NCBI GenBank assembly: GCA_963422645.2
Contig: CAXXVO010000007.1
Coordinates: 672,001-736,000 of the forward strand
DNA from: Alphaproteobacteria bacterium
GTDB taxonomy: Bacteria > Pseudomonadota > Alphaproteobacteria > UBA828
DNA: 64,000 nucleotides
Direction: 5' to 3'
Of this stretch, positions 1-64,000 are shown in pieces. Position 1 is the first letter of the stretch. Every line of letters begins with the position of its first letter. Position numbers and translations under genes: made by a program. Under the pieces are notes generated by a model. That model saw only the letters and a list, made by a program, of their open reading frames with translations, did not search any database and was not told the origin of the DNA.

Positions 1-303
1 CTGCCCTGCCAGGTCATGATCTCGGGCCATCCGTCGGCGCTCTATGACGAGGTGCTGGCGGGATGGCGCCGGCTGGCGCTGCAGGTCACGACCCAGGGTC
101 TGGTGCGAACCGAGGTCGTCTGGTTCAACTACGCCCCCGACCGGATGCATTGGGCCAGCCACGCAGGCCGGAACTTCACCGACCGCCAGCGCATCAAGCG
201 CAAGGCAGCCAACTGGGGCCGGCGCTACCAGGCCATGCCGGCGGGCGAACGCCTGGCGGTGCTGGCCGCGATCATGGCCGTCGAGGCCGACGAGGGTTCG
301 TGA
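1..303 (+). CDS. C-terminal part of a Dam/D12-class adenine DNA methyltransferase (5' part outside the window), passenger of an IS66-type element
   Basis: Near-identical to the C-terminus of the complete MTase at 61609-62277 (…LPCQVMISGHPSALYDE…VEADEGS*); stop overlaps the transposase GTG as in the intact copy. Confidence 0.85.
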   Translation: MPCQVMISGHPSALYDEVLAGWRRLALQVTTQGLVRTEVVWFNYAPDRMHWASHAGRNFTDRQRIKRKAANWGRRYQAMPAGERLAVLAAIMAVEADEGS

Positions 304-608
304 CAGTGTCGCGCTGGCACGAGGACCTCGCTGCCCACGACGAGGCCTTCGCGTGCCTGCAGGACCTTTTCACCCCACAATCCTTCGCAATGACCGCCGT
401 CAAAGCCATTCGGGAATGGGGCCAGAGGTTGCTGCGCCTGAGCGCGGCCCTGGTCAAGGAGAACGACGCGCTGGAGCGGGAGAACGCCCGCTTGCGCGAG
501 CGGATCGCCGAACTCGAGCGCAGCGCCGCGCTCGACAGCACCACCAGCTCCAAGCCGCCGGCCAGCGACGGTCTGAAGAAGAAGAGCGGTGACCGGGAGA
601 AGCGCACC
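300..608 (+). pseudogene. 5' fragment of IS66 transposase
   Basis: Matches 62274-62582 (VTVSRWHEDL…LDSTTSSKPPASDGLKKK…EKRT), then breaks at an inversion junction. Confidence 0.85.
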
Positions 609-1038
609 ATCCCGCCAGCACCTCGTCATAGAGCGCCGACGGATGGCCCGAGATCATGACCTGGCAGGGCAGAGCCTTGAGCAGCGCGAGAAGCGCGACG
701 TGGCCGGCCTCCTCGTACTCGAAGCGGTAGCGCTGCGCCGAGCGGCGGGTCGCGTGCAGATAGGGCGGATCGCTGTAAACCAGCTCCGGGCCCAGGAACG
801 GGAACGAGGCCAGGAAGTCATGGGCACAGCCGTGAACCAGATCGACCGGGTAGTCGCAGACGAAGGCCTCGAGCGCCTGCGCATCGCGGTCGATGCCGAT
901 CGAACGCACGGCCGGCGGCTTGCGCTTCATCAGCGCCCCGCCCCCAAGGTGGCTTTCGATGTAGACGGAGTGCGGCGGCATCAGCGCAATCAGCGCTTGG
1001 CACAGACCTGCTGTCGCCTTCGAGCCGAAATACCCCAT
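607..1038 (-). pseudogene. Inverted, 3'-truncated copy of the adenine methyltransferase
   Basis: MGYFGSK…ESHLGGGA (motif I)…YSDPPY (motif IV); truncated after EVLAGW; 607-672 is the reverse complement of 1-66. Confidence 0.85.
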
Positions 1039-1161
1039 GGACCGCTCCCGTCACGCGAGAGAGCAGTCCATAGTCCCGCAACTCTATGAGGTCAAGAACC
1101 AATCGCGGTGGCAGAACCAGGCCGCGGCCGCCGCCATAATCACCGTCCTCAACTCAGGATT

Positions 1162-1180
1162 GGGGTACCTGGGTAGTTAC
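1162..1180 (-). repeat. IS66-type left terminal inverted repeat (element extends leftward)
   Basis: Reverse complement reads GTAACTACCCAGGTACCCC, identical to 61460-61478. Confidence 0.85.
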
Positions 1181-1324
1181 GATTTATTGAGACAAAGTGA
1201 GAGTCCGCGGGAGAGGTGCGGGCCAGGACCGCGGCACGCACCTCGTCGTAGCGGCTCCCCTGGACCGCGCGCCTTGGTTAGGATGCGCCCCGCGTAACCC
1301 CGATTCCCGCCGAGCGAACGCCCG

Positions 1325-2290
1325 ATGGCCGTCTACACCGAAGTCTCCGACGACGAGCTTGCCGCCTTCATCGCCGACTACGACATCGGCACGGCGGTCT
1401 CCTGCAAGGGCATCGCCGAGGGCGTCGAGAACTCCAACTACCTGCTGCTGACCGAGGGCGGCCCCTACATCCTCACGCTCTACGAGAAGCGGGTCGACGC
1501 CAGGGACCTGCCCTTCTTCCTCGGGCTGATCGAGCATCTGGCGGCGCGCGGCGTGCCCTGCCCGGTGCCGGTCCACGGGCGCGACGGCGCGGTGCTGCGC
1601 ACGCTCTGCGAGCGGCCGGCGGCGATCACGAGCTTCCTCGCAGGCGTCTGGCCGCGCCGCCCCCGGCCCGTGCACTGCGCCGAGCTGGGCGAAGCGCTCG
1701 CGCGCTTGCACCTGGCGGGCCTCGACTACGAGCCCGAGCGTGCCAACGCGCTCTCCGTCGACAGCTGGCGCCCGCTCTTCGAGCGCTGCCGCGCCGGCGC
1801 GGACGACGTGGTGCCCGGCCTCTCGGCCGAGGTCTCGGCGACCCTCGACCGCATCGAGGCGGAATGGCCGCGCGATCTGCCGCGCGGCGTGATCCACGCC
1901 GATCTCTTCCCCGACAACGTCTTCTTCGAGCGCGACCGTCTCAGCGGCCTGATCGATTTCTACTTCGCCTGCAACGACGCGCTGGTCTACGACCTCGCGG
2001 TCTGCCTCAACGCCTGGTGCTTCGAGCCCGACTTGAGCTTCAACGTGACCAAGGCCCGCCTCATGATCGGGCGCTACCGCGCGGTGCGCCGCTGCTCCGC
2101 GGCCGAGATCGCAGCACTCCCCCGGCTCGCCGAGGGCGCCGCGCTGCGCTTCCTGCTCACCCGCCTCTACGACTGGATCAATCAGGTGGACGGCGCCCTG
2201 GTCAAACCCAAGGACCCGCGCGAGTACCTGCACAAGCTCCGCTTCCATCGCGGCGCGTCGGGCCCGGGCGCCTACGGCATCGAGCCGTGA
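1325..2290 (+). CDS. thrB: Homoserine kinase type II
   Basis: MAVYT start, [27 protein letters not shown] motifs; upstream of rnhA as in Alphaproteobacteria. Confidence 0.95.
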
Positions 2291-2721
2291 CCGTTACGAT
2301 CTATACCGACGGCGCCTGCAGCGGCAATCCGGGGCCGGGCGGCTGGGGCGCGGTGCTGCTCTACGGCGAGCACCGGCGCGAGATCAGCGGCGCGAGCGCA
2401 GACACCACCAACAACCGCATGGAGCTTACTGCCGCGATCCGGGCACTGGAGGCGCTCAAGCGCCCCACGGACGTCGACCTTTATACCGACAGCACCTACG
2501 TGAAGGACGGCATCACCCGATGGCTCCCCGGCTGGAAGGCCAAGGGCTGGCGCACCGCGTCCAAGTCGCCGGTCAAGAACCGCGACCTGTGGGAGGCCCT
2601 CGATGCGCTGGTCCAGCGCCACGACGTGTCCTGGCACTGGGTGCGGGGCCACGCCGGCAACGCCGGGAACGAGCGCGCCGATGCGCTCGCGCGCGCGGCG
2701 CTGAAGGCCGCGGCAGCGTAA
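2287..2721 (+). CDS. rnhA: Ribonuclease HI
   Basis: [37 protein letters not shown]…NERAD; GTG overlaps the thrB stop. Confidence 0.96.
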
Positions 2722-2921
2722 GGGAGATGAGCCTGCCGCATGGTGGTCTGGCTGCCTGTATCATTCAAATTTTTCTGGACGCAGACTTTCGATTATAGCA
2801 GAACTGTGTGCGTCGATTCATATCGGGGGTGTGAGAGACTACCAAAATGGTTTTTCTACATGAGTTACCTAGTTCACCAACGAGATGTTTGAATGGCTAA
2901 TTCTACAATAGACGCAGCCAT

Positions 2922-2940
2922 GTAACTGCCCAGGTACCCC
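2922..2940 (+). repeat. Third IS66-type terminal repeat (element extends rightward; partner end not found)
   Basis: GTAACTGCCCAGGTACCCC, 18/19 identical to 61460-61478. Confidence 0.75.
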
Positions 2941-3155
2941 CTCTCTCTTATGGAACAAGCCAGTTCCTTTTGCGTCAACGCCCCCACGCCGCGGGGGTGC
3001 CTACTCTCTTGAGCGCGAGAGGATGATGAACGCCGCGTCGCGAACAAGATGAGAGGACAGCGATACTCAGGATGAGCCGGAGAAGTTCAGGAGCGCAGTA
3101 TAGGGATCAGCTGCATCGGTTCCGGGTGCGCCAGGATTTGCAGGATGTTCCAGCC

Positions 3156-5515
3156 TCAGACTTCCTGACCTCTGCTGATTTTAGGTGACACGAGCCGCGC
3201 GGATTCCGAGGCCCCGTCGATGTCGTAGACTATGCGCAGACGGGTGCCGGGGAAGACCGTTTCGGTGGCGTTCAGGTCGCTCAGAACCGCATCGATCCAA
3301 CGGTCGCAGGCGTCGTTTGCGAGGCCAAGAATGTGGACCCGCAGGAGGCCATTGCCAGGATCCGGCAGGATGTCGGCATCGGCGGTGAGCAGCGCTTGAA
3401 GCAGTTTCCGGGGATGGGGCTTGTGGCCCTGCGCCTGCATGACGGGAAGCATCATGCGGGTTTCGGCGCGGTAGGCGATCATCCGGATGACGTCGAGGAG
3501 GAGGCGCTCGCGCGCGGGCAAGGCATCGAGCTGCTCGGCTTCGTCGAGGTCGCCGGCCCGGCAGTGCTTGGGCGTCTCCCTGCGGCTGGCCCTGACGATG
3601 TCGCGGACATCCTGGAGGTCCCTGACTTCCCTCCTGAGTTCCGCCGTCGGCTGCTTCTTCCGGGCCGTGTCGGCGATGCGGTTGCGCAGGCGGCCAAGCT
3701 GGCGGTCGAGGCGATGGATTGCCTTGTCATAGGCCCGCCGCAGCGGGTTGACGACCATGGCGGCGGGATCGAGAGGCTCGAGCTCGTGGGTCGGCAGGGC
3801 GTCGAGATTGAACTCGTCACGCATGTACTTGAAGAAGTTCTCCTGCGACCAGCGCGAGAACATGGCGCCCGCAACCTCAGCCATCGGCTTGTGCGGATCG
3901 GTGGTGATCAGCGGCACCTGACGGCCGTTGTCGAGCAGGCGGCGGATCTGGCGCACCCTGAAGCCGTTCGGCAACGTCACCGGCTTCTCAGCCAGCCGCA
4001 TGGTGGCGCTGCCGTCCGCCGCCGGTCCGTGAATGGGAACGGTCATCGCGCCGAAGTCCTCGGCCGGCCAGTCCTCGCCCCTGAAGTTCTTGTGCCAGGT
4101 CAGGCAGGCGACGCCGCGCCTCGCCAGCCGGCGGAACAGATCCGGGCTCCAGCCCTCGCGGTCGAAGACCAGGGTGAGCGCCGGCTGGCCGGGATGCTCG
4201 GCGGTCAGGTCCGGCGCCCCGGCGCCAACGATCCCAAGCTCCTGCAGCGCCGGCACCACGTCGGCTTCGATGGCCGCGACCATCTTCGGGTCCAGCGGCT
4301 TGTGCAGACAGAGCAGCGGCTTGCCGCCCAGAGCGTTGATCCAGTAGCTGGCGCTCGCCGGCAGGCACAGCTTCTCGCGCGAGACGAAGTGCTTGGGCAA
4401 GCGCCCCTTGCGGCCGGAGTAGACCTTGACGTGCCCGTCGATGGCCAGCGTCGCCCAGAGCTCCGGCTCGTCGGCGCCTGCCAGCGCCTGGCAAGGGCGA
4501 GCTGCCACGCCCGCACGCCGGCCTCGTCGTCGGCGATGAGAGCGATCTTGCGGCGCAGCGTCTTGACCTCGGGGCAGCGATCGAGGCCGAGAATGGCGCC
4601 CCATTCGCCCGGCGCCTGGTAGCGCAGGCTCTCGGGGTTGCGCACCCGCGCCAAGGTCATGAAGGCCAGGAAGAGCAGGATCGTAGGCAAGCCGTAATAG
4701 CCCTTCGGCAGCAATGGCAGGAGACCGGTCTCGGAGAGAAGACCTTCCTTCAGCAGGGCCGGCAGGGCGGCGAGCACGCCGCCGAAGCGGACACCGCGGG
4801 CGGCGGCGGCGAACTGCGGTTCGACCGGCCCCGCCTGTCCACAACTGGCCAGAACCCGAGCCGGAACATCGCAAGTCGCACGCCCCATCGGCGCCTGCCG
4901 GTCCCGCCGATCGCGCGCGCTGCGATCCGTTTGCGGCTGCGCTTCCAGCCCCGGCGCCGTCTCCGGCCCCGGGGCACCGGTACTCTCTTCATCGACACGG
5001 CCTTCAGGAGCCGCACCCGCGTCAGGCGGCGCAGCCAGCGCTGAGCGTCCGGGCTCCCCATCCGCCTCCGTGTTGCCGATCAGTCCCTGACGGCGCCACT
5101 TGTTGACCGATGGCGCTGACACGCCGAGAACCCGGGCCGCCGCAGAGCCGCTCAGGCCCGATGCCAGCAACGCCGTCGCCTTCTCCGCCAACTCCGGAGT
5201 GAACACCGACGGCCCGCGACCGCGCCGGGGCTTCATGAACCCCGCTTCGCCCTCGGCCAGGTAGCGCCGTCGTGCGCGCTGCACCGTCGCGCGCGAGACA
5301 GCGAAAGCGTCAGCCAGTTCCTGCGGCGAGACCGCGCTGATCGCCGCGAGGCGGCCGATCCGCAAGAGCATGGCCGTGCGGTCATCGGCGGCGTGGCTGT
5401 CAAAGGGAATGAGGTTGGAAAAGTAGGTGAAGGTGTCGTCCGAGATCAGGACGGCGAAGCAGCTGTTGCCGATCGAGACCGCCTCTGGAGGGCACATTGG
5501 GAGGGTACTGGGCAT
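3156..5515 (-). pseudogene. Large (~785 aa) HTH + DDE transposase, frameshifted near 4480
   Basis: N-terminal HTH (LADAFAVSRATVQRARRRY), then IDGH / VFDREG / RWSQENFFKY acidic motifs spread over two frames; stop codon lies in the terminal IR. Confidence 0.75.
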
Positions 5516-5670
5516 GGTTGAGACCGTGCAATTGGTATCAAATTATACTATCAGACCTCGGGCGCGACACCCAGCGAAAAACCGCCTGAAACAACCGAAA
5601 TGTATCAGAATTCAAGGAGTTCCCGGCACGCTGCCCAGAACAGCCAGCATCACGAGGTCAGGAAGTCTGA
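3156..5670 (-). mobile_element. Unclassified DDE insertion sequence, ~2.5 kb
   Basis: 17-bp terminal IRs TCAGACTTCCTGACCTC (3156-3172) and GAGGTCAGGAAGTCTGA (5654-5670); encodes an HTH+DDE protein. Confidence 0.8.
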
Positions 5671-5810
5671 AGCTATAGCGATTCCATCGAGAATGAGGTG
5701 GACGATTTCTCCAGCAGCGCCGAAGGGCTAGACACGGAGCTGATGACGTTCGCAGAAATTGCTACAGATCACTTGGAATTCGACCGCGGGTATTATGTGT
5801 CTTTGCGAAA

Positions 5811-6839
5811 GGCTCAATTCGCAAAACGTAGGCGCGGTCTGGCCATCGCCGCCTCGAGGCACGCTCTGGGCGATGGCTGACCGCCGAGTTCGATGAGATG
5901 GAACCACCTCAGATAGCTGTCCAGGTACTTGGTGGCGATGCCGCGGAAGCCGCGCAGGAAGCCCTTGATCTGGCTGTGGCGGCTATTGACCGTCTGGATG
6001 TGCAGCGCGCCCCGGACCCGCTCGTCAGCAGAAGCGTTGATGCTCTCGTGAGGGATGTCGAGCGCCGCCGCGACGGGCGGATAGCAGCGCTTGGCGTCGG
6101 AGACGAGCAGCGCATCCGCTGCGACGACCGGCTCCAGCACCTCCTTCACGCTCTTTGCGTTGAGGGCGGGCAGGCTATGGCTGAGGGTCTCGCCCGCACG
6201 GTCGGCGGCGACCAGGATCGGCACCTGCTCGCGCGAGAGGCCGCGTTTGCGGGCCTTGCCGCCGCGACGGCGCGGCTTGCGATCCAGCTTCCGCTCCCCC
6301 TTGCGGCTCTCGAGAACGAAGGTCTCGTCGGCCTCGACAATCCCGGCAAGCCGGTCCGGCGCTTGCCGAACCGCCGCCAGGAAGCGGTGGCGCCAGCGAT
6401 GCGCCGTGCTCGGCGCAATCCCGCAGCGCTCGGCGGACTCCTTGATCGTCTCGCCCTCGGCAAGCGAGGCGCCGAAGGCCAGCCAGCGCTCCTTGTGGTG
6501 CAGCCCTGACAGCGCCGTGCCCGTGAGTGCACCGAAGGTCTTCCCGCAGTCCTTGCACCGGAAGCGGCGAAGACCTCGCGCCTTGCCCCGCGACACCGCC
6601 CCGCCTGCGCCGCAATGCGGACAGCGCCGCTCGTCATCCACGCCCAGCTCGATCGCCGCCAGCGAGGCCGCGCCCTCCGGAGGCTCCGACAGCACCGCCC
6701 CGACCTCCTTGCGCTGCGCCGCCGTCAACTCATCGACACGCGAGAACCACTCCCGAAACCGCTCGTGATCCATCTGCCTGACCTCCAAGGCGAACCGGGA
6801 AAGATTCTATCACAATGCATACGATTCACGAATTGCGCC
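5811..6839 (-). mobile_element. IS1595-family element
   Basis: IRs GGCTCAATTCGCAAAACGTA / GGCGCAATTCGTGAATCGTA; 8-bp TSD TTGCGAAA at 5803-5810 and 6840-6847. Confidence 0.92.
5814..6788 (-). CDS. IS1595-family transposase
   Basis: CPHCG…CKDCGKTF zinc finger, HTH, VEADETF, LVSD, HIQTVN, GIATKYLDSYL. Confidence 0.92.
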   Translation of the reverse strand: MEVRQMDHERFREWFSRVDELTAAQRKEVGAVLSEPPEGAASLAAIELGVDDERRCPHCGAGGAVSRGKARGLRRFRCKDCGKTFGALTGTALSGLHHKERWLAFGASLAEGETIKESAERCGIAPSTAHRWRHRFLAAVRQAPDRLAGIVEADETFVLESRKGERKLDRKPRRRGGKARKRGLSREQVPILVAADRAGETLSHSLPALNAKSVKEVLEPVVAADALLVSDAKRCYPPVAAALDIPHESINASADERVRGALHIQTVNSRHSQIKGFLRGFRGIATKYLDSYLRWFHLIELGGQPSPRACLEAAMARPRLRFAN

Positions 6840-7044
6840 TTGCGAAAAAGGATTTCAGTTGTTCTTGGAGATGGAAGGGAGATCATTGCTATCGTTCCAG
6901 ATTCGGAGTTCACCTTCCGCGCCCATGAAGATGCTCTCATAGGATTACAGGAGGCTGCAAGGAATCTTAGGGGAGCGATGGAGGGCGGGAAGGAGTTCTA
7001 TCAAGGGCTTGCGACATACATTGAGACACGGGACGACTTCATTC

Positions 7045-8058
7045 TCAGCGTACAGAGGAATAAGCTGAGCTTCTTTGGCTTCCTCGACGAAGTTTTTTCG
7101 TAAGGCACATATCACTGAGCGGCCAGGCAATCAGGTCTTCGTACCTCAGTCTCTTCCCGATCATGCCCCGCACCAGCGCGGCCATCTGGTCGATGGTGTC
7201 CAGGTCGCGGATGTTGTTCCGGCCCGTGAACTCCCGAACGTAGCGATCCAGGTGCTTCTCGGACAGATGGTGGAATGTGCCGTGGTAGCCCCTCTTGAAG
7301 AGCGACCAGAAGGATTCGATGCCATTGGTGTGCACGTCGTCGCGGACATATTCGCCGCGCGAATGCACGACGCTCTCATGATGGGGCAGGCCTGAATAGC
7401 TCTTGGACTCGTCGGTGTAGACCATAGCGTCAGGCGCGGCCTGCGCTGCGACGAAGTTGCTCAAGGTGAGCCGGGTAGTATCTGGCACCACTTCGGCAGA
7501 GACGCGCTTGGTGGCGCGGTCCTTGGCGCCCGCGACGACGGCCTTGCCAACCCCGCCACGACCCGCACGCAGCTTCTTGTTGGCGTGCTTGTTCTTCTCC
7601 TTGCCCCCGATGTACGTCTCGTCCGCCTCGACCGGGCCAGGGAAGGGCTTGTTCTCGCCTTCGATGAAGCCCTCGCGGATGCGCTGCATCAGGAACCATG
7701 CGGTGGCCTGGCGGATGCCGACCTCGCGATAGAGCTTCATACTGGACGTACCCTTGATGCCCGTGGTCATCATGTAGAGCGCGATGGCCCACTTCTGGAG
7801 CCCGAGCTTGCTGGACTGCATGACCGTGCCCTTGCGGACGGAGAAGTGATGCCGGCAGTCCCGGCAGCGGTAGGGCATGGGCTTCCGGCTCGCGACGGCC
7901 ACCGTGTTGGTTGAGCCGCAATCGGGGCAGAACCGGCCTTTGGGCCAGCGCTGCTGTTCAAACCACGTCTCAGCAGCAGCATCGTCGGGGAACTGGCGTA
8001 GCAGCTCCATGACCGTCATGCCTGAGCGGTGGGAGCGTCCCGGTGCCTTCTGTGTCAT
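7045..8058 (-). CDS. IS1595-family transposase
   Basis: CPDCGS…CRDCR zinc finger, VEADETYIGG, VYTDE, HTNGIESFWS; the frame reads through the element end into the flank. Confidence 0.9.
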   Translation of the reverse strand: MTQKAPGRSHRSGMTVMELLRQFPDDAAAETWFEQQRWPKGRFCPDCGSTNTVAVASRKPMPYRCRDCRHHFSVRKGTVMQSSKLGLQKWAIALYMMTTGIKGTSSMKLYREVGIRQATAWFLMQRIREGFIEGENKPFPGPVEADETYIGGKEKNKHANKKLRAGRGGVGKAVVAGAKDRATKRVSAEVVPDTTRLTLSNFVAAQAAPDAMVYTDESKSYSGLPHHESVVHSRGEYVRDDVHTNGIESFWSLFKRGYHGTFHHLSEKHLDRYVREFTGRNNIRDLDTIDQMAALVRGMIGKRLRYEDLIAWPLSDMCLTKKLRRGSQRSSAYSSVR

Positions 8059-8125
8059 GCCAGCCTCCAATCTTGGCTAGTATAGTGTCATAAATGTGTG
8101 GGGCCGTCAATGACGAAATGGCTAG

Positions 8126-9742
8126 CCCCAATTATTCACGGCGTGTCTGATTTTGGGGTGGCGGACGTAGCGTAAGCCGTTGCCATCGGGTAGGAATTCG
8201 TTGTCCGAGCGTCTTCCTCTCCGAACAACGAAAACGCCACGCCCGCCATGACCGACGATAGCCTTCTCCCCTTCGATCTGCCAAGCGTCCAACGCAAGAA
8301 GGTGAGTGCCGCCTTCGATGGTGGCCTGATCTCGTCTGACGGCGGCCTCGTCCTGTTGCGCGGGGCGGAGCGCCGCTTGCGCCTCGCCGAGACCCTGGCA
8401 GGCTGCATCCGCGACCGGCGCAATCAGGCGCAGGTGGTCCACTCGCTCTCGGCCATGCTGCGCTTTCGCATGCTGGCGATCGCCTGCGGTTACGAGGATG
8501 CCGACGACTGCGACGCGCTCCGCACGGACCCCCTGTTCAAGCTCGCCGCGGGCCAGGCGCCGGAGAGCGGGGGCGCGCTCTGCTCGCAGCCGACCATGAG
8601 CCGCCTGGAGAACGCACCGTCCCGCATCGAGGTGGCGCGCATGACGGCGGCGCTGGTCGATCTCTTCTGCCGCTCCTTTCCCGCCCCTCCCGCCGCCATC
8701 ACCCTGGATATCGACGACACCTGCGATGCCGTGCACGGCCACCAGCAGCTCTCGCTCTTCCACGCCCATTACGACACGCGCTGCTTTCTCCCCGTCCACG
8801 TCTACCATGTGGAGAGCGGCAAGCCGGTGGCGGTCCTCCTGCGCCCGGGAAAGACGCCGTCCGGGCCTGAGGTCCGCACCCTGCTGAAGCATCTGGTCCG
8901 CCGTATACGCCGCCACTGGCCCCGCACCCGGCTCACCTTCCGCGGAGATTCCCACTACGGCCGCCCGCAGGCCATGGCCTGGTGCGAGGAGAACGGCGTC
9001 GACTACATCTTCGGCCTCGCGGGCAATCGCGCGCTGCATGCCCTCGCCTACGAGGTGGCCGACGACCTCAAGGTGCGCCGCGCCGAGGCCGGCGCAGACA
9101 GGATGCGCAGCTTCGCCGCCTTCGCCTACGCCGCCCGCTCCTGGGGCCGCGAACGCCGGGTCGTCGCCAGGCTAGAGGCGAGCACGCGCGGCTTCGACGC
9201 CCGCTATATCGTCACCTCGCTCAGCGGCGAGCCCCGCCATCTCTACGAAGTCCTCTACTGCGCCCGCGGCCAGGCCGAGAACCTGATCAAGCTGCACAAG
9301 GGCCAGCTCGCCTCGGACCGGACCTCTTGCCAAAGCCCGCTCGCCAACCAGCTCAGGCTGGTCCTGCACACCGGCGCCTACTGGCTCATGCTCGCCCTGC
9401 GCGACGCCATTCCCCGTGCTGCGCCGCTCGCCCGCGCCGAGTTCGCCACTCTCAGGCTGCGCCTGCTCAAGATCGGTGCCCGCGTCATCGAAAAGGCCGC
9501 CCGCATCCGTATCCACTTCTCCTCTGCCTGCCCGGACGCCGCCCTCTTCCGCCTGCTCGCAGGGCGCCTCGCAGCAGCAGGCCCCTGACCGCCGGGGCGC
9601 CGTGCCCCGTAAACCCGAACTCCCCCTCAACCCCCAACGCCTGTCACAACAAAGCTCGAAACCGGATGCCTATGGCGTCAGGGGGAAAGCTCACGCCGTG
9701 CCATCGTGACCTCCAAAGGCAACGCAGGATGAATAGGTCAGG
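8126..9742 (+). mobile_element. IS1380-family element
   Basis: Flanked by CTAG duplication (8122-8125, 9743-9746); imperfect IRs CCCCAATTATTCA / CCTGACCTATTCA. Confidence 0.88.
8248..9588 (+). CDS. IS1380-family transposase
   Basis: FDGGLISSDGG, GYEDADD, SQPTMSRLEN, LDIDDT, RGDSHY, YCARGQAENLIK motifs. Confidence 0.93.
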   Translation: MTDDSLLPFDLPSVQRKKVSAAFDGGLISSDGGLVLLRGAERRLRLAETLAGCIRDRRNQAQVVHSLSAMLRFRMLAIACGYEDADDCDALRTDPLFKLAAGQAPESGGALCSQPTMSRLENAPSRIEVARMTAALVDLFCRSFPAPPAAITLDIDDTCDAVHGHQQLSLFHAHYDTRCFLPVHVYHVESGKPVAVLLRPGKTPSGPEVRTLLKHLVRRIRRHWPRTRLTFRGDSHYGRPQAMAWCEENGVDYIFGLAGNRALHALAYEVADDLKVRRAEAGADRMRSFAAFAYAARSWGRERRVVARLEASTRGFDARYIVTSLSGEPRHLYEVLYCARGQAENLIKLHKGQLASDRTSCQSPLANQLRLVLHTGAYWLMLALRDAIPRAAPLARAEFATLRLRLLKIGARVIEKAARIRIHFSSACPDAALFRLLAGRLAAAGP

Positions 9743-10417
9743 CTAGTTAGGCGTATAAGCCCCAAGAATTTGATCCGAGGCAAGAAGTGCCAGCATCAGG
9801 GCTAGCGGTCGTGAGCTCCGCCTCTTTGTCGAACAGCCTCCCCTGGAGTATCCATTCAGTCAGGCCGTAGAGTCGGCCGGCCCGCGGGTGCGCCCGAAAC
9901 GAACAGCCGACCTGTTTCATGCCACAGGGGCCGATCACTGCCTCCGCCCAACCAGAATCACGGCCAGACCGAACGCATACATGTCAGCAGCCGTCAGACA
10001 CGCGCACCGCTTCAATTTCCGGTGCACGCCAATCGTTTGCCAGCCAAGACAAGGCGTGGCTCACACGGGACTGGCGACCTCGAAATATCCCTGTATCCCT
10101 GCCGGTTTCTTGAATTGCGGGATCGGCTGCCCCGTGCGCGGCCTTCAGATTGGGCATCAGAGAGTAAATCCTTGAATCAGACGGCGGTGAACGCGAGATT
10201 TCGACCACAGACACCCACGCTGTATGTCTGACTTTTTGACAAGCCTCATTGGATACACGCTAACCCATTTGTCAGTTTCGACAATGATGGGTTAGCATTA
10301 GAGTCTGATCCAGACTTGGTGTTGTCAGGCGCTTGTAGACCACGGTTATCGGCACATGATAGGCCAGATCAACAATTCACATTCCCTCAAGCGCTAGATG
10401 TCGGTCGGTGCTTAGGT

Positions 10418-10531
10418 TCAGACTTCCTGGCCTCGTGATGCTGGCTGTTCTGGGCAGCGTGCCGGGAACTCCTTGAATTCTGATACATTTCGGTTGTTTC
10501 AGGCGGTTTTTCGCTGGGTGTCGCGCCCGAG
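10418..10531 (+). mobile_element. 114-bp end fragment of a second, inverted copy of the 3156-5670 element, cut by IS21
   Basis: Near-perfect reverse complement of 5557-5670. Confidence 0.85.
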
Positions 10532-10733
10532 TGTCAATCGGCTTTCAATACTGACCCCCGATCGGCGTGCAAAATTGACCCCCCTGAGTGGCACGGCGGA
10601 GGTTGTCCCGGTAGCCAATAGGGGGGACCCGCGCGGCTTCGTGTGGCGCCCTGCGCTACGCGGAGCGAAGCCGCGTGGGGGGTCCCTGTTGGCCCACCGG
10701 GGCAACCGGGCCGCAAGGGAGGCCGGCGGCGGG

Positions 10734-11462
10734 TCAGGAGCGGTTCTTGAAGCGCCAGCTCTCGTTGCCGGTCTCGATGATCTCGCAATGATGGGTGAGG
10801 CGATCGAGCAGCGCTGTGGTCATCTTGGGGTCGCCGAAGACGGATGGCCATTCGCCGAAGGCGAGGTTTGTGGTGATGACGATCGAGGTGCGCTCGTAGA
10901 GCCGGCTCATCAGATGGAAGAGCAGCTGCCCACCGGCCTGGGCGAAGGGCAGGTAGCCGAGCTCGTCGAGGATGACGAAGTCGCGGCGGACGAGCTGGTC
11001 TGCAGTGCGGCCCTGGCGTCCGGCGCGAAGCTCGGCCTCGAGGAGGTTGACCAGGTCGACGACGTTGTAGCACCGGCCGCGCGCGCCCTTGCGGATGCAG
11101 GACCGCGCGATGGCGACGGCGAGATGGGTCTTGCCGGTACCGGTGCCGCCGACCAGCACGATGTTGCGTTTGCCCTCGAGGAAGCCGCCGCCGGCGAGCT
11201 CCTGGATCAGGGGCTCGTTGACCGGCGAGGCGGCGAAGTCGAAGTCGGCCAGCTCCTTGACCGTCGGCAGCTTGGCGGAGGCCATCTGGTACTTGATCGA
11301 GCGGGCCCTCTTGTCGGCGATCTCGACCTGCAGCAGCGTACCGATGATCTGTTGCACCGGATGGCGGCGCTTGAGCCCGTCGGCAAGGATGTCGTCGTAA
11401 GCGGCGCGCATACCTGCGAGCTTCAGCTGGGTCATCATCTCCAGCACATCATGACGCTCCAT
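10734..11462 (-). CDS. istB: IS21 ATPase IstB
   Basis: Walker [30 protein letters not shown]. Confidence 0.95.
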
Positions 11463-12963
11463 GACCGGCCTCCCTCAGGCTGTCGTAGCGCTGACAGTCG
11501 GCTACCGGCTTGTGGCGAAGCTGCAGGCCCTCGGGCGTCGGGATGATTGCCGGCGGTGCCGGCTGGCGCTGCCGGGCGAGGATGTTGAGCACCACGTCGG
11601 CGCTGCAGGCACCGCAGTCGAGCGTCTCGGCACAGGCCGCCTCAACCGCCTCCAGTCCGTCCTCCAGCACCGCCGCGAGCACCTTGACGAACTGCCGGTC
11701 GCCGTCGTCGTGGCCCGCGAGCCGGGTTCGCAGGCGGCCGAGCGCGTTGGGCAACTGCCAGTCCTTGAAGGGCGCGCCATTGCGTAGCGCGCCGGGCTTC
11801 CGCGTCAGGATCGGCACGTAATGCCACGGATCGTAGACGAACCGGCCGCGCCCGAAGCTGCGGGGGTGCTCGGCAACGGTCTCGCCGTCCTGGCGGATGA
11901 CGATCCGATCGGCATAGGCCCGCACGTCCACCGGCCGGCCGACGGCGCGGGCCGCGACGCTGTACTGGTTGTTGTCGAAGCGCACCAGACAGGTCTTCGA
12001 GACCGACACCTCGCTGGCATGGAAGCCGTCGAAGGGGCCGCGATACGCCATCAGGAAGGGCTGCTCCTCCTCGAACACCTGCCACACCGTCTTGCCCGGG
12101 ATTGTCGGATGCGGATGCTTCTTGGCGTCCTCGATGCACCGATCCATCAGCCACTCGTTGATCTCGGCGTAGGAGCGGCCCCGCGGGATGGGCACGAACA
12201 GGCGGCCGCGAAGGTCACCCACCTGCTTCTCGACCTGCCCCTTCTCCCAGCCAGCCCCTGGCGTGCACGCCACAGGCTCCACCAGATGGTGCGAGCACAG
12301 CTCCTGGAAGCGGCGGTTGTAGTCCCGCTTCTTGCCCACGAAGATCGTGCTCACCGCCGTCTTCATGTTGTCGTAGATGCCCCGCCGGCAGACCCCGCCG
12401 AAGAAGCGGAAGGCACGCTCGTGCGCCTCGAAGACCATCTCCTGGCTCTCGCGGGGAAAGATCTGGACCAGATACATCCGGCTGTGGCACAGCCGCATGT
12501 GCGCCGCCTTCACCCTGGTCGTCGCGCCCGACAGACGCGCGTACTCGTGGCTCCAGTCGAACTGGTAGGCCTCGCCGGGATCGAAGATCAGCGGCACATA
12601 GGCCTGCGCCGGCGACAACAGCCGCCACCGGCGCCGCCAGGCCCTGGCATAGCGGCGAACCGCGTCATAGCCGCCCTTGTAGCCCAGCGACACAAGGTCT
12701 TCATGAATCCGCAGAAGAGACAGCCGATCCTTGCGTGCCTTCTTCTCGTTGGCCTTCAGCTGGCGCTCAAGCTCCTCCACCCACAGCCCAAGCTTCGGCA
12801 TCGGCTGGATCTTGCGCTCGTAGCTGTGCGAGGTCGCATCGCCCCGCACCACCTTGCGTATCGTGTTCTTGGAAACCCTCAAATCCCGGGCGAGCTTCTT
12901 GATCGGAACGCCCTTCACCAGATGATCCCGACGGATCTTCGCGATCGTTTCCACAACCAGCAT
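11449..12963 (-). CDS. istA: IS21 transposase IstA
   Basis: [27 protein letters not shown]. Confidence 0.95.
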
Positions 12964-13082
12964 CTCCCCCACCACCCCGTCCGTCCAAACGACGAGGTGT
13001 GTTCATGGACACAAATCCAAGGGGGTCAATTTTGGACGCCGATCACCCCCAATAGGGGGTCACTTTTCCACGCTTAACAACA

Positions 13083-13309
13083 TGGATGGGACCTCCGGCA
13101 AGCACTACGTCACCTTCGAGGTCGCCTCGAGCAGGCTATTCTCGTCGCCGACGCGGTATTTCGACAGATACCTATCCACTATTCACTATATAGGATGGCG
13201 GGCGCCGTTCTCCGGCGCGGTCTACGTCCGCGCTAGATTCACGACCCTGGCGATGGACGCAGGATCACGAGGCCCCTGGTCGGTCACCTACACCCATCGG
13301 GCGTCCTAG
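13083..13309 (+). pseudogene. C-terminal fragment of a possible phage tail or virion protein, truncated by IS21
   Basis: Open frame from the IS21 end to a stop (…VYVRARFTT…GPWS…); assignment mostly from context. Confidence 0.3.
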
Positions 13310-13323
13310 GAGATTCGACGGCG

Positions 13324-13947
13324 GTGCCCGGCGTGAGAGACCCCCGCGAATCAACCCCGGTCGAGCCCGGAGAGGGTTCCACCCCCCCCATTCGCGTCGT
13401 CCGCGCAGCCATCGGCCCTCGAGCAATGGCCGAGGTCGAGCGAGCCGTCAACGGGCTCGCGCTCGCGCGCCGGGGCCCCGGCGCGGACGACTGCTACGAG
13501 GCATGGCTGCCCGACGGGATGCTCCCGGCAGACTGCACCGACGCCCTGGACGCCCTCGCCCGCAACTACGCCCGCGAGGTGCTGAACGCATGCGCGGACA
13601 CGCCCTCGCCCGCCGTCTGCAACTGTTACTTCGCAGGACAGGCCTGCCTCTGGCACGTCGACCAGTACGCAGGGCGGGGAGTTCCCGACACCCTCGACCG
13701 GACCGTCTCCGCAAGCCTCATCGTCGAACGCGCCGCAGCCGGCGGCGACATGGTCTTCCAGGACCCGGGCCGGAAACGCCGCCCCGTACGGATCGACCCG
13801 CCGCCGGGATCGCTCGTCCTCTTCCCCGCAGACTGGTGGCACAGGGTCGCACCCGCCACCGCCGGCATCCGCCGCTCGCTCGTGCGATGGTGGGCGCAGT
13901 CGAACGGAGAGAGGTTCTCGTCCCTCGCCCGGCCCGACGGAGGATGA
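13324..13947 (+). CDS. 2OG-Fe(II) oxygenase superfamily protein
   Basis: WHVD (HxD), GGDMVF, LVLFPADWWHRVAP, GIRRSLVRW. Confidence 0.85.
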   Translation: MPGVRDPRESTPVEPGEGSTPPIRVVRAAIGPRAMAEVERAVNGLALARRGPGADDCYEAWLPDGMLPADCTDALDALARNYAREVLNACADTPSPAVCNCYFAGQACLWHVDQYAGRGVPDTLDRTVSASLIVERAAAGGDMVFQDPGRKRRPVRIDPPPGSLVLFPADWWHRVAPATAGIRRSLVRWWAQSNGERFSSLARPDGG

Positions 13948-13951
13948 CACG

Positions 13952-14472
13952 GTGATCGACATCCAGGACGCGATCCGCCGGCTCATGCCCACGGCTTCCT
14001 GCCGGGCTCCTTCCCCGGCGGCATCGACACGATGTTCGACGAGGCGACATGGAAGGCCTACGGCTGGAACCCGATCCCCGGCCTGCCGGACTACGGCCCC
14101 GACCCGGACGCCAGCCCCAAGCCGGCATGGGCCATGATCGCCGAAGCGGGCGAGCGCGCCGCCGCCGAAGACCTCCGGCAAGAAAGGGCGCAAGGGGTCG
14201 ACCGGGAGGCAACCCGCCGCATCCGGAAGGCCTACGGGGCGAGGAGCTGGGAGCACGAGGCCAGACGGCGGCTGCGCGGCGCCGCCACCGAGGAGCAGGA
14301 CGCCGAACGCGACCGCCTGCGCCGGCTCTGCCGCGCGCTCCGCAAGCGCATCGAAACCATGGACGCGGGCGCGCTCGAGCGCTTCGACGCAGCCGACGAC
14401 AGACACTGGCGCCCGCCCGAAGCCGGGCCCGCCCAGCCCCCCGCGCCCGAGGCGGAGGAGAAGGCGGAATAG
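13952..14472 (+). CDS. Probable phage tail-fibre-associated protein, apparent frameshift near 13990
   Basis: Helical charged protein ending FDAADDRHW, resembling tail-assembly chaperone-like proteins; two overlapping frames. Confidence 0.4.
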
Positions 14473-14572
14473 AACCCTTGCAGGGGCCGTGCACACCGAA
14501 TTCCGCGCCCCTGAACGGCCCGTGCATGGCCGATGCAGAGGCCGTTTTTCCAGCCCGAATCAGCCCCGAAAA

Positions 14573-15316
14573 TCAGCCTGTTTTCCAGGCCATTCGCAAA
14601 GACTTCTGGCCGCGATTCGCAAAGACTTCTGGCCGGCTACACAGGAGGCCCAGCGCGCGGGCGAGGGGAGGGGACTCGCGCCAGGGGGAGGCCCCTTCGG
14701 GAAGACGCGGCACGTGCGCGATGGGTAGCGGGCCCGCGTGCTTCACGATGGTCTCCGCCGTTTCTGCCGGCGGCACCGGACTCTCCGGCGATTCGCTGAC
14801 GATGAGGCCGGCGACCTCGATGCCGCGCCCGCGAATGGCTGCGAGCGTGGTCAGCGTGTGGCTGATGGTGCCGAGGTAGCTGCCCGCCACCACCAGCGCC
14901 GGCGCGCCGAGCTCCGCAATCCAGTCGAGCACGGTGCGGTCATCGTTCAACGGCACCATGGCCCCACCGATGCCCTCGATCAGCAGCGGGTCGCCCTCGG
15001 CGGCGCGGCAGAAGGCAACGATGTCCGGCAGGTCGAGGCGGCGTCTCTCGCGGGCCGCGGCCATGTCGGGCGAGAGCGGGGCGGCGAAGCGCCACGGCGT
15101 GATTTTGGCGACCGCTTCCTCGGTCACGGCCTCGCCCAGGCTCGCGAGGAGGACGCCGGGGTCACTGTCCGCGAGCGTGGCTGGATCGTAACCGCTGAGG
15201 ACCGGCTTGAGCGCACGCACAGGCCGGCCCGCCGCGCGAAGCTCGTGGCAGAGCGCGGCCGTGACCAGGGTCTTGCCGATCTCGGTGCCCGTGGCGGTAA
15301 CGAAGAGCGTGCTCAT
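14573..15316 (-). CDS. bioD: Dethiobiotin synthase (C-terminal tail supplied by the adjacent element end)
   Basis: FVTATGTEIGKT, KPVLSG, IEGIGG, YLGTISHT. Confidence 0.95.
   Translation of the reverse strand: MSTLFVTATGTEIGKTLVTAALCHELRAAGRPVRALKPVLSGYDPATLADSDPGVLLASLGEAVTEEAVAKITPWRFAAPLSPDMAAARERRRLDLPDIVAFCRAAEGDPLLIEGIGGAMVPLNDDRTVLDWIAELGAPALVVAGSYLGTISHTLTTLAAIRGRGIEVAGLIVSESPESPVPPAETAETIVKHAGPLPIAHVPRLPEGASPWRESPPLARALGLLCSRPEVFANRGQKSLRMAWKTG
14592..14641. repeat. Two 21-bp direct repeats and a terminal …CTACA: probable Mu-like (transposable phage) end
   Basis: ATTCGCAAAGACTTCTGGCCG at 14592-14612 and 14615-14635, then GCTACA; abuts the last plausible native bioD codon. Confidence 0.6.
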
Positions 15317-15318
15317 GG

Positions 15319-16476
15319 CTAGCTCCGGTCGAGGATGCGCTCGCGCACGATCTCCGCCAGCCGCTCGATGTCGCCGTCATCGTGGCCTGCGCTGAAGGTG
15401 AGACGGAGCCGTGCCGTGCCCTCCGGCACCGTCGGCGGCCGGATCGCGGTGACGAGGAAGCCTTCGTCCTCCAGCAACCGGGAGGCCGCGAGTGCACGCT
15501 CCGGCGCCCCGAGCAGGATCGGAACGATGCAGCTTTCAGGCGCCGGCAGGTTCAGGTGGGCGCAGAAGAACGACGCCTTGCGCAGCGGTGCCGCGACCAG
15601 GGCGGGGTCGCTCGCGATCAGGTCGAGGGCCGCGACGCTGGCCGCGACCACGCCCGGCGGCAGGCCCGTCGAGTAGATGAAGGGCCGCGCGCGGGTGCGG
15701 ATCAGGTCGATCACCGGCTGCGAGGCGCAAAGATAGCCGCCGTAGCTGCCGACTGCCTTCGACAGCGTGCCCATCTGCAGCGGCACCTTGGTCTTCGCGC
15801 CGCCCACGAAGCTCGAGCCGCGCCCGCCGCCGACAACGCCGATGCCGTGGGCGTCGTCGGTCATCAGCCAGGTGTCGTGGGCCGCCGCGATTTCGGTCAG
15901 CGCCGCGACCGGGGCGAGGTCGCCGTCCATGCTGAACACGCCGTCGGTGAGCAGCAGCGCGCGCCCGTGGCCGTCGCGGTGTTCAGCCAGCAGAGCCTCT
16001 GCATGGTCGAGATCGTTGTGTCGAAAGATCTCGACCCTGGCGCGCGCGAGAGAGGCGCCCGCGCGCAGACACGCATGGCTCAGCTCGTCGGCCACGATCA
16101 GGTCGCCGGTGCCGACGAGGCTCGGCACGATCCCGAGATTGGCGAGGTAGCCCGAGCCGAAGACGCAGGCGTCGTCGCTGCCCTTGAGGCGGGCGAGGCG
16201 GCGTTCCAGCGCCGCGAAGAGGGGATGATTGCCGGTCACCAGCCGCGACGAGCCGGCACCGGCACCCCAACGCTCGGTGGCTTCGACAGCGGCCCGCTTG
16301 ACCGCCGGGTGCTGCGACAGATTGAGGTAGTCGTTGCTGCAGAACGAGATCAGCGCGCGGCCGTTGCGCTTCACCCCGACCGGTCCGCACGGCGCGGTCT
16401 CGTGGAGGGAGCGGCGCAGCTGCCGCTCCGCGAGTGCGGCGAGCTTGGCCTCGGCGAAGCGTTCGAGCGTATCCAT
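15319..16476 (-). CDS. bioF: 8-amino-7-oxononanoate synthase
   Basis: SNDYLNL, DELSHA, DGVFSMDGD, DDAHG, GTLSKA, IRPPTVP. Confidence 0.95.
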   Translation of the reverse strand: MDTLERFAEAKLAALAERQLRRSLHETAPCGPVGVKRNGRALISFCSNDYLNLSQHPAVKRAAVEATERWGAGAGSSRLVTGNHPLFAALERRLARLKGSDDACVFGSGYLANLGIVPSLVGTGDLIVADELSHACLRAGASLARARVEIFRHNDLDHAEALLAEHRDGHGRALLLTDGVFSMDGDLAPVAALTEIAAAHDTWLMTDDAHGIGVVGGGRGSSFVGGAKTKVPLQMGTLSKAVGSYGGYLCASQPVIDLIRTRARPFIYSTGLPPGVVAASVAALDLIASDPALVAAPLRKASFFCAHLNLPAPESCIVPILLGAPERALAASRLLEDEGFLVTAIRPPTVPEGTARLRLTFSAGHDDGDIERLAEIVRERILDRS

Positions 16477-16518
16477 GCGCACTCCCGCGCCGAGGCGGCG
16501 GTGCCGCGCTTCTGCCGG

Positions 16519-17931
16519 CTAGAGCTCCCCCTCGCGGCGCAACATGCGGATGGTCTCGCGGAAGGCGTCGACGGTGACGGGGAGATCGTCCGCAGTGTTG
16601 GCGGCCGAGGCCATGCCACCGGGCCAGCCCTGAACGTCCACGCCGTTCACCAGAAGGCCGAGGCGGATCTTGTTGACGAGCTCCGGCGGGCGCTCCTTGA
16701 GCTCCGCGTAGTCGATCGCGAGGGGATCGAAGTTGGACGGCGTGATCGCGCGCCCGCGCGGGTTCATGAAGAGGTGGAACGAGGAGAAGGTGCCATAGAC
16801 CGACCAGGGCACGCCTTCGTCCTCCAGCACCCCGTTGAGCCCGGCCCGAAGCTCGGCGCCGAAGGCGGACGCTCTCTCGCAGGCATCCGAATCCCGCACG
16901 ATGATGAGCGCGGCCGTGCCGGCAGCGGCGGCGACCGGGTTCGCGTTGAAGGTGCCGGGGTGAAAGATTTTTTCGCGGCCGCTTGCCTTGGCCGCATAGA
17001 AGTCCAGATCGTCGAGAATATCCTTTCGTCCGGCCACGGCGCCGCCCGGCAGGCCGCCGGCGATAATCTTGGCGTGGGTGCTCATGTCGGGCGTAACGCC
17101 GAAATAGCCCTGCGCACCGCCGGGGGAGACTCGGAAGCCCGTGATCACTTCGTCGAAGATCAGCACAACGCCGTGCTTCGCCGTCAGCTCCCGCAGGAAG
17201 CCCAGAAACTCGAACGCATGGGGCACGAGCCCGAAGGAGCCACCCGTCGGCTCCAGGATCGCTGCGGCGATATCGTCGTCGGCTTCGAACACGGCGCGTG
17301 CGGCCTCTTCGTCGCCGGGCGGCAGCAGGATCACCTGGGACGCGAGGTCGGGCAGCACACCTGCCGTCGGCGCGCCGTCGAAGTGCGACATGTAGCCGGA
17401 GGTCATGTGGTCGTGCCAGCCGTGGAAGTGGCCCTTGAATCGCACGATCTTGTTCTTGCCGGTGTGGGCGCGGGCGAGGCGGAGCGCCATGAGCGTCGCC
17501 TCAGTGCCGGAGGAGGTGAAGCGCACCCGCTCCGCGCACGGCACCAGCTCGCGCACGATCTGCGCCCAGCGCACCTCGCGTTCGTGGTTGGCGCCGGGGT
17601 GCGTGCCGTCCGGCAGCGCTTCCTGGATCGCCGCAAGAACTTCCGGCCGGCCGTGGCCGAGCAGCAGGGCGCCGTGGCCGCCGGCGTAGTCGACGTACTC
17701 GTTGCCGTCGCGGTCCCACTTGCGTGAGCCCTCGGCCCGCGTGACGTAGATGCCGTAGGGCTGCAGGTGGCGCGCATCGTGGACGATGCCGGAGGGCAGA
17801 ATGTCCCTGGCCTCGGCCGCGAGCGCCGCCGAGCCTGGCGTCCTCGTCAGGTAGGCCTGAACGATGCCGGAATTCGAGGCGAGCATGCCGGCGCCCGACG
17901 ACGCTTCCGCTTGTGGTGTTGCTGCGCTCAT
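16519..17931 (-). CDS. Class III aminotransferase (glutamate-1-semialdehyde aminomutase-like)
   Basis: SSGTEAT, FHGWHD, LIFDEVITGFR, AKIIAGGLP, GTFNANP. Confidence 0.9.
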   Translation of the reverse strand: MSAATPQAEASSGAGMLASNSGIVQAYLTRTPGSAALAAEARDILPSGIVHDARHLQPYGIYVTRAEGSRKWDRDGNEYVDYAGGHGALLLGHGRPEVLAAIQEALPDGTHPGANHEREVRWAQIVRELVPCAERVRFTSSGTEATLMALRLARAHTGKNKIVRFKGHFHGWHDHMTSGYMSHFDGAPTAGVLPDLASQVILLPPGDEEAARAVFEADDDIAAAILEPTGGSFGLVPHAFEFLGFLRELTAKHGVVLIFDEVITGFRVSPGGAQGYFGVTPDMSTHAKIIAGGLPGGAVAGRKDILDDLDFYAAKASGREKIFHPGTFNANPVAAAAGTAALIIVRDSDACERASAFGAELRAGLNGVLEDEGVPWSVYGTFSSFHLFMNPRGRAITPSNFDPLAIDYAELKERPPELVNKIRLGLLVNGVDVQGWPGGMASAANTADDLPVTVDAFRETIRMLRREGEL

Positions 17932-17939
17932 GTCCTGTC

Positions 17940-18662
17940 CTATTCGATGTAGGGATCGACCGCGTCGCGCACGGCCTTGGCGACCGCGACGGCGCTCGGC
18001 GTGTCCGAGTGGACGCAGATCGTCTCCGCCTTGGTCGGCACGTCCTTGCCGTTGACGGAACGGATCACACCGTCCTTCACCACGCGCATGATCTGATCGA
18101 CCGCTTGTTTCGGCGCCACCGACTTGTGCTCGCGGGTGATGATGCAGCGGCCTTCGTCGTCATAGTCGAGGTCGGCGAAGATCTCCCACACGACATCCGT
18201 GTACTTGGGCCAGATCGTCTCGTGCATGGTGCCGGTGGTGCCGTACATGGGCACGCCGAAGACCTGCGCCGCCTCGGCGCAGGCGGTCGCCACGTCCTCG
18301 TCGATCCAGGCGGCGCCATAGAGCGCACCGTGGGGCTTCAGGTGATTGAGGGTCATCCCCTCCATCTCGAGGAAGCCCTTGAGCGCGCCGCACTGGTAGA
18401 TGATGGCGTCGCGCAGCTCCTTGCGGTCCATCTTCATGTAGCGCCGGCCGAACCCGTCCCGATCGGGAAACGACGGGTGCGCCCCCACCTTCACGCCCTG
18501 CTTCTTTGCGAGCACGACGGTTTCGTGCATCACGCCTGGGTCCGAGGCATGGAAGCCGCAAGCGACGTTGGCCGAGGTGATGTAGGGCATGATCGCCTCG
18601 TCGTCGCCGCAGGTATAGATGCTGTAGGCCTCGCCCATGTCGCAGTTGATGTCGATCGCCAT
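17940..18662 (-). CDS. pxpA: 5-oxoprolinase subunit A (LamB/YcsF family)
   Basis: DINCDMGE, ANVACGFHA, GAHPSFPD…GFGRR, KPHGALY, TICVHSD. Confidence 0.9.
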   Translation of the reverse strand: MAIDINCDMGEAYSIYTCGDDEAIMPYITSANVACGFHASDPGVMHETVVLAKKQGVKVGAHPSFPDRDGFGRRYMKMDRKELRDAIIYQCGALKGFLEMEGMTLNHLKPHGALYGAAWIDEDVATACAEAAQVFGVPMYGTTGTMHETIWPKYTDVVWEIFADLDYDDEGRCIITREHKSVAPKQAVDQIMRVVKDGVIRSVNGKDVPTKAETICVHSDTPSAVAVAKAVRDAVDPYIE

Positions 18663-18857
18663 CGTCTCCCCCGCCTTTCGTCGCCTTTCCGCCCGCGATC
18701 ACGGGCGTGTAACGAAGCTTCTCGGCCAAACGTAGCAGGATTGTTCCCCAATCTCGATTCCGCTGCCCGCGACCTTGCTTAGACACGCAGAGGCCCGGTG
18801 GCTTTTTGTGCCGAGGCTATGTGTTTATATGGCGAAGGAATCGGAACCCGAGTCGCA

Positions 18858-19670
18858 ATGAGTGCGCCCGCCGATGCCGTGACAAAGGCCGGTCGTCGAG
18901 TGACCCGCGCGCTCGAGCGGTTGAGGAAGTATCGACTGGCGGCGGGGCTCCTTTCCTTCGGCGGCCTCGTGCTGGGTACGTTGCGCGACCTGGCGCCGAT
19001 CATCGTCGTGGTCGCGGTCTTCCAAGTCGCCGTCCTGAACCAGCCATTCCCCAATCTCGGCGGAATCATCGGCGGGCTCGTGCTGGTGATGCTGGGGCTC
19101 GCTCTCTTCATCAAGGGCCTGGAAATGGGCCTCTTCCCGCTCGGCGAGAGCCTGGCCCAGGGTTTCGCGCACAAGGGTAGCCTGTTCTGGCTCCTCGTCT
19201 TTGCCTTCGCGCTGGGCTTCGGGACCACGGTCGCAGAGCCTGCGCTGATCGCGGTCACGGGCGAGGCCGCACGGGTTGCCGCCGACGCCGGTGTCGTCGC
19301 GGCAGATGCGGACGCCATGGACACCTACGCCCTCGGGTTGCGCTACACGGTCGCCGTCTCGGTCGGCGTCGGCATCACGCTCGGTGTGCTTCGCATCCTC
19401 AAGGGCTGGCCACTCCACTACTGGATCATCGGCGGCTACGTCATCGCCGTCGGCCTCACTTTCCTCGCGCCGGATGAGATTGTGGGCATCGCCTACGATT
19501 CCGGCGGTGTCACCACGTCCACCATCACCGTGCCAATGGTGACGGCGCTCGGCGTCGGTCTCGCCACGGCGATCCGCGGGCGCAACCCGCTGATCGATGG
19601 CTTCGGGCTCATCGCCTACGCGAGCCTCACGCCCATCATCTTCGTGCTCGTCTTCGGAATGGTGTTCTAA
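18858..19670 (+). CDS. DUF1538 membrane protein
   Basis: [32 protein letters not shown]; start uncertain. Confidence 0.85.
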
Positions 19671-19681
19671 GGGGGCGCGCT

Positions 19682-20500
19682 GTGGAACTGCTCGCCCGCT
19701 TACCTGCCGTCAGTTTGGACACGGTGCGTGACGAAGCCCCGCTGATCGGCCTCGTGCTGCTCTTCTACATCGTCGTCCTGCGCCGGCGCCCGCCGAATCC
19801 GGGCCGCGTCGTAGTGGGTTTCGTCTACGTCACCATCGGCCTCGCGCTCTTCCTCATCGGGCTGGAAAAGGCTCTCTTCCCCCTCGGCAAGACGATGGCG
19901 GCACAGCTGACCGACCCGGCGTTCCTCGGCCTCGCGGAGGGCGCGACCGCGCACTGGCTGGACTATGGCTGGATTTACGCCTTTGCCGCAGCGATCGGAT
20001 TCGGCACCACCATCGCGGAGCCGTCGCTCTTGGCCGTCGCCGAGAAGGCCGGTGCCGTCTCCGGCGGGACGATCAAGCCCTGGGGGCTGCGCTTAGCGGT
20101 TGCCGTGGGCGTTGCGGTCGGCGTCGGGTTGGGCGCCGTCCGTATCGTCATCGGGCTGCCGCTCCACTATCTGATCATGGCCGGCTACGCGATCGTGATC
20201 GTCCAGACGATCTTCTCTACGCGCAACACCATCCCGCTTGCCTACGATTCCGGCGGCGTCACGACCTCGACCGTCACCGTGCCGCTGGTCGCCGCGCTCG
20301 GCCTCGGCCTCGCCGCCAACGTGCCGGGGCGCAGCCCTCTCATCGACGGCTTCGGGCTTATCGCCCTTGCCAGCGTTTTCCCAATTATTGCCGTGCTGGC
20401 TTACGCCCAGCTCTCGTCGGCGCTCGAGACTGCACAAAACAGTCATGGTCCCCGCGGTTCTGAGCCACCCCGTGGCATGAAACAGGAGCGGTTCGGCTGA
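19682..20500 (+). CDS. DUF1538 membrane protein; native C-terminal tail displaced by IS110
   Basis: Same motifs; IS110 begins near 20435, inside the last codons. Confidence 0.85.
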   Translation: MELLARLPAVSLDTVRDEAPLIGLVLLFYIVVLRRRPPNPGRVVVGFVYVTIGLALFLIGLEKALFPLGKTMAAQLTDPAFLGLAEGATAHWLDYGWIYAFAAAIGFGTTIAEPSLLAVAEKAGAVSGGTIKPWGLRLAVAVGVAVGVGLGAVRIVIGLPLHYLIMAGYAIVIVQTIFSTRNTIPLAYDSGGVTTSTVTVPLVAALGLGLAANVPGRSPLIDGFGLIALASVFPIIAVLAYAQLSSALETAQNSHGPRGSEPPRGMKQERFG

Positions 20501-20546
20501 CGTTTTCCTTGCGCTTGCACCCATTTGCCGTGTCAGGATGGGTATT

Positions 20547-20729
20547 GGCGGAGGTGGGGACGTGTGAGCGTCGTTATATCGGTGACGTAGTTCCCGATGA
20601 CAAAACTGCTTCCGGCGGCCGGCTCCGCACCCCGTATTGTACCCGGCCCGTGGCCGTGGACGCGCGGCAAATTGCACCGCACCCGCTCGTCGGATGCGTG
20701 TTCTTCCGACCGCTGTCCCCGCCTCCACC
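20547..20729 (+). ncRNA. Candidate IS110 bridge RNA in the left non-coding end (also at 56038-56220 and 57807-57989)
   Basis: 15-bp long-range stem (20547-20561 with 20715-20729; one mismatch, one G-U) closing ~180 nt with internal hairpins; position and size fit IS110 bridge RNAs. Confidence 0.55.
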
Positions 20730-20791
20730 GTGGCGATGCCACGGCGTGATCGTACGCCGCCGTGGCGAGAGCGCAAATGAGGAGGAAGGCG

Positions 20792-22042
20792 ATGAAGACG
20801 GAAGGCTTGCACGTCGTCCGGCCGCGCGCGGCGGGTCTGGACGTGCACAAGATGGAGATCACCGCGACGGTTCGCCTCTGTGAGGGCGAGGGTGAGCCGG
20901 TGGTGGAGACGCGCTGCTTCGGCACGCTGCCGAGCGGTCTGGAGGAGATGGTCGCGTGGCTGACCGGTCACGGCGTCGAGGCTGCGGTGATGGAAGGGAC
21001 CGGGGTCTACTGGCAGGCGCCCTTCGCGGCCCTGGAGGCGGCCGGGCTCGAGGCGATCCTGGTGCATGCGCGTCAGGTGAAGCAGTTGAAGGGGCGCAAG
21101 ACCGACGTGGCGGACAGCGTGTGGCTGGCCTGCGTGTGCCAGTTCGGGCTCTGCACGCCTTCCCACGTTCCGCCTGAGCCGTTCCGGGAGCTGCGCGCAC
21201 TGAGCCGCCAGCGCCGCGTCCTGGTCAGGCAGCGCTCCGCCGTGCGCAACCGCGTGCAGAAGATCATCGACCGCGCCGGTGCGCGCATCGGCGGCATCCT
21301 CTCCGACGTCTTCGGCGTCAACGGCCGGAAGATCCTCGACGGCCTGGCGCAGGGGACGGCGCGCGAGGTCATCCTCGCCTCGCTCACCAGCCACGTTGCG
21401 AACAAGCTGGAGGGGCTCGGCGAGGCGCTCACCCTGAGCCTGGGCGACAACGACCGCTTCATGCTCAACGACCTGCTGGAGGAGCATGACGCGCTTGAGG
21501 CGCGCATCGCGTCCTACACCAGGAAGATCGACGGGCAGATGACACCGTGGGAGGAGCAGCTCCGTCTGCTGACCACCATCCCCGGCATCGACCGCACCGC
21601 CGCCTCGACCATCCTCATCGAGATCGGCCCCGACATCGGCGTGTTCGCCTCCAAGGAGCACTTCGCCGCCTGGGCCGGGCTCTGCCCCGGCAACAACGAG
21701 AGCGGGGGCAAGCGCCGCAACGCACGCACCCGCATGGGCTCCAAGACCCTGCGCGCCTGCCTCGTCGAGTGTGCCCACGGCGCGGCCCGAACCAAGGGGT
21801 GCCAGTTCGAGGCTCATCACCGCGCCCTCGCCGCCCGGCGCGGCTACAAGCGCGCCATCGTCGCCGGCGCTCACAAGATGCTGCGCATCATCTATGTGGT
21901 GCTCAAGACCGGCAGGCCCTACTACGACCGCACGGCCGACTACGACGCTCTGATGGTCAAGCGCAACGCTCCTCGGTGGATCCGCATGCTCCGCCGCTAC
22001 GGCTACATCGAGCCCGTAGGCGCGGAACTCAAGGCCGCCTGA
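20792..22042 (+). CDS. IS110 DEDD recombinase/transposase
   Basis: GLDVHK, MEGTGVYW, RKTDVADS, IPGID, AGLCPGNNESGGK; strong RBS GAGGAGG. Confidence 0.96.
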   Translation: MKTEGLHVVRPRAAGLDVHKMEITATVRLCEGEGEPVVETRCFGTLPSGLEEMVAWLTGHGVEAAVMEGTGVYWQAPFAALEAAGLEAILVHARQVKQLKGRKTDVADSVWLACVCQFGLCTPSHVPPEPFRELRALSRQRRVLVRQRSAVRNRVQKIIDRAGARIGGILSDVFGVNGRKILDGLAQGTAREVILASLTSHVANKLEGLGEALTLSLGDNDRFMLNDLLEEHDALEARIASYTRKIDGQMTPWEEQLRLLTTIPGIDRTAASTILIEIGPDIGVFASKEHFAAWAGLCPGNNESGGKRRNARTRMGSKTLRACLVECAHGAARTKGCQFEAHHRALAARRGYKRAIVAGAHKMLRIIYVVLKTGRPYYDRTADYDALMVKRNAPRWIRMLRRYGYIEPVGAELKAA

Positions 22043-22269
22043 GCGGCCCGCATCTCGTCAGCCGGCTACGCGGGACCGCTTCGGACCACATCGGGGAAGT
22101 CCACCGCTCGTCTCCGCCGCGCCGACCCTGGCGGTCTCAGCCAACGCCGTGACCTCGGGGTTGGAGCGTCACCGCGCGTCCCTCGCCAGAATCTGTTTCA
22201 CGGCAAAGCGCCGCCGTAGACGAGCGCGCGGCTGATGCGGACGCAGGGCAGGGTGTAAAGGGTTAGGGC

Positions 22270-23058
22270 ATGGTAGATATTCTCGTCGTCTTGCCGTCTG
22301 TCGGCCTCGATACGTTGCGCGACATCGTGCCGCTGATCTGTCTTGTGCTTTTCTTCCAGATTGTCGTCCTGCGCCAGCGCCCGGCGAATCTCGGTCGGAT
22401 CGTCGTCGGCTTCGTCTATGTCGTGGTCGGGCTCGTGCTCTTTCTCATCGGGCTTGAAGAAGCGCTCTTCCCCCTCGGCAAGACCATGGCGGCGCAACTG
22501 ACCGACCCCGCGTTTCTCGGCCTTGCGGCCGGGGCGCGCGCTCATTGGCTCGACTATGGCTGGATCTACGCCTTTGCGGTGGCCATCGGCTTCGGCACCA
22601 CCATCGCGGAACCGTCGCTCATGGCCGTGGCCCGCAAGGCCGGTGCCGTATCCGGCGGGGCGATCAAACCCTGGGGCTTGCGGATCGCGGTTGCCGTGGG
22701 CGTTGCCGTCGGTGTCGGGCTGGGAACCGTCCGTATCGTCACCGGGGTGCCGCTCCACTATCTGTTCATGGCTGCCTACGCCATCGTGATCCTGCTGACG
22801 ATATTCTCCTCGCGCAGCATCATTGCGCTCGCCTACGATTCCGGCGGCGTCACGTCATCGACCGTCACAGTACCGCTGGTCGCGGCCCTCGGCCTCGGCC
22901 TTGCCGCCAACGTACCGGGGCGCAGCACGCTGCTCGACGGCTTCGGTCTCATCGCCTTTGCATGCGTCTTTGCCGTCATCGCGGTGCTGGGCTTTGCCCA
23001 GCTCTCGTCGGCGCTTGAAGCCAGGCGCAAGCGCCGGCTATCCGGGAAAGGAACTTAG
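22270..23058 (+). CDS. DUF1538 membrane protein (paralog of 19682-20500)
   Basis: [32 protein letters not shown]. Confidence 0.88.
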   Translation: MVDILVVLPSVGLDTLRDIVPLICLVLFFQIVVLRQRPANLGRIVVGFVYVVVGLVLFLIGLEEALFPLGKTMAAQLTDPAFLGLAAGARAHWLDYGWIYAFAVAIGFGTTIAEPSLMAVARKAGAVSGGAIKPWGLRIAVAVGVAVGVGLGTVRIVTGVPLHYLFMAAYAIVILLTIFSSRSIIALAYDSGGVTSSTVTVPLVAALGLGLAANVPGRSTLLDGFGLIAFACVFAVIAVLGFAQLSSALEARRKRRLSGKGT

Positions 23059-23061
23059 ACA

Positions 23062-23412
23062 ATGCGTTTCAAGCTGATCATGGCGCTCGTGGATTCCGGC
23101 GAAACCGATGCCGTCCTCCACGCTGGCCGCCGCAGCGGCTCGACCGGTGCTACAATCATCACCGGCTGCCGCGGCGAGGGACTTGAGCCCGAGCAAACGT
23201 TTCTGGGTTTGAGATTGACCGGCCAACGGGACATTGTGCTCTTCCTGGTCGAAGAACACATGAGCCGGGCCGTTCTCGAAGGTATTGCGACGGCGGCAGC
23301 CTTCGAGGAGAAATCGGGGACGGGGATAGCGTTCCAGGTTGCCATCGAAGACGCGATCGGTCTTTCCCATCAGATCGCCGAGATCAAGCACGAGATCGAG
23401 GACCAGATATGA
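23062..23412 (+). CDS. P-II family regulator associated with DUF1538
   Basis: MRFKLIMALV…GATIITGCRGEG…GTGIAFQVAIEDAIG. Confidence 0.85.
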   Translation: MRFKLIMALVDSGETDAVLHAGRRSGSTGATIITGCRGEGLEPEQTFLGLRLTGQRDIVLFLVEEHMSRAVLEGIATAAAFEEKSGTGIAFQVAIEDAIGLSHQIAEIKHEIEDQI

Positions 23413-23873
23413 GCAGCAAGGCGAGCACGGCCACGGCGCCGCCGCAGGGGGAGGGGGCCCAATTCAACACGGTGCGCGCGGTGATGTCGCCCATGCCGGC
23501 CCCGATCAACGGTATGGCCACGGTTCACGAGGCACTCGAGCTGATGCGCGAGAACAACGTGTACTCTCTCGTGGTCGAGCGCCGCCGGCCCGGCGACGAA
23601 TATGGCATGGTCGTGGTCTCCGACATCGCCAACAAGGTGATCGCGGACAGCCGCTCGCCCGACCGGGTGAATGTCTACGAGATCATGTCAAAGCCGGTGC
23701 TCACCGTGAGCGCCGACATGGAAATCAAGTACGCGATTCGCCTCCTTGGGCGCTTCGGCCTGTCACGCGGCGTGGTGGTCGACGGCAACGAGGCGGTCGG
23801 CTTCGTCACGCTGACCGACATGGTCTTTCGCTTCTACGAGCAGGAAGCGAGGCGGCGGGAGGCAAGCGGGTAG
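23409..23873 (+). CDS. CBS-domain protein
   Basis: Tandem CBS motifs (VRAVMS…, VYEIMSKPVLTV); usual partner of DUF1538/P-II. Confidence 0.88.
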   Translation: MSSKASTATAPPQGEGAQFNTVRAVMSPMPAPINGMATVHEALELMRENNVYSLVVERRRPGDEYGMVVVSDIANKVIADSRSPDRVNVYEIMSKPVLTVSADMEIKYAIRLLGRFGLSRGVVVDGNEAVGFVTLTDMVFRFYEQEARRREASG

Positions 23874-23887
23874 GTCGGACACAAGAG

Positions 23888-24661
23888 ATGACATTGTCTG
23901 ACGCAATGCCGCGGGCGGTGCTGGTCACAGGGGCTGCGGCGCGCATCGGCCGTATCGTCGCCGAGGCGCTGGCGCACGACGGCTGGGCGGTCGCGGTGCA
24001 CCATCGGGAATCCGGCGATGCCGCCAAGGAGGTCGTCGCGGACATCGAGGGTGCAGGCGGCCGTGCCGTGGCCCTCGGGGCCGATCTCGCCGAGGAGGCC
24101 GAGGTAGAGACCCTGGTGGCGCGGGCGACGGCAGCGCTCGGGCCGCTCGGCTGCCTCGTCAACAATGCCTCTCCCTTTGAGCATGACGACCTGCAAAGCG
24201 CGAGCCGCGCGAGTTGGAATCTCCACATGGGCGTCAATCTGCGCGCGCCCTTCGTGCTGATGCAAAGATTTGCCGCGGCGTTGCCGGACGAGGCGGAGGG
24301 CTGCATCGTCAACATGCTCGACCAGCGCGTCTGGAACCTGACACCGCACTTCATGTCATACACGCTCAGTAAGGCGGGGCTCTGGACGCTCACGCAGACC
24401 GCGGCGCTCGCGCTTGCGCCCCGCATCCGGGTGAACGGCATCGGCCCCGGCCCGACCCTGCCCAGCGCGCGCCAGAGCCCCGAGCATTTCGCGGCTCAAT
24501 ACGAAGCCACACCACTGAAGCGCGCCGTGGCGCCCGGCGACATCGCGGATGGTATCCGGTTCATCCTCGGCGCGCGCGCTCTCACCGGGCAGATGATCGC
24601 CCTGGACAGCGGTCAGCATCTCGGCTGGGCGATACCGCAGGGGAAAGAAGTCCTCGAATGA
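23888..24661 (+). CDS. SDR oxidoreductase (pteridine reductase/FolM-like)
   Basis: TGAAARIG, LVNNAS, YTLSK, RVNGIGPG; directly upstream of folB. Confidence 0.88.
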   Translation: MTLSDAMPRAVLVTGAAARIGRIVAEALAHDGWAVAVHHRESGDAAKEVVADIEGAGGRAVALGADLAEEAEVETLVARATAALGPLGCLVNNASPFEHDDLQSASRASWNLHMGVNLRAPFVLMQRFAAALPDEAEGCIVNMLDQRVWNLTPHFMSYTLSKAGLWTLTQTAALALAPRIRVNGIGPGPTLPSARQSPEHFAAQYEATPLKRAVAPGDIADGIRFILGARALTGQMIALDSGQHLGWAIPQGKEVLE

Positions 24662-25046
24662 GCACGAAATCCCCAAGCTCGGCGGAGCCCGCGGCTTTGC
24701 GGCGATGCCTGCTGATCCGCGATCTCGTCGTGTCCTGTGCGATCGGAGTCCACGAGCACGAGCGCCACGGCACGCAACGGGTGCGAATCAACGTCCGCGT
24801 GCAGGTCATGGACGACGAAGGGCCGATTGAGGACAGCATCGCCAACGTCGTCTCCTACGAGACCGTCGTGAACGGCATTCGCGCCATCATCGCCGGTGGC
24901 CATATCAATCTGGTGGAGACACTGGCCGACCGCATCGTCGAGCGCTGCCTCGCCAACCATCGCGTGCGCGGCGTGTGGGTGCGGGTCGAGAAGCTCGACC
25001 TTTACCCGGATGCCGCAGGCGTAGGCGTGGAGGTTGAGCGGAGCCG

Positions 25047-25050
<4 letters not shown>
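24658..25050 (+). CDS. folB: Dihydroneopterin aldolase
   Basis: IGVHEHE…QRVRIN, VVSYE, LVETLA, VEK…GVGVEVER. Confidence 0.92.
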
Positions 25051-25931
<881 letters not shown>

Positions 25932-25940
25932 GAAAGCCCG

Positions 25941-26609
25941 CTAGCCGATGTGGCGCCCGAGGTGGGCGAGGGATCGGTCACGCGCGAGCGCGGCGGCCTC
26001 CGGGTGGTAGTCGGCCCGCTGGTCGCAGTTGAAGCCGTGGCCGGCGCCCTGATAGACGTGAACCGCGACGTCGGGGTGGGTCGTCTTGATCTCGTCCACG
26101 TCCGCCATCGGGATACCTGCGTCCTCGGTGCCGAAGTGAAGCATCGTCGGGCAGTCCGGCGTCTCGCCCACAAACTCGATGATCTGGCCGCCGTAGTAGC
26201 CGATCGTCGCGTCGATCTCGAGCCGACAGGCGGCAAGCCAGGCGAGTGAGCCGCCCCAGCAATAGCCCACCACGACCACCTTCGGTGCGCCTTCGAGGGC
26301 GTCGACGCCGGCCTTGATGTCCATGACCGGACCTTCCCAACCGATATCGGCCTTGAGCCCGCGCCCCTCGTCGACCGTCTCGGCACTGTAGCCGAGCTCG
26401 ATCCCCGGCTTCTTGCGGTCGAACAGGCATGGCGCAAGGACGAGGAATCCCTGGGCCGCGTAGTCGTCGCAGACACCTCTGATGTGGTCGTTGACCCCGA
26501 AAATCTCCTGCACGAGCACGAGGCCCGCACGCGGCTCGCCGTCGGGCGCCACCCGGTATGCGTTGAGAACGTGACCATCGTCCGCAGTCAGCCGGACAAC
26601 TGCGCCCAT
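25941..26609 (-). CDS. Dienelactone hydrolase family protein
   Basis: QEIFGVN, GYCWGG, AGHGFNCD. Confidence 0.92.
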   Translation of the reverse strand: MGAVVRLTADDGHVLNAYRVAPDGEPRAGLVLVQEIFGVNDHIRGVCDDYAAQGFLVLAPCLFDRKKPGIELGYSAETVDEGRGLKADIGWEGPVMDIKAGVDALEGAPKVVVVGYCWGGSLAWLAACRLEIDATIGYYGGQIIEFVGETPDCPTMLHFGTEDAGIPMADVDEIKTTHPDVAVHVYQGAGHGFNCDQRADYHPEAAALARDRSLAHLGRHIG

Positions 26610-26705
26610 CGGGGGTGCCTCCCTGTTCCTCCATGGTTTCGCGCCCTTCCGCGCGAAGGAACTCCACATAGCAGAAGGGACATAGCTGCGCCACCTATAG
26701 GCGGG

Positions 26706-27808
26706 CTAGACATTGAAGCGAAAATGCATGACGTCGCCGTCGCGCACGACGTAGGCGCGCCCCTCTTGGCGCATTCGTCCGGCGCTGCGGGCGGCCTGCT
26801 CGCCGCCGAGCGCGATCAGCTCGTCCGCCGCGATGGTCTCGGCGCAGATGGAGCCGCGCGCGAAATCGGTGTGGATGCGACCGGCCGCTTCGACCGCCGT
26901 GCTGCCGCAGGAAGCGGCCAGGCACGCGCCTCCGTTTCGGTGGCCGTGATGAAGCGGATCAGGCCGAGCAGGCAATGGCCGGCGTGGATCACACGGTCGA
27001 GGCCGGGCGCCTCGAGCCCGAGGGCCTCGAGAAACTCGTTCCTCTCCACCGGATCCTCCAGCAGTGCGATCTCTGCTTCGAGCGCGGCCGAGACCACGAC
27101 CTGCTCCGCGCCGGCGGCGGTGGCATGGGCGGTAACGGCCTGGCTCATCCCGTTGCCCGTCGCGGCGTTCGCCTCATCGACGTTGCTGACGTAGAGCACC
27201 GGCTTGGCGCTAAGCAGGTTGAGTGCCGAGAATTCGCGTCTGGCTGTCTCGTCGGGCAGGTCGACCGCGCGCGCCGGGCGTCCGATTTCGAGCAGGGCAA
27301 GCGCCGGCTCGATAGCCAAGAGCCGATCTTTCGCCTCCTTGTCACCGCCGCGTGCGCGCTTGATCGCCCCGTCGCGCTGCCGCTCCAGACTCTCGAGGTC
27401 GGCCAGCATGAGTTCGGTCTCGATCAGTCCAATGTCGTGCAGAGGATCGACCGCACCGGTGCTGTGCGTCACCTGGTCGTCCCCGAAACAGCGGACCAGG
27501 TGGAGCAAGGCATCGACCTCGCGCACGTGACCCAGGAAGCGATTACCGAGTCCCTCGCCTTTGCTGGCGCCTTCGACGAGGCCGGCGATATCAACCACCT
27601 CCAGCACGCTCGCCACGACCTTGCGCGAACCTGCGAGGCGCGCGACCTCGTGGAGCGCGGCGTCCGGTACCGGTGCGCGCCCCACGTTGGGCTCGACGGT
27701 GCAGAAAGGGTAGTTGCCGACCTCGGCCGCGCCACTCGCGACCAGCGCGTTGAAAAGCGTGGACTTGCCCACATTGGGCAGGCCCACGATGCCGCACCTA
27801 AACCCCAC
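26706..27808 (-). CDS. ychF: Obg-like ATPase YchF, apparent frameshift near 26910
   Basis: GLPNVGKST, NYPFCT, DIAGLV; C-terminal IHTDFARG…DGDVMHFRFNV in another frame. Confidence 0.92.
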
Positions 27809-28430
27809 CCGATGGTCCCGGGGGCGTTTCGCCGCCTGCCTGCGCCGGGCTCGATCCCGGCGGCGGAGCGAGGAGCGCGACCCGGCTCATGAAGGCGCTG
27901 GCGTCGCCCGCCATAATCAGTGGGAAGGCATCGACGATGGCGTCGAGAGTGGGGGTCAGCCAGGTCCGGTCCGATGCGCCGAAGCTGGAGAGCACATGGC
28001 CGGTCATCCGGTCCCGATCGCCGGGGTGGCCGATTCCGATCCGCACCCGCCAGAAGTCGGCGCCGATATGGGCGCGGGTGCTTCTGAGCCCGTTATGGCC
28101 GGCGACCCCGCCGCCGCATTTGGCCCGCACCTTGCCGGCGGCGAGATCGACTTCGTCGTGAAGGACGATAACGGCAGCGGGCTCAAGCCGGTGGAAGCGC
28201 ATGGCGGCACCCACCGCGCGACCCGATTCGTTCATGTAGGTCTGAGGCTTGAGGGCGAGCACGGACTCGTCGCCCAAGCGACCCTCGGCGATCTCGCCGT
28301 GGAAGCGCGTGCGTCGCCTGAATGCGCCAAAGCCGTGCGCCGTCGCCAGCGCGTCAAGCGCCATGAAGCCGACGTTGTGCCGATGCCGGGCCGCATCGGC
28401 GCCGGATTGCCGAGGCCGACCAGCAGGCGG
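27798..28430 (-). CDS. pth: Peptidyl-tRNA hydrolase, apparent frameshift and damaged start near 28390-28430
   Basis: LLVGLGNP in one frame; RHNVGF, KPQTYMNESG, HDEVDL, GHNGLRS, RIGIGHPG in another. Confidence 0.9.
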   Translation of the reverse strand, partial: PPAGRPRQSGADAARHRHNVGFMALDALATAHGFGAFRRRTRFHGEIAEGRLGDESVLALKPQTYMNESGRAVGAAMRFHRLEPAAVIVLHDEVDLAAGKVRAKCGGGVAGHNGLRSTRAHIGADFWRVRIGIGHPGDRDRMTGHVLSSFGASDRTWLTPTLDAIVDAFPLIMAGDASAFMSRVALLAPPPGSSPAQAGGETPPGPSGGV

Positions 28431-28481
28431 GCAGGGGCGCCCCCCTGGGGGGCGCGGGAGCGGCGACGAAACAGGGCCGTG

Positions 28482-29168
28482 TTAGGACTCCTCGCCCTCG
28501 GCCGCCTCTGCATCGGCATCCTCGGCCCCGTCCTCGGCGCCGAGTTCCTCGTCCTCGCCCTCTACGCCTTCCTCTTCGTCCTCCGGCTCGACGGCGACCG
28601 TGGGCGCGGCGAGGGTGGCGACGGTGAAGTCCCGGTCGGTGATGGTGGGCGTGACGCCCTCCGGGAGCTCGATGTGGCTGATGTGGATGCTGTCGCCGAT
28701 CTCGCATCCGGAGATATCAGCCACGAGGAATTCGGGCATTACCTCAAGCGGGCACATGAGCTCGACTTCGTGGCGGACGATATTGAGCACGCCGCCGCGT
28801 TTCAGGCCTTCGCATTCCTCATGGCCCTCGAAGCGGACCTCCACCGAGACCGCGAGCGTCGCTCCCGCGACGTAGCGCATGAAGTCGATGTGAAGCGGTG
28901 CATCGGTGATCGGATCGACCTGAACGTCACGAGGCAGCACTCGGATCACGTCGCCATTCAACCTGAGGTCGTAGAGACGGGCGAAGAAGCCTCGGCGGCC
29001 AAGCTCCCGTTCCATCACGTTGTAGTCGAGCGATATGGAGAGCGGCTCGCCGCCGCCGCCGTAAACGATGGCTGGCGTGCGGCCTTCGCGCCTTAGCGCC
29101 CGCGCGCCTCCCTTGCCGCGCGGCTCGCGCGGCAGTGCCTCGATGGTTGCCTGGTCACTCATGGTCAT
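28482..29168 (-). CDS. rplY: 50S ribosomal protein L25/Ctc
   Basis: GKGGARALRREG.TPAIVYG, HIDF, GLKRGGVL, acidic tail. Confidence 0.95.
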   Translation of the reverse strand: MTMSDQATIEALPREPRGKGGARALRREGRTPAIVYGGGGEPLSISLDYNVMERELGRRGFFARLYDLRLNGDVIRVLPRDVQVDPITDAPLHIDFMRYVAGATLAVSVEVRFEGHEECEGLKRGGVLNIVRHEVELMCPLEVMPEFLVADISGCEIGDSIHISHIELPEGVTPTITDRDFTVATLAAPTVAVEPEDEEEGVEGEDEELGAEDGAEDADAEAAEGEES

Positions 29169-29195
29169 GCGTCTCCGCTATTCTGGCCGCGCGCG

Positions 29196-30128
29196 TCAAT
29201 CGAAGAGGCTGGAAACCGAGGTCTCCGAGCTGATACGGAGAATCGATTCGGCCATCAACGGCGCGATTGGGAGCACACGGATATTGTCCGTGCTCTCTAC
29301 GGCTTCGGTCGTCTGAATGGTGTCCGTCACGACCAGCGACTCGAGCTCCGACGACGAGACCCGCGCCACCGCCTCGCCCGATAGCACCGCGTGAGAGACA
29401 TAGCCGTGGACTGCCTTCGCACCCGCTTCCCTGAGCGCCGCGGCTGCGTTGCAGAGGGTCCCGGCCGAATCGACGATGTCGTCCACGATGATGCAGCGCC
29501 GTCCTACGACGTCGCCGATGATGTTCATGACTTCCGATTGGCCCGCACGCTCGCGCCGCTTGTCGACGATCGAGAGATCGGCATCGAAGCGCTTGGCCAT
29601 GGCCCGCGCCCGCAGCACGCCGCCCACATCGGGCGACACGAACATCAGAGGGTCGTTATTGTAGTTTAGCCTGATGTCGTCGACCATTACCGGAGCCGCG
29701 TAGAGATTGTCCACCGGAATGTCGAAGAAGCCCTGAATCTGACCGGCGTGCAGGTCCAGCGTGAGAACCCGGTTGGCGCCGCTCGCCTCGATCAGGTTGG
29801 CGACCAACTTGGCTGAGATCGGCGTGCGCGGAGACGATTTCCGATCCTGCCGCGCGTAGCCGAAATAGGGCACCACCGCGGTCACCCGCTGCGCCGAGGC
29901 GCGCTTCAGGGCATCGAGGCAGATCAGCAACTCCATCAGGTTGTCGTTGGCCGGTGTCGACGTCGATTGAATCAGGAACACATCCTCGCCGCGCACGTTC
30001 TCCTGGATCTCCACGAAGATCTCAGAATCGGAGAAGCGGCGGATGGAGGCTCGAGTCAAACCCATGCCGAGCGCCGACGAGATCGCCTCAGCCAGCGGCC
30101 GGTTGCTGTTGCCGGCGACGAGCTTCAT
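29196..30128 (-). CDS. prs: Ribose-phosphate pyrophosphokinase
   Basis: [38 protein letters not shown]. Confidence 0.97.
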
Positions 30129-30235
30129 CGATGACGGTTCCCTGGAGCGTGGGGTGGGGTAAGCCCTGCCGGGCCGCGCCTCAGGCCCCGAAGGCGTGCG
30201 GACTGTATCAATCTGGCCCTGCCCTGTAAACGCTG

Positions 30236-31357
30236 TTACCGAACCGTGACGGAGACGGCAATCGGTGCCCCGACCAGCACCGAAGGAGCACGTGGTGCCC
30301 CGGGCTCTGGCTTGAAGTATGGCTTGAGATTCGGCCGGGCGAACGGCAGGGGCGATACCGCAGCCAACACCGCAGGCGGCTCAGCAGATGCTTCGATAGG
30401 CAGCGCAAGCGGCGCTTCGGTCAGCGTCTGAGGCAGCAGTTCTGCGTTGGCCTCTTGCCGCTGCGCCTCAGCGATCCGGCGTACGTCCGGTTGATCGAGC
30501 ACTTGCGCGATGCCCGGCGCACCGGCACGGGCAACGAGGCGCGGCAGAACACCCCACGTGCCGGTCAGTCGCTCTGCGCCGACGCGGTTACTCTGGGTGA
30601 CAGTGCCGAGTCTCCTACCGTTCGGATGCAGCACATCCCAGGTGATCGTGACGGTCGCGCTGTCCGCAACGGTGTCTTCTCGCGCGACCGAGACCCAGCC
30701 CTGGAGCGTCAGCATCCCGTCCTCGAGAGTATCGACGACAGTGACGCCGACGCGGGCGAGGGAGTGCCTCATGGCGCGGGCGAGCGCGACCCCGCCGTCG
30801 CCCGGGGCACCGCGAACGGTCTCGACGGCCACAGGCACTTGAAGCGGACGGCCCGCGTCCTGGGTTGCCGGCGGTTTCAGCACGGCGGCGACTCGCCCGG
30901 CGGCCCGCGCTGCGATCGCCTCCAGATCGGCCGTTGCCAACCCGATAGACGACGCAGCGAGCCTCGATTCCTCGAAACGGAGCGCGGTCTCGCCATCGGG
31001 CGCGATCAACGACCATCTCAGCTTGCCTGCAGCGATCGAGACATTCCCGGCCAACACGATGCTGCCGCGACCGCCGGCGTGAGCGCTGGCCGGTATGTCC
31101 CTCAGCTGCAGCGCCTCCACGACCTCGTCCACAAGCGCCCTAGACTGGTCTGCGGACAGCCCTCCGATGGGCGGCACCATGATGCTGCCCCAGGTTGTGT
31201 CTCCTGGAGCGGCCCACGTCTGCGTGGTCTTGTCTGCCGGCTGGAAGGGGCGGGGCAGGTCGCCACAGGCCGTCAGCGCCACACACAGGATGAAGCACAG
31301 CGCGAGCGAAATCGCGCCCCGCTGAGAGCGACAAGCCGCGCTGTTCCGGTGAATCAC
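30236..31357 (-). CDS. Putative lipoprotein
   Basis: Hydrophobic signal with lipobox LTAC; GAPGDGG..LA motif. Confidence 0.65.
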
Positions 31358-31435
31358 GGGCTCGATACCGCCAGGGCGCAGCTCACCACCATGCCGACGA
31401 AGAGGAGAACGCCGAAGATGATCACGTAGGGCATG

Positions 31436-32215
31436 TCACGAGCCGAGCGAGACGATCGAGATATTGCGGCCGTAGTCGGGCTCGCCCCGGTGGACGCTCC
31501 GGCGGTAGCTGAAGAAGCGGCCGGTCTCGGCGCAGGTATCGCCGCCGGTCGCTTCGACCGCCGCGAGTCCCAGGGTGCCCAGGCGACGAGCGACGTAGCC
31601 CACGATGTCGAAGAAGAAGTGCCCGTCGCGATCTGATTGTGCGAACAGGTCTTCGTCCCGCGCGCTGCGCGCCAGGAATGGCGCCGGGAACTCGGGCCCG
31701 ACCTCGTAGGATGTCGCGCCGATCGCGGGGCCAATGACTGCCCGTATCTCGCCCGCCCGTGCGCCGAGGCCCAGCATGGCCTCGACCGCGGCTTCCAGGA
31801 CTCCGTTCAGCGCGCCGCGCCAGCCGGCATGGGCCGCGCCGATCACGCCGGCCTCGCGATCTGCCAGCAGCACGGGCACGCAATCGGCGGTGAGGATCGC
31901 GAGCGCCAGACCGGGTGTCGCCGTCGCCATGGCGTCGACGCGCGGTGCATCGTCACGGGCCCAGGGCTCGGTCACGACAAGCGCTTTGGCGCTGTGGACC
32001 TGATAGGCGGTGCAGAGCGCCGCCGGTGGAAGCCCGCAAGCGTTCATTGCCCGTGTGCGGTTCTCGTGCACGGCCTCGGAGTCGTCGCCAGAGCCGAAGC
32101 CGCAGTTTAGAGAGCGGTAGAGCCCCTCGCTGACGCCGCCGCTGCGGCCGAAGAAGCCGTGGCGGATGCGGCCGCCGGGATCCTCCAGCAGGGCGTGAGA
32201 GATGGGCTCGATCAT
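31436..32215 (-). CDS. pgeF: YfiH/PgeF family purine nucleoside phosphorylase (laccase-like)
   Basis: HGFFGRSGG, YQVHS, LTADCVP, AAHAGWRG, FFSYRR. Confidence 0.93.
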   Translation of the reverse strand: MIEPISHALLEDPGGRIRHGFFGRSGGVSEGLYRSLNCGFGSGDDSEAVHENRTRAMNACGLPPAALCTAYQVHSAKALVVTEPWARDDAPRVDAMATATPGLALAILTADCVPVLLADREAGVIGAAHAGWRGALNGVLEAAVEAMLGLGARAGEIRAVIGPAIGATSYEVGPEFPAPFLARSARDEDLFAQSDRDGHFFFDIVGYVARRLGTLGLAAVEATGGDTCAETGRFFSYRRSVHRGEPDYGRNISIVSLGS

Positions 32216-33303
32216 GGTTTCGCTGCGCGCGCCGGCTGCTCGAAGCCGGGCGGGGCGCCGAGCGCCGGGTGCGCGAACGCCATCGCCTTGAAGAGTGCGC
32301 CCATTCCGTGCGCGCCCGTGAGGCGGCGCAGCGCGGCGTCGATTTCCACCGCCTGTTCGGCGCTTGTGCTCTGCCGCAGCCGGGACGCCCGCGCGTCGAT
32401 CCCCAGTGCTCCCAGAAAATCTCCCTGGCGCACGGGCCCGAAGACTTGGGCGCCGGCCTGCCGCGCTGCAGCTGACAATGAGGAGAAGTCCACGTGGGCG
32501 GTCAGGTCGGCGGTTCCCGGATCGTCCAGCACGCCGTGGCGGCGGTGTTGCTTCACTGCCTGCAAGGAGTCGCCGATCCCAGTCTGCTCGTACCCGTAGT
32601 CGATAATGAGGGCCGCACCGCCATCCGCCGCAACCCGCTCGGCGAGAGCGCCAGCCAGCGCTTCGCGCGCTGGAGCACGTTCGACGATGGCGCCGGGAGG
32701 CGCACATCCGAGGCCGATCTCGACGGGGACCGAATTGGTGGCGGCGAAGCGGAGCGTCCGGGACGAGGGCGCGAGCGCGACGACGCGTTCCTGCCAGGTG
32801 CCGTCGATCCGCTCGAATTGCTGGATTGGCAATGCGTCGAAGAACTCGTTCGCAACGATCAACGCAGGGCCGGGCGGCACTGTCTCGAAGTGTTCGTGCC
32901 AGGTCGGTCGGGCGTCGGTCAGCCGTGCGGCCTGCTCTGCGCGCAGGCTCTCGCTGGTCTCCACAAGGTGCAGGTCGATGGCGGCGCGGAAGGCCGGCAC
33001 TGTCGCCGCGGCGCGCAATGCGTCGGCGAGGAGGGTGCCGCGTCCGGGACCAAGCTCAACCAGGCGCAGGGGGTGCGGTTGGCCCATGCTCTGCCACACC
33101 GCTGCGCACCAAAGCCCGATCAACTCGCCGAACATCTGGCTCACCTCGGGCGCGGTGATGAAGTCGCCGCAAGCGCCGATGGGTCGGCCGCGGCGGTAAT
33201 AGCCGTGCTCGGGATGATGGAGGCAAAGCTCCATGTAGGCGGCAACGCTGATCGGCCCGTGGCGCCTTATTCGCTCCCGAATTTCTACCCCGAGAGCCGT
33301 CAT
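32212..33303 (-). CDS. NDUFAF7/MidA-family SAM-dependent methyltransferase
   Basis: GDFITAPEVSQMFGE, ELGPGRGTL, ANEFFDALP, DLTAHVDF. Confidence 0.93.
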   Translation of the reverse strand: MTALGVEIRERIRRHGPISVAAYMELCLHHPEHGYYRRGRPIGACGDFITAPEVSQMFGELIGLWCAAVWQSMGQPHPLRLVELGPGRGTLLADALRAAATVPAFRAAIDLHLVETSESLRAEQAARLTDARPTWHEHFETVPPGPALIVANEFFDALPIQQFERIDGTWQERVVALAPSSRTLRFAATNSVPVEIGLGCAPPGAIVERAPAREALAGALAERVAADGGAALIIDYGYEQTGIGDSLQAVKQHRRHGVLDDPGTADLTAHVDFSSLSAAARQAGAQVFGPVRQGDFLGALGIDARASRLRQSTSAEQAVEIDAALRRLTGAHGMGALFKAMAFAHPALGAPPGFEQPARAAKP

Positions 33304-34130
33304 TACCCGGCCTGCCCGCCCGCTCGCCCGTCAACCCGAGGCACCGGGGGGATGCGGAGGATGAGGAAGAGCCCGACCAGGATCATCGGGAGCGAGAGCA
33401 CCTGCCCCATGCTGATGCCGGGCAGGATGAAGCCGAGGAACGCATCCGGTTCGCGGAACAGCTCGGCGATGATCCGGGCGACGCCGTAACCCACCAAGAA
33501 GAGCCCGGTGACGGTGCCCGGCCGACGGACCACCCGCCGCATGTGCACGGCGACCGCGAGGATAGCGAACAGGACGAGGCCTTCCAGGACTGCCTCGTAT
33601 AATTGGCTCGGGTGGCGCGGCTCAGGCCCGCCGCCCGGGAACACCATCGCCCATGAAACGTCGCTCACCCGACCGTACAGCTCGCCGTTAATGAAATTCG
33701 CTATACGCCCCAGGCAGAGACCGATCGGCACCTGTGCGCAAACCGCATCAGCAACGGAGAGCAGGCTGATTTTCATGAAGCGGCTGTAGAGGACCACGAC
33801 GACGAGCACGCCCAGAGCGCCGCCGTGAAAGGACATCCCGCCCTGCCAGACCACGAAGATTTCACCGGGATTGGAGAAGTAGTACCCCGGTTGGTAGAAC
33901 AGCACGTAGCCCAACCTGCCGCCCACCACGACACCGAGTATGCCAAACACCAACAGGTCGTCGGCGTGGCGCTTCGTCAGACCATCGATGCGTTTCTCGG
34001 CGAGATAGCGGACGTACCGCCAGCCAAGCAGCAGGCCGACGACGTAGGACAGCGCATACCAGCGGATGGCGACGGGACCGATCTCGACGGCCACCGGGTC
34101 GATGGCGGGGAAGGCGAGGGCGAGGGTCAT
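33303..34130 (-). CDS. lgt: Prolipoprotein diacylglyceryl transferase
   Basis: IRWYAL, GGRLGYVLFY, GGMSFHGG, RIANFINGEL, RHPSQLYE. Confidence 0.97.
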   Translation of the reverse strand: MTLALAFPAIDPVAVEIGPVAIRWYALSYVVGLLLGWRYVRYLAEKRIDGLTKRHADDLLVFGILGVVVGGRLGYVLFYQPGYYFSNPGEIFVVWQGGMSFHGGALGVLVVVVLYSRFMKISLLSVADAVCAQVPIGLCLGRIANFINGELYGRVSDVSWAMVFPGGGPEPRHPSQLYEAVLEGLVLFAILAVAVHMRRVVRRPGTVTGLFLVGYGVARIIAELFREPDAFLGFILPGISMGQVLSLPMILVGLFLILRIPPVPRVDGRAGGQAG

Positions 34131-34309
34131 CGGTAGGGATCGTCCCTGTTCAAGATCGTCGTGAAGGGCGCGGCGCGGCGCGCGCGCAGCAAGCGCACCA
34201 TCTGCGCTTCCCTAGAGTTCCACGCGGCGCGGCCGGTTATAGGGTCGTGCCCTTGCCACCCGCAAGCACCGTCCGCACACCGAGGCTCGGGCCGAAGACG
34301 ACAATTCGG

Positions 34310-35188
34310 TCAAATCGTCCGCAGCAGCCCGCTCGTTACCAGTCGTAGTTTTTGCGTCGCCGTGAACCTGATGCGCCGGCCTGCGACCGGGAAACCGGCA
34401 CGCTCGATGCGGTCGAGATAGGCCTCGTAAACACTGCGCATGAGGATGGCAGGCCGCATGGAGCGGCGTTCCGAGCGCGGCAGAGCCTCGCTCGCTGCGC
34501 CGAAGTGCCGACGCGCCATCTCGCCCAGAGTGCGGCAAACTTTCTCCACCCCCGGCGTGCGCCCGATCGCCTCCGGCTTGATGTCCGCGAGACCCTGCTT
34601 CGCCAGCAGCTCTTGCGGCAGGTAAATGCGGCCGCGCTTCGCGTCCTCGGCCACGTCGCGGAGGATGTTGGTGAGTTGAAAGGCCTGGCCGAGATGGCCT
34701 GCGAAGGTGGGAATGCTACGCGCACGGTACCCGAATATTTCGACCGAGAGCAGGCCGACACAGCCGGCGACGCAGTGGCAGTAGCGTTCGAGCTCGGCGA
34801 GCGTCGGCCGCAGCATGGCGCCGCCGCCGTCCATCTCGAACCCTTCCAGGATCTCCATGAAGTGCTTCTCGGCGAGCCCGAAGCGCTCGACCGGGACGGC
34901 GAGCGCTTTCGTTACCGGGTGGCGCGGCATGCCTTGGTAGAGCGCCCGGATTTCGCCGCGCCAGGCGTCGATCAGCGCGCGCGACTCCGTCGGGTCCTCA
35001 ATCTCGTCGGCGACGTCGTCGGTCTCCCGACAGAAGGCATAGAGCGCCAGCATCGCCTCGCGCTTCTCGCGCGGCAGCAGCATCATCGGAAGGAAGAACG
35101 AGCTTCCCGACGCCCGGGTCACTTCGGCGACGTAGCGCTTCGGGTCGGGCGCCTCCGGGATCGGCAGACTGACCGCCGCACTCACCAT
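34310..35188 (-). CDS. hpnD: Presqualene diphosphate synthase (squalene/phytoene synthase family)
   Basis: SGSSFF, YAFCRETDDVAD, YCHCVAG, QLTNILRDVAED, GRIYLP. Confidence 0.85.
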   Translation of the reverse strand: MVSAAVSLPIPEAPDPKRYVAEVTRASGSSFFLPMMLLPREKREAMLALYAFCRETDDVADEIEDPTESRALIDAWRGEIRALYQGMPRHPVTKALAVPVERFGLAEKHFMEILEGFEMDGGGAMLRPTLAELERYCHCVAGCVGLLSVEIFGYRARSIPTFAGHLGQAFQLTNILRDVAEDAKRGRIYLPQELLAKQGLADIKPEAIGRTPGVEKVCRTLGEMARRHFGAASEALPRSERRSMRPAILMRSVYEAYLDRIERAGFPVAGRRIRFTATQKLRLVTSGLLRTI

Positions 35189-36066
35189 GCCTGGACGACG
35201 CTGCGCAGCACGAGGCCGACGCGGCTCACTTTGGGCACTCTGATACGGCCGGCGAGGGGGTCGCCCTTCGCGAGCCTGCGCTGGAGCGCCCAGGCCAGCC
35301 TGACGATCACCGCGCACTCCCAGCGGAAGCGCCGGCGGCGCACCGAGCGTGGCATCGCCTCGGCGCGCCGGAGCAATTCCGCTGTCCCATCGAGACACCG
35401 GTCGATGGCATTGCGTACCGCCGGCGACGCCCGCCGCTCGGCGAGCATCTCGACACCGCCGCCAGCCTCCTGCAGCCAGGGTTCCGGCACGTACACGCGG
35501 TTCAGCGTGAGGTAATCCTCGCCGCAATCCTGCAGATGATTGAGCACCTGCAGGGCATTGCAGAGCGCGTCCGAGCCCTCGATATCGGCGTGGCCGCTTT
35601 CGCCGTGGATGTCCATCATCACCCGGCCGACCGATGCCGCCGAGCGCCGGCAGTAGTCCATCAGCTCGTCCCAGTCGGCGTAGCGCAGCTTGGTCGCGTC
35701 CTGGATGAAGGCGGAGAGCAGGTCGCGCCCGTTCTGCGCCCGGCATCCGGTTTCGATCAGGCTCCGGTGATAGGGGACGGCCCAGTCGGGGAGCGCCGCC
35801 TCGTCCTTGCCGAGGGCATCACTCGCAGCCTGCAGCCGGGCCACCTTTTCGGCTGCCGGGATGGTCGGCGAATCGGCGATGTCGTCGGCCTTGCGGGCGA
35901 AGAGGTAGAACGCATGGACCTGGGGCCGGCAGTCAGGCGGGATCAGGAAGGAGCCGACCGGAAAGTTCTCGCTGTTCGCGCGGATCAGCGCACGGATGCT
36001 CTCCTCGCGCGCGGCCGGCGCCTGGCCGCCCGCCGGTTCCACCGCTGCGGATGCGGAAACCGTCAT
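35182..36066 (-). CDS. hpnC: Squalene synthase-family HpnC
   Basis: ENFPVGS, ADDIAD, YCRRSA, NHLQDCGED. Confidence 0.88.
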   Translation of the reverse strand: MTVSASAAVEPAGGQAPAAREESIRALIRANSENFPVGSFLIPPDCRPQVHAFYLFARKADDIADSPTIPAAEKVARLQAASDALGKDEAALPDWAVPYHRSLIETGCRAQNGRDLLSAFIQDATKLRYADWDELMDYCRRSAASVGRVMMDIHGESGHADIEGSDALCNALQVLNHLQDCGEDYLTLNRVYVPEPWLQEAGGGVEMLAERRASPAVRNAIDRCLDGTAELLRRAEAMPRSVRRRRFRWECAVIVRLAWALQRRLAKGDPLAGRIRVPKVSRVGLVLRSVVQAW

Positions 36067-36072
36067 CGGCCG

Positions 36073-37299
36073 CTAGGTGTCGTTGGCGAGCAGCCGCTCG
36101 GCGTGCTCCCTCGCAGCGCTGTCCATCGCGTACACATCGTCCAGCCCGTCGATGGCGCGATGGTTGGTCTGCTCGAGGCAGCGCTCGACCATCTGCGCGA
36201 TCTCCAGGAAGCCAATGCGGCGCTCCAGAAAACCGCCGACGGCGACCTCGTTGGCGGCGTTGAGCACGATCGGCGCACTGCCGCCTTGCGTCAGCGCCTC
36301 TTGCGCGAGCCGAAGCGCCGGGAAGCGCACCGGGTCCGGCGGCTCGAAGGTGAGGCGGCCGAGCGTCGCGAGGTCGAGCCGGGGCGAGGGCGCCGCCATG
36401 CGGGCCGGCCAGGCGAGGGCGTAGGCAATCGGCGTGCGCATGTCGGGCGTGCCCAGCTGCGCAAGCACGGAGCCGTCCTCGTAGGCCACCATGCTGTGGA
36501 TCACCGATTGCGGATGCACCAACACCTCGATCTGCTCCGCATCGACCGGGAACAAGTGAAAGGCCTCGATCATCTCGAGGCCCTTGTTCATCATCGTCGC
36601 CGAATCCACCGAAATCTTGGCGCCCATATCCCAGTTGGGGTGGGCCACCGCCTGTTCGGGCGTGGCCTGTGCCATGGTTTCCACCGACACCTCGCGGAAG
36701 GGCCCGCCCGAGGCGGTCAGCAGGATCTTCTCGACGCTGTCTACGCGCTCGAAGTCGAACACCTGGTAAATGGCGTTGTGTTCCGAATCGACCGGAAGCA
36801 GCGTCGCGCCGCCGCGCTCGACCTCCGCCAGCATGAGCGAGCCGGCGCAGACCAGGCACTCCTTGTTGGCGAGGCCGATGACGGCACCCTGCGCGGCGGC
36901 CGCGATTGTCGGCCTGAGCCCTGCCGCGCCGACGATCCCGGCCATGACGAAATCGGCGGGTGCCGCTGCGGCCTCGACCAGGGCCTCGCGTCCAGCCGCA
37001 GCAACGGTATCCGTGCCCGCGAGCGCCTCCTTGAGCGCGCCGTAAAGCGTGGCATCGCCGATGACGGCCTGCCTCGCACCCACAGCGCGGGCCTGTTCGG
37101 CGAGCTGCGCCACGCTTCGCTGGGCAGTCAATGCCTCGACCTCGAAGGCCGCCGGGTGGCGGGCAATCAGGTCGATGGTGTTGCAGCCGATCGAACCCGT
37201 AGAGCCCAGAATGGTGACGCGCCTGGGCGCCGCTCCCTCGCCGGCGGCGGGGATATACGGCTCGGGCGCGACGTCGACGGCCGCGTCCATCGGCGTCAT
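36073..37299 (-). CDS. dxr: 1-deoxy-D-xylulose-5-phosphate reductoisomerase
   Basis: LGSTGSIG, LANKE, PVDSEH, LTASGGPF, HPNWDMGAKISVDSA. Confidence 0.97.
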   Translation of the reverse strand: MTPMDAAVDVAPEPYIPAAGEGAAPRRVTILGSTGSIGCNTIDLIARHPAAFEVEALTAQRSVAQLAEQARAVGARQAVIGDATLYGALKEALAGTDTVAAAGREALVEAAAAPADFVMAGIVGAAGLRPTIAAAAQGAVIGLANKECLVCAGSLMLAEVERGGATLLPVDSEHNAIYQVFDFERVDSVEKILLTASGGPFREVSVETMAQATPEQAVAHPNWDMGAKISVDSATMMNKGLEMIEAFHLFPVDAEQIEVLVHPQSVIHSMVAYEDGSVLAQLGTPDMRTPIAYALAWPARMAAPSPRLDLATLGRLTFEPPDPVRFPALRLAQEALTQGGSAPIVLNAANEVAVGGFLERRIGFLEIAQMVERCLEQTNHRAIDGLDDVYAMDSAAREHAERLLANDT

Positions 37300-37425
37300 T
37301 CACGAAGTCCCTTCGTCAGCCGGAGTCTTGGCGTAGTATGGCGAATATCTTTCCAGCCCTCTCCCGCCACCGCAACAGCAAAGGCCGAGCGACCAAGCGA
37401 GGGACCCGCGCCGCCGGAGGACGAC

Positions 37426-37758
37426 ATGAGCCTGACGAGCAAGACCTGCGAACCCTGCCGGGGCGGCATTCCGCCGCTCGAAGAAGCCGAAGCACGGACG
37501 TTTATGGATCAGACGCCGGGATGGGAGCTGATCGACGACGCCACTAAGATCCGCCGCACCTTCTCGCTCGGCAATTTTGCCGAGTCCATGGCGCTGGTGA
37601 ACAAGGTCGGCGATCTGGCGGAGGACGAGGGCCACCACCCCGACATCTCCTTCGGCTGGGGCTACTGCACGGTCCTGTTCTATACGCACAAGATCAAGGG
37701 CCTGCACGAGAACGATTTCATCATGGCAGCCAAGGTCAACGAGCTGGCTGGTGGGTAG
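37426..37758 (+). CDS. phhB: Pterin-4-alpha-carbinolamine dehydratase
   Basis: CEPCRGG, AEDEGHHPDI, THKIKGLHENDFIMAAK; GGAGG RBS. Confidence 0.92.
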   Translation: MSLTSKTCEPCRGGIPPLEEAEARTFMDQTPGWELIDDATKIRRTFSLGNFAESMALVNKVGDLAEDEGHHPDISFGWGYCTVLFYTHKIKGLHENDFIMAAKVNELAGG

Positions 37759-37874
37759 CGCCCTGATCGAAGTGCTCGCATAATTTGACACCCCGGTTCC
37801 ACTCCGGTTTGCAAGATTCCTGACAACCGATGCGACTCGGTTGACCCCGGCGCGCGTCGGGCCGCCCGCGCAGC

Positions 37875-38378
37875 TCACGCTTCCAGCAACGCGTCGAGTT
37901 CGGATATCCGCAGGATCAGCATCAGGGGCTCGCGATCCGAGAACGGACGGAAACCGAATCGGCCGTAAAAGGTCTTTGCCTGCTCGTCGATGGCCTGCAC
38001 CACAATGGCGCGGGCGCCGATGACCTCTGCCGCGGCCCGGGCGCGGCGCGCGGCGTCGACCAGCAGGTCAGAGCCGAGCCGCCGGCCCTGGTAGACGCTG
38101 TCCACGGCAAGCTGACCCAACAGGATGACCGGGACCGGATCCGGCATGTTGCGGCTGGCTCGGGACGAGAGACGCCACTTCTCGATAGCGCTTGCGGCCA
38201 GGCTGTAGAAGCCGGCCACGCGGTCGCCGTCGCAGGCGACATAGGTGCGTGCGCCGCCTTTGGCCTCGTTGAGACGTGCCTTGCTCTGCAGCCAGGCGTC
38301 GAGAGCAGGCACTCCCGATGAGAAGTGCGAAGCGTCGTGCCGGGTGCCGAGAGGCTCCGGCGCTGCTACCGGTCCCAC
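37875..38378 (-). CDS. GNAT acetyltransferase toxin (TacT/AtaT-like)
   Basis: FSSGVPALDAWL, GFYSL, LAVD…QGRRLG, FYGRFGF. Confidence 0.9.
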   Translation of the reverse strand: MGPVAAPEPLGTRHDASHFSSGVPALDAWLQSKARLNEAKGGARTYVACDGDRVAGFYSLAASAIEKWRLSSRASRNMPDPVPVILLGQLAVDSVYQGRRLGSDLLVDAARRARAAAEVIGARAIVVQAIDEQAKTFYGRFGFRPFSDREPLMLILRISELDALLEA

Positions 38379-38623
38379 TGCGGCCGGCGTGCGTAACGTT
38401 CCTTCACGGCGGGATCGGGATCCACCGGCGCGTCCAGCGCGGCGACGAACGCGTCCCAGGCCTCTTCGTCTAACGTGATGATCGGACGCTCGTTCAGAGT
38501 CTCGATCGCCGCCGCCTCGCTCGACCGCAGCACGAACTCGGTCCGTGTGACACCCCGGATCGCTGCCGCGCGGTCGATGAAGGCGAGGCGCTCTTCGGAC
38601 ATCCGGAAGTTGACTTGGGCCAT
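38366..38623 (-). CDS. DUF1778 ribbon-helix-helix antitoxin
   Basis: VNFRM…IDRAA…TRTEFVL…AFVAALD; overlaps the toxin start. Confidence 0.9.
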   Translation of the reverse strand: MAQVNFRMSEERLAFIDRAAAIRGVTRTEFVLRSSEAAAIETLNERPIITLDEEAWDAFVAALDAPVDPDPAVKERYARRPQWDR

Positions 38624-38671
38624 TGTGGCCTCCCGTGTGCGGGTTGCGGACGCATGACCTTCAGAGAAGAG

Positions 38672-38700
38672 CGTATAGCAAATGTATAGACAATAGGCAA
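38672..38700 (-). promoter_or_regulatory. Putative sigma70 promoter of the toxin-antitoxin operon
   Basis: TTGCCT-N17-TATACG on the minus strand, ~50 bp upstream of the antitoxin ATG. Confidence 0.45.
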
Positions 38701-38728
38701 TCGGACACGCGTTCTGGATCGCGCGAAG

Positions 38729-41700
38729 TTAGTGTGGCGCCGACTGTCCGGCGAGCGCGCAGAGGTCTTGCAGGATGCGCTGAACGCCGTCGAGTCGCGC
38801 CTCCGTGTCGGGCCAGCGTCGCGTGGCGACGAGGCGATTGTCGGGCCGGAGACGCACCTCGTTCTCCGGCGCCGAGACATAGCGGACCAGCGCCGCGGGT
38901 TCGCCGAAGCCGCCGTCCCGGAAACTCAGCACCGCACCCTTGGGCCCGGCCTCAATGCGTTCGATGCTGGTCTGCCGGCAGAGCTGCTTGATCGTCATGA
39001 TCTCCAGCAGGTGGCGCACCGATGCGGGCGGCGGGCCGAAACGGTCGGTCAGCTCGTCGATGAAGGCGTCGATCCCGGCCTGGTCTTCGAGCGTAGCGAC
39101 GCGGCGATAGAGGGTGAGCCGCACGTCGAGATCGCGCACGTAGCTCTCGGGGATCAATACCGAGGTGCCGAGGCTGATGGTGGGCGACCAGCGCTCGGCC
39201 GGCGCCGCCTCACCGCCTGCAGCAGCGCGCGCGGTTGCCACGGCCTCCTCCAGCATGTGCTGATAGAGCTCGATCCCCACCTCCCGGATGTGACCCGACT
39301 GCTCGGCACCCAAGAGGTTGCCCGCGCCCCTGATGTCGAGATCGTAGCTCGCCAGACTGAAGCCGGCGCCGAGTCCGTCGAGCCGGTGGATGACCTGGAG
39401 CCGCTTGTGCGCGGTGTCGGTGAGCCGGTGCCCCGGCGGTAGCGTCAGGTAGGCGTAGCCCCGCAGCTTGGCCCGGCCGATACGCCCGCGAAGCTGGTAA
39501 AGCTGGGCGAGGCCGAACCGGTCCGCCCGGTGCACGATCATGGTGTTGACCCGCTGCAGGTCGAGCCCTGATTCGATGATCGCGGTGGAGACCAGCACGT
39601 CGTACTTGCCGTCGTAGAATTCGCCCATGATGGTATCCAGCGTGCGCGCCGCGAGCCGGCCGTGGGCGACGGCGATTTTCACCTCGGGCACCAGCCGGCG
39701 CACGCGCTCGGCGACCTCGTCGAGATCGGCGATGCGGGGGCACACATAGAAGGTCTGGCCGCCGCGCAGGTGCTCGCGCATCAGCGCCTCGCGCACGACC
39801 ACCGGGTCGAAGGGCAGGATGAAGGTGCGCACCGCGAGCCGGTCCACCGGCGGGGTCGCGATGACGCTCATGTCGCGCACGCCGCTCAGCGCCATCTGCA
39901 GGGTGCGCGGGATCGGTGTCGCAGTGAGGGTCAGCACGTGGGCTTCGGCCCTGAGCTGCTTCAGGCGCTCCTTGTGGGCGACACCGAAGTGCTGCTCCTC
40001 GTCAACGACGACGAGGCCGAGATCGTTGAACACGATCTGCTTGCCGAGGAGCGCATGGGTGCCGATGACGATGTCGATCGTGCCAGCGGCGATGCCGCGC
40101 TTGGTCTCCGCCTGCTCCTTGGCCGGAACGAGGCGCGAGAGCTGGGCAATTTGAACCGGCAGCCGGGCGAAGCGCTCGCCGAAGGTTTGCATGTGCTGCC
40201 TTGAGAGCAGCGTGGTCGGTGTCAGCACCGCGACCTGCTTGCCGGCGTTTACTGCGTGAAAGGCCGCGCGCAGCGCAACTTCAGTCTTGCCGAAGCCGAC
40301 ATCGCCGCAGATCAGGCGGTCCATCGCCCGGCCCGCGTCGAGATCGCCGAGCGCCTCATCGATGGCGCGCGCCTGGTCCTCGGTCTCGACGTAAGGGAAG
40401 CCCGCGCAGAAGGCGTCGTAGAGGGCGCCAGGCGCCGCGAGCTGTGCGGCGGGCCTGGTCGCGCGCTCGGCCGCGAGCCCGATGAGCTGGTTCGCCATGT
40501 CGCGGATGCGTTGCTTGAGCTTCGCCTTGCGCGCCTGCCAAGCGGCCCCGCCCAGTCGGTCCAGCGCAACCGGACGGTCGGCCGAGCCATAGCGCGAGAG
40601 CAGGTCGATGTTCTCCACCGGCAGGAAGAGGCGGTCGTCGCCCTCGTAGAGGATGCGCAGGCAGTCGTGGGGCGCGTGATCGACCTCGAGCGTGACCAGG
40701 CCGTCGTAGCGGCCGATGCCGTGGTCGACGTGCACGACCAGATCGCCGTCGGCGAGCGCCGCCACATCCACCAGAAACTCTTCGGCGGGCTTCCGGCGCC
40801 GACGTTCCTGCCGACTCGAGCGGACGCCCAGGATGTCCTGCTCGGCGATCACGGCGAGACCCGTCGAGACGAACCCCCGCTCCAGCGGCAGCACGGCCGC
40901 CGCCGCGATGCTCGGCGGCAGCGCGCAGGCCCCATGCCAATCCGCGACCGGCTCGATTCCGTGCACGCCATGCTCCTGCAGCAGGCGGACCATGCGATCC
41001 CGGCTGCCGGCGCCGCCGCTCGCAATCAGAATCCGCAGGCCGCTGTCCAGCAGACGGTCGATGTGCGCGCCGACCGTCTCGAACAGCGCCCCGTGCTGCT
41101 GCGTGCGCTCGGCGACGAAATCGCGCCCATCGCGGGCACCGGCGTCCGCCCCGCCCTCGGCCTCGACGAAGGGCGAGCACTGCACGACCGGGCGCTCGGC
41201 AAGCAGGCGTTGCCATTCGTCGGCATCGAGAATGAGCGACTCCGGCGGGACCGGGTGGTAGGGCGCGTCCGCGATCGAAGAGGAAGGTGGGTTGGCACGA
41301 GCGCCGTAGAAATCGGCAATGGTCTCGAAGCGGTCGTCGCGCACTTCCGCCGCCCGATGATCGAGGAGAACAGGGCCCTCCGGGACGTAGTCGAAAAGTG
41401 TTTCCAGCCCCTCGTGGAACATCGGCAACCAGTGCTCGATCCCGGGGTAGCGCCTGCCGGCGGAGACCGCTTCGTAGAGCGGGTCATCGCCCGTTACGGC
41501 GCCGAACGCGCGACGGTAAGCGCCACGGAATCGGGCGATCGACTGCGGCGTGAGCAAAACCTCGCTGACCGGCGCGAGGTGCAACGCGTCGGCAGGCTCC
41601 GTGCGCCGCTGCGACACGGGATCGAACCAGTGCATGGTTTCGATAACGTCGCCGAAGAAGTCGAGCCGCACCGGACGCTCGGCGTTGGGGGGGAAGATAT

Positions 41701-42226
41701 CGATGATACCGCCGCGCACGGCATAGTCGCCGGCCTCCATCACCGTGCCGGTGCGGACGAAACCGTTGCGCTCCAGGTAGCCCAGCAGGGTCTCGATATC
41801 GAGCGACGTACCGGTCGCGAGCGGGAGGGTCGCGTCAGCCAGCATCGTGCGGTGCGGCACCCGCTGCACCGCCGCATTGACCGTGGTGAGCACAACCTTG
41901 GGCCGCGCCGCGCCGTCGCTCAGCAGGCGGACAAGGCCGGCGAGCCGCCTGCTCGCGATATCGGCGCGGGGCGAGACTCGGTCGTAGGGCAGGCAATCCC
42001 AGGCCGGGATCGTGACCTGGGCGCAATCGGGATCGAAGAAGGCGAGCATCGCGGCAAGCCGCGCGAGCCTGGCGTCGTCGCGGGCGATGTAGAGGACGGG
42101 TGCGGCCTGCGCTTGCGCGAGGCCGAGCAGAACCGCAGCGGCGAAGCCCTCGGGAACCCCGCCCAGGCTCGTCGCCCCAGGCTGGGCCAGGGCACGCAGG
42201 CAGCGGTCGGGGACGAGCGCGGTCAA
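38729..42226 (-). CDS. mfd: Transcription-repair coupling factor
   Basis: PAWDCLPYD, VHVDHGIGRY, CGDVGFGKTE, DEEQHFGV, TATPIPRT, QLRGRIGR. Confidence 0.97.
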   Translation of the reverse strand: MTALVPDRCLRALAQPGATSLGGVPEGFAAAVLLGLAQAQAAPVLYIARDDARLARLAAMLAFFDPDCAQVTIPAWDCLPYDRVSPRADIASRRLAGLVRLLSDGAARPKVVLTTVNAAVQRVPHRTMLADATLPLATGTSLDIETLLGYLERNGFVRTGTVMEAGDYAVRGGIIDIFPPNAERPVRLDFFGDVIETMHWFDPVSQRRTEPADALHLAPVSEVLLTPQSIARFRGAYRRAFGAVTGDDPLYEAVSAGRRYPGIEHWLPMFHEGLETLFDYVPEGPVLLDHRAAEVRDDRFETIADFYGARANPPSSSIADAPYHPVPPESLILDADEWQRLLAERPVVQCSPFVEAEGGADAGARDGRDFVAERTQQHGALFETVGAHIDRLLDSGLRILIASGGAGSRDRMVRLLQEHGVHGIEPVADWHGACALPPSIAAAAVLPLERGFVSTGLAVIAEQDILGVRSSRQERRRRKPAEEFLVDVAALADGDLVVHVDHGIGRYDGLVTLEVDHAPHDCLRILYEGDDRLFLPVENIDLLSRYGSADRPVALDRLGGAAWQARKAKLKQRIRDMANQLIGLAAERATRPAAQLAAPGALYDAFCAGFPYVETEDQARAIDEALGDLDAGRAMDRLICGDVGFGKTEVALRAAFHAVNAGKQVAVLTPTTLLSRQHMQTFGERFARLPVQIAQLSRLVPAKEQAETKRGIAAGTIDIVIGTHALLGKQIVFNDLGLVVVDEEQHFGVAHKERLKQLRAEAHVLTLTATPIPRTLQMALSGVRDMSVIATPPVDRLAVRTFILPFDPVVVREALMREHLRGGQTFYVCPRIADLDEVAERVRRLVPEVKIAVAHGRLAARTLDTIMGEFYDGKYDVLVSTAIIESGLDLQRVNTMIVHRADRFGLAQLYQLRGRIGRAKLRGYAYLTLPPGHRLTDTAHKRLQVIHRLDGLGAGFSLASYDLDIRGAGNLLGAEQSGHIREVGIELYQHMLEEAVATARAAAGGEAAPAERWSPTISLGTSVLIPESYVRDLDVRLTLYRRVATLEDQAGIDAFIDELTDRFGPPPASVRHLLEIMTIKQLCRQTSIERIEAGPKGAVLSFRDGGFGEPAALVRYVSAPENEVRLRPDNRLVATRRWPDTEARLDGVQRILQDLCALAGQSAPH

Positions 42227-42510
42227 GGGCGGCGATCGCGGTGCCGGCTCATGGCCTCGCGCCTGAGCCGCGCCATGAAGGGCGTGTCGTGTTCGGCAGG
42301 AACCGGCGCCCGCCCGCTGATCCAGTTCGTGATGTCGACATCGCTCGCCCTCAACAGGCCTTCCGCCTGCGCCACTTCCTCTGGCGGGAGTTCGTGGCCG
42401 AGCCGGGCGATGACATCGCCAACCAGGAGGTCGGTCTCCTTGGTGCCGGTGCGCGCCGAACGATAGCGGAGCCGCCTGCGCCTGGTTTCGATGTCGAGGC
42501 CTTCGGTCAT
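42223..42510 (-). CDS. sdhE: Succinate dehydrogenase flavinylation factor SdhE/Sdh5 family
   Basis: RRRRLRYRS…GTKETDL (variant of RGxxE); directly upstream of mfd. Confidence 0.75.
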   Translation of the reverse strand: MTEGLDIETRRRRLRYRSARTGTKETDLLVGDVIARLGHELPPEEVAQAEGLLRASDVDITNWISGRAPVPAEHDTPFMARLRREAMSRHRDRRP

Positions 42511-42541
42511 GGCCGGCGTGGCCTCGGCGCTGCGGGCGTGT

Positions 42542-43738
42542 TCAGCCCGCCACGACGGCGGCCGGGTCGCGGCCGACAATCTGGCGGTAGATGTCGGGGT
42601 CGGTCGCGCCCTCGCTGCCGATGACAAGGACCCGGGAGGCTTCGCTCAGCCCCAGGGCCTCGCGAGCCTCTGCATCGCCTGACGCGGCGATCAGCCCGGC
42701 GAGGGAAGCGGCACCGGATTCGCCCAGCACGAGCGGCGGGTCGCCTGCGGTGGGCACGGCGGCACGGCGCATGGCGCTGGTGGCACCGTCGTCATCGAGC
42801 GCCATGAAGGCGAAGGCGCCTCGCGCGAGCACCTGCCAAGCCAGGGGCGAGACCTCGGCGGCGGCAAGGCAGGCCATCACCGTGTCGAGATCGCCGGAGG
42901 CAGGGCTCGGCTTGCCGTTGACGGCGCTCTGGTAGAGGCAGTCGGCGGTTATTGGCTCGACCACCACGCCCTTTGGCCTGTCGGCGCCGAGATCCTGTCG
43001 GAACGCGCCGATCACCGCGGCCGCGAGCCCGCCGACGCCCGCCTGGACGAAGAGATGGGTCGGTACCGCGCCGCTCAAGGCATCCCTGATCTCGTCCACC
43101 AGCATGGTGTAGCCGTGCATGACTCGGCTCGGCGCCTCGTCGCCGCCCGCGTGCGAAGTGTCGGAGACCAGGAGCCATCCCCTGGACTCGGCTTCATTGG
43201 CGCAAGTCTCCACCGCTTCGTCATAGCTGCCGGCGATGCGCACGATGTCGGCACCCTGGTCCGCAATGGCGCGCTCGCGGCCGGCGCTCACCGGCCCGGG
43301 CAAGAACACCGTGCATCGCGCGCCGGCGCGACGCGCGATGCAGGCCACCGCAAGCCCGTGGTTGCCATCGGTCGCGCAGCACACCCTCACGTCCCTCACG
43401 CGCGTGGCGGCCCGGCCTGCAGCGATATCTGCAATGGAGACGTCGTCTCCCAGCCGCTCGCGCAGCAAGTGGACTACGGCATAGGCGCCGCCCAACGCTT
43501 TGAAGCTGCCGAGGCCGAATCGCCCGCTCTCGTCCTTGAGCCATAGCGCCTCGATGCCGAGCGTGCCGGCAAGGCCGTCCAATCGGTGCAGCGGGGTGGG
43601 CCGGTAGCCCTCGAAGCCGGTGATCGCGGCGCGCGCCGCGGCGCGACGCTCCGGGAGGATCACCGCCTCGCCAGCGTCGCCGCTCCCTGGCGTGGGTGCG
43701 TAGCGCGGGTTCACGTGGAGGTGGAAGGGGACGGTCAT
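42542..43738 (-). CDS. Diaminopropionate ammonia-lyase
   Basis: KDESGRFGLGSFKALGG, ATDGNHG, QAGVGG, GESGAA, SEGATDP. Confidence 0.9.
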   Translation of the reverse strand: MTVPFHLHVNPRYAPTPGSGDAGEAVILPERRAAARAAITGFEGYRPTPLHRLDGLAGTLGIEALWLKDESGRFGLGSFKALGGAYAVVHLLRERLGDDVSIADIAAGRAATRVRDVRVCCATDGNHGLAVACIARRAGARCTVFLPGPVSAGRERAIADQGADIVRIAGSYDEAVETCANEAESRGWLLVSDTSHAGGDEAPSRVMHGYTMLVDEIRDALSGAVPTHLFVQAGVGGLAAAVIGAFRQDLGADRPKGVVVEPITADCLYQSAVNGKPSPASGDLDTVMACLAAAEVSPLAWQVLARGAFAFMALDDDGATSAMRRAAVPTAGDPPLVLGESGAASLAGLIAASGDAEAREALGLSEASRVLVIGSEGATDPDIYRQIVGRDPAAVVAG

Positions 43739-43752
43739 GGCGCGGCCCCGGC

Positions 43753-44793
43753 TCAGCGCAGGTCCGCGAGCAGAGGCATGACCTCGTTCGCGAAGCGTTC
43801 TAGTTGCGCCGCCTTCCCGCTCTCCGGCGCCAGAGTGTTCACCACGAGATGACGCACGCCGGCCTCGTGAAATGCACGGATCGCCTCCGCGACGTCCTCC
43901 GCTGTCCCGAGCGCGCAGTAACGCTCCGCTGCCTGGGAAAAATCCATGGCGTAGCGGACGCTCAGGAATTTGGCGGCGAATTCGAGGGCGCTCTCGCGGT
44001 CCTCGTCGAGCCGGACGAAGAGCAGGTGCGACGTGCCGAAGCGGTCCAGGGTGCGCCCGGCATTGGCCGCTGCGGCGGCAATGGTCTCGAGCGAGCGGCG
44101 GTAGCGCTTGGGGTCAATGACGTAGGACATCCAGCCGTCAGCGAGCCGGCCGGCGCGGCGGAGCGCGGGCTCGGAGCGTCCGCCGCACCAGATCGGCGGG
44201 CCGCCCGGCTGTGCCGGCGGCGGATTGATGGCGACCTCGGGGAAGGAATAGAAGCGCCCGTCATGGGCGACCGGGCGGCCGGACCAGAGCTTGCGCAGCA
44301 CGCAAATCCCCTCGCTGAGCCGGGCGCCGCGCTCCTCCACCGGCACGCCGCAAAGCTCGAACTCGGTGGGGAACTCGCCGCCGACTCCGACACCGAAGAT
44401 CACCCGGCCGTTCGAGATCGTATCGAGGGTCGCGACCTGCTTCGCCACGGGCGCCGCATGGCGCAGCGGCAGGAGATAGACCGCCGTGCCGACGGTAAGC
44501 CGGTCGCTCAGTGCGGCGGCTTGGGCGAGCTGCATCAGCGGATCGAGGATCGGCCCCGCGAAGGCCACGTGATCGCCCGACCAGATCGAATCGAAACCCA
44601 GAGCATCGAGCAGGCGCACGGTCTGGGGCAGGTCGCGGCCGGCGGCTGCCCCCTCCTCATCGTCGTATCCTGTCGGCGCCAGCACATTCTGGTAGCCGAT
44701 GCTCAGTCTCGATTCGAGGGGCAGATCCACAACCGGCTCCCGCGTTGGAAAAAATGGCCGCGCACTGTAGCCCGCATGTCTCGCTGCGGTCAC
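43753..44793 (-). CDS. LLM-class flavin-dependent oxidoreductase
   Basis: GFDSIWSGDH, VAKQVATLD.ISNGR, PPIWCGG; start uncertain. Confidence 0.9.
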   Translation of the reverse strand: MTAARHAGYSARPFFPTREPVVDLPLESRLSIGYQNVLAPTGYDDEEGAAAGRDLPQTVRLLDALGFDSIWSGDHVAFAGPILDPLMQLAQAAALSDRLTVGTAVYLLPLRHAAPVAKQVATLDTISNGRVIFGVGVGGEFPTEFELCGVPVEERGARLSEGICVLRKLWSGRPVAHDGRFYSFPEVAINPPPAQPGGPPIWCGGRSEPALRRAGRLADGWMSYVIDPKRYRRSLETIAAAAANAGRTLDRFGTSHLLFVRLDEDRESALEFAAKFLSVRYAMDFSQAAERYCALGTAEDVAEAIRAFHEAGVRHLVVNTLAPESGKAAQLERFANEVMPLLADLR

Positions 44794-44853
44794 GACCTGC
44801 GTTGCGCTGAAGCGAATTGCGCAGCGCCGCCCGGTCCGATGGACGCAGAGGGT

Positions 44854-45738
44854 CTATACGGGCTGAGCGATCCGGGCCGGGTCGCCGGTGTCAAGCGAAG
44901 TGACGCGGCGCATCTCGCGCCGGTGCTGGGTGTCCTCGAAGGGGCGCGCCCGGTGCATCGTGGCGCGGTTGTCCCAGATCAGGAAGTCCCCGCTTCGCCA
45001 GGTATGCCGGTACACGAGCTCGGGCCGGGTCGCATGCTCCATGAGATCGCGGAGGAGCAGCCGGCCGTCGGGGACGGGCCGGTCGAGGATCCGCGAGGCG
45101 TGCGAGGCGAGGTAGAGAGAGCGCCGCCCGGTGCACGGGTTCTCCAGCACCAGCGGCTGGATGGCGCCCTTGAGCTGGTCGCTCTCCTCCTCGGAGAAAT
45201 CGAAGCCGAGCGTGATGCGCGAGTACGCGATCGAATGGTGCACGCGGAGGCCTTCGATGCGCGCTTTCGTCTCGTCTGCCAGCTCATCGTATGCCGCCCG
45301 CATGTCCGCGAACTCGGTGTCGGCCGCGACCGGCGGCAACACGAGGGCGGCGAGCATCGAGTAGCGGCCGCGCGGATCCTGAAACGACGCGTCGGTGTGC
45401 CAAAGGCGGTTCGCGAGGCCGTACAGGCGCTTCCGGTCGTTCGATTCCAGGACTTCGCCCCCACCCACGTTCGAAACGTCGGTCAGTGCTTCGTCCTCGA
45501 AGCGGCTCTTGTGCAGGACGCTGATGCCGGTCTTGCGATGAAGCTCTCCGTCGAGCCGGGTGGCGAAGTCGAGCTGCTCTTTGCTGGAAAGCGACTGGTC
45601 CCGAAACACGAGCACCGCGTGCTCGTCCATGCCGGCCCGAATCAGCTCCAGGGTCTCGTCGTCGCGCACGTCGCGCAGATCGACCTGGCTGGTCTCGGCG
45701 ACGAATAGGTTATGGAGCTTGCGGAACTGGAGTGGCAT
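44854..45738 (-). CDS. TauD/TfdA-family 2OG dioxygenase
   Basis: WHTDASF, TEFADMRAAY, WDNRATMHR. Confidence 0.92.
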   Translation of the reverse strand: MPLQFRKLHNLFVAETSQVDLRDVRDDETLELIRAGMDEHAVLVFRDQSLSSKEQLDFATRLDGELHRKTGISVLHKSRFEDEALTDVSNVGGGEVLESNDRKRLYGLANRLWHTDASFQDPRGRYSMLAALVLPPVAADTEFADMRAAYDELADETKARIEGLRVHHSIAYSRITLGFDFSEEESDQLKGAIQPLVLENPCTGRRSLYLASHASRILDRPVPDGRLLLRDLMEHATRPELVYRHTWRSGDFLIWDNRATMHRARPFEDTQHRREMRRVTSLDTGDPARIAQPV

Positions 45739-46658
45739 CAGGTGTCGCCCGCCTGTGGGCCCGTTTCGATCGGCAGGTCGGAGTCGTACGCCCACTCTCC
45801 CAACGACCCGTCGTAGAGGGTGAGGTCACGGTAGCCAAGCTGGTGGAGGAGGAACAGGCCGACGGTGGCGGAGATGCCCCCGCCGCAATAGGCGACGACC
45901 TGGCGGTCTGGGGTGATCCCGGTTTCCTCGTGAAGGCGCCGCGCCTCGTCCAGCGGCACGAAGGCCCCGGTCGAGGGATCGAGGAGACTGGCCGCAGGCA
46001 CGTTGACGCTCCCCGGGATCCGCCCCGGGCGTCCGTAGCGGCTCGGGCCCTCGCCGAGATGAAATTCGGGTGCGAGCGCATTCACCGTGGCGGTGTCGGC
46101 ATCGCCGAGCCGCGACAGCACGTACCCGCTGTCCACGAATTGGCCCGGCTGGAGCTTGGCGGTGAAGCGCGCCGGCGGGTGATGCCCCGCTTCGGAGGAG
46201 ACGGGTCGCCCCTCCGCCTTCCACTTCTCCCAGCCGCCATCGAGCACCGCTACGCGGTCGAAGCCGAAGGCGCGCAGCATCCACCAGACGCGAGTTGCCC
46301 ACATGATGCTGCCGGCCGAGTAGAGCACGACGCGTGACTCGTCGCCGATGCCGAGCGCACCCATGGCATCCGCGAATTGCTCGGCGGAGGGCGCCATGAA
46401 CTTGAGGCGCGTGTCCGGGTCGGAAATCTGCCCCTGGATGTCGAGAAAGACAGCGCCGGGGATATGCTCTGCGTCGTATTCGGCCCGGCCGGGGACGACA
46501 CGGTAGGGGTCATCGTCGCCGGGCTCCGCCGGCTTGAGCCAGGTCGTGCAGTCCACGATGCGAAGACCCGGCGCACCGAGGCTCGCCTCGAGGGCGCCGG
46601 TCTCGATCAGCGCCTGCGGCTCGCGCCAGTTCGTGAGGTCAGCTCGGCCTTCGGTCAT
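45738..46658 (-). CDS. Tandem-rhodanese sulfurtransferase
   Basis: HIPGAVF, VLDGG, GRIPGS, YCGGG, LYDGSLGEW. Confidence 0.92.
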   Translation of the reverse strand: MTEGRADLTNWREPQALIETGALEASLGAPGLRIVDCTTWLKPAEPGDDDPYRVVPGRAEYDAEHIPGAVFLDIQGQISDPDTRLKFMAPSAEQFADAMGALGIGDESRVVLYSAGSIMWATRVWWMLRAFGFDRVAVLDGGWEKWKAEGRPVSSEAGHHPPARFTAKLQPGQFVDSGYVLSRLGDADTATVNALAPEFHLGEGPSRYGRPGRIPGSVNVPAASLLDPSTGAFVPLDEARRLHEETGITPDRQVVAYCGGGISATVGLFLLHQLGYRDLTLYDGSLGEWAYDSDLPIETGPQAGDT

Positions 46659-46734
46659 CGACGGTCTCCCTTGTGCTTTGACCGCAATCCTATCAGTGCG
46701 CGGCAATGCGGTCGCCGCCAGCGCCTGCGTCCCT

Positions 46735-47481
46735 TCAGTGGTCGCTCAGCAGCGACCCGCAGCCGTAGATGCGATCGTCGAACCCGTTGGCCCGGTAAGC
46801 ATGCCAGACGATCGCGGCGTTGATGGCGATTACCGGCTTGCCCAGCCAGCCTTCCGCCTCGGCTGCGAGCCGTACCATCGAGAGGTTGGTTCCCACTTGT
46901 ACGATGGCGTCCACGTCCGGACCATCGAGCTCGCGCAGCACCTCACGAAGCCTGTCCGGGGTCACCGCGGCAATGGCCGTCGCGCTCGGACACGCGAGAT
47001 CCACGTAGTGTGTCACCGGGAAGCCGGATTCCTCGAAGTAGCGGACGATCTGCTCGCGCATGATCGGCTGGTAGGGGGTGAGCACCGCGATGCGCCGGAT
47101 GCCGAGTGTCTCCAGAGCAGTGCTGCACGCTTCTGCTCCCGTCGTCACGCCGAGCCCGCAAAGCCGCCGGGCTCGTTCGCGGAACGTCGCGTTGCCCTCG
47201 CGGCCGCCCCAGAAAGTGGGCGCCGACATCCCCATCACCAGATAGTCGGGCGCGCAGGTCATGACGTCCCGAACCGCCGTCTCAAAGGCCCCGCCCACCT
47301 GCTCCAGAAGCGCCGCGAACGCGTCGTTCGAGTCGAGAGCCGGACTCTCGATGTACATCCGCCCGGTATGAAAGGTGACCCCCGGAATGCGGAAGAGATG
47401 GTTGAAGTCGGCCTCCACGATGGTGTTGGTGGAAGGCACGATGGCGGCGAGCTTGGCGCGGAAACCGGCGACGTCGGGCAT
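46735..47481 (-). CDS. Maleate isomerase / arylmalonate decarboxylase-family protein
   Basis: IVPSTNTIVE, AVLTPY, QVGTNL, KPVIAIN. Confidence 0.85.
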   Translation of the reverse strand: MPDVAGFRAKLAAIVPSTNTIVEADFNHLFRIPGVTFHTGRMYIESPALDSNDAFAALLEQVGGAFETAVRDVMTCAPDYLVMGMSAPTFWGGREGNATFRERARRLCGLGVTTGAEACSTALETLGIRRIAVLTPYQPIMREQIVRYFEESGFPVTHYVDLACPSATAIAAVTPDRLREVLRELDGPDVDAIVQVGTNLSMVRLAAEAEGWLGKPVIAINAAIVWHAYRANGFDDRIYGCGSLLSDH

Positions 47482-47490
47482 GGCAGTCGT

Positions 47491-48812
47491 TTACTGGCTG
47501 TCCGGCATCTCGGCGCCGAGGTCGGGATAGATGGGGAAGGCGCGGCAGAGCGAACGCACCTCGGCGCGGACGGCTTGCTCGACTGCCTCGTCGCGCCCGC
47601 CCGCCGCCGCCATGGCGAGCAGCACGTCTGCGATCCAGTCGCCGATGCGGCGGAACTCGCCTTCGCCGAAACCCCGCGTGGTTCCGGCTGCCGAGCCGAA
47701 CCGGAGACCCGAGGTCACTCTTGGCGGCTGCGTGTCGCCCGGCACCGCGTTCTTGTTGCAGGTGAGACCGGCGGCTTCCAGGCTGTCGGAGGCTGCGGCC
47801 CCGGTCAGCCCGAGCGGCCTGAGGTCTGCCACCAGCAGCGGCGTATCCGTGCCGCCGGCGACGATGGCGATGCCCCGCTCCATGAGCGTATCGGCGAGGC
47901 AACGCGCATTGGCCAGAACCTGGGCTGCGTAGGCCTTGAATTCGGGCTTGAGCGCTTCGCCCAGGCAGACCGCCTTGGCTGCGACCGCGTTGAGGATCAC
48001 GCTGCCCTGCACGCCGGGGAAGACCGCGCTGTCCAGCTTGCGCGCGAGCGCCGCGTCATCGGTGAGGATGATGCCGCCGCGTGCACCGCGCAGGTTCTTG
48101 TAGGTGGTCGCCGTGGTGACGTGGGCGTGGGGCAGGGGAGGGGGTTCGGATGTGCGCCGCCGGCAACCAGCCCGGCGAAATGAGCCATGTCGGCGAGCAG
48201 GGTGGCGCCGACCGAATCGGCAACTCTGCGAAAGCCGGCGAAGTCGATCGTGCGGGGATAGGCCGAGCCGCCGCAGATGATGAGCTTGGGCCGGTGCTCA
48301 TGTGCCAGGCGCTCGACCTCGCCCATGTCGATTAGGCCCGCAGCATCGGTGCCGTAGCGGACCGGGTTGAACCACTTGCCGGTCAGGTTCGGCGCCGCAC
48401 CGTGGCTCAAATGGCCGCCGGCATCGAGCGCCATGCTCAGTAGCGTGTCGCCCGGCTTGAGCAGCGCGAGGAGGACCGCCTGGTTGGCCTGGCTGCCCGA
48501 GTGGGGCTGGACGTTGGCGAAGGCGCAGCCAAAGAGCAGCTTGGCGCGCTCGATGGCGAGGGCCTCGATGCTGTCTGCGAATTCGGCGCCGCCGTAGTAG
48601 CGAGCGCCGGGCCGGCCTTCGACGGTCTTGTTGGTGATGACGGAGCCCAAGGCATCGAGGCTCGCGCGGCTGACCAGGTTTTCCGACGCGATCAGCTCGA
48701 TCCCGTCCTGCTGGCGCGTGAGCTCGCCCGCGAGGGCCGCATGGACCTCCGGGTCGACAATGCGCAAGTGGTCGAGAAAGTAACCCGGCTCACGCGCCGG
48801 CGATCCGGTCAT
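47491..48812 (-). CDS. glyA: Serine hydroxymethyltransferase, apparent frameshift near 48135
   Basis: [33 protein letters not shown], then [21 protein letters not shown] in another frame; break at a C-run. Confidence 0.88.
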
Positions 48813-48819
48813 GGGCCGG

Positions 48820-49602
48820 TCACGCAGCCGGGGCAAGCAGGCAATCGTCGGCGAGCGGCACCACCGGCGAGAAGTCGGTGTGGTGCTTGTACTCGGGCCG
48901 GGCGAACGCGGTCTGCGCGTTGGCGACCGGGTTGAGGATGAGCGAGAAGATCGCGCGGTCCCACGGCGACATATTGCCCGGCGAGCCGTGGACCATCAGG
49001 TCGCCGAAGATGAGGACCGTGCCGGGCGGGCCGAGTGCCGGCGTGATGCCGCCCACGGCAATGAGGTTCGTGACGGTCTCGCGATCCACCACCCAGAGCG
49101 GATAGCTCGTGCTCGTCACGTCGTGGAAGGTCGGCAGCGGTTCGTGCCGGTGGGAGCCGGGAATGAAATAGAGCGGCCCGTTATAGTGGCTCACCTCGTC
49201 CAGCAGGATGTGCAGGTTGAGCGCCTGCGGTGCCGGCACCCCGTCGTCCCGGTGATGGGTGGCGAAGTCGTAGTGCCACTGCCAGGCATCGCCCTCGTAC
49301 GCCGCCTTCACGTTGACCTTGACCTGCTGGATGTAGAGATCGGGGCCCGCGATCTGTTGCGCCGGCACGACCAGTCGCGGGTGGCGCGCGAGGCGGTCGA
49401 AGAGGTCGCTCCGCTGGTGCAGCCCCATCATGGTGCGGGGCACGGTGCCCACCTTCTCGCCGATATTGGCCTCGATCTCCTCATCGAAGAGCGGCGGCAG
49501 GGCGGTGCGGATCGCCGCAACCTCGGCCGGTGAGAAGAGGCCAGGGAGGATCAGCAGGCCGTCCCGGCGGAACGCCTCAAGTTGTTCGCCCTTCAGCTTC
49601 AA
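48820..49602 (-). CDS. PhyH-family dioxygenase (EctD / proline-hydroxylase-like)
   Basis: KVNVK…[32 protein letters not shown]. Confidence 0.88.
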
Positions 49603-49705
49603 TGGGCCGGCCTCGCCGACTGCTCACCGCCCTGGTCGCGAGGGGAGCGGGGTTCTCCCTGCAGCGACAGGGGGAACCCCCAACCCACTTGCGAATTGCG
49701 AAGGC

Positions 49706-51004
49706 CTACTCGGCGGCGGCGGGCGTCGCGCTCCGCCGGCGCTTGGCGAGCGCGATCTCGTTCGGCGCGCGGTGATAGGCGCCGTCCTTCATGACCATGA
49801 GCAGGTTGTCGGTGTCCTGCATGATGGAGACGTCCTTGGTCGGATCGCCGTCCACCAGCAGCAGGTCGGCGAGATAGCCCTCCTTGACCATGCCGACGTT
49901 GAGCCCCATGAGCTCGCCACCCCACTTCGTGGCGCCGATCAGCGCCTCGGCCGGTGAGTAGCCGAAATGGTTGACGAAGTGCTCCATGTCGCGGGCGTTG
50001 GCGCCGATGGGGTTCCAGGCGAAGCCGTAGTCGCCCCCCGGCATGGCCCGAATGCCGCGCTTGCGCACCTCCTTATAGGTGCGGATCGTGTGCTCCATCT
50101 TGTAGAACATGTTGTAGCTCTCGGCGACCTCGCGGGTGATGCCCCACTCGCCGGCCTCGTGCGCGAATGTGTAGACGATGCCGAAAGCCGGGGCCATGAA
50201 GATGTCCTTCTTCTTGGCTTCCAGCATGTCGAGGGTCTTATCCGTCGCGTAGTCGGCGTGGTAGATGATGTTGATGCCGTGCTTGAGCGCGAGCCGCACC
50301 GCCTTGTCCGCCCTTGCGTGGGTGATGATGTTGACGCCTGCCTCGCGGGCGACTTCGGCCGCCGCGCCGACCTCGGCATCGAAGTAGGTGATCCTCTCGG
50401 ATTGCCCGGGCTTGCAGAATTCGTCGCCCGAGATGTTGATCTTCAGGTTGTCCACGCCTTCCCGCACGCAGAGCCGGCAAGCCTTGCGCACTTCATCCGG
50501 ACCGTCGGCGATGTAACCCACCGACTCCTGGTGCATGTGCCACATGCGCTCGTCGCCGAGCCCGCCCGACGACACGATCTCCGGCGAAGCCGCCTTGATG
50601 CGCGGCCCCGGATAGCGCCCGGCGTTGATCACGTCGCGCAGCACCGGCTCGATACGGATCTTGTCGTAGCCGACGCCGGCAGCCGAGAAGAGGCTCGTGA
50701 AGCCGTGGTCGATCATCGTCCGCGCGTTGTCGAGCGCGAGCACCATGTGCTCTTCGGGCGGAAGCCGCCCGATCTCCGGCAGGGTCGTCGAGTCTATGTA
50801 GCAGACGTGGGAGTGAGGCTCGATCAGCCCCGGCATCAGGGTGGCGCCCGCGCCGTCCACCACGGTCGCGCCATTGGCCCTGATCTTGCCCTTGCCGCGC
50901 GCGACCTTCTTGATGAGGTTGCCCTGCAGCTTCACCTCGCCCGCGTAGGGGCGCTTGGCGTTGCCGTCGAAAATCGTCACATTCTTGAAGAGGGTCTCTG
51001 CCAT
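49706..51004 (-). CDS. Metal-dependent amidohydrolase (Xaa-Pro dipeptidase-like)
   Basis: MPGLIEPHSH, DGPDEVR, THAR, GGDYG, ADLLLVDGDP. Confidence 0.9.
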   Translation of the reverse strand: MAETLFKNVTIFDGNAKRPYAGEVKLQGNLIKKVARGKGKIRANGATVVDGAGATLMPGLIEPHSHVCYIDSTTLPEIGRLPPEEHMVLALDNARTMIDHGFTSLFSAAGVGYDKIRIEPVLRDVINAGRYPGPRIKAASPEIVSSGGLGDERMWHMHQESVGYIADGPDEVRKACRLCVREGVDNLKINISGDEFCKPGQSERITYFDAEVGAAAEVAREAGVNIITHARADKAVRLALKHGINIIYHADYATDKTLDMLEAKKKDIFMAPAFGIVYTFAHEAGEWGITREVAESYNMFYKMEHTIRTYKEVRKRGIRAMPGGDYGFAWNPIGANARDMEHFVNHFGYSPAEALIGATKWGGELMGLNVGMVKEGYLADLLLVDGDPTKDVSIMQDTDNLLMVMKDGAYHRAPNEIALAKRRRSATPAAAE

Positions 51005-51236
51005 CGTCTCAGCCTCCGCCTCTGGCATGCGCGGCCACGGTCCCGCGGGCCCATGCCGCAGGGGTCAGAGCGTCGCGCCGCTCCGGGCGACACACGCCGC
51101 TGCGTATACCTTAGGCGTCAGTACCAGCGCCCGCAATCGCTAACCCGCGCTGGCGGTCGAGCTCCGGGAGACCTGGCCGCGCTGTACAAGGGTGCAGCCC
51201 CGGTCTATGACGCGCTCGCCAGCAAGGAGGACGACG

Positions 51237-51824
51237 ATGAAGCTCTATTCGAGCCCGGCCACGCCCTTCGGCCGCAAGGCGGCGATCGTGGCACGGGAGC
51301 ACGGCATCGCGCTCGACATCGTGAACGTGAACCCCTTCGAGTCGGAGGAGCTCGAGCGTCTCAATCCGGCCAGGCTCATTCCGGTGCTGGCGATGGACGA
51401 CGGCACCCTGCTCTACGACAGCCATGCGATCTGTGCCTACTTCGACGAGATTGGCGGGGGACCTTCGCTCTATCCCGAGGCGGAGCGGTGGGATTGGCAG
51501 CGCCGCATGACCCTCGGCACCGCGCTCACGGAGACGAGCGTCCAGTGGCTCTTTCAGAAGCGCCAGCCGGCGGACCAGCAAAGCGTCAACCTCAAGACCC
51601 ACTTCGAGAAGCGGGTAAAGCGCATGACCAAGGCGCTCGACGGCGAGGTCAACGTTCTTGCCGCCGCGTCCTTCCGAATGGACCACATCGCGGTGATCTG
51701 CGGTCTCGGCCACCTGGAGTTCCGGCACGACGACTCGTGGCGGGCGGACTGCCCCGCACTCACGGGGTGGTACGAAGACACACAGAGCCGGCCGAGCGTC
51801 GCCGCGACTCAGCCGACGGACTGA
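51237..51824 (+). CDS. Glutathione S-transferase family protein
   Basis: MKLYSSPATPFGRK, NP..LIPVL, LYDSHAICAY. Confidence 0.9.
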   Translation: MKLYSSPATPFGRKAAIVAREHGIALDIVNVNPFESEELERLNPARLIPVLAMDDGTLLYDSHAICAYFDEIGGGPSLYPEAERWDWQRRMTLGTALTETSVQWLFQKRQPADQQSVNLKTHFEKRVKRMTKALDGEVNVLAAASFRMDHIAVICGLGHLEFRHDDSWRADCPALTGWYEDTQSRPSVAATQPTD

Positions 51825-51845
51825 CGCCAGGAGGAAGAAAGAGCC

Positions 51846-52568
51846 ATGATCGACCTGCACTACTGGCCGACACCCAACGGCAAGAAGGTAACCATCCTGC
51901 TGGAGGAATGCGGGATGCCCTATCGCCTCGTCCCCTGCCACATCGGGAAGGGCGATCAGTTCGAGGATTCGTTCCTCAGGATCAGCCCCAACAACCGCAT
52001 GCCGGCGCTGGTGGACGACGACCCGCCCGGCGGCGGCGCGCCGGTCAGCGTCTTCGAATCGGGTGCGATGATGATGTACATCGCCGAGAAGGCCGGGCGC
52101 TTCTATCCGCAGGACCTGCACGGCCGCTACGAGGTCAACCAGTGGGTCATGTGGCAGATGGCGAACCAGGGGCCGAAGTTCGGCGAGTTCGGCCACTTTC
52201 GCCGGCTGGGCGACGATGAGGGCGACCAGACCTACGCCATCACCCGCTTCGGCAACGAGGTCAACCGGCTCTACGGCGTCATGAACAACCGGCTCTACGA
52301 CCGACCCTATCTCGCCGGCGAGGCGTACACGATCGCCGACATGATTTCCTATCCATGGGCCGTCTACTGGGAATCGCAGGGCCAGGACTTGGGCGACTTC
52401 AAGTACTTCAAGCGCTGGTTCGAGGAACTGTCTGAGCGCGAGGCGGTGCAGCGGGGCATGGCGGTGGGTGAGGACTTGCCTGAGGACCCCGACACCCTTT
52501 CAGACGAGGAGAAGGCGCGGCGGCACGCGTTGCTCTACTACCAGCGGGCGCGCCCGGCGCCGGGCTGA
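51846..52568 (+). CDS. Glutathione S-transferase, YfcG-like
   Basis: YWPTPNGKK, SPNNRMPA, FESGA, YTIADM. Confidence 0.92.
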   Translation: MIDLHYWPTPNGKKVTILLEECGMPYRLVPCHIGKGDQFEDSFLRISPNNRMPALVDDDPPGGGAPVSVFESGAMMMYIAEKAGRFYPQDLHGRYEVNQWVMWQMANQGPKFGEFGHFRRLGDDEGDQTYAITRFGNEVNRLYGVMNNRLYDRPYLAGEAYTIADMISYPWAVYWESQGQDLGDFKYFKRWFEELSEREAVQRGMAVGEDLPEDPDTLSDEEKARRHALLYYQRARPAPG

Positions 52569-52748
52569 GAGAGCGCGGCCCGCGCACCCTCCTCACCCTA
52601 GTCCTCGGCTTAATCAGTTCCCTCAGGCGCCGGGCGCTCACTCCGTTCGCTTGGCTACGCGCCATGTGGCGCGGCGCGCGGTTCCGCGCTCCGGCCCGCT
52701 TCGCGGCCCGGCCTCACCATGGGTCTAGACTTGGGTGGCGGTGCCGCG

Positions 52749-53780
52749 TCAGGTGACGGGCTTCCAGTCCCCCGCCGGCTTGAGCTTCTTGGCTTCGGGG
52801 ATCACCTCGGCGCCGAAGCGCTCGATCTGGTCGAGCTGCTCGGAAAGCGCGCCGGAGGGGCAGTCCAGCATGCAGACCGCCATCGAGAAGCCGGCGTCGG
52901 CGAACGCCGCGAGGTCCTCGAGAATCTGTTCAGCAGTACCGGTGCAGGTGAGGCGGGGATCGGCCTGTGCGGCCGGGTCGCCGGCGTCGGTGATGCGCGC
53001 GGTGGCGGCGCAGAGCATCAGGAAGTCGGAGGGGCTCCGGCCCTGCGCCGCAAGCTCGCGGCGCACTTCGTCCTGGAGGAGGGCAAAGCGACCGGCCTCG
53101 ACGTGAGAGTCGAGGAAGAGCGGATAGAGGCCGTCGCAGAAGCGTGCCGCACGCCTCGCGCCCCGGATCGTGTTGCCGCCGAAGACGATCGGCGGGTGCG
53201 GGTTCTGTTGCGCCGGCTTCGGGTCCTGGGAGACGTCCGTGAAGCTGTAGTAGTTGCCCTCGAAGGTGGCGAGGTCGCCGGTCCAGGAGGCCTTGTAGAT
53301 CTGGATGCACTCCTCTGTCCGCCGGTTGCGCTCCTCGTAGTCGATGCCGACGGCGTCGAACTCCTCGACCATCCAGCCGACTCCGACGCCCAGCATGAGC
53401 CGGCCGCCCGAGAGCTGATCGACGGTCATGAACTGGCGCGCGTCCGAGAGGGGGTGGCGATAGGGCGCGATGAGAACGCTGGTGGCGAGCTTGAGTGTCG
53501 TGGTCTGCACCGCGACGGCGCCCATGACGACGGCGGCGTCCAGCATGTTGTGGCGGCGCTGGTAGGCGCGCTGGCCGGACACGTTCGCGGTGTGGAAGCT
53601 CTCGGAAGCGTAGGGCATGCAGACATGGTCGGGATACCAGATCGAGTGAATGCCCGCTCGCTCGGCGGTTAGCGCCACCCGGATCGGGTCCATCTGCTCC
53701 ACCGGCGTGTGGTGGAGGAACATGTTCACGTCGTCGCGGTAGGATTGACCGTGGGTGTTACCGTAAAGCCCGACTTCCAT
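52749..53780 (-). CDS. LLM-class (possibly F420-dependent) oxidoreductase
   Basis: SIWYPDH, TVDQLSGGRL.LGVGVGW, PKPAQ, PPIVFGG. Confidence 0.88.
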   Translation of the reverse strand: MEVGLYGNTHGQSYRDDVNMFLHHTPVEQMDPIRVALTAERAGIHSIWYPDHVCMPYASESFHTANVSGQRAYQRRHNMLDAAVVMGAVAVQTTTLKLATSVLIAPYRHPLSDARQFMTVDQLSGGRLMLGVGVGWMVEEFDAVGIDYEERNRRTEECIQIYKASWTGDLATFEGNYYSFTDVSQDPKPAQQNPHPPIVFGGNTIRGARRAARFCDGLYPLFLDSHVEAGRFALLQDEVRRELAAQGRSPSDFLMLCAATARITDAGDPAAQADPRLTCTGTAEQILEDLAAFADAGFSMAVCMLDCPSGALSEQLDQIERFGAEVIPEAKKLKPAGDWKPVT

Positions 53781-53915
53781 GATGCTTCCCCTTTCATCCG
53801 CCCGGTTTCCGGCGCGGCGCGATTATGCCGCCGGCGCGGCCTGCCTGGAAGCATCGTCGCAAAGGTCGGCCAGTGGGCGAGAGCGTGCAGCCAGGACCGT
53901 CGTTAGAAGTCCGCT

Positions 53916-55378
53916 TCAGACGCGCGGCAATGCCCTGTCTTCATGCGGATAGGGGCTGAAATCCTCTTCGAGCTTCGACAGCAGGAAAAATATGTCTTCG
54001 GCCGTATTGGTGACGAGAACGACGTTCAATAGGTCAGTCTTGTCCAATTTCAGATCCGATTCCATGTATTTGCCGCGCAATCTGCGCATGATCTCGCCGC
54101 GGTCGCCCGACAACGCGTTCGCGATATCCCAGGACGTCTCGTCATCGCTCTCCATCGCGTGGTCCAGGGCGAGGAACACGCTGTCCACGCCCTCACACAT
54201 GCTCTCCCGAAACTGCTTCAACTCCGGTCGGTCGCCGATGTCGAGAAGCGCACCGCACATGACCGACCCGGAGTCCGCCAGCCACGTGAGCATCTTCTGA
54301 CGGCTGAGCAGCGCATTGCGATCCTCGACTGCCTGCATGGGATGAAGCGGTTGCAAGTCCGTCAGGAACTCCTCGATTTCGGTCATCAGGGTGCGCGACG
54401 CATCCCGGAGCGGGCGTACGTCCTCGCCCTCCCGAACGAGCTCGAAATACCGAATTTGCATCCTGAACGCGCGCCGCTGCTCCAGGTCGGCCAGCGCCAG
54501 CGATGTTTCGACATCGACCGTCGCATGACCGTGGATGAACTGCGCGCGCGACAGCTCGTCGATTTCCGATGCGGGCCACAGCCTCTCGAGGATGCGGGTC
54601 GATGGGCCCAGGACGGCGAGCATGATCGGCACCGGGACCACGGCCGTGATGACATAGACGAGGGCCAGTCGCTGGGGCAGGTCGAAGCCGGTCGCATCGA
54701 TCACCGCCTTGATCGACGGGACGCCCAAATGGATTTCGGCGTAGAGCAGCGGGATGACCGCTGCGCAGATCAGCGCATTGACGATCACCATGTACATGAC
54801 GACCTGGCGCGAACGCCCGGTCAGGTTGGCCGACAGCACGGCGAGGATCGCGCCTGAGCCTATGTAGCTCCCGTAGATGGTCATGATGGCCTGATCGACG
54901 GAGATTATGCCGACCGTCGCCAGGCTAATGCCGAAAACGGAGACTGCACCCGAGGACTGCACTATGAAGGTCAACACGGCCGCGACGACGAACGCGAGAA
55001 CGAGCGACTGCCCGGTTCCCTCCACCATCTCCCGGAACCAGGGCTCCTCGGCCAGCGGCGCCGCCGCCTCCCTGAGGAGCATCAGGCCGAGGATGATCAT
55101 GGCCCCGCCCAGGAACGACCCGGCGATGGCCCGGTACCGCGCCAGCCTCTCGCTGGCCACCACCGCGCCCGCAAGGCCGATGACATAGAGTGCGGCCACC
55201 TTGATGTCGAAGGTGACGATCATGACGAGGCCCGTCACGCCGATGTACCCGCCCAGGATCATCGCCAGGGCGCCGCTCATGGTGGTGAGCCGCGAGCGCA
55301 GGATGCTGACCACGATGAAGGTCAGCGCGGTCATGCTCTGGGTGATGCCGCCGCCGAGCGTTCCCCAAAGGAGCGCCG
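53916..55378 (-). pseudogene. Na+/Pi-cotransporter-family gene, 5' end missing at the recombinase-element junction
   Basis: Hydrophobic protein with two QS motifs (ITQSMTA, IVQSSGA) and a helical C-terminus; homologous frame begins mid-domain at the AT junction. Confidence 0.8.
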
Positions 55379-55446
55379 ATGACGCCCTGAACGCAAAAGG
55401 TAACTTCCGCTTCGAACGTCAGATTGTGGAATGGCGAGACCGTCCC

Positions 55447-55476
55447 TTGACTGACTTGCGCCGCAAACGGTAATAT
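55447..55476 (+). promoter_or_regulatory. Putative sigma70 promoter of the recombinase element
   Basis: TTGACT-N18-TAATAT just upstream of the first ORF. Confidence 0.55.
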
Positions 55477-55487
55477 TCTTATGGCAA

Positions 55488-55817
55488 ATGATCCGGTCAA
55501 CAAGATCCCAGAAGGTCGAGCGGCTCAATGCCGCCTACACGCTGCTCGCCCAGGGCGCCACGGCGAGCGAAGCCGTGGCACGGCTGTCGCAGCGCTTCGG
55601 GCTGTCGCAGCGTCAGTCCTATCGCTACGTCCAGGACGCGCGCGCCATGGGCCAGCCGGCCGAGCCGACCGAAGAGCTGATCCCGATCACCATCAAGATT
55701 CCAGGCACTCTGGCGGAGACCTTGCGAGCCCACGCCAGGAGCAGCGGCCACTCCATCGGGGAGATCGTCGCGCGGGCGCTGAGACGCTTTTTATCGGACG
55801 CGGATCGGCATGGCTGA
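55488..55817 (+). CDS. Small DNA-binding protein (HTH plus ribbon-helix-helix-like)
   Basis: LSQRFGLSQRQSYRYV helix-turn-helix; ITIKIP…LRAHARSSGHSIGEIVARAL RHH-like. Confidence 0.75.
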   Translation: MIRSTRSQKVERLNAAYTLLAQGATASEAVARLSQRFGLSQRQSYRYVQDARAMGQPAEPTEELIPITIKIPGTLAETLRAHARSSGHSIGEIVARALRRFLSDADRHG

Positions 55818-56282
55818 ACGTCGCTTGGGCGCTCGGCCCACGGTTCACCTCGCTTATGCCTTCGATCGTCTGCTCGACGCCAAACTCCACAACGCCTACG
55901 CGATCCTGGTGCCCGATCAAACTCACAAAACAGTCATGGTCCCCGCGGTTCTGAGCCACCCCGTGGCATGAAACAGGAGCGGTTCGGCTGACGTTTTCCT
56001 TGCGCTTGCACCCATTTGCCGTGTCAGGATGGGTATTGGCGGAGGTGGGGACGTGTGAGCGTCGTTATATCGGTGACGTAGTTCCCGATGACAAAACTGC
56101 TTCCGGCGGCCGGCTCCGCACCCCGTATTGTACCCGGCCCGTGGCCGTGGACGCGCGGCAAATTGCACCGCACCCGCTCGTCGGATGCGTGTTCTTCCGA
56201 CCGCTGTCCCCGCCTCCACCGTGGCGATGCCACGGCGTGATCGTACGCCGCCGTGGCGAGAGCGCAAATGAGGAGGAAGGCG

Positions 56283-57533
56283 ATGAAGACGGAAGGCTTG
56301 CACGTCGTCCGGCCGCGCGCGGCGGGTCTGGACGTGCACAAGATGGAGATCACCGCGACGGTTCGCCTCTGTGAGGGCGAGGGTGAGCCGGTGGTGGAGA
56401 CGCGCTGCTTCGGCACGCTGCCGAGCGGTCTGGAGGAGATGGTCGCGTGGCTGACCGGTCACGGCGTCGAGGCTGCGGTGATGGAAGGGACCGGGGTCTA
56501 CTGGCAGGCGCCCTTCGCGGCCCTGGAGGCGGCCGGGCTCGAGGCGATCCTGGTGCATGCGCGTCAGGTGAAGCAGTTGAAGGGGCGCAAGACCGACGTG
56601 GCGGACAGCGTGTGGCTGGCCTGCGTGTGCCAGTTCGGGCTCTGCACGCCTTCCCACGTTCCGCCTGAGCCGTTCCGGGAGCTGCGCGCACTGAGCCGCC
56701 AGCGCCGCGTCCTGGTCAGGCAGCGCTCCGCCGTGCGCAACCGCGTGCAGAAGATCATCGACCGCGCCGGTGCGCGCATCGGCGGCATCCTCTCCGACGT
56801 CTTCGGCGTCAACGGCCGGAAGATCCTCGACGGCCTGGCGCAGGGGACGGCGCGCGAGGTCATCCTCGCCTCGCTCACCAGCCACGTTGCGAACAAGCTG
56901 GAGGGGCTCGGCGAGGCGCTCACCCTGAGCCTGGGCGACAACGACCGCTTCATGCTCAACGACCTGCTGGAGGAGCATGACGCGCTTGAGGCGCGCATCG
57001 CGTCCTACACCAGGAAGATCGACGGGCAGATGACACCGTGGGAGGAGCAGCTCCGTCTGCTGACCACCATCCCCGGCATCGACCGCACCGCCGCCTCGAC
57101 CATCCTCATCGAGATCGGCCCCGACATCGGCGTGTTCGCCTCCAAGGAGCACTTCGCCGCCTGGGCCGGGCTCTGCCCCGGCAACAACGAGAGCGGGGGC
57201 AAGCGCCGCAACGCACGCACCCGCATGGGCTCCAAGACCCTGCGCGCCTGCCTCGTCGAGTGTGCCCACGGCGCGGCCCGAACCAAGGGGTGCCAGTTCG
57301 AGGCTCATCACCGCGCCCTCGCCGCCCGGCGCGGCTACAAGCGCGCCATCGTCGCCGGCGCTCACAAGATGCTGCGCATCATCTATGTGGTGCTCAAGAC
57401 CGGCAGGCCCTACTACGACCGCACGGCCGACTACGACGCTCTGATGGTCAAGCGCAACGCTCCTCGGTGGATCCGCATGCTCCGCCGCTACGGCTACATC
57501 GAGCCCGTAGGCGCGGAACTCAAGGCCGCCTGA
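56283..57533 (+). CDS. IS110 transposase (copy 2)
   Basis: Same translation as 20792-22042. Confidence 0.95.
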   Translation: MKTEGLHVVRPRAAGLDVHKMEITATVRLCEGEGEPVVETRCFGTLPSGLEEMVAWLTGHGVEAAVMEGTGVYWQAPFAALEAAGLEAILVHARQVKQLKGRKTDVADSVWLACVCQFGLCTPSHVPPEPFRELRALSRQRRVLVRQRSAVRNRVQKIIDRAGARIGGILSDVFGVNGRKILDGLAQGTAREVILASLTSHVANKLEGLGEALTLSLGDNDRFMLNDLLEEHDALEARIASYTRKIDGQMTPWEEQLRLLTTIPGIDRTAASTILIEIGPDIGVFASKEHFAAWAGLCPGNNESGGKRRNARTRMGSKTLRACLVECAHGAARTKGCQFEAHHRALAARRGYKRAIVAGAHKMLRIIYVVLKTGRPYYDRTADYDALMVKRNAPRWIRMLRRYGYIEPVGAELKAA

Positions 57534-58051
57534 GCGGCCCGCATCTCGTCAGCCGGCTACGCGGGACCGCTTCGGACCACATCGGGGAAGTCCACCGCTC
57601 GTCTCCGCCGCGCCGACCCTGGCGGTCTCAGCCAACGCCGTGACCTCGGGGTTGGAGCGTCACCGCGCGTCCCTCGCCAGAATCTGTTTCACGGCAAAAC
57701 AGTCATGGTCCCCGCGGTTCTGAGCCACCCCGTGGCATGAAACAGGAGCGGTTCGGCTGACGTTTTCCTTGCGCTTGCACCCATTTGCCGTGTCAGGATG
57801 GGTATTGGCGGAGGTGGGGACGTGTGAGCGTCGTTATATCGGTGACGTAGTTCCCGATGACAAAACTGCTTCCGGCGGCCGGCTCCGCACCCCGTATTGT
57901 ACCCGGCCCGTGGCCGTGGACGCGCGGCAAATTGCACCGCACCCGCTCGTCGGATGCGTGTTCTTCCGACCGCTGTCCCCGCCTCCACCGTGGCGATGCC
58001 ACGGCGTGATCGTACGCCGCCGTGGCGAGAGCGCAAATGAGGAGGAAGGCG

Positions 58052-59302
58052 ATGAAGACGGAAGGCTTGCACGTCGTCCGGCCGCGCGCGGCGGGTCTGG
58101 ACGTGCACAAGATGGAGATCACCGCGACGGTTCGCCTCTGTGAGGGCGAGGGTGAGCCGGTGGTGGAGACGCGCTGCTTCGGCACGCTGCCGAGCGGTCT
58201 GGAGGAGATGGTCGCGTGGCTGACCGGTCACGGCGTCGAGGCTGCGGTGATGGAAGGGACCGGGGTCTACTGGCAGGCGCCCTTCGCGGCCCTGGAGGCG
58301 GCCGGGCTCGAGGCGATCCTGGTGCATGCGCGTCAGGTGAAGCAGTTGAAGGGGCGCAAGACCGACGTGGCGGACAGCGTGTGGCTGGCCTGCGTGTGCC
58401 AGTTCGGGCTCTGCACGCCTTCCCACGTTCCGCCTGAGCCGTTCCGGGAGCTGCGCGCACTGAGCCGCCAGCGCCGCGTCCTGGTCAGGCAGCGCTCCGC
58501 CGTGCGCAACCGCGTGCAGAAGATCATCGACCGCGCCGGTGCGCGCATCGGCGGCATCCTCTCCGACGTCTTCGGCGTCAACGGCCGGAAGATCCTCGAC
58601 GGCCTGGCGCAGGGGACGGCGCGCGAGGTCATCCTCGCCTCGCTCACCAGCCACGTTGCGAACAAGCTGGAGGGGCTCGGCGAGGCGCTCACCCTGAGCC
58701 TGGGCGACAACGACCGCTTCATGCTCAACGACCTGCTGGAGGAGCATGACGCGCTTGAGGCGCGCATCGCGTCCTACACCAGGAAGATCGACGGGCAGAT
58801 GACACCGTGGGAGGAGCAGCTCCGTCTGCTGACCACCATCCCCGGCATCGACCGCACCGCCGCCTCGACCATCCTCATCGAGATCGGCCCCGACATCGGC
58901 GTGTTCGCCTCCAAGGAGCACTTCGCCGCCTGGGCCGGGCTCTGCCCCGGCAACAACGAGAGCGGGGGCAAGCGCCGCAACGCACGCACCCGCATGGGCT
59001 CCAAGACCCTGCGCGCCTGCCTCGTCGAGTGTGCCCACGGCGCGGCCCGAACCAAGGGGTGCCAGTTCGAGGCTCATCACCGCGCCCTCGCCGCCCGGCG
59101 CGGCTACAAGCGCGCCATCGTCGCCGGCGCTCACAAGATGCTGCGCATCATCTATGTGGTGCTCAAGACCGGCAGGCCCTACTACGACCGCACGGCCGAC
59201 TACGACGCTCTGATGGTCAAGCGCAACGCTCCTCGGTGGATCCGCATGCTCCGCCGCTACGGCTACATCGAGCCCGTAGGCGCGGAACTCAAGGCCGCCT
59301 GA
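58052..59302 (+). CDS. IS110 transposase (copy 3)
   Basis: Same translation as 20792-22042. Confidence 0.95.
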   Translation: MKTEGLHVVRPRAAGLDVHKMEITATVRLCEGEGEPVVETRCFGTLPSGLEEMVAWLTGHGVEAAVMEGTGVYWQAPFAALEAAGLEAILVHARQVKQLKGRKTDVADSVWLACVCQFGLCTPSHVPPEPFRELRALSRQRRVLVRQRSAVRNRVQKIIDRAGARIGGILSDVFGVNGRKILDGLAQGTAREVILASLTSHVANKLEGLGEALTLSLGDNDRFMLNDLLEEHDALEARIASYTRKIDGQMTPWEEQLRLLTTIPGIDRTAASTILIEIGPDIGVFASKEHFAAWAGLCPGNNESGGKRRNARTRMGSKTLRACLVECAHGAARTKGCQFEAHHRALAARRGYKRAIVAGAHKMLRIIYVVLKTGRPYYDRTADYDALMVKRNAPRWIRMLRRYGYIEPVGAELKAA

Positions 59303-59500
59303 GCGGCCCGCATCTCGTCAGCCGGCTACGCGGGACCGCTTCGGACCACATCGGGGAAGTCCACCGCTCGTCTCCGCCGCGCCGACCCTGGCGGTCTCAG
59401 CCAACGCCGTGACCTCGGGGTTGGAGCGTCACCGCGCGTCCCTCGCCAGAATCTGTTTCACGGCAAATCCCGGTCCGAGCGCAGGACATAGGAGACGACC

Positions 59501-61489
59501 ATGAAGATCGCAGCCATTTACGCGCGGGTCTCCGGCGAGCGGCAGAGAGATGACAACACGATAGCGAGCCAGACCGAGGCCCTGATCGCCTACGCCGAGG
59601 ACCACGGTTACAGCGTCGCGCCCGACATGATCATTGAAGATGACGGCTATACCGGCGCCGTTCTCGAACGCCCGGGGCTCGAGCGGGTCAGGGATCTCGC
59701 CGCGGAAGGGCGCATCGACACGGTGCTGGTCCATGCCCCGGACCGTATGAGCCGGCGCTATGCCTACCAGGTTCTGATCATCGAGGAGCTGGCCCGTCAG
59801 GGCGTCGAGACCGTGTTCTTGAGAGCGCCGTCGATGGAAACCCCGGAAGATCATCTGCTCGTCCAGTTCCAGGGCATGATTGCGGAATACGAGCGCGCGC
59901 AAATCCTGGAGCGTTCCCGGCGCGGCAAGCGACATCGGGCGCGACGCGGCGAAATCGCCGTCCTCGGCGGCGCGCCCTATGGCTACCGCTACCACAAGAA
60001 AACCCCGGACAGCGATGCGTTCTACGAAATCGTCGAGCCGCAGGCGTCGGTGGTTCGCGAGGTTTACCGCTGCTACACCTGCGATCACATGAGCATCGGC
60101 GCGATCACCTGCAGGCTCAATGAGCGCGCGGTACCCACCTCCACCGGGCGCTCGCGCTGGGAACGCTCGACGGTGTGGGCGATGCTCCGCAATCCGGCGT
60201 ACAAGGGGAAAGCCTGTTTCGGCAAGACCCGCCAGATGCCGCGTAAATGTGTGACACGTCCTCTGCGCCTGCGCCGCGGCGTGGCCAGCGGCACGACCGG
60301 CGGTCACGAAAAACCGCGTGAGGAGTGGATCGAGATCCCGGTGCCGGCGATCGTCAGCGAAGAGACCTTCGCCCTGGCCGAAGAGCGGCTGGAGATGAAC
60401 AAGATCCACGCGCCGCGTCGCACGAAGACGCCCAGCGTGCTCCAGGGACTGGTCTCGTGCGGCAAATGCGGCTACGCGCTGTCTCGCACATCGGCCCAGA
60501 CGAGTGCCCGCAAGATCTCCTATTATCGCTGCCTGGGTTCTGACTCTTGGCGCCATCTCAACGGACCGGTGTGCGACAGTCGGCCGGTGCGCCAGGACTT
60601 GCTCGATGACGTCGTCTGGGGCGAAGTGGTCCGCCTGCTCGAGGATCCAGCACTGATCGGCGCCGAGATCGACCGGCGACTACAGGCGGCCCGCGCTTCC
60701 GATCCAAACCAGCAGCGCGAGAACGACCTGCGGCACCGTCTGATCCGGGTCCGAAAAAGCATCGACCGCCTGGTCAACGCCTATCAGGAGGAGTTGATTA
60801 CAATCGATGAACTGCGCGACAGAACGTCCGAGCTCCGTCGTCAGGATCAGGCTCTGAATCGCGAACTGCAATCCACCGTCGATCGGGCGAAGGATCGCGA
60901 GACCTATCTCCGGCTCGCCGAGACGCTGACCGGCTTTCTGGCGCGGCTGCACTCGTCCGCCGAAACCCTGGACATCGCCGAACGGCAGCGCATCGTCCGG
61001 CTCATCGTGAAGGAGGTGTTGGTCACCGAGGACAAAATCACCATTCGCCATTCAATCCCAATCTCGGGATCGCCAGGCGGCGGTCCAGACCCGTCGAAAC
61101 CCGGCAACCACAGCACCGAAGGCGAAGGTTGCCTTTTGCGTTCAGGGCGTCATCACCGACCCTTGCGGCGTTCCCCGCAGGTTGTCCCGCCACTCTCCAG
61201 CCTCCATGACGCCGGCGCTCAACCACTTGATGATCAGCCTGATAACCCGCTTGTCCCCGATCCGGTGCTCAAGAAACCGGACCAGCCAGTCCCTCGAAAC
61301 CGTGTCGAAGAATTTGCGGATGTCACAATCGACCACCCAGTTAATCTTGCGCTGTCTAATGCCGACCGCGAGCGCATCGAGCGCATTATGCGCCCCACGC
61401 CCGGGCCGGAACCCGTAGCTGAACCCCAGGAACTCCGCCTCGTAAATCGGCGTCAGGATGTAACTACCCAGGTACCCCGCGAGCTCTGA
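59501..61489 (+). CDS. Large serine recombinase; the ~110 residues after 61153 are read-through into flanking DNA
   Basis: IYARVS catalytic motif, DDGYTG…RPGL, DRMSR, PYGY recombinase domain, CGKCG…YYRC…C zinc ribbon, coiled coil. Confidence 0.93.
   Translation: MKIAAIYARVSGERQRDDNTIASQTEALIAYAEDHGYSVAPDMIIEDDGYTGAVLERPGLERVRDLAAEGRIDTVLVHAPDRMSRRYAYQVLIIEELARQGVETVFLRAPSMETPEDHLLVQFQGMIAEYERAQILERSRRGKRHRARRGEIAVLGGAPYGYRYHKKTPDSDAFYEIVEPQASVVREVYRCYTCDHMSIGAITCRLNERAVPTSTGRSRWERSTVWAMLRNPAYKGKACFGKTRQMPRKCVTRPLRLRRGVASGTTGGHEKPREEWIEIPVPAIVSEETFALAEERLEMNKIHAPRRTKTPSVLQGLVSCGKCGYALSRTSAQTSARKISYYRCLGSDSWRHLNGPVCDSRPVRQDLLDDVVWGEVVRLLEDPALIGAEIDRRLQAARASDPNQQRENDLRHRLIRVRKSIDRLVNAYQEELITIDELRDRTSELRRQDQALNRELQSTVDRAKDRETYLRLAETLTGFLARLHSSAETLDIAERQRIVRLIVKEVLVTEDKITIRHSIPISGSPGGGPDPSKPGNHSTEGEGCLLRSGRHHRPLRRSPQVVPPLSSLHDAGAQPLDDQPDNPLVPDPVLKKPDQPVPRNRVEEFADVTIDHPVNLALSNADRERIERIMRPTPGPEPVAEPQELRLVNRRQDVTTQVPREL
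61154..61459 (-). pseudogene. Group II intron reverse transcriptase, middle fragment (RT2-RT4)
   Basis: ILTPIYEAEFLGFSYGFRPGRGAHNAL…WVVDCDIRKFFD…GTPQGSV, cut at the AT of the following codon. Confidence 0.9.
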
Positions 61490-61608
61490 GTGCGTGCTGA
61501 TTTTGGTCGCCGTCGGCGCCGTTTCGCCGTCGGCGCGTCGCTGATCCCCGCTTGACTGTATAGGTTCTCTCGCCTATGGGTTGCACTCTCGCATGAGAGG
61601 AGCAGCCG

Positions 61609-62277
61609 GTGGGGTATTTCGGGTCGAAGGCGACGACCGGTCTGAGCCAGGCGCTGATTGCGCTGATGCCGCCGCACTCTGTCTATATCGAGAGCCATCT
61701 TGGGGGCGGGGCGCTGATGAAGCGCAAGCCTGCGGCCATGCGCTCGATCGGGATCGACCGCGACGAGCGGGCGCTTGAGGCCTTTGGCTGCGACTACCCG
61801 GTGGAGTTGGTGCACGGCTGCGCCCATTCCTTCCTGGCCTCGTTCCCGTTTCTGGGCCCGGAGCTGGTCTACAGCGATCCGCCCTATCTGCACGCGACCC
61901 GGCGTTCGTCGCAGCGCTACCGCTTCGAGTACGAGGAGGCCGACCACGTCGCGCTCCTCGAACTGCTCAAGGGTCTGCCCTGCCAGGTGATGGTCTCGGG
62001 CCACCCGTCTGCGCTCTATGACGAGCTGCTGGCGGGCTGGCGCCGGCTGGCGCTGCAGGTGACGACCCAGGCCCAGGTGCGGACCGAGGTCGTGTGGTTC
62101 AACTTCGCGCCTGACCGGGTGCACTGGGCGAGCTTCGCCGGCCGGAACTTCACCGAGCGCCAGTGCATCAAGCGCAAGGCGGCCAACTGGGGCCGGCGCT
62201 ACGAGGCCATGCCGGCGGGCGAACGCCTGGCGGTGCTGGCCGCGATCATGGCCGTCGAGGCCGACGAGGGTTCGTGA
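61609..62277 (+). CDS. Dam/D12-class N6-adenine DNA methyltransferase (short)
   Basis: YFGSK (motif X), ESHLGGGA (motif I variant), YSDPPY (motif IV), MVSG, RTEVVWFN. Confidence 0.88.
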   Translation: MGYFGSKATTGLSQALIALMPPHSVYIESHLGGGALMKRKPAAMRSIGIDRDERALEAFGCDYPVELVHGCAHSFLASFPFLGPELVYSDPPYLHATRRSSQRYRFEYEEADHVALLELLKGLPCQVMVSGHPSALYDELLAGWRRLALQVTTQAQVRTEVVWFNFAPDRVHWASFAGRNFTERQCIKRKAANWGRRYEAMPAGERLAVLAAIMAVEADEGS

Positions 62278-63815
62278 CAGTGTCGCGCTGGCACGAGGAC
62301 CTCGCTGCCCACGACGAGGCCTTCGCGTGCCTGCAGGACCTTTTCACCCCACAATCCTTCGCAATGACCGCCGTCAAGGCCATTCGGGAATGGGGCCAGG
62401 GGTTGCTGCGCCTGAGCGCGGCCCTGGTCAAGGAGAACGACGCGCTGGAGCGGGAGAACGCCCGCTTGCGCGAGCGGATCGCCGAACTCGAGCGCAGCGC
62501 CGCGCTCGACAGCACCACCAGCTCCAAGCCGCCGGCCAGCGACGGTCTGAAGAAGAAGAGCGGTGACCGGGAGAAGCGCACCCGGAGCCAGCGCGGCAAG
62601 TCCGACAGGCCCAGTGGCGGCCAGCCGGGCCACAAGGGAACTACCCTGGAGCGGACCGCGACGCCCGACCATGTCGTCGATCATGATCCGTCCGCCTGTG
62701 AGGGCTGCGGCGCGCCGCTGTCGGACGCTGACCGTCACGGAGCCCCCGTCTGCCGGCAGGTCTTCGATGTGCCCGAGCCGCAGCCCCTCGAGGTCACCGA
62801 ACATCGCGGCCATCGTTGCCTCTGCGCTGCCTGCGGCACCGTGACGACAGCCGTCTTCCCGAACGGCGTGAGCGCACCGGTCCAATACGGGCCGCGCATC
62901 ACCGCGTGGGTGACCTACCTGCTGCACGCTCAGTTCATTCCCGAGAAGCGGGTCGCCGAGGTCATGAGCGACCTCTTCGCGGTCAAGCTCTCAACAGCCA
63001 CCATCGTCGCCATGGGAAGGCGCACCGCCCGGCGCTTCGAGGGCTTCCTCGATCGCCTCGCGGAGATCATCCGCACCGCAGCCCCAGTCAAACACCTCGA
63101 CGAGACCGGCATCCGCATCGCCGCCCGGACCCATTGGCTCCATGTGCTGTGCACCCCGTTGCTCACCATCCTGCGCGTCGCCACCGGGCGCAGCCACATC
63201 GACGAGAAGCTCAACGGCATCGTCATCCATGACGACTACGCCACCTACTTCGCTCTCGAGGGCGTGCGCCACGGGGCCTGCAACGCCCATCACCTGCGCG
63301 AGCTCCAAGCCCTCATCGAGATCGAGAAGGAAGACTGGGCAACGAGCACGCACCGGCTCCTCATCCGTGCCAACAGAGCCGCCCGCTTCGCCCACAAGAA
63401 CGACCGCGACGTGCCCGCCTCACTGGTGGCCCGCATCTCGCGAGCCTGGGACCGCATCCTCGAACGTGCCATCGCCTCTCACGAAGAAATGCCACCGCTC
63501 CAGACCGGAAAGCGCGGACGACAAAAGCGCTGCATCGGTCACAACCTCGCGCTCCGGCTCCAGAAGTACAAGGAGGGCTGCCTGCGCTTCCTCACCGACC
63601 CGCGAACCCCGTTCTCGAACAACGAGGCGGAGAGAGATATCCGAATGGGCAAACTGCGTCAGAAAATCTCAGGCGGCTTCCGCTCGATACAAGGCGCCCG
63701 CGACTTCGCCAACCTGCGGTCCGTCATCGCCACCGCCCGAAAGCAGGACTGGAATGTCCTCGAAACCCTGGCGCACCCCGATCCTATGCAGCTGATCCCG
63801 CTACTGCGCTGCTGA
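62274..63815 (+). CDS. IS66 transposase (TnpC-type)
   Basis: Coiled coil, SSKPPASD, GGQPGHKG, CEGCG/CAACG zinc finger, HLDETG, IHDDY, NNEAERDIR; GTGA overlap with the MTase stop. Confidence 0.93.
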   Translation: MTVSRWHEDLAAHDEAFACLQDLFTPQSFAMTAVKAIREWGQGLLRLSAALVKENDALERENARLRERIAELERSAALDSTTSSKPPASDGLKKKSGDREKRTRSQRGKSDRPSGGQPGHKGTTLERTATPDHVVDHDPSACEGCGAPLSDADRHGAPVCRQVFDVPEPQPLEVTEHRGHRCLCAACGTVTTAVFPNGVSAPVQYGPRITAWVTYLLHAQFIPEKRVAEVMSDLFAVKLSTATIVAMGRRTARRFEGFLDRLAEIIRTAAPVKHLDETGIRIAARTHWLHVLCTPLLTILRVATGRSHIDEKLNGIVIHDDYATYFALEGVRHGACNAHHLRELQALIEIEKEDWATSTHRLLIRANRAARFAHKNDRDVPASLVARISRAWDRILERAIASHEEMPPLQTGKRGRQKRCIGHNLALRLQKYKEGCLRFLTDPRTPFSNNEAERDIRMGKLRQKISGGFRSIQGARDFANLRSVIATARKQDWNVLETLAHPDPMQLIPLLRC

Positions 63816-63893
63816 AATCTCGCGTCAGCGCCACCAGGCCAGAACCATCAATCCATCACGTGTGAATGCTCGGAATCAGACCTGGGCAGTTAC

Positions 63894-64000
63894 GTCAGGA
63901 TTATCTCCGCCACCGCCTTCTGGACTATCTTGTCCTCTATGGCCGCGACGCCGAGCGGTCGTGTGCCGCCATCAGGCTTCGGAATGTTCACCCGCCGTGA
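63894..64000 (-). pseudogene. Group II intron reverse transcriptase, upstream fragment (RT1-RT2), continues beyond the window
   Basis: RRVNIPKPDGGTRPLGVAAIEDKIVQKAVAEIILT; joins the 61459 fragment in frame across the TSD. Confidence 0.9.

Follow-up and report, generated by a model that had tools for sequence, protein, structure and literature searches.

A compact serine-recombinase element in an alphaproteobacterial genome, with relatives that target group II intron reverse transcriptase genes

The element copy and its parts

The main features of the locus are listed in Table 1, where positions refer to the window, that is, the whole analyzed stretch of 64,000 nucleotides. A promoter-like site, two small genes (ORF1 and ORF2) and a large serine recombinase (LSR) gene are bounded by terminal inverted repeats and interrupted by a tandem insert. 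As had been noted in the preliminary description, neither phage nor conjugation genes are present.

Table 1. Features of the element copy and its flanks in the window
Feature	Position	Strand	Basis or remark
Left flank, 3' part of the Na+/Pi cotransporter gene	53916..55378	-	Pfam Na_Pi_cotrans
Left crossover dinucleotide AT	55379..55380	.	Uninterrupted target has CA
Left terminal inverted repeat, P' arm of the putative attP	55381..55410	+	Perfect to 55400, imperfect beyond; conserved in relatives
30 codons and TAA, putative C-terminal tail of the recombinase	55381..55473	+	In frame once the ends are joined
Sigma-70-like promoter (TTGACT, 18 nt, TAATAT)	55447..55476	+	Consensus match only; upstream of ORF1
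ORF1, 109 aa, HTH and ribbon-helix-helix (RHH)	55488..55817	+	RHH_1, homologue annotation
ORF2, 5' part	55810..55925	+	Comparison with intact copies
IS110-family unit 1, transposase ORF 56253-57533	55926..57694	+	Repeat and Pfam
IS110-family unit 2, ORF 58022-59302	57695..59463	+	Tandem, identical to unit 1
ORF2, 3' remainder	59464..59553	+	Mapped from intact copy; overlaps recombinase start
Large serine recombinase, 551 codons to the last base of the element	59501..61153	+	No internal stop
Right terminal inverted repeat, P arm of the putative attP	61122..61151	+	Perfect from 61132
Right crossover dinucleotide AT	61152..61153	.	Adjoins the perfect right arm
Right flank, group II intron RT fragment ending at the PQG motif	61154..61456	-	RVT_1 match

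The arms at 55381-55400 and 61132-61151 are perfectly complementary in inverted order over 20 nt, each with AT on its outer side, in agreement with the preliminary description; in a repeat search the pairing continues up to 43 nt (84%). The arms are not a chance match, since the same ends bound five element copies in this genome and are kept in relatives from other phyla. IS110 is present in three of these copies, and the two IS110-free ones are intact and 2,238 bp each, close to the ~2.2 kb expected once the IS110 dimer is removed.

The recombinase contains the Pfam domains Resolvase (PF00239, 110 bits), Recombinase (PF07508) and Zn_ribbon_recom (PF13408). All of 43 sequences compared have the serine of the YARVS motif (S11) and the cysteines C320, C323, C344 and C358. 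The AF2 model has the canonical LSR fold with long coiled-coil helices at 404-489, and among solved structures SPbeta SprA is its closest relative. The protein thus has the N-terminal catalytic serine, Recombinase domain, zinc ribbon and coiled coil of a large serine recombinase. In the window its frame stays open as far as 61489, across antisense RT (reverse transcriptase) sequence. The right inverted repeat doubles as the code for its ...LLRSGR residues, and the promoter-like site shares bases with the last part of the tail-coding sequence. ORF1 scores 20.1 bits against the RHH_1 cut-off of 20.5, and its homologues are annotated in RefSeq as CopG-family RHH proteins. ORF2, which is 68 aa long in intact copies, is cut by IS110 just past its conserved N-terminal domain. 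The two small ORFs are candidates for a regulator and a directionality factor, as put forward in the preliminary description, and the recombinase might also invert the element.

The insert at 55926-59463 consists of two 1,769-bp units, 100% identical, with borders ambiguous within a shared CAAA. Each ORF encodes a DEDD transposase with the IS110 N-terminal domain (DEDD_Tnp_IS110, PF01548, 83 bits) and Transposase_20 (PF02371, 75 bits), which places the insert in the IS110 family. The two units part the promoter, ORF1 and ORF2 from the LSR gene, and the window copy is therefore probably not autonomous.

The flanks of the window copy come from two different targets. In three relatives the Na/Pi gene continues past the left border with CA and then with sequence matching the right flank of the copy on contig C10. 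The left flank is thus one half of a secondary target, the other half of which adjoins the right end of the C10 copy. The right flank is the inverted B half of the canonical target of the family, and shares 87-91% identity with the sequence to the left of the intact copy that lies on this contig. The window copy is thus chimeric, following recombination between copies; such swapping of flanks demonstrates that rearrangements occur. The third product of a three-way flank exchange was not found, with contig C23 ending 290 nt from the missing half-site. In this genome, the element together with the IS110 and IS66 swarms explains at least one broken gene as well as between-contig rearrangements. 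The preliminary description had passed over the chimeric flanks, the preferred RT target and the putative attP within the recombinase ORF.

Target sites and crossover dinucleotides

At least 519 relatives, confirmed by tblastn, were identified across phyla; 80 loci were kept, in 60 of which both conserved ends could be placed. The inverted ends of ~26 bp are conserved family-wide, and the element core is 2,234 bp. In 58 of the 60 loci the PQGG-x-x-SP motif of an RT gene adjoins the element: 26 insertions have the order B..B', 18 are reversed, six are RT/RT chimeras and eight are one-sided, leaving two without an RT flank. According to RefSeq annotation, the element lies between two RT or maturase ORFs in Bradyrhizobium and Mesorhizobium, and next to a single one in Rhodococcus and Streptomyces. 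In this genome, all three RVT_1 matches abut element ends and both RT loci are occupied. Within group II intron RT genes, the preferred target is one codon of the PQGG-x-x-SP motif, which the element enters either way round; insertion in both orientations had been anticipated, and the 26 forward and 18 reverse cases support it. Empty-site checks for three loci (L027, L083 and L051) recovered the occupied copy only.

Secondary sites in this genome resemble the RT site; they lie in the Na/Pi transporter gene, a transposase gene of IS66 and two further genes. Four of the six distinct sites here thus lie outside RT genes and AT stands at both ends of two copies, as would be the case if the element were a general multi-target LSR transposon without a preferred target, whose own symmetric AT sets the crossover. 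This can hardly hold, however, with the RT motif adjoined by 58 of 60 relatives, both RT loci here occupied, secondary sites that look like the RT site, and end pairs that vary.

Searches of the literature, PMC4496777 included, yielded no description of the family, and the 2.2-kb element is apparently not yet described in print. By homing on a group II intron, itself a mobile element, it acts as a parasite of a parasite, for which the RT motif is a ready-made, harmless and multi-copy landing site. The element would represent a compact, self-contained serine-recombinase system.

The first two bases of the codon hit by the insertion make up the end dinucleotide (AT, GT, CT, GC or TT), which is not fixed by the element. 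Among 44 simple insertions the ends are AT/AT in 15, GT/GT in seven, GC/GC in two, TT/TT in one, CT/CT in one, and unequal in 18. The proposal that AT is the element's own fixed crossover was therefore not borne out: the identical ends do recur in all five copies of this genome, but AT/AT in only two, the others having CT/TT, CT/CA and CT/CC.

At five insertions with verified empty sites, the ends are unequal, with one pair from the donor and one from the target. The IS66 site reads TT in 101 empty copies and CT/TT in the occupied one. The C6 site reads CC in three of four relatives, CT in one, and CT/CC when occupied. The Na/Pi site is CA in all three relatives, and its occupied ends are AT and CA; since the uninterrupted target reads CA, the AT at the left end of the window copy was brought in by the element. 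In a second genome, six empty copies with CT correspond to CT/TT, and one with AT to AT/TT. At the fourth site in this genome, CT is native in four of four relatives. The side that holds the donor pair is constant within each genome (left in three of three cases here, right in two of two in the second genome), which plain 50:50 segregation does not predict.

From LSR chemistry, we expect the two ends to be the arms of attP, and the element to excise as a circle, with integration through strand exchange at a 2-bp stagger. If the donor dinucleotide is unlike that of the target, both junctions would carry a heteroduplex, separated at the next replication, so that one end would keep the donor pair and the other the target pair. 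As unequal ends occur at five insertions with verified empty sites, recombination across mismatched core dinucleotides seems to be tolerated. This would be unusual, since in the characterized LSR of A118 a single change of the core dinucleotide abolishes recombination, according to PMC3556126. If true, it would break a rule that holds for genome-engineering integrases and explain how such elements change targets.

Later point mutation or exchange between copies might also produce unequal ends. Flank exchange is real, hidden chimeras could be present among the 44 simple insertions, and the CT of one relative at the C6 site would fit as well. This possibility is nevertheless doubtful: homologous exchange within the element cannot separate a dinucleotide from its flank, the same foreign pair stands at unrelated flanks (CT three times on the left here, TT twice on the right in the second genome), and the Na/Pi site differs at both positions. 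Nor does a crossover register shifted by one base either way restore identity, as donor and target cores still differ at the IS66 and C6 sites.

The interrupted and chimeric state of the window copy, together with IS110 in three of five copies, could suggest a dead scar of a family that is immobile here and spread by duplication and rearrangement. We regard this as very improbable, given that the copies are 99.9-100% identical to one another and have six unrelated flanks with precise borders, that empty sites hold a single target dinucleotide, and that two copies are intact.

The recombinase frame across the joined ends

In 59 of 59 cases the recombinase ORF stays open up to the end of the element, its stop lying 5-602 nt past the right end. 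When the right end, dinucleotide and left end are joined, the recombinase frame continues in the window copy for 30 codons to TAA. In 47 of 48 elements the joined left end reads in phase with the LSR, and 47 out of 48 unique left ends have their first stop in the junction frame 29-31 codons on. Length differences among left ends are whole codons, and the tail is kept in actinobacterial relatives. The entropies of codon positions 1, 2 and 3 in the junction frame are 0.94, 0.78 and 1.32, and the synonymous fraction is 0.59, as compared to 0.15 and 0.11 in the other two frames, which reach stops early. These observations argue for codon-level selection on the left end, which probably holds the last 29-31 codons and the stop of the recombinase. 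With no internal stop and the final codons at the left end, the attP would thus lie inside the recombinase gene. The joined ends would form a palindromic attP, as proposed previously. Translation of the tail by read-in from the RT gene was rejected, the RT frame being in another phase and stopping after three codons.

The tail-coding stretch overlaps the attP and the promoter-like site, and part of its conservation is accordingly at the DNA level. If all of it were, the left-end frame would be untranslated, conserved for recombinase binding and as promoter of ORF1, and translation of the LSR would end at whatever stop the flank supplies. Indeed, the inverted repeat takes up the first ~26 nt, a promoter match falls at nt 67-96, and the tail is modelled by AF2 only at pLDDT 53-64. 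A contiguous body-plus-tail protein was found neither among six matches of the tail in longer proteins (ORFs of 98-244 aa, all of them flank ORFs running into the left end) nor among the 150 top-ranking representative hits out of 46,186, where alignments stop by query residue 584 of 609. We still consider an untranslated left end unlikely, as it leaves unexplained the third-position variability and high synonymous fraction confined to the junction frame, the single stop place in 47 of 48 left ends, the whole-codon length differences with LSR phase kept, and the early stops in both other frames.

The tail is weakly predicted to dock on the LSR body, with a score of 0.44 (best control, 0.01), in a range (0.60 or under) that holds only seven of 80 solved complexes and both of the mismatched pairs that pass. 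Of the solved complexes, 58 of 80 passed the docking mark itself, as did two of 110 mismatched pairs; at least 66% of contacts are shared between runs, with partner pLDDT of at least 52.

With a translated tail, only joined ends, in a circle or next to an abutting neighbour, would encode the full recombinase, and integrated copies would make the recombinase body with a random tail. End-to-end circle joints were absent from three Logan contig sets (X1, X6 and X17), in which contigs drop rare forms. A junction-pattern search of collections returned one genome contig and seven metagenome contigs. The head-to-tail junctions among them do not represent circles, since different family members lie side by side: in L119, two elements of 68% DNA identity have the order B-AT-E1-CT-E2-AT-B', and the ORF1 proteins of the abutting elements in L125 are 90% identical. 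L123 is truncated by the end of its contig, L120 extends only 23 nt past the junction, L124 is head-to-head, and in L121, L122 and L126 a left end faces a decayed right end.

Taken together, 55379-61153 is probably a damaged copy of a minimal, IS-sized LSR-driven element, as had been supposed, with a target in RT genes, a dinucleotide set by that target and a recombinase gene split by integration. Much more tentatively, and with less than even confidence, the split could be a directionality switch, combined with tolerance of core mismatches and a 2-bp 'memory' of the last site. An integrated copy would then make only tail-less recombinase, favouring excision or being nearly silent, and the excised circle would rebuild the full gene, the product of which would drive integration. 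As the split would itself set the direction, a separate directionality factor would be unneeded. Mismatch tolerance would allow moves between RT codon variants and look-alike sites, one end carrying the 'memory'. If true, the split gene would be a new and testable way to set recombination direction.

Comparison with known systems

The ends of Tn4451 and Tn5397 are GA. In contrast, the ends of the present element are not fixed as GA or TT, and it differs further from the TnpX/TndX-like clade in its conserved ~26-bp inverted ends, IS size, absence of cargo, one preferred RT target and the putative attP inside the recombinase ORF. As in Tn4451/Tn4453 (TnpX), Tn5397 (TndX) and the multi-targeting LSR clade described in PMC10083194, an LSR serves as transposase at many target sites and a circular intermediate is expected. 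DUF4368 is reported in 63% of this clade (Durrant et al. 2022, PMC10083194); the 662-aa and 609-aa forms of our recombinase have three Pfam domains only and no DUF4368, and membership was rejected on this absence, the clade being compared by description and domain content.

The phage serine integrases of A118, phiC31, Bxb1 and SPbeta (SprA) share the domain architecture of this recombinase, and their att sites are likewise inverted repeats around a 2-bp core. In A118 a symmetric core gives both orientations, according to PMC3556126. The present element differs in lacking phage genes and in its variable core dinucleotide, with mismatches seemingly tolerated, unlike in A118.

In IS607, a serine recombinase likewise moves an insertion sequence by exchange over 2-bp identity; its TnpA is described as small, with the DNA-binding domain first, no inverted ends and a fixed GG (PMC6188088). 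Membership in this family was rejected: with the NCBIfam model NF033518 the protein reaches 34.8 bits, short of the 110 required, its catalytic domain is N-terminal, inverted ends are present and the dinucleotide varies.

Finally, in SSV-type 'suicidal' integrases the site lies inside the recombinase gene and integration splits the gene (PMC8371274), an arrangement that comparison of the ends suggests for this element as well. Those enzymes are tyrosine recombinases of archaeal viruses and plasmids, described in that source as exclusive to archaea, whereas here a bacterial serine recombinase would lose only its last ~30 residues. If true, an attP-spanning serine recombinase gene would parallel, in bacteria, the 'suicidal' integrases of archaea.

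Serine-recombinase insertion sequences in group II intron RT genes

The 551-aa protein of the window's large serine recombinase (LSR) was compared with 185,579 species genomes, and at least 519 relatives were confirmed. The best 80 of these (61-88% identity) were kept; their hosts include Alpha- and Gammaproteobacteria, Acidobacteriota, Binatia and Gemmatimonadota, among other groups. Both ends could be placed in 60 of the 80 loci, nine others running past a contig end and 11 having no anchor match; the elements so delimited measure 2.2-2.3 kb and have conserved ends. Classified by their flank motifs, 26 of the 60 elements lie forward in a reverse transcriptase (RT) gene, between PQGG-x and x-SP-x-L-x-N, and 18 lie in it in reverse, in agreement with the preliminary description, where insertion in either orientation had been proposed. 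In six loci the RT halves on the two sides form impossible combinations, which means exchanged flanks; eight have an RT half on a single side, and two have none.

RefSeq annotation gives a similar picture. In Bradyrhizobium and Mesorhizobium plasmids, ORFs annotated as "reverse transcriptase domain" or "group II intron maturase" flank a CopG-RHH gene and a "recombinase family protein" gene on both sides; in Rhodococcus and Streptomyces plasmids, where the LSR is 49-50% identical, an RT/maturase ORF is found on one side. The target consensus and the element arms have the inner C-A/T-C-N-C-C in common. In the host genome, the secondary sites are similar to the RT site; they include one in an IS66-family transposase gene present in more than 100 copies. 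These elements are a widespread family of serine-recombinase insertion sequences homing on group II intron RT genes.

The IS66-family gene (DDE_Tnp_IS66, DUF6444 and zf-IS66 domains) is identical at C23:29343-30848 (L141:544-2049) and about 100 other places in the host genome; one copy, on contig C19, is interrupted by the LSR element. Contigs from RNA libraries (metatranscriptome set X17) cover parts of an element 95-99% similar to L001:2901-5338. Beyond the right end of the element, their loose end looks like an inverted PQG half of an RT target, so that sample, too, appears to have a close relative inserted in an RT gene.

A recombinase gene that probably continues across the joined ends

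The long recombinase ORF is present in 59 of the 60 loci and absent from one, and in all 59 its stop lies 5-602 nt past the element end. We read each frame through the virtual joint, that is, the right end, the dinucleotide and the left end (attP). The resulting tail is conserved: its K, F, R, D and R positions are invariant, its stop falls in one place, and 47 of 48 distinct elements maintain the phase across the joint. When the left end was read alone, 47 of 48 unique sequences had their first stop in the joint frame after 29-31 codons; early stops occur in the other frames. Entropy at codon positions 1, 2 and 3 is 0.94, 0.78 and 1.32, respectively (nucleotides 28-90, 32 ungapped sequences), and among single-base codon differences a share of 0.59 is synonymous in the joint frame, versus 0.15 and 0.11 in the others. 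From these patterns we infer that the recombinase gene spans attP. The tail in the window overlaps a promoter-like site.

No body-plus-tail protein was found among six matches of a tail search or the best 150 of 46,186 representative matches. The six tail-search proteins (P0001-P0006) are gene-caller ORFs of 98-244 aa; they start within the flank, run antisense to the RT gene, terminate at the tail's conserved stop, and are probably spurious.

A natural 609-aa frame, in which one element is read into its neighbour (L125), was modeled with AF2. The model (mean pLDDT 69.3) has the standard LSR fold; residues 523-585 form a disordered linker, and the tail contains a short strand at 588-595 with pLDDT 53-64. 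Docking of the tail against the body scored 0.44 (best control, 0.01); of 80 solved complexes 58 attain the docking mark, as do 2 of 110 mismatched pairs, but only seven of the 80 complexes, and both of these mismatches, do so at 0.60 or less. The docking runs share at least 66% of contacts, with partner pLDDT of at least 52. The docking gives a weak hint that the tail may bind the recombinase body.

No circle junction was seen in three contig sets; contigs drop rare forms. Eight contigs with abutting ends were considered as circles and rejected, since the inspected ends belong to neighbouring elements or remnants. For instance, in an alphaproteobacterial MAG (L119, 1600-1637) two family members of 68% DNA identity follow one another head to tail within a single RT target, in the order B-AT-E1-CT-E2-AT-B', where B and B' are the target halves; the recombinase frame of E1 therefore enters the tail-coding end of E2. 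As read from this arrangement, attR or attL of an occupied site can evidently act as a target. In the metagenome contig L124 (591-628), two left ends meet head to head, one with a 1-base insertion in its tail-coding stretch. In three other metagenome contigs (L121, L122 and L126), an intact element adjoins, through its left end, a 26-nt end; the sequence beyond the latter resembles a degenerate right end and lacks a recombinase gene, so that it may represent either a remnant or a non-autonomous derivative.

The window copy and its counterparts in the host genome

The window copy starts with AT and a 20-nt arm and finishes with the exact reverse complement of this arm followed by AT, so that the preliminary description of a real element with these ends is borne out. 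A repeat search of the window extends the arm pair to 43 nt at 84% complementarity, because the inner and outer neighbours are also partly symmetric.

Features of the window copy and its surroundings
Feature	Position	Remarks
Element	55379-61153	
Tail, joint-frame reading	55381-55470	TAA 55471-55473
Promoter-like site	55447-55476	
ORF1	start 55488	109 aa; RHH_1 20.1 bits, just below the cut-off of 20.5
IS110 unit	55926-57694	1,769 bp, 100% identical to the next
IS110 unit	57695-59463	1,769 bp
Long recombinase ORF	start 59501	Resolvase, Recombinase, Zn_ribbon_recom domains
Other repeats	61460-62150	dozens of copies, 88-99% identity

Homologues of ORF1 are annotated in RefSeq as CopG-family RHH proteins. 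ORF2, with no Pfam or NCBIfam family match, has 68 aa in intact copies and overlaps both the ORF1 stop and the recombinase start; at least 35 of 51 distinct elements retain its conserved N-terminal part of about 40 residues. Each IS110 unit contains one ORF with DEDD_Tnp_IS110 and Transposase_20 domains.

A BLAST search with the element parts found five copies with identical ends in the host genome. Two are intact, one on the same contig 92 kb upstream of the window copy and one on contig C6. They are 2,238 bp each, as expected from the earlier estimate of about 2.2 kb without IS110, with two internal differences and a common core of 2,234 bp. The other three bear IS110 at the identical position in ORF2: one unit on C19, two in the window and three on C10. 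The window copy is disabled by IS110. Genome-wide, this IS110-family element has 47 near-full copies, with head-to-tail arrays at six sites (three of two units, two of three and one of five) and CAA(A/G) on the right side of every site. A related genome of the same genus has one copy of the LSR element (G004:C1:380709-382664, L012; 95% identity), in which the first 275 nt are absent.

The left flank of the window copy is a Na/Pi cotransporter gene. In three related genomes this gene continues beyond the junction with CA and sequence matching the right flank of the C10 copy; in two more distant relatives, left out of this comparison, the alignment stops short of the junction. The right flank is an inverted RT fragment that shares 87-91% identity with the sequence flanking the contig's intact copy on the left. 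An HMM search found only three RVT_1 matches in the whole genome: two flank that intact copy (profile positions 1-132 and 111-204), and the third adjoins the right end of the window copy. Judged from these sequences, the window copy has chimeric flanks, rearranged between copies. Past the 306-bp RT fragment, the right flank enters other repeats, and this area is a nest of mobile elements.

The partner (right) half of the target in the left flank of the C10 copy was not found in the genome contigs, because contig C23 ends (at 32797) 290 nt before it; a repeat missing from the assembly, or a sixth copy of the element, may lie in the gap.

Crossover dinucleotides and known systems

The preliminary description had assigned a symmetric AT crossover to the element itself. 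This does not hold: the dinucleotides outside the core of the five host copies are AT/AT, AT/AT, CT/TT, CT/CA and CT/CC, and since they vary, AT is not part of the element. The RT-sense ends of the 44 simple insertions are AT/AT in 15 cases, GT/GT in seven, GC/GC in two, TT/TT and CT/CT in one each, and unequal in 18, some of which may reflect hidden flank exchange or an error of anchoring register. The end dinucleotide is the start of the hydrophobic codon preceding SP. GT in forward copies corresponds to AC in reverse copies, as would be expected were orientation determined by the core alone, with symmetric AT permitting both.

Five insertions have empty sites that could be checked.

Dinucleotides at empty and occupied sites
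Site	Empty	Occupied
IS66 gene	TT (101 exact copies)	CT left, TT right
C6 site	CC in 3 of 4 relatives, CT in one	CT left, CC right
Na/Pi gene	CA in 3 of 3 relatives	AT at left half, CA at right half
L097 intron, Acidobacteriota genome	CT (6 identical introns)	CT left, TT right
L100 intron, same genome as L097	AT (one copy, 98% identical)	AT left, TT right

The comparison of empty and occupied pairs indicates that one end keeps the pair of the previous site and the other that of the target. At the C10-left site CT is native in all four relatives, which thus provides a source for the CT lineage. Cleavage with 3' overhangs would make each new junction a heteroduplex of donor and target pairs, and replication of these junctions would give exactly the two reciprocal types. 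The donor pair is on the left in all three host-genome events and on the right in both Acidobacteriota events, a consistency that plain 50:50 segregation would not predict. These verified secondary insertions point to a mismatch-tolerant crossover with inheritance of the 2-bp pair.

For the A118 integrase it is established that orientation depends on the core alone, a symmetric core permitting both (PMC3556126). In a full-text literature search, no paper was found on an LSR insertion sequence targeting intron RT genes, and the family is apparently unpublished. Multi-targeting LSRs with DUF4368 are described by Durrant et al. 2022 (PMC10083194), whose supplements may include members of the present family; to the picture of this family the window adds verified secondary insertions, an IS110-disabled copy and rearrangement between copies.
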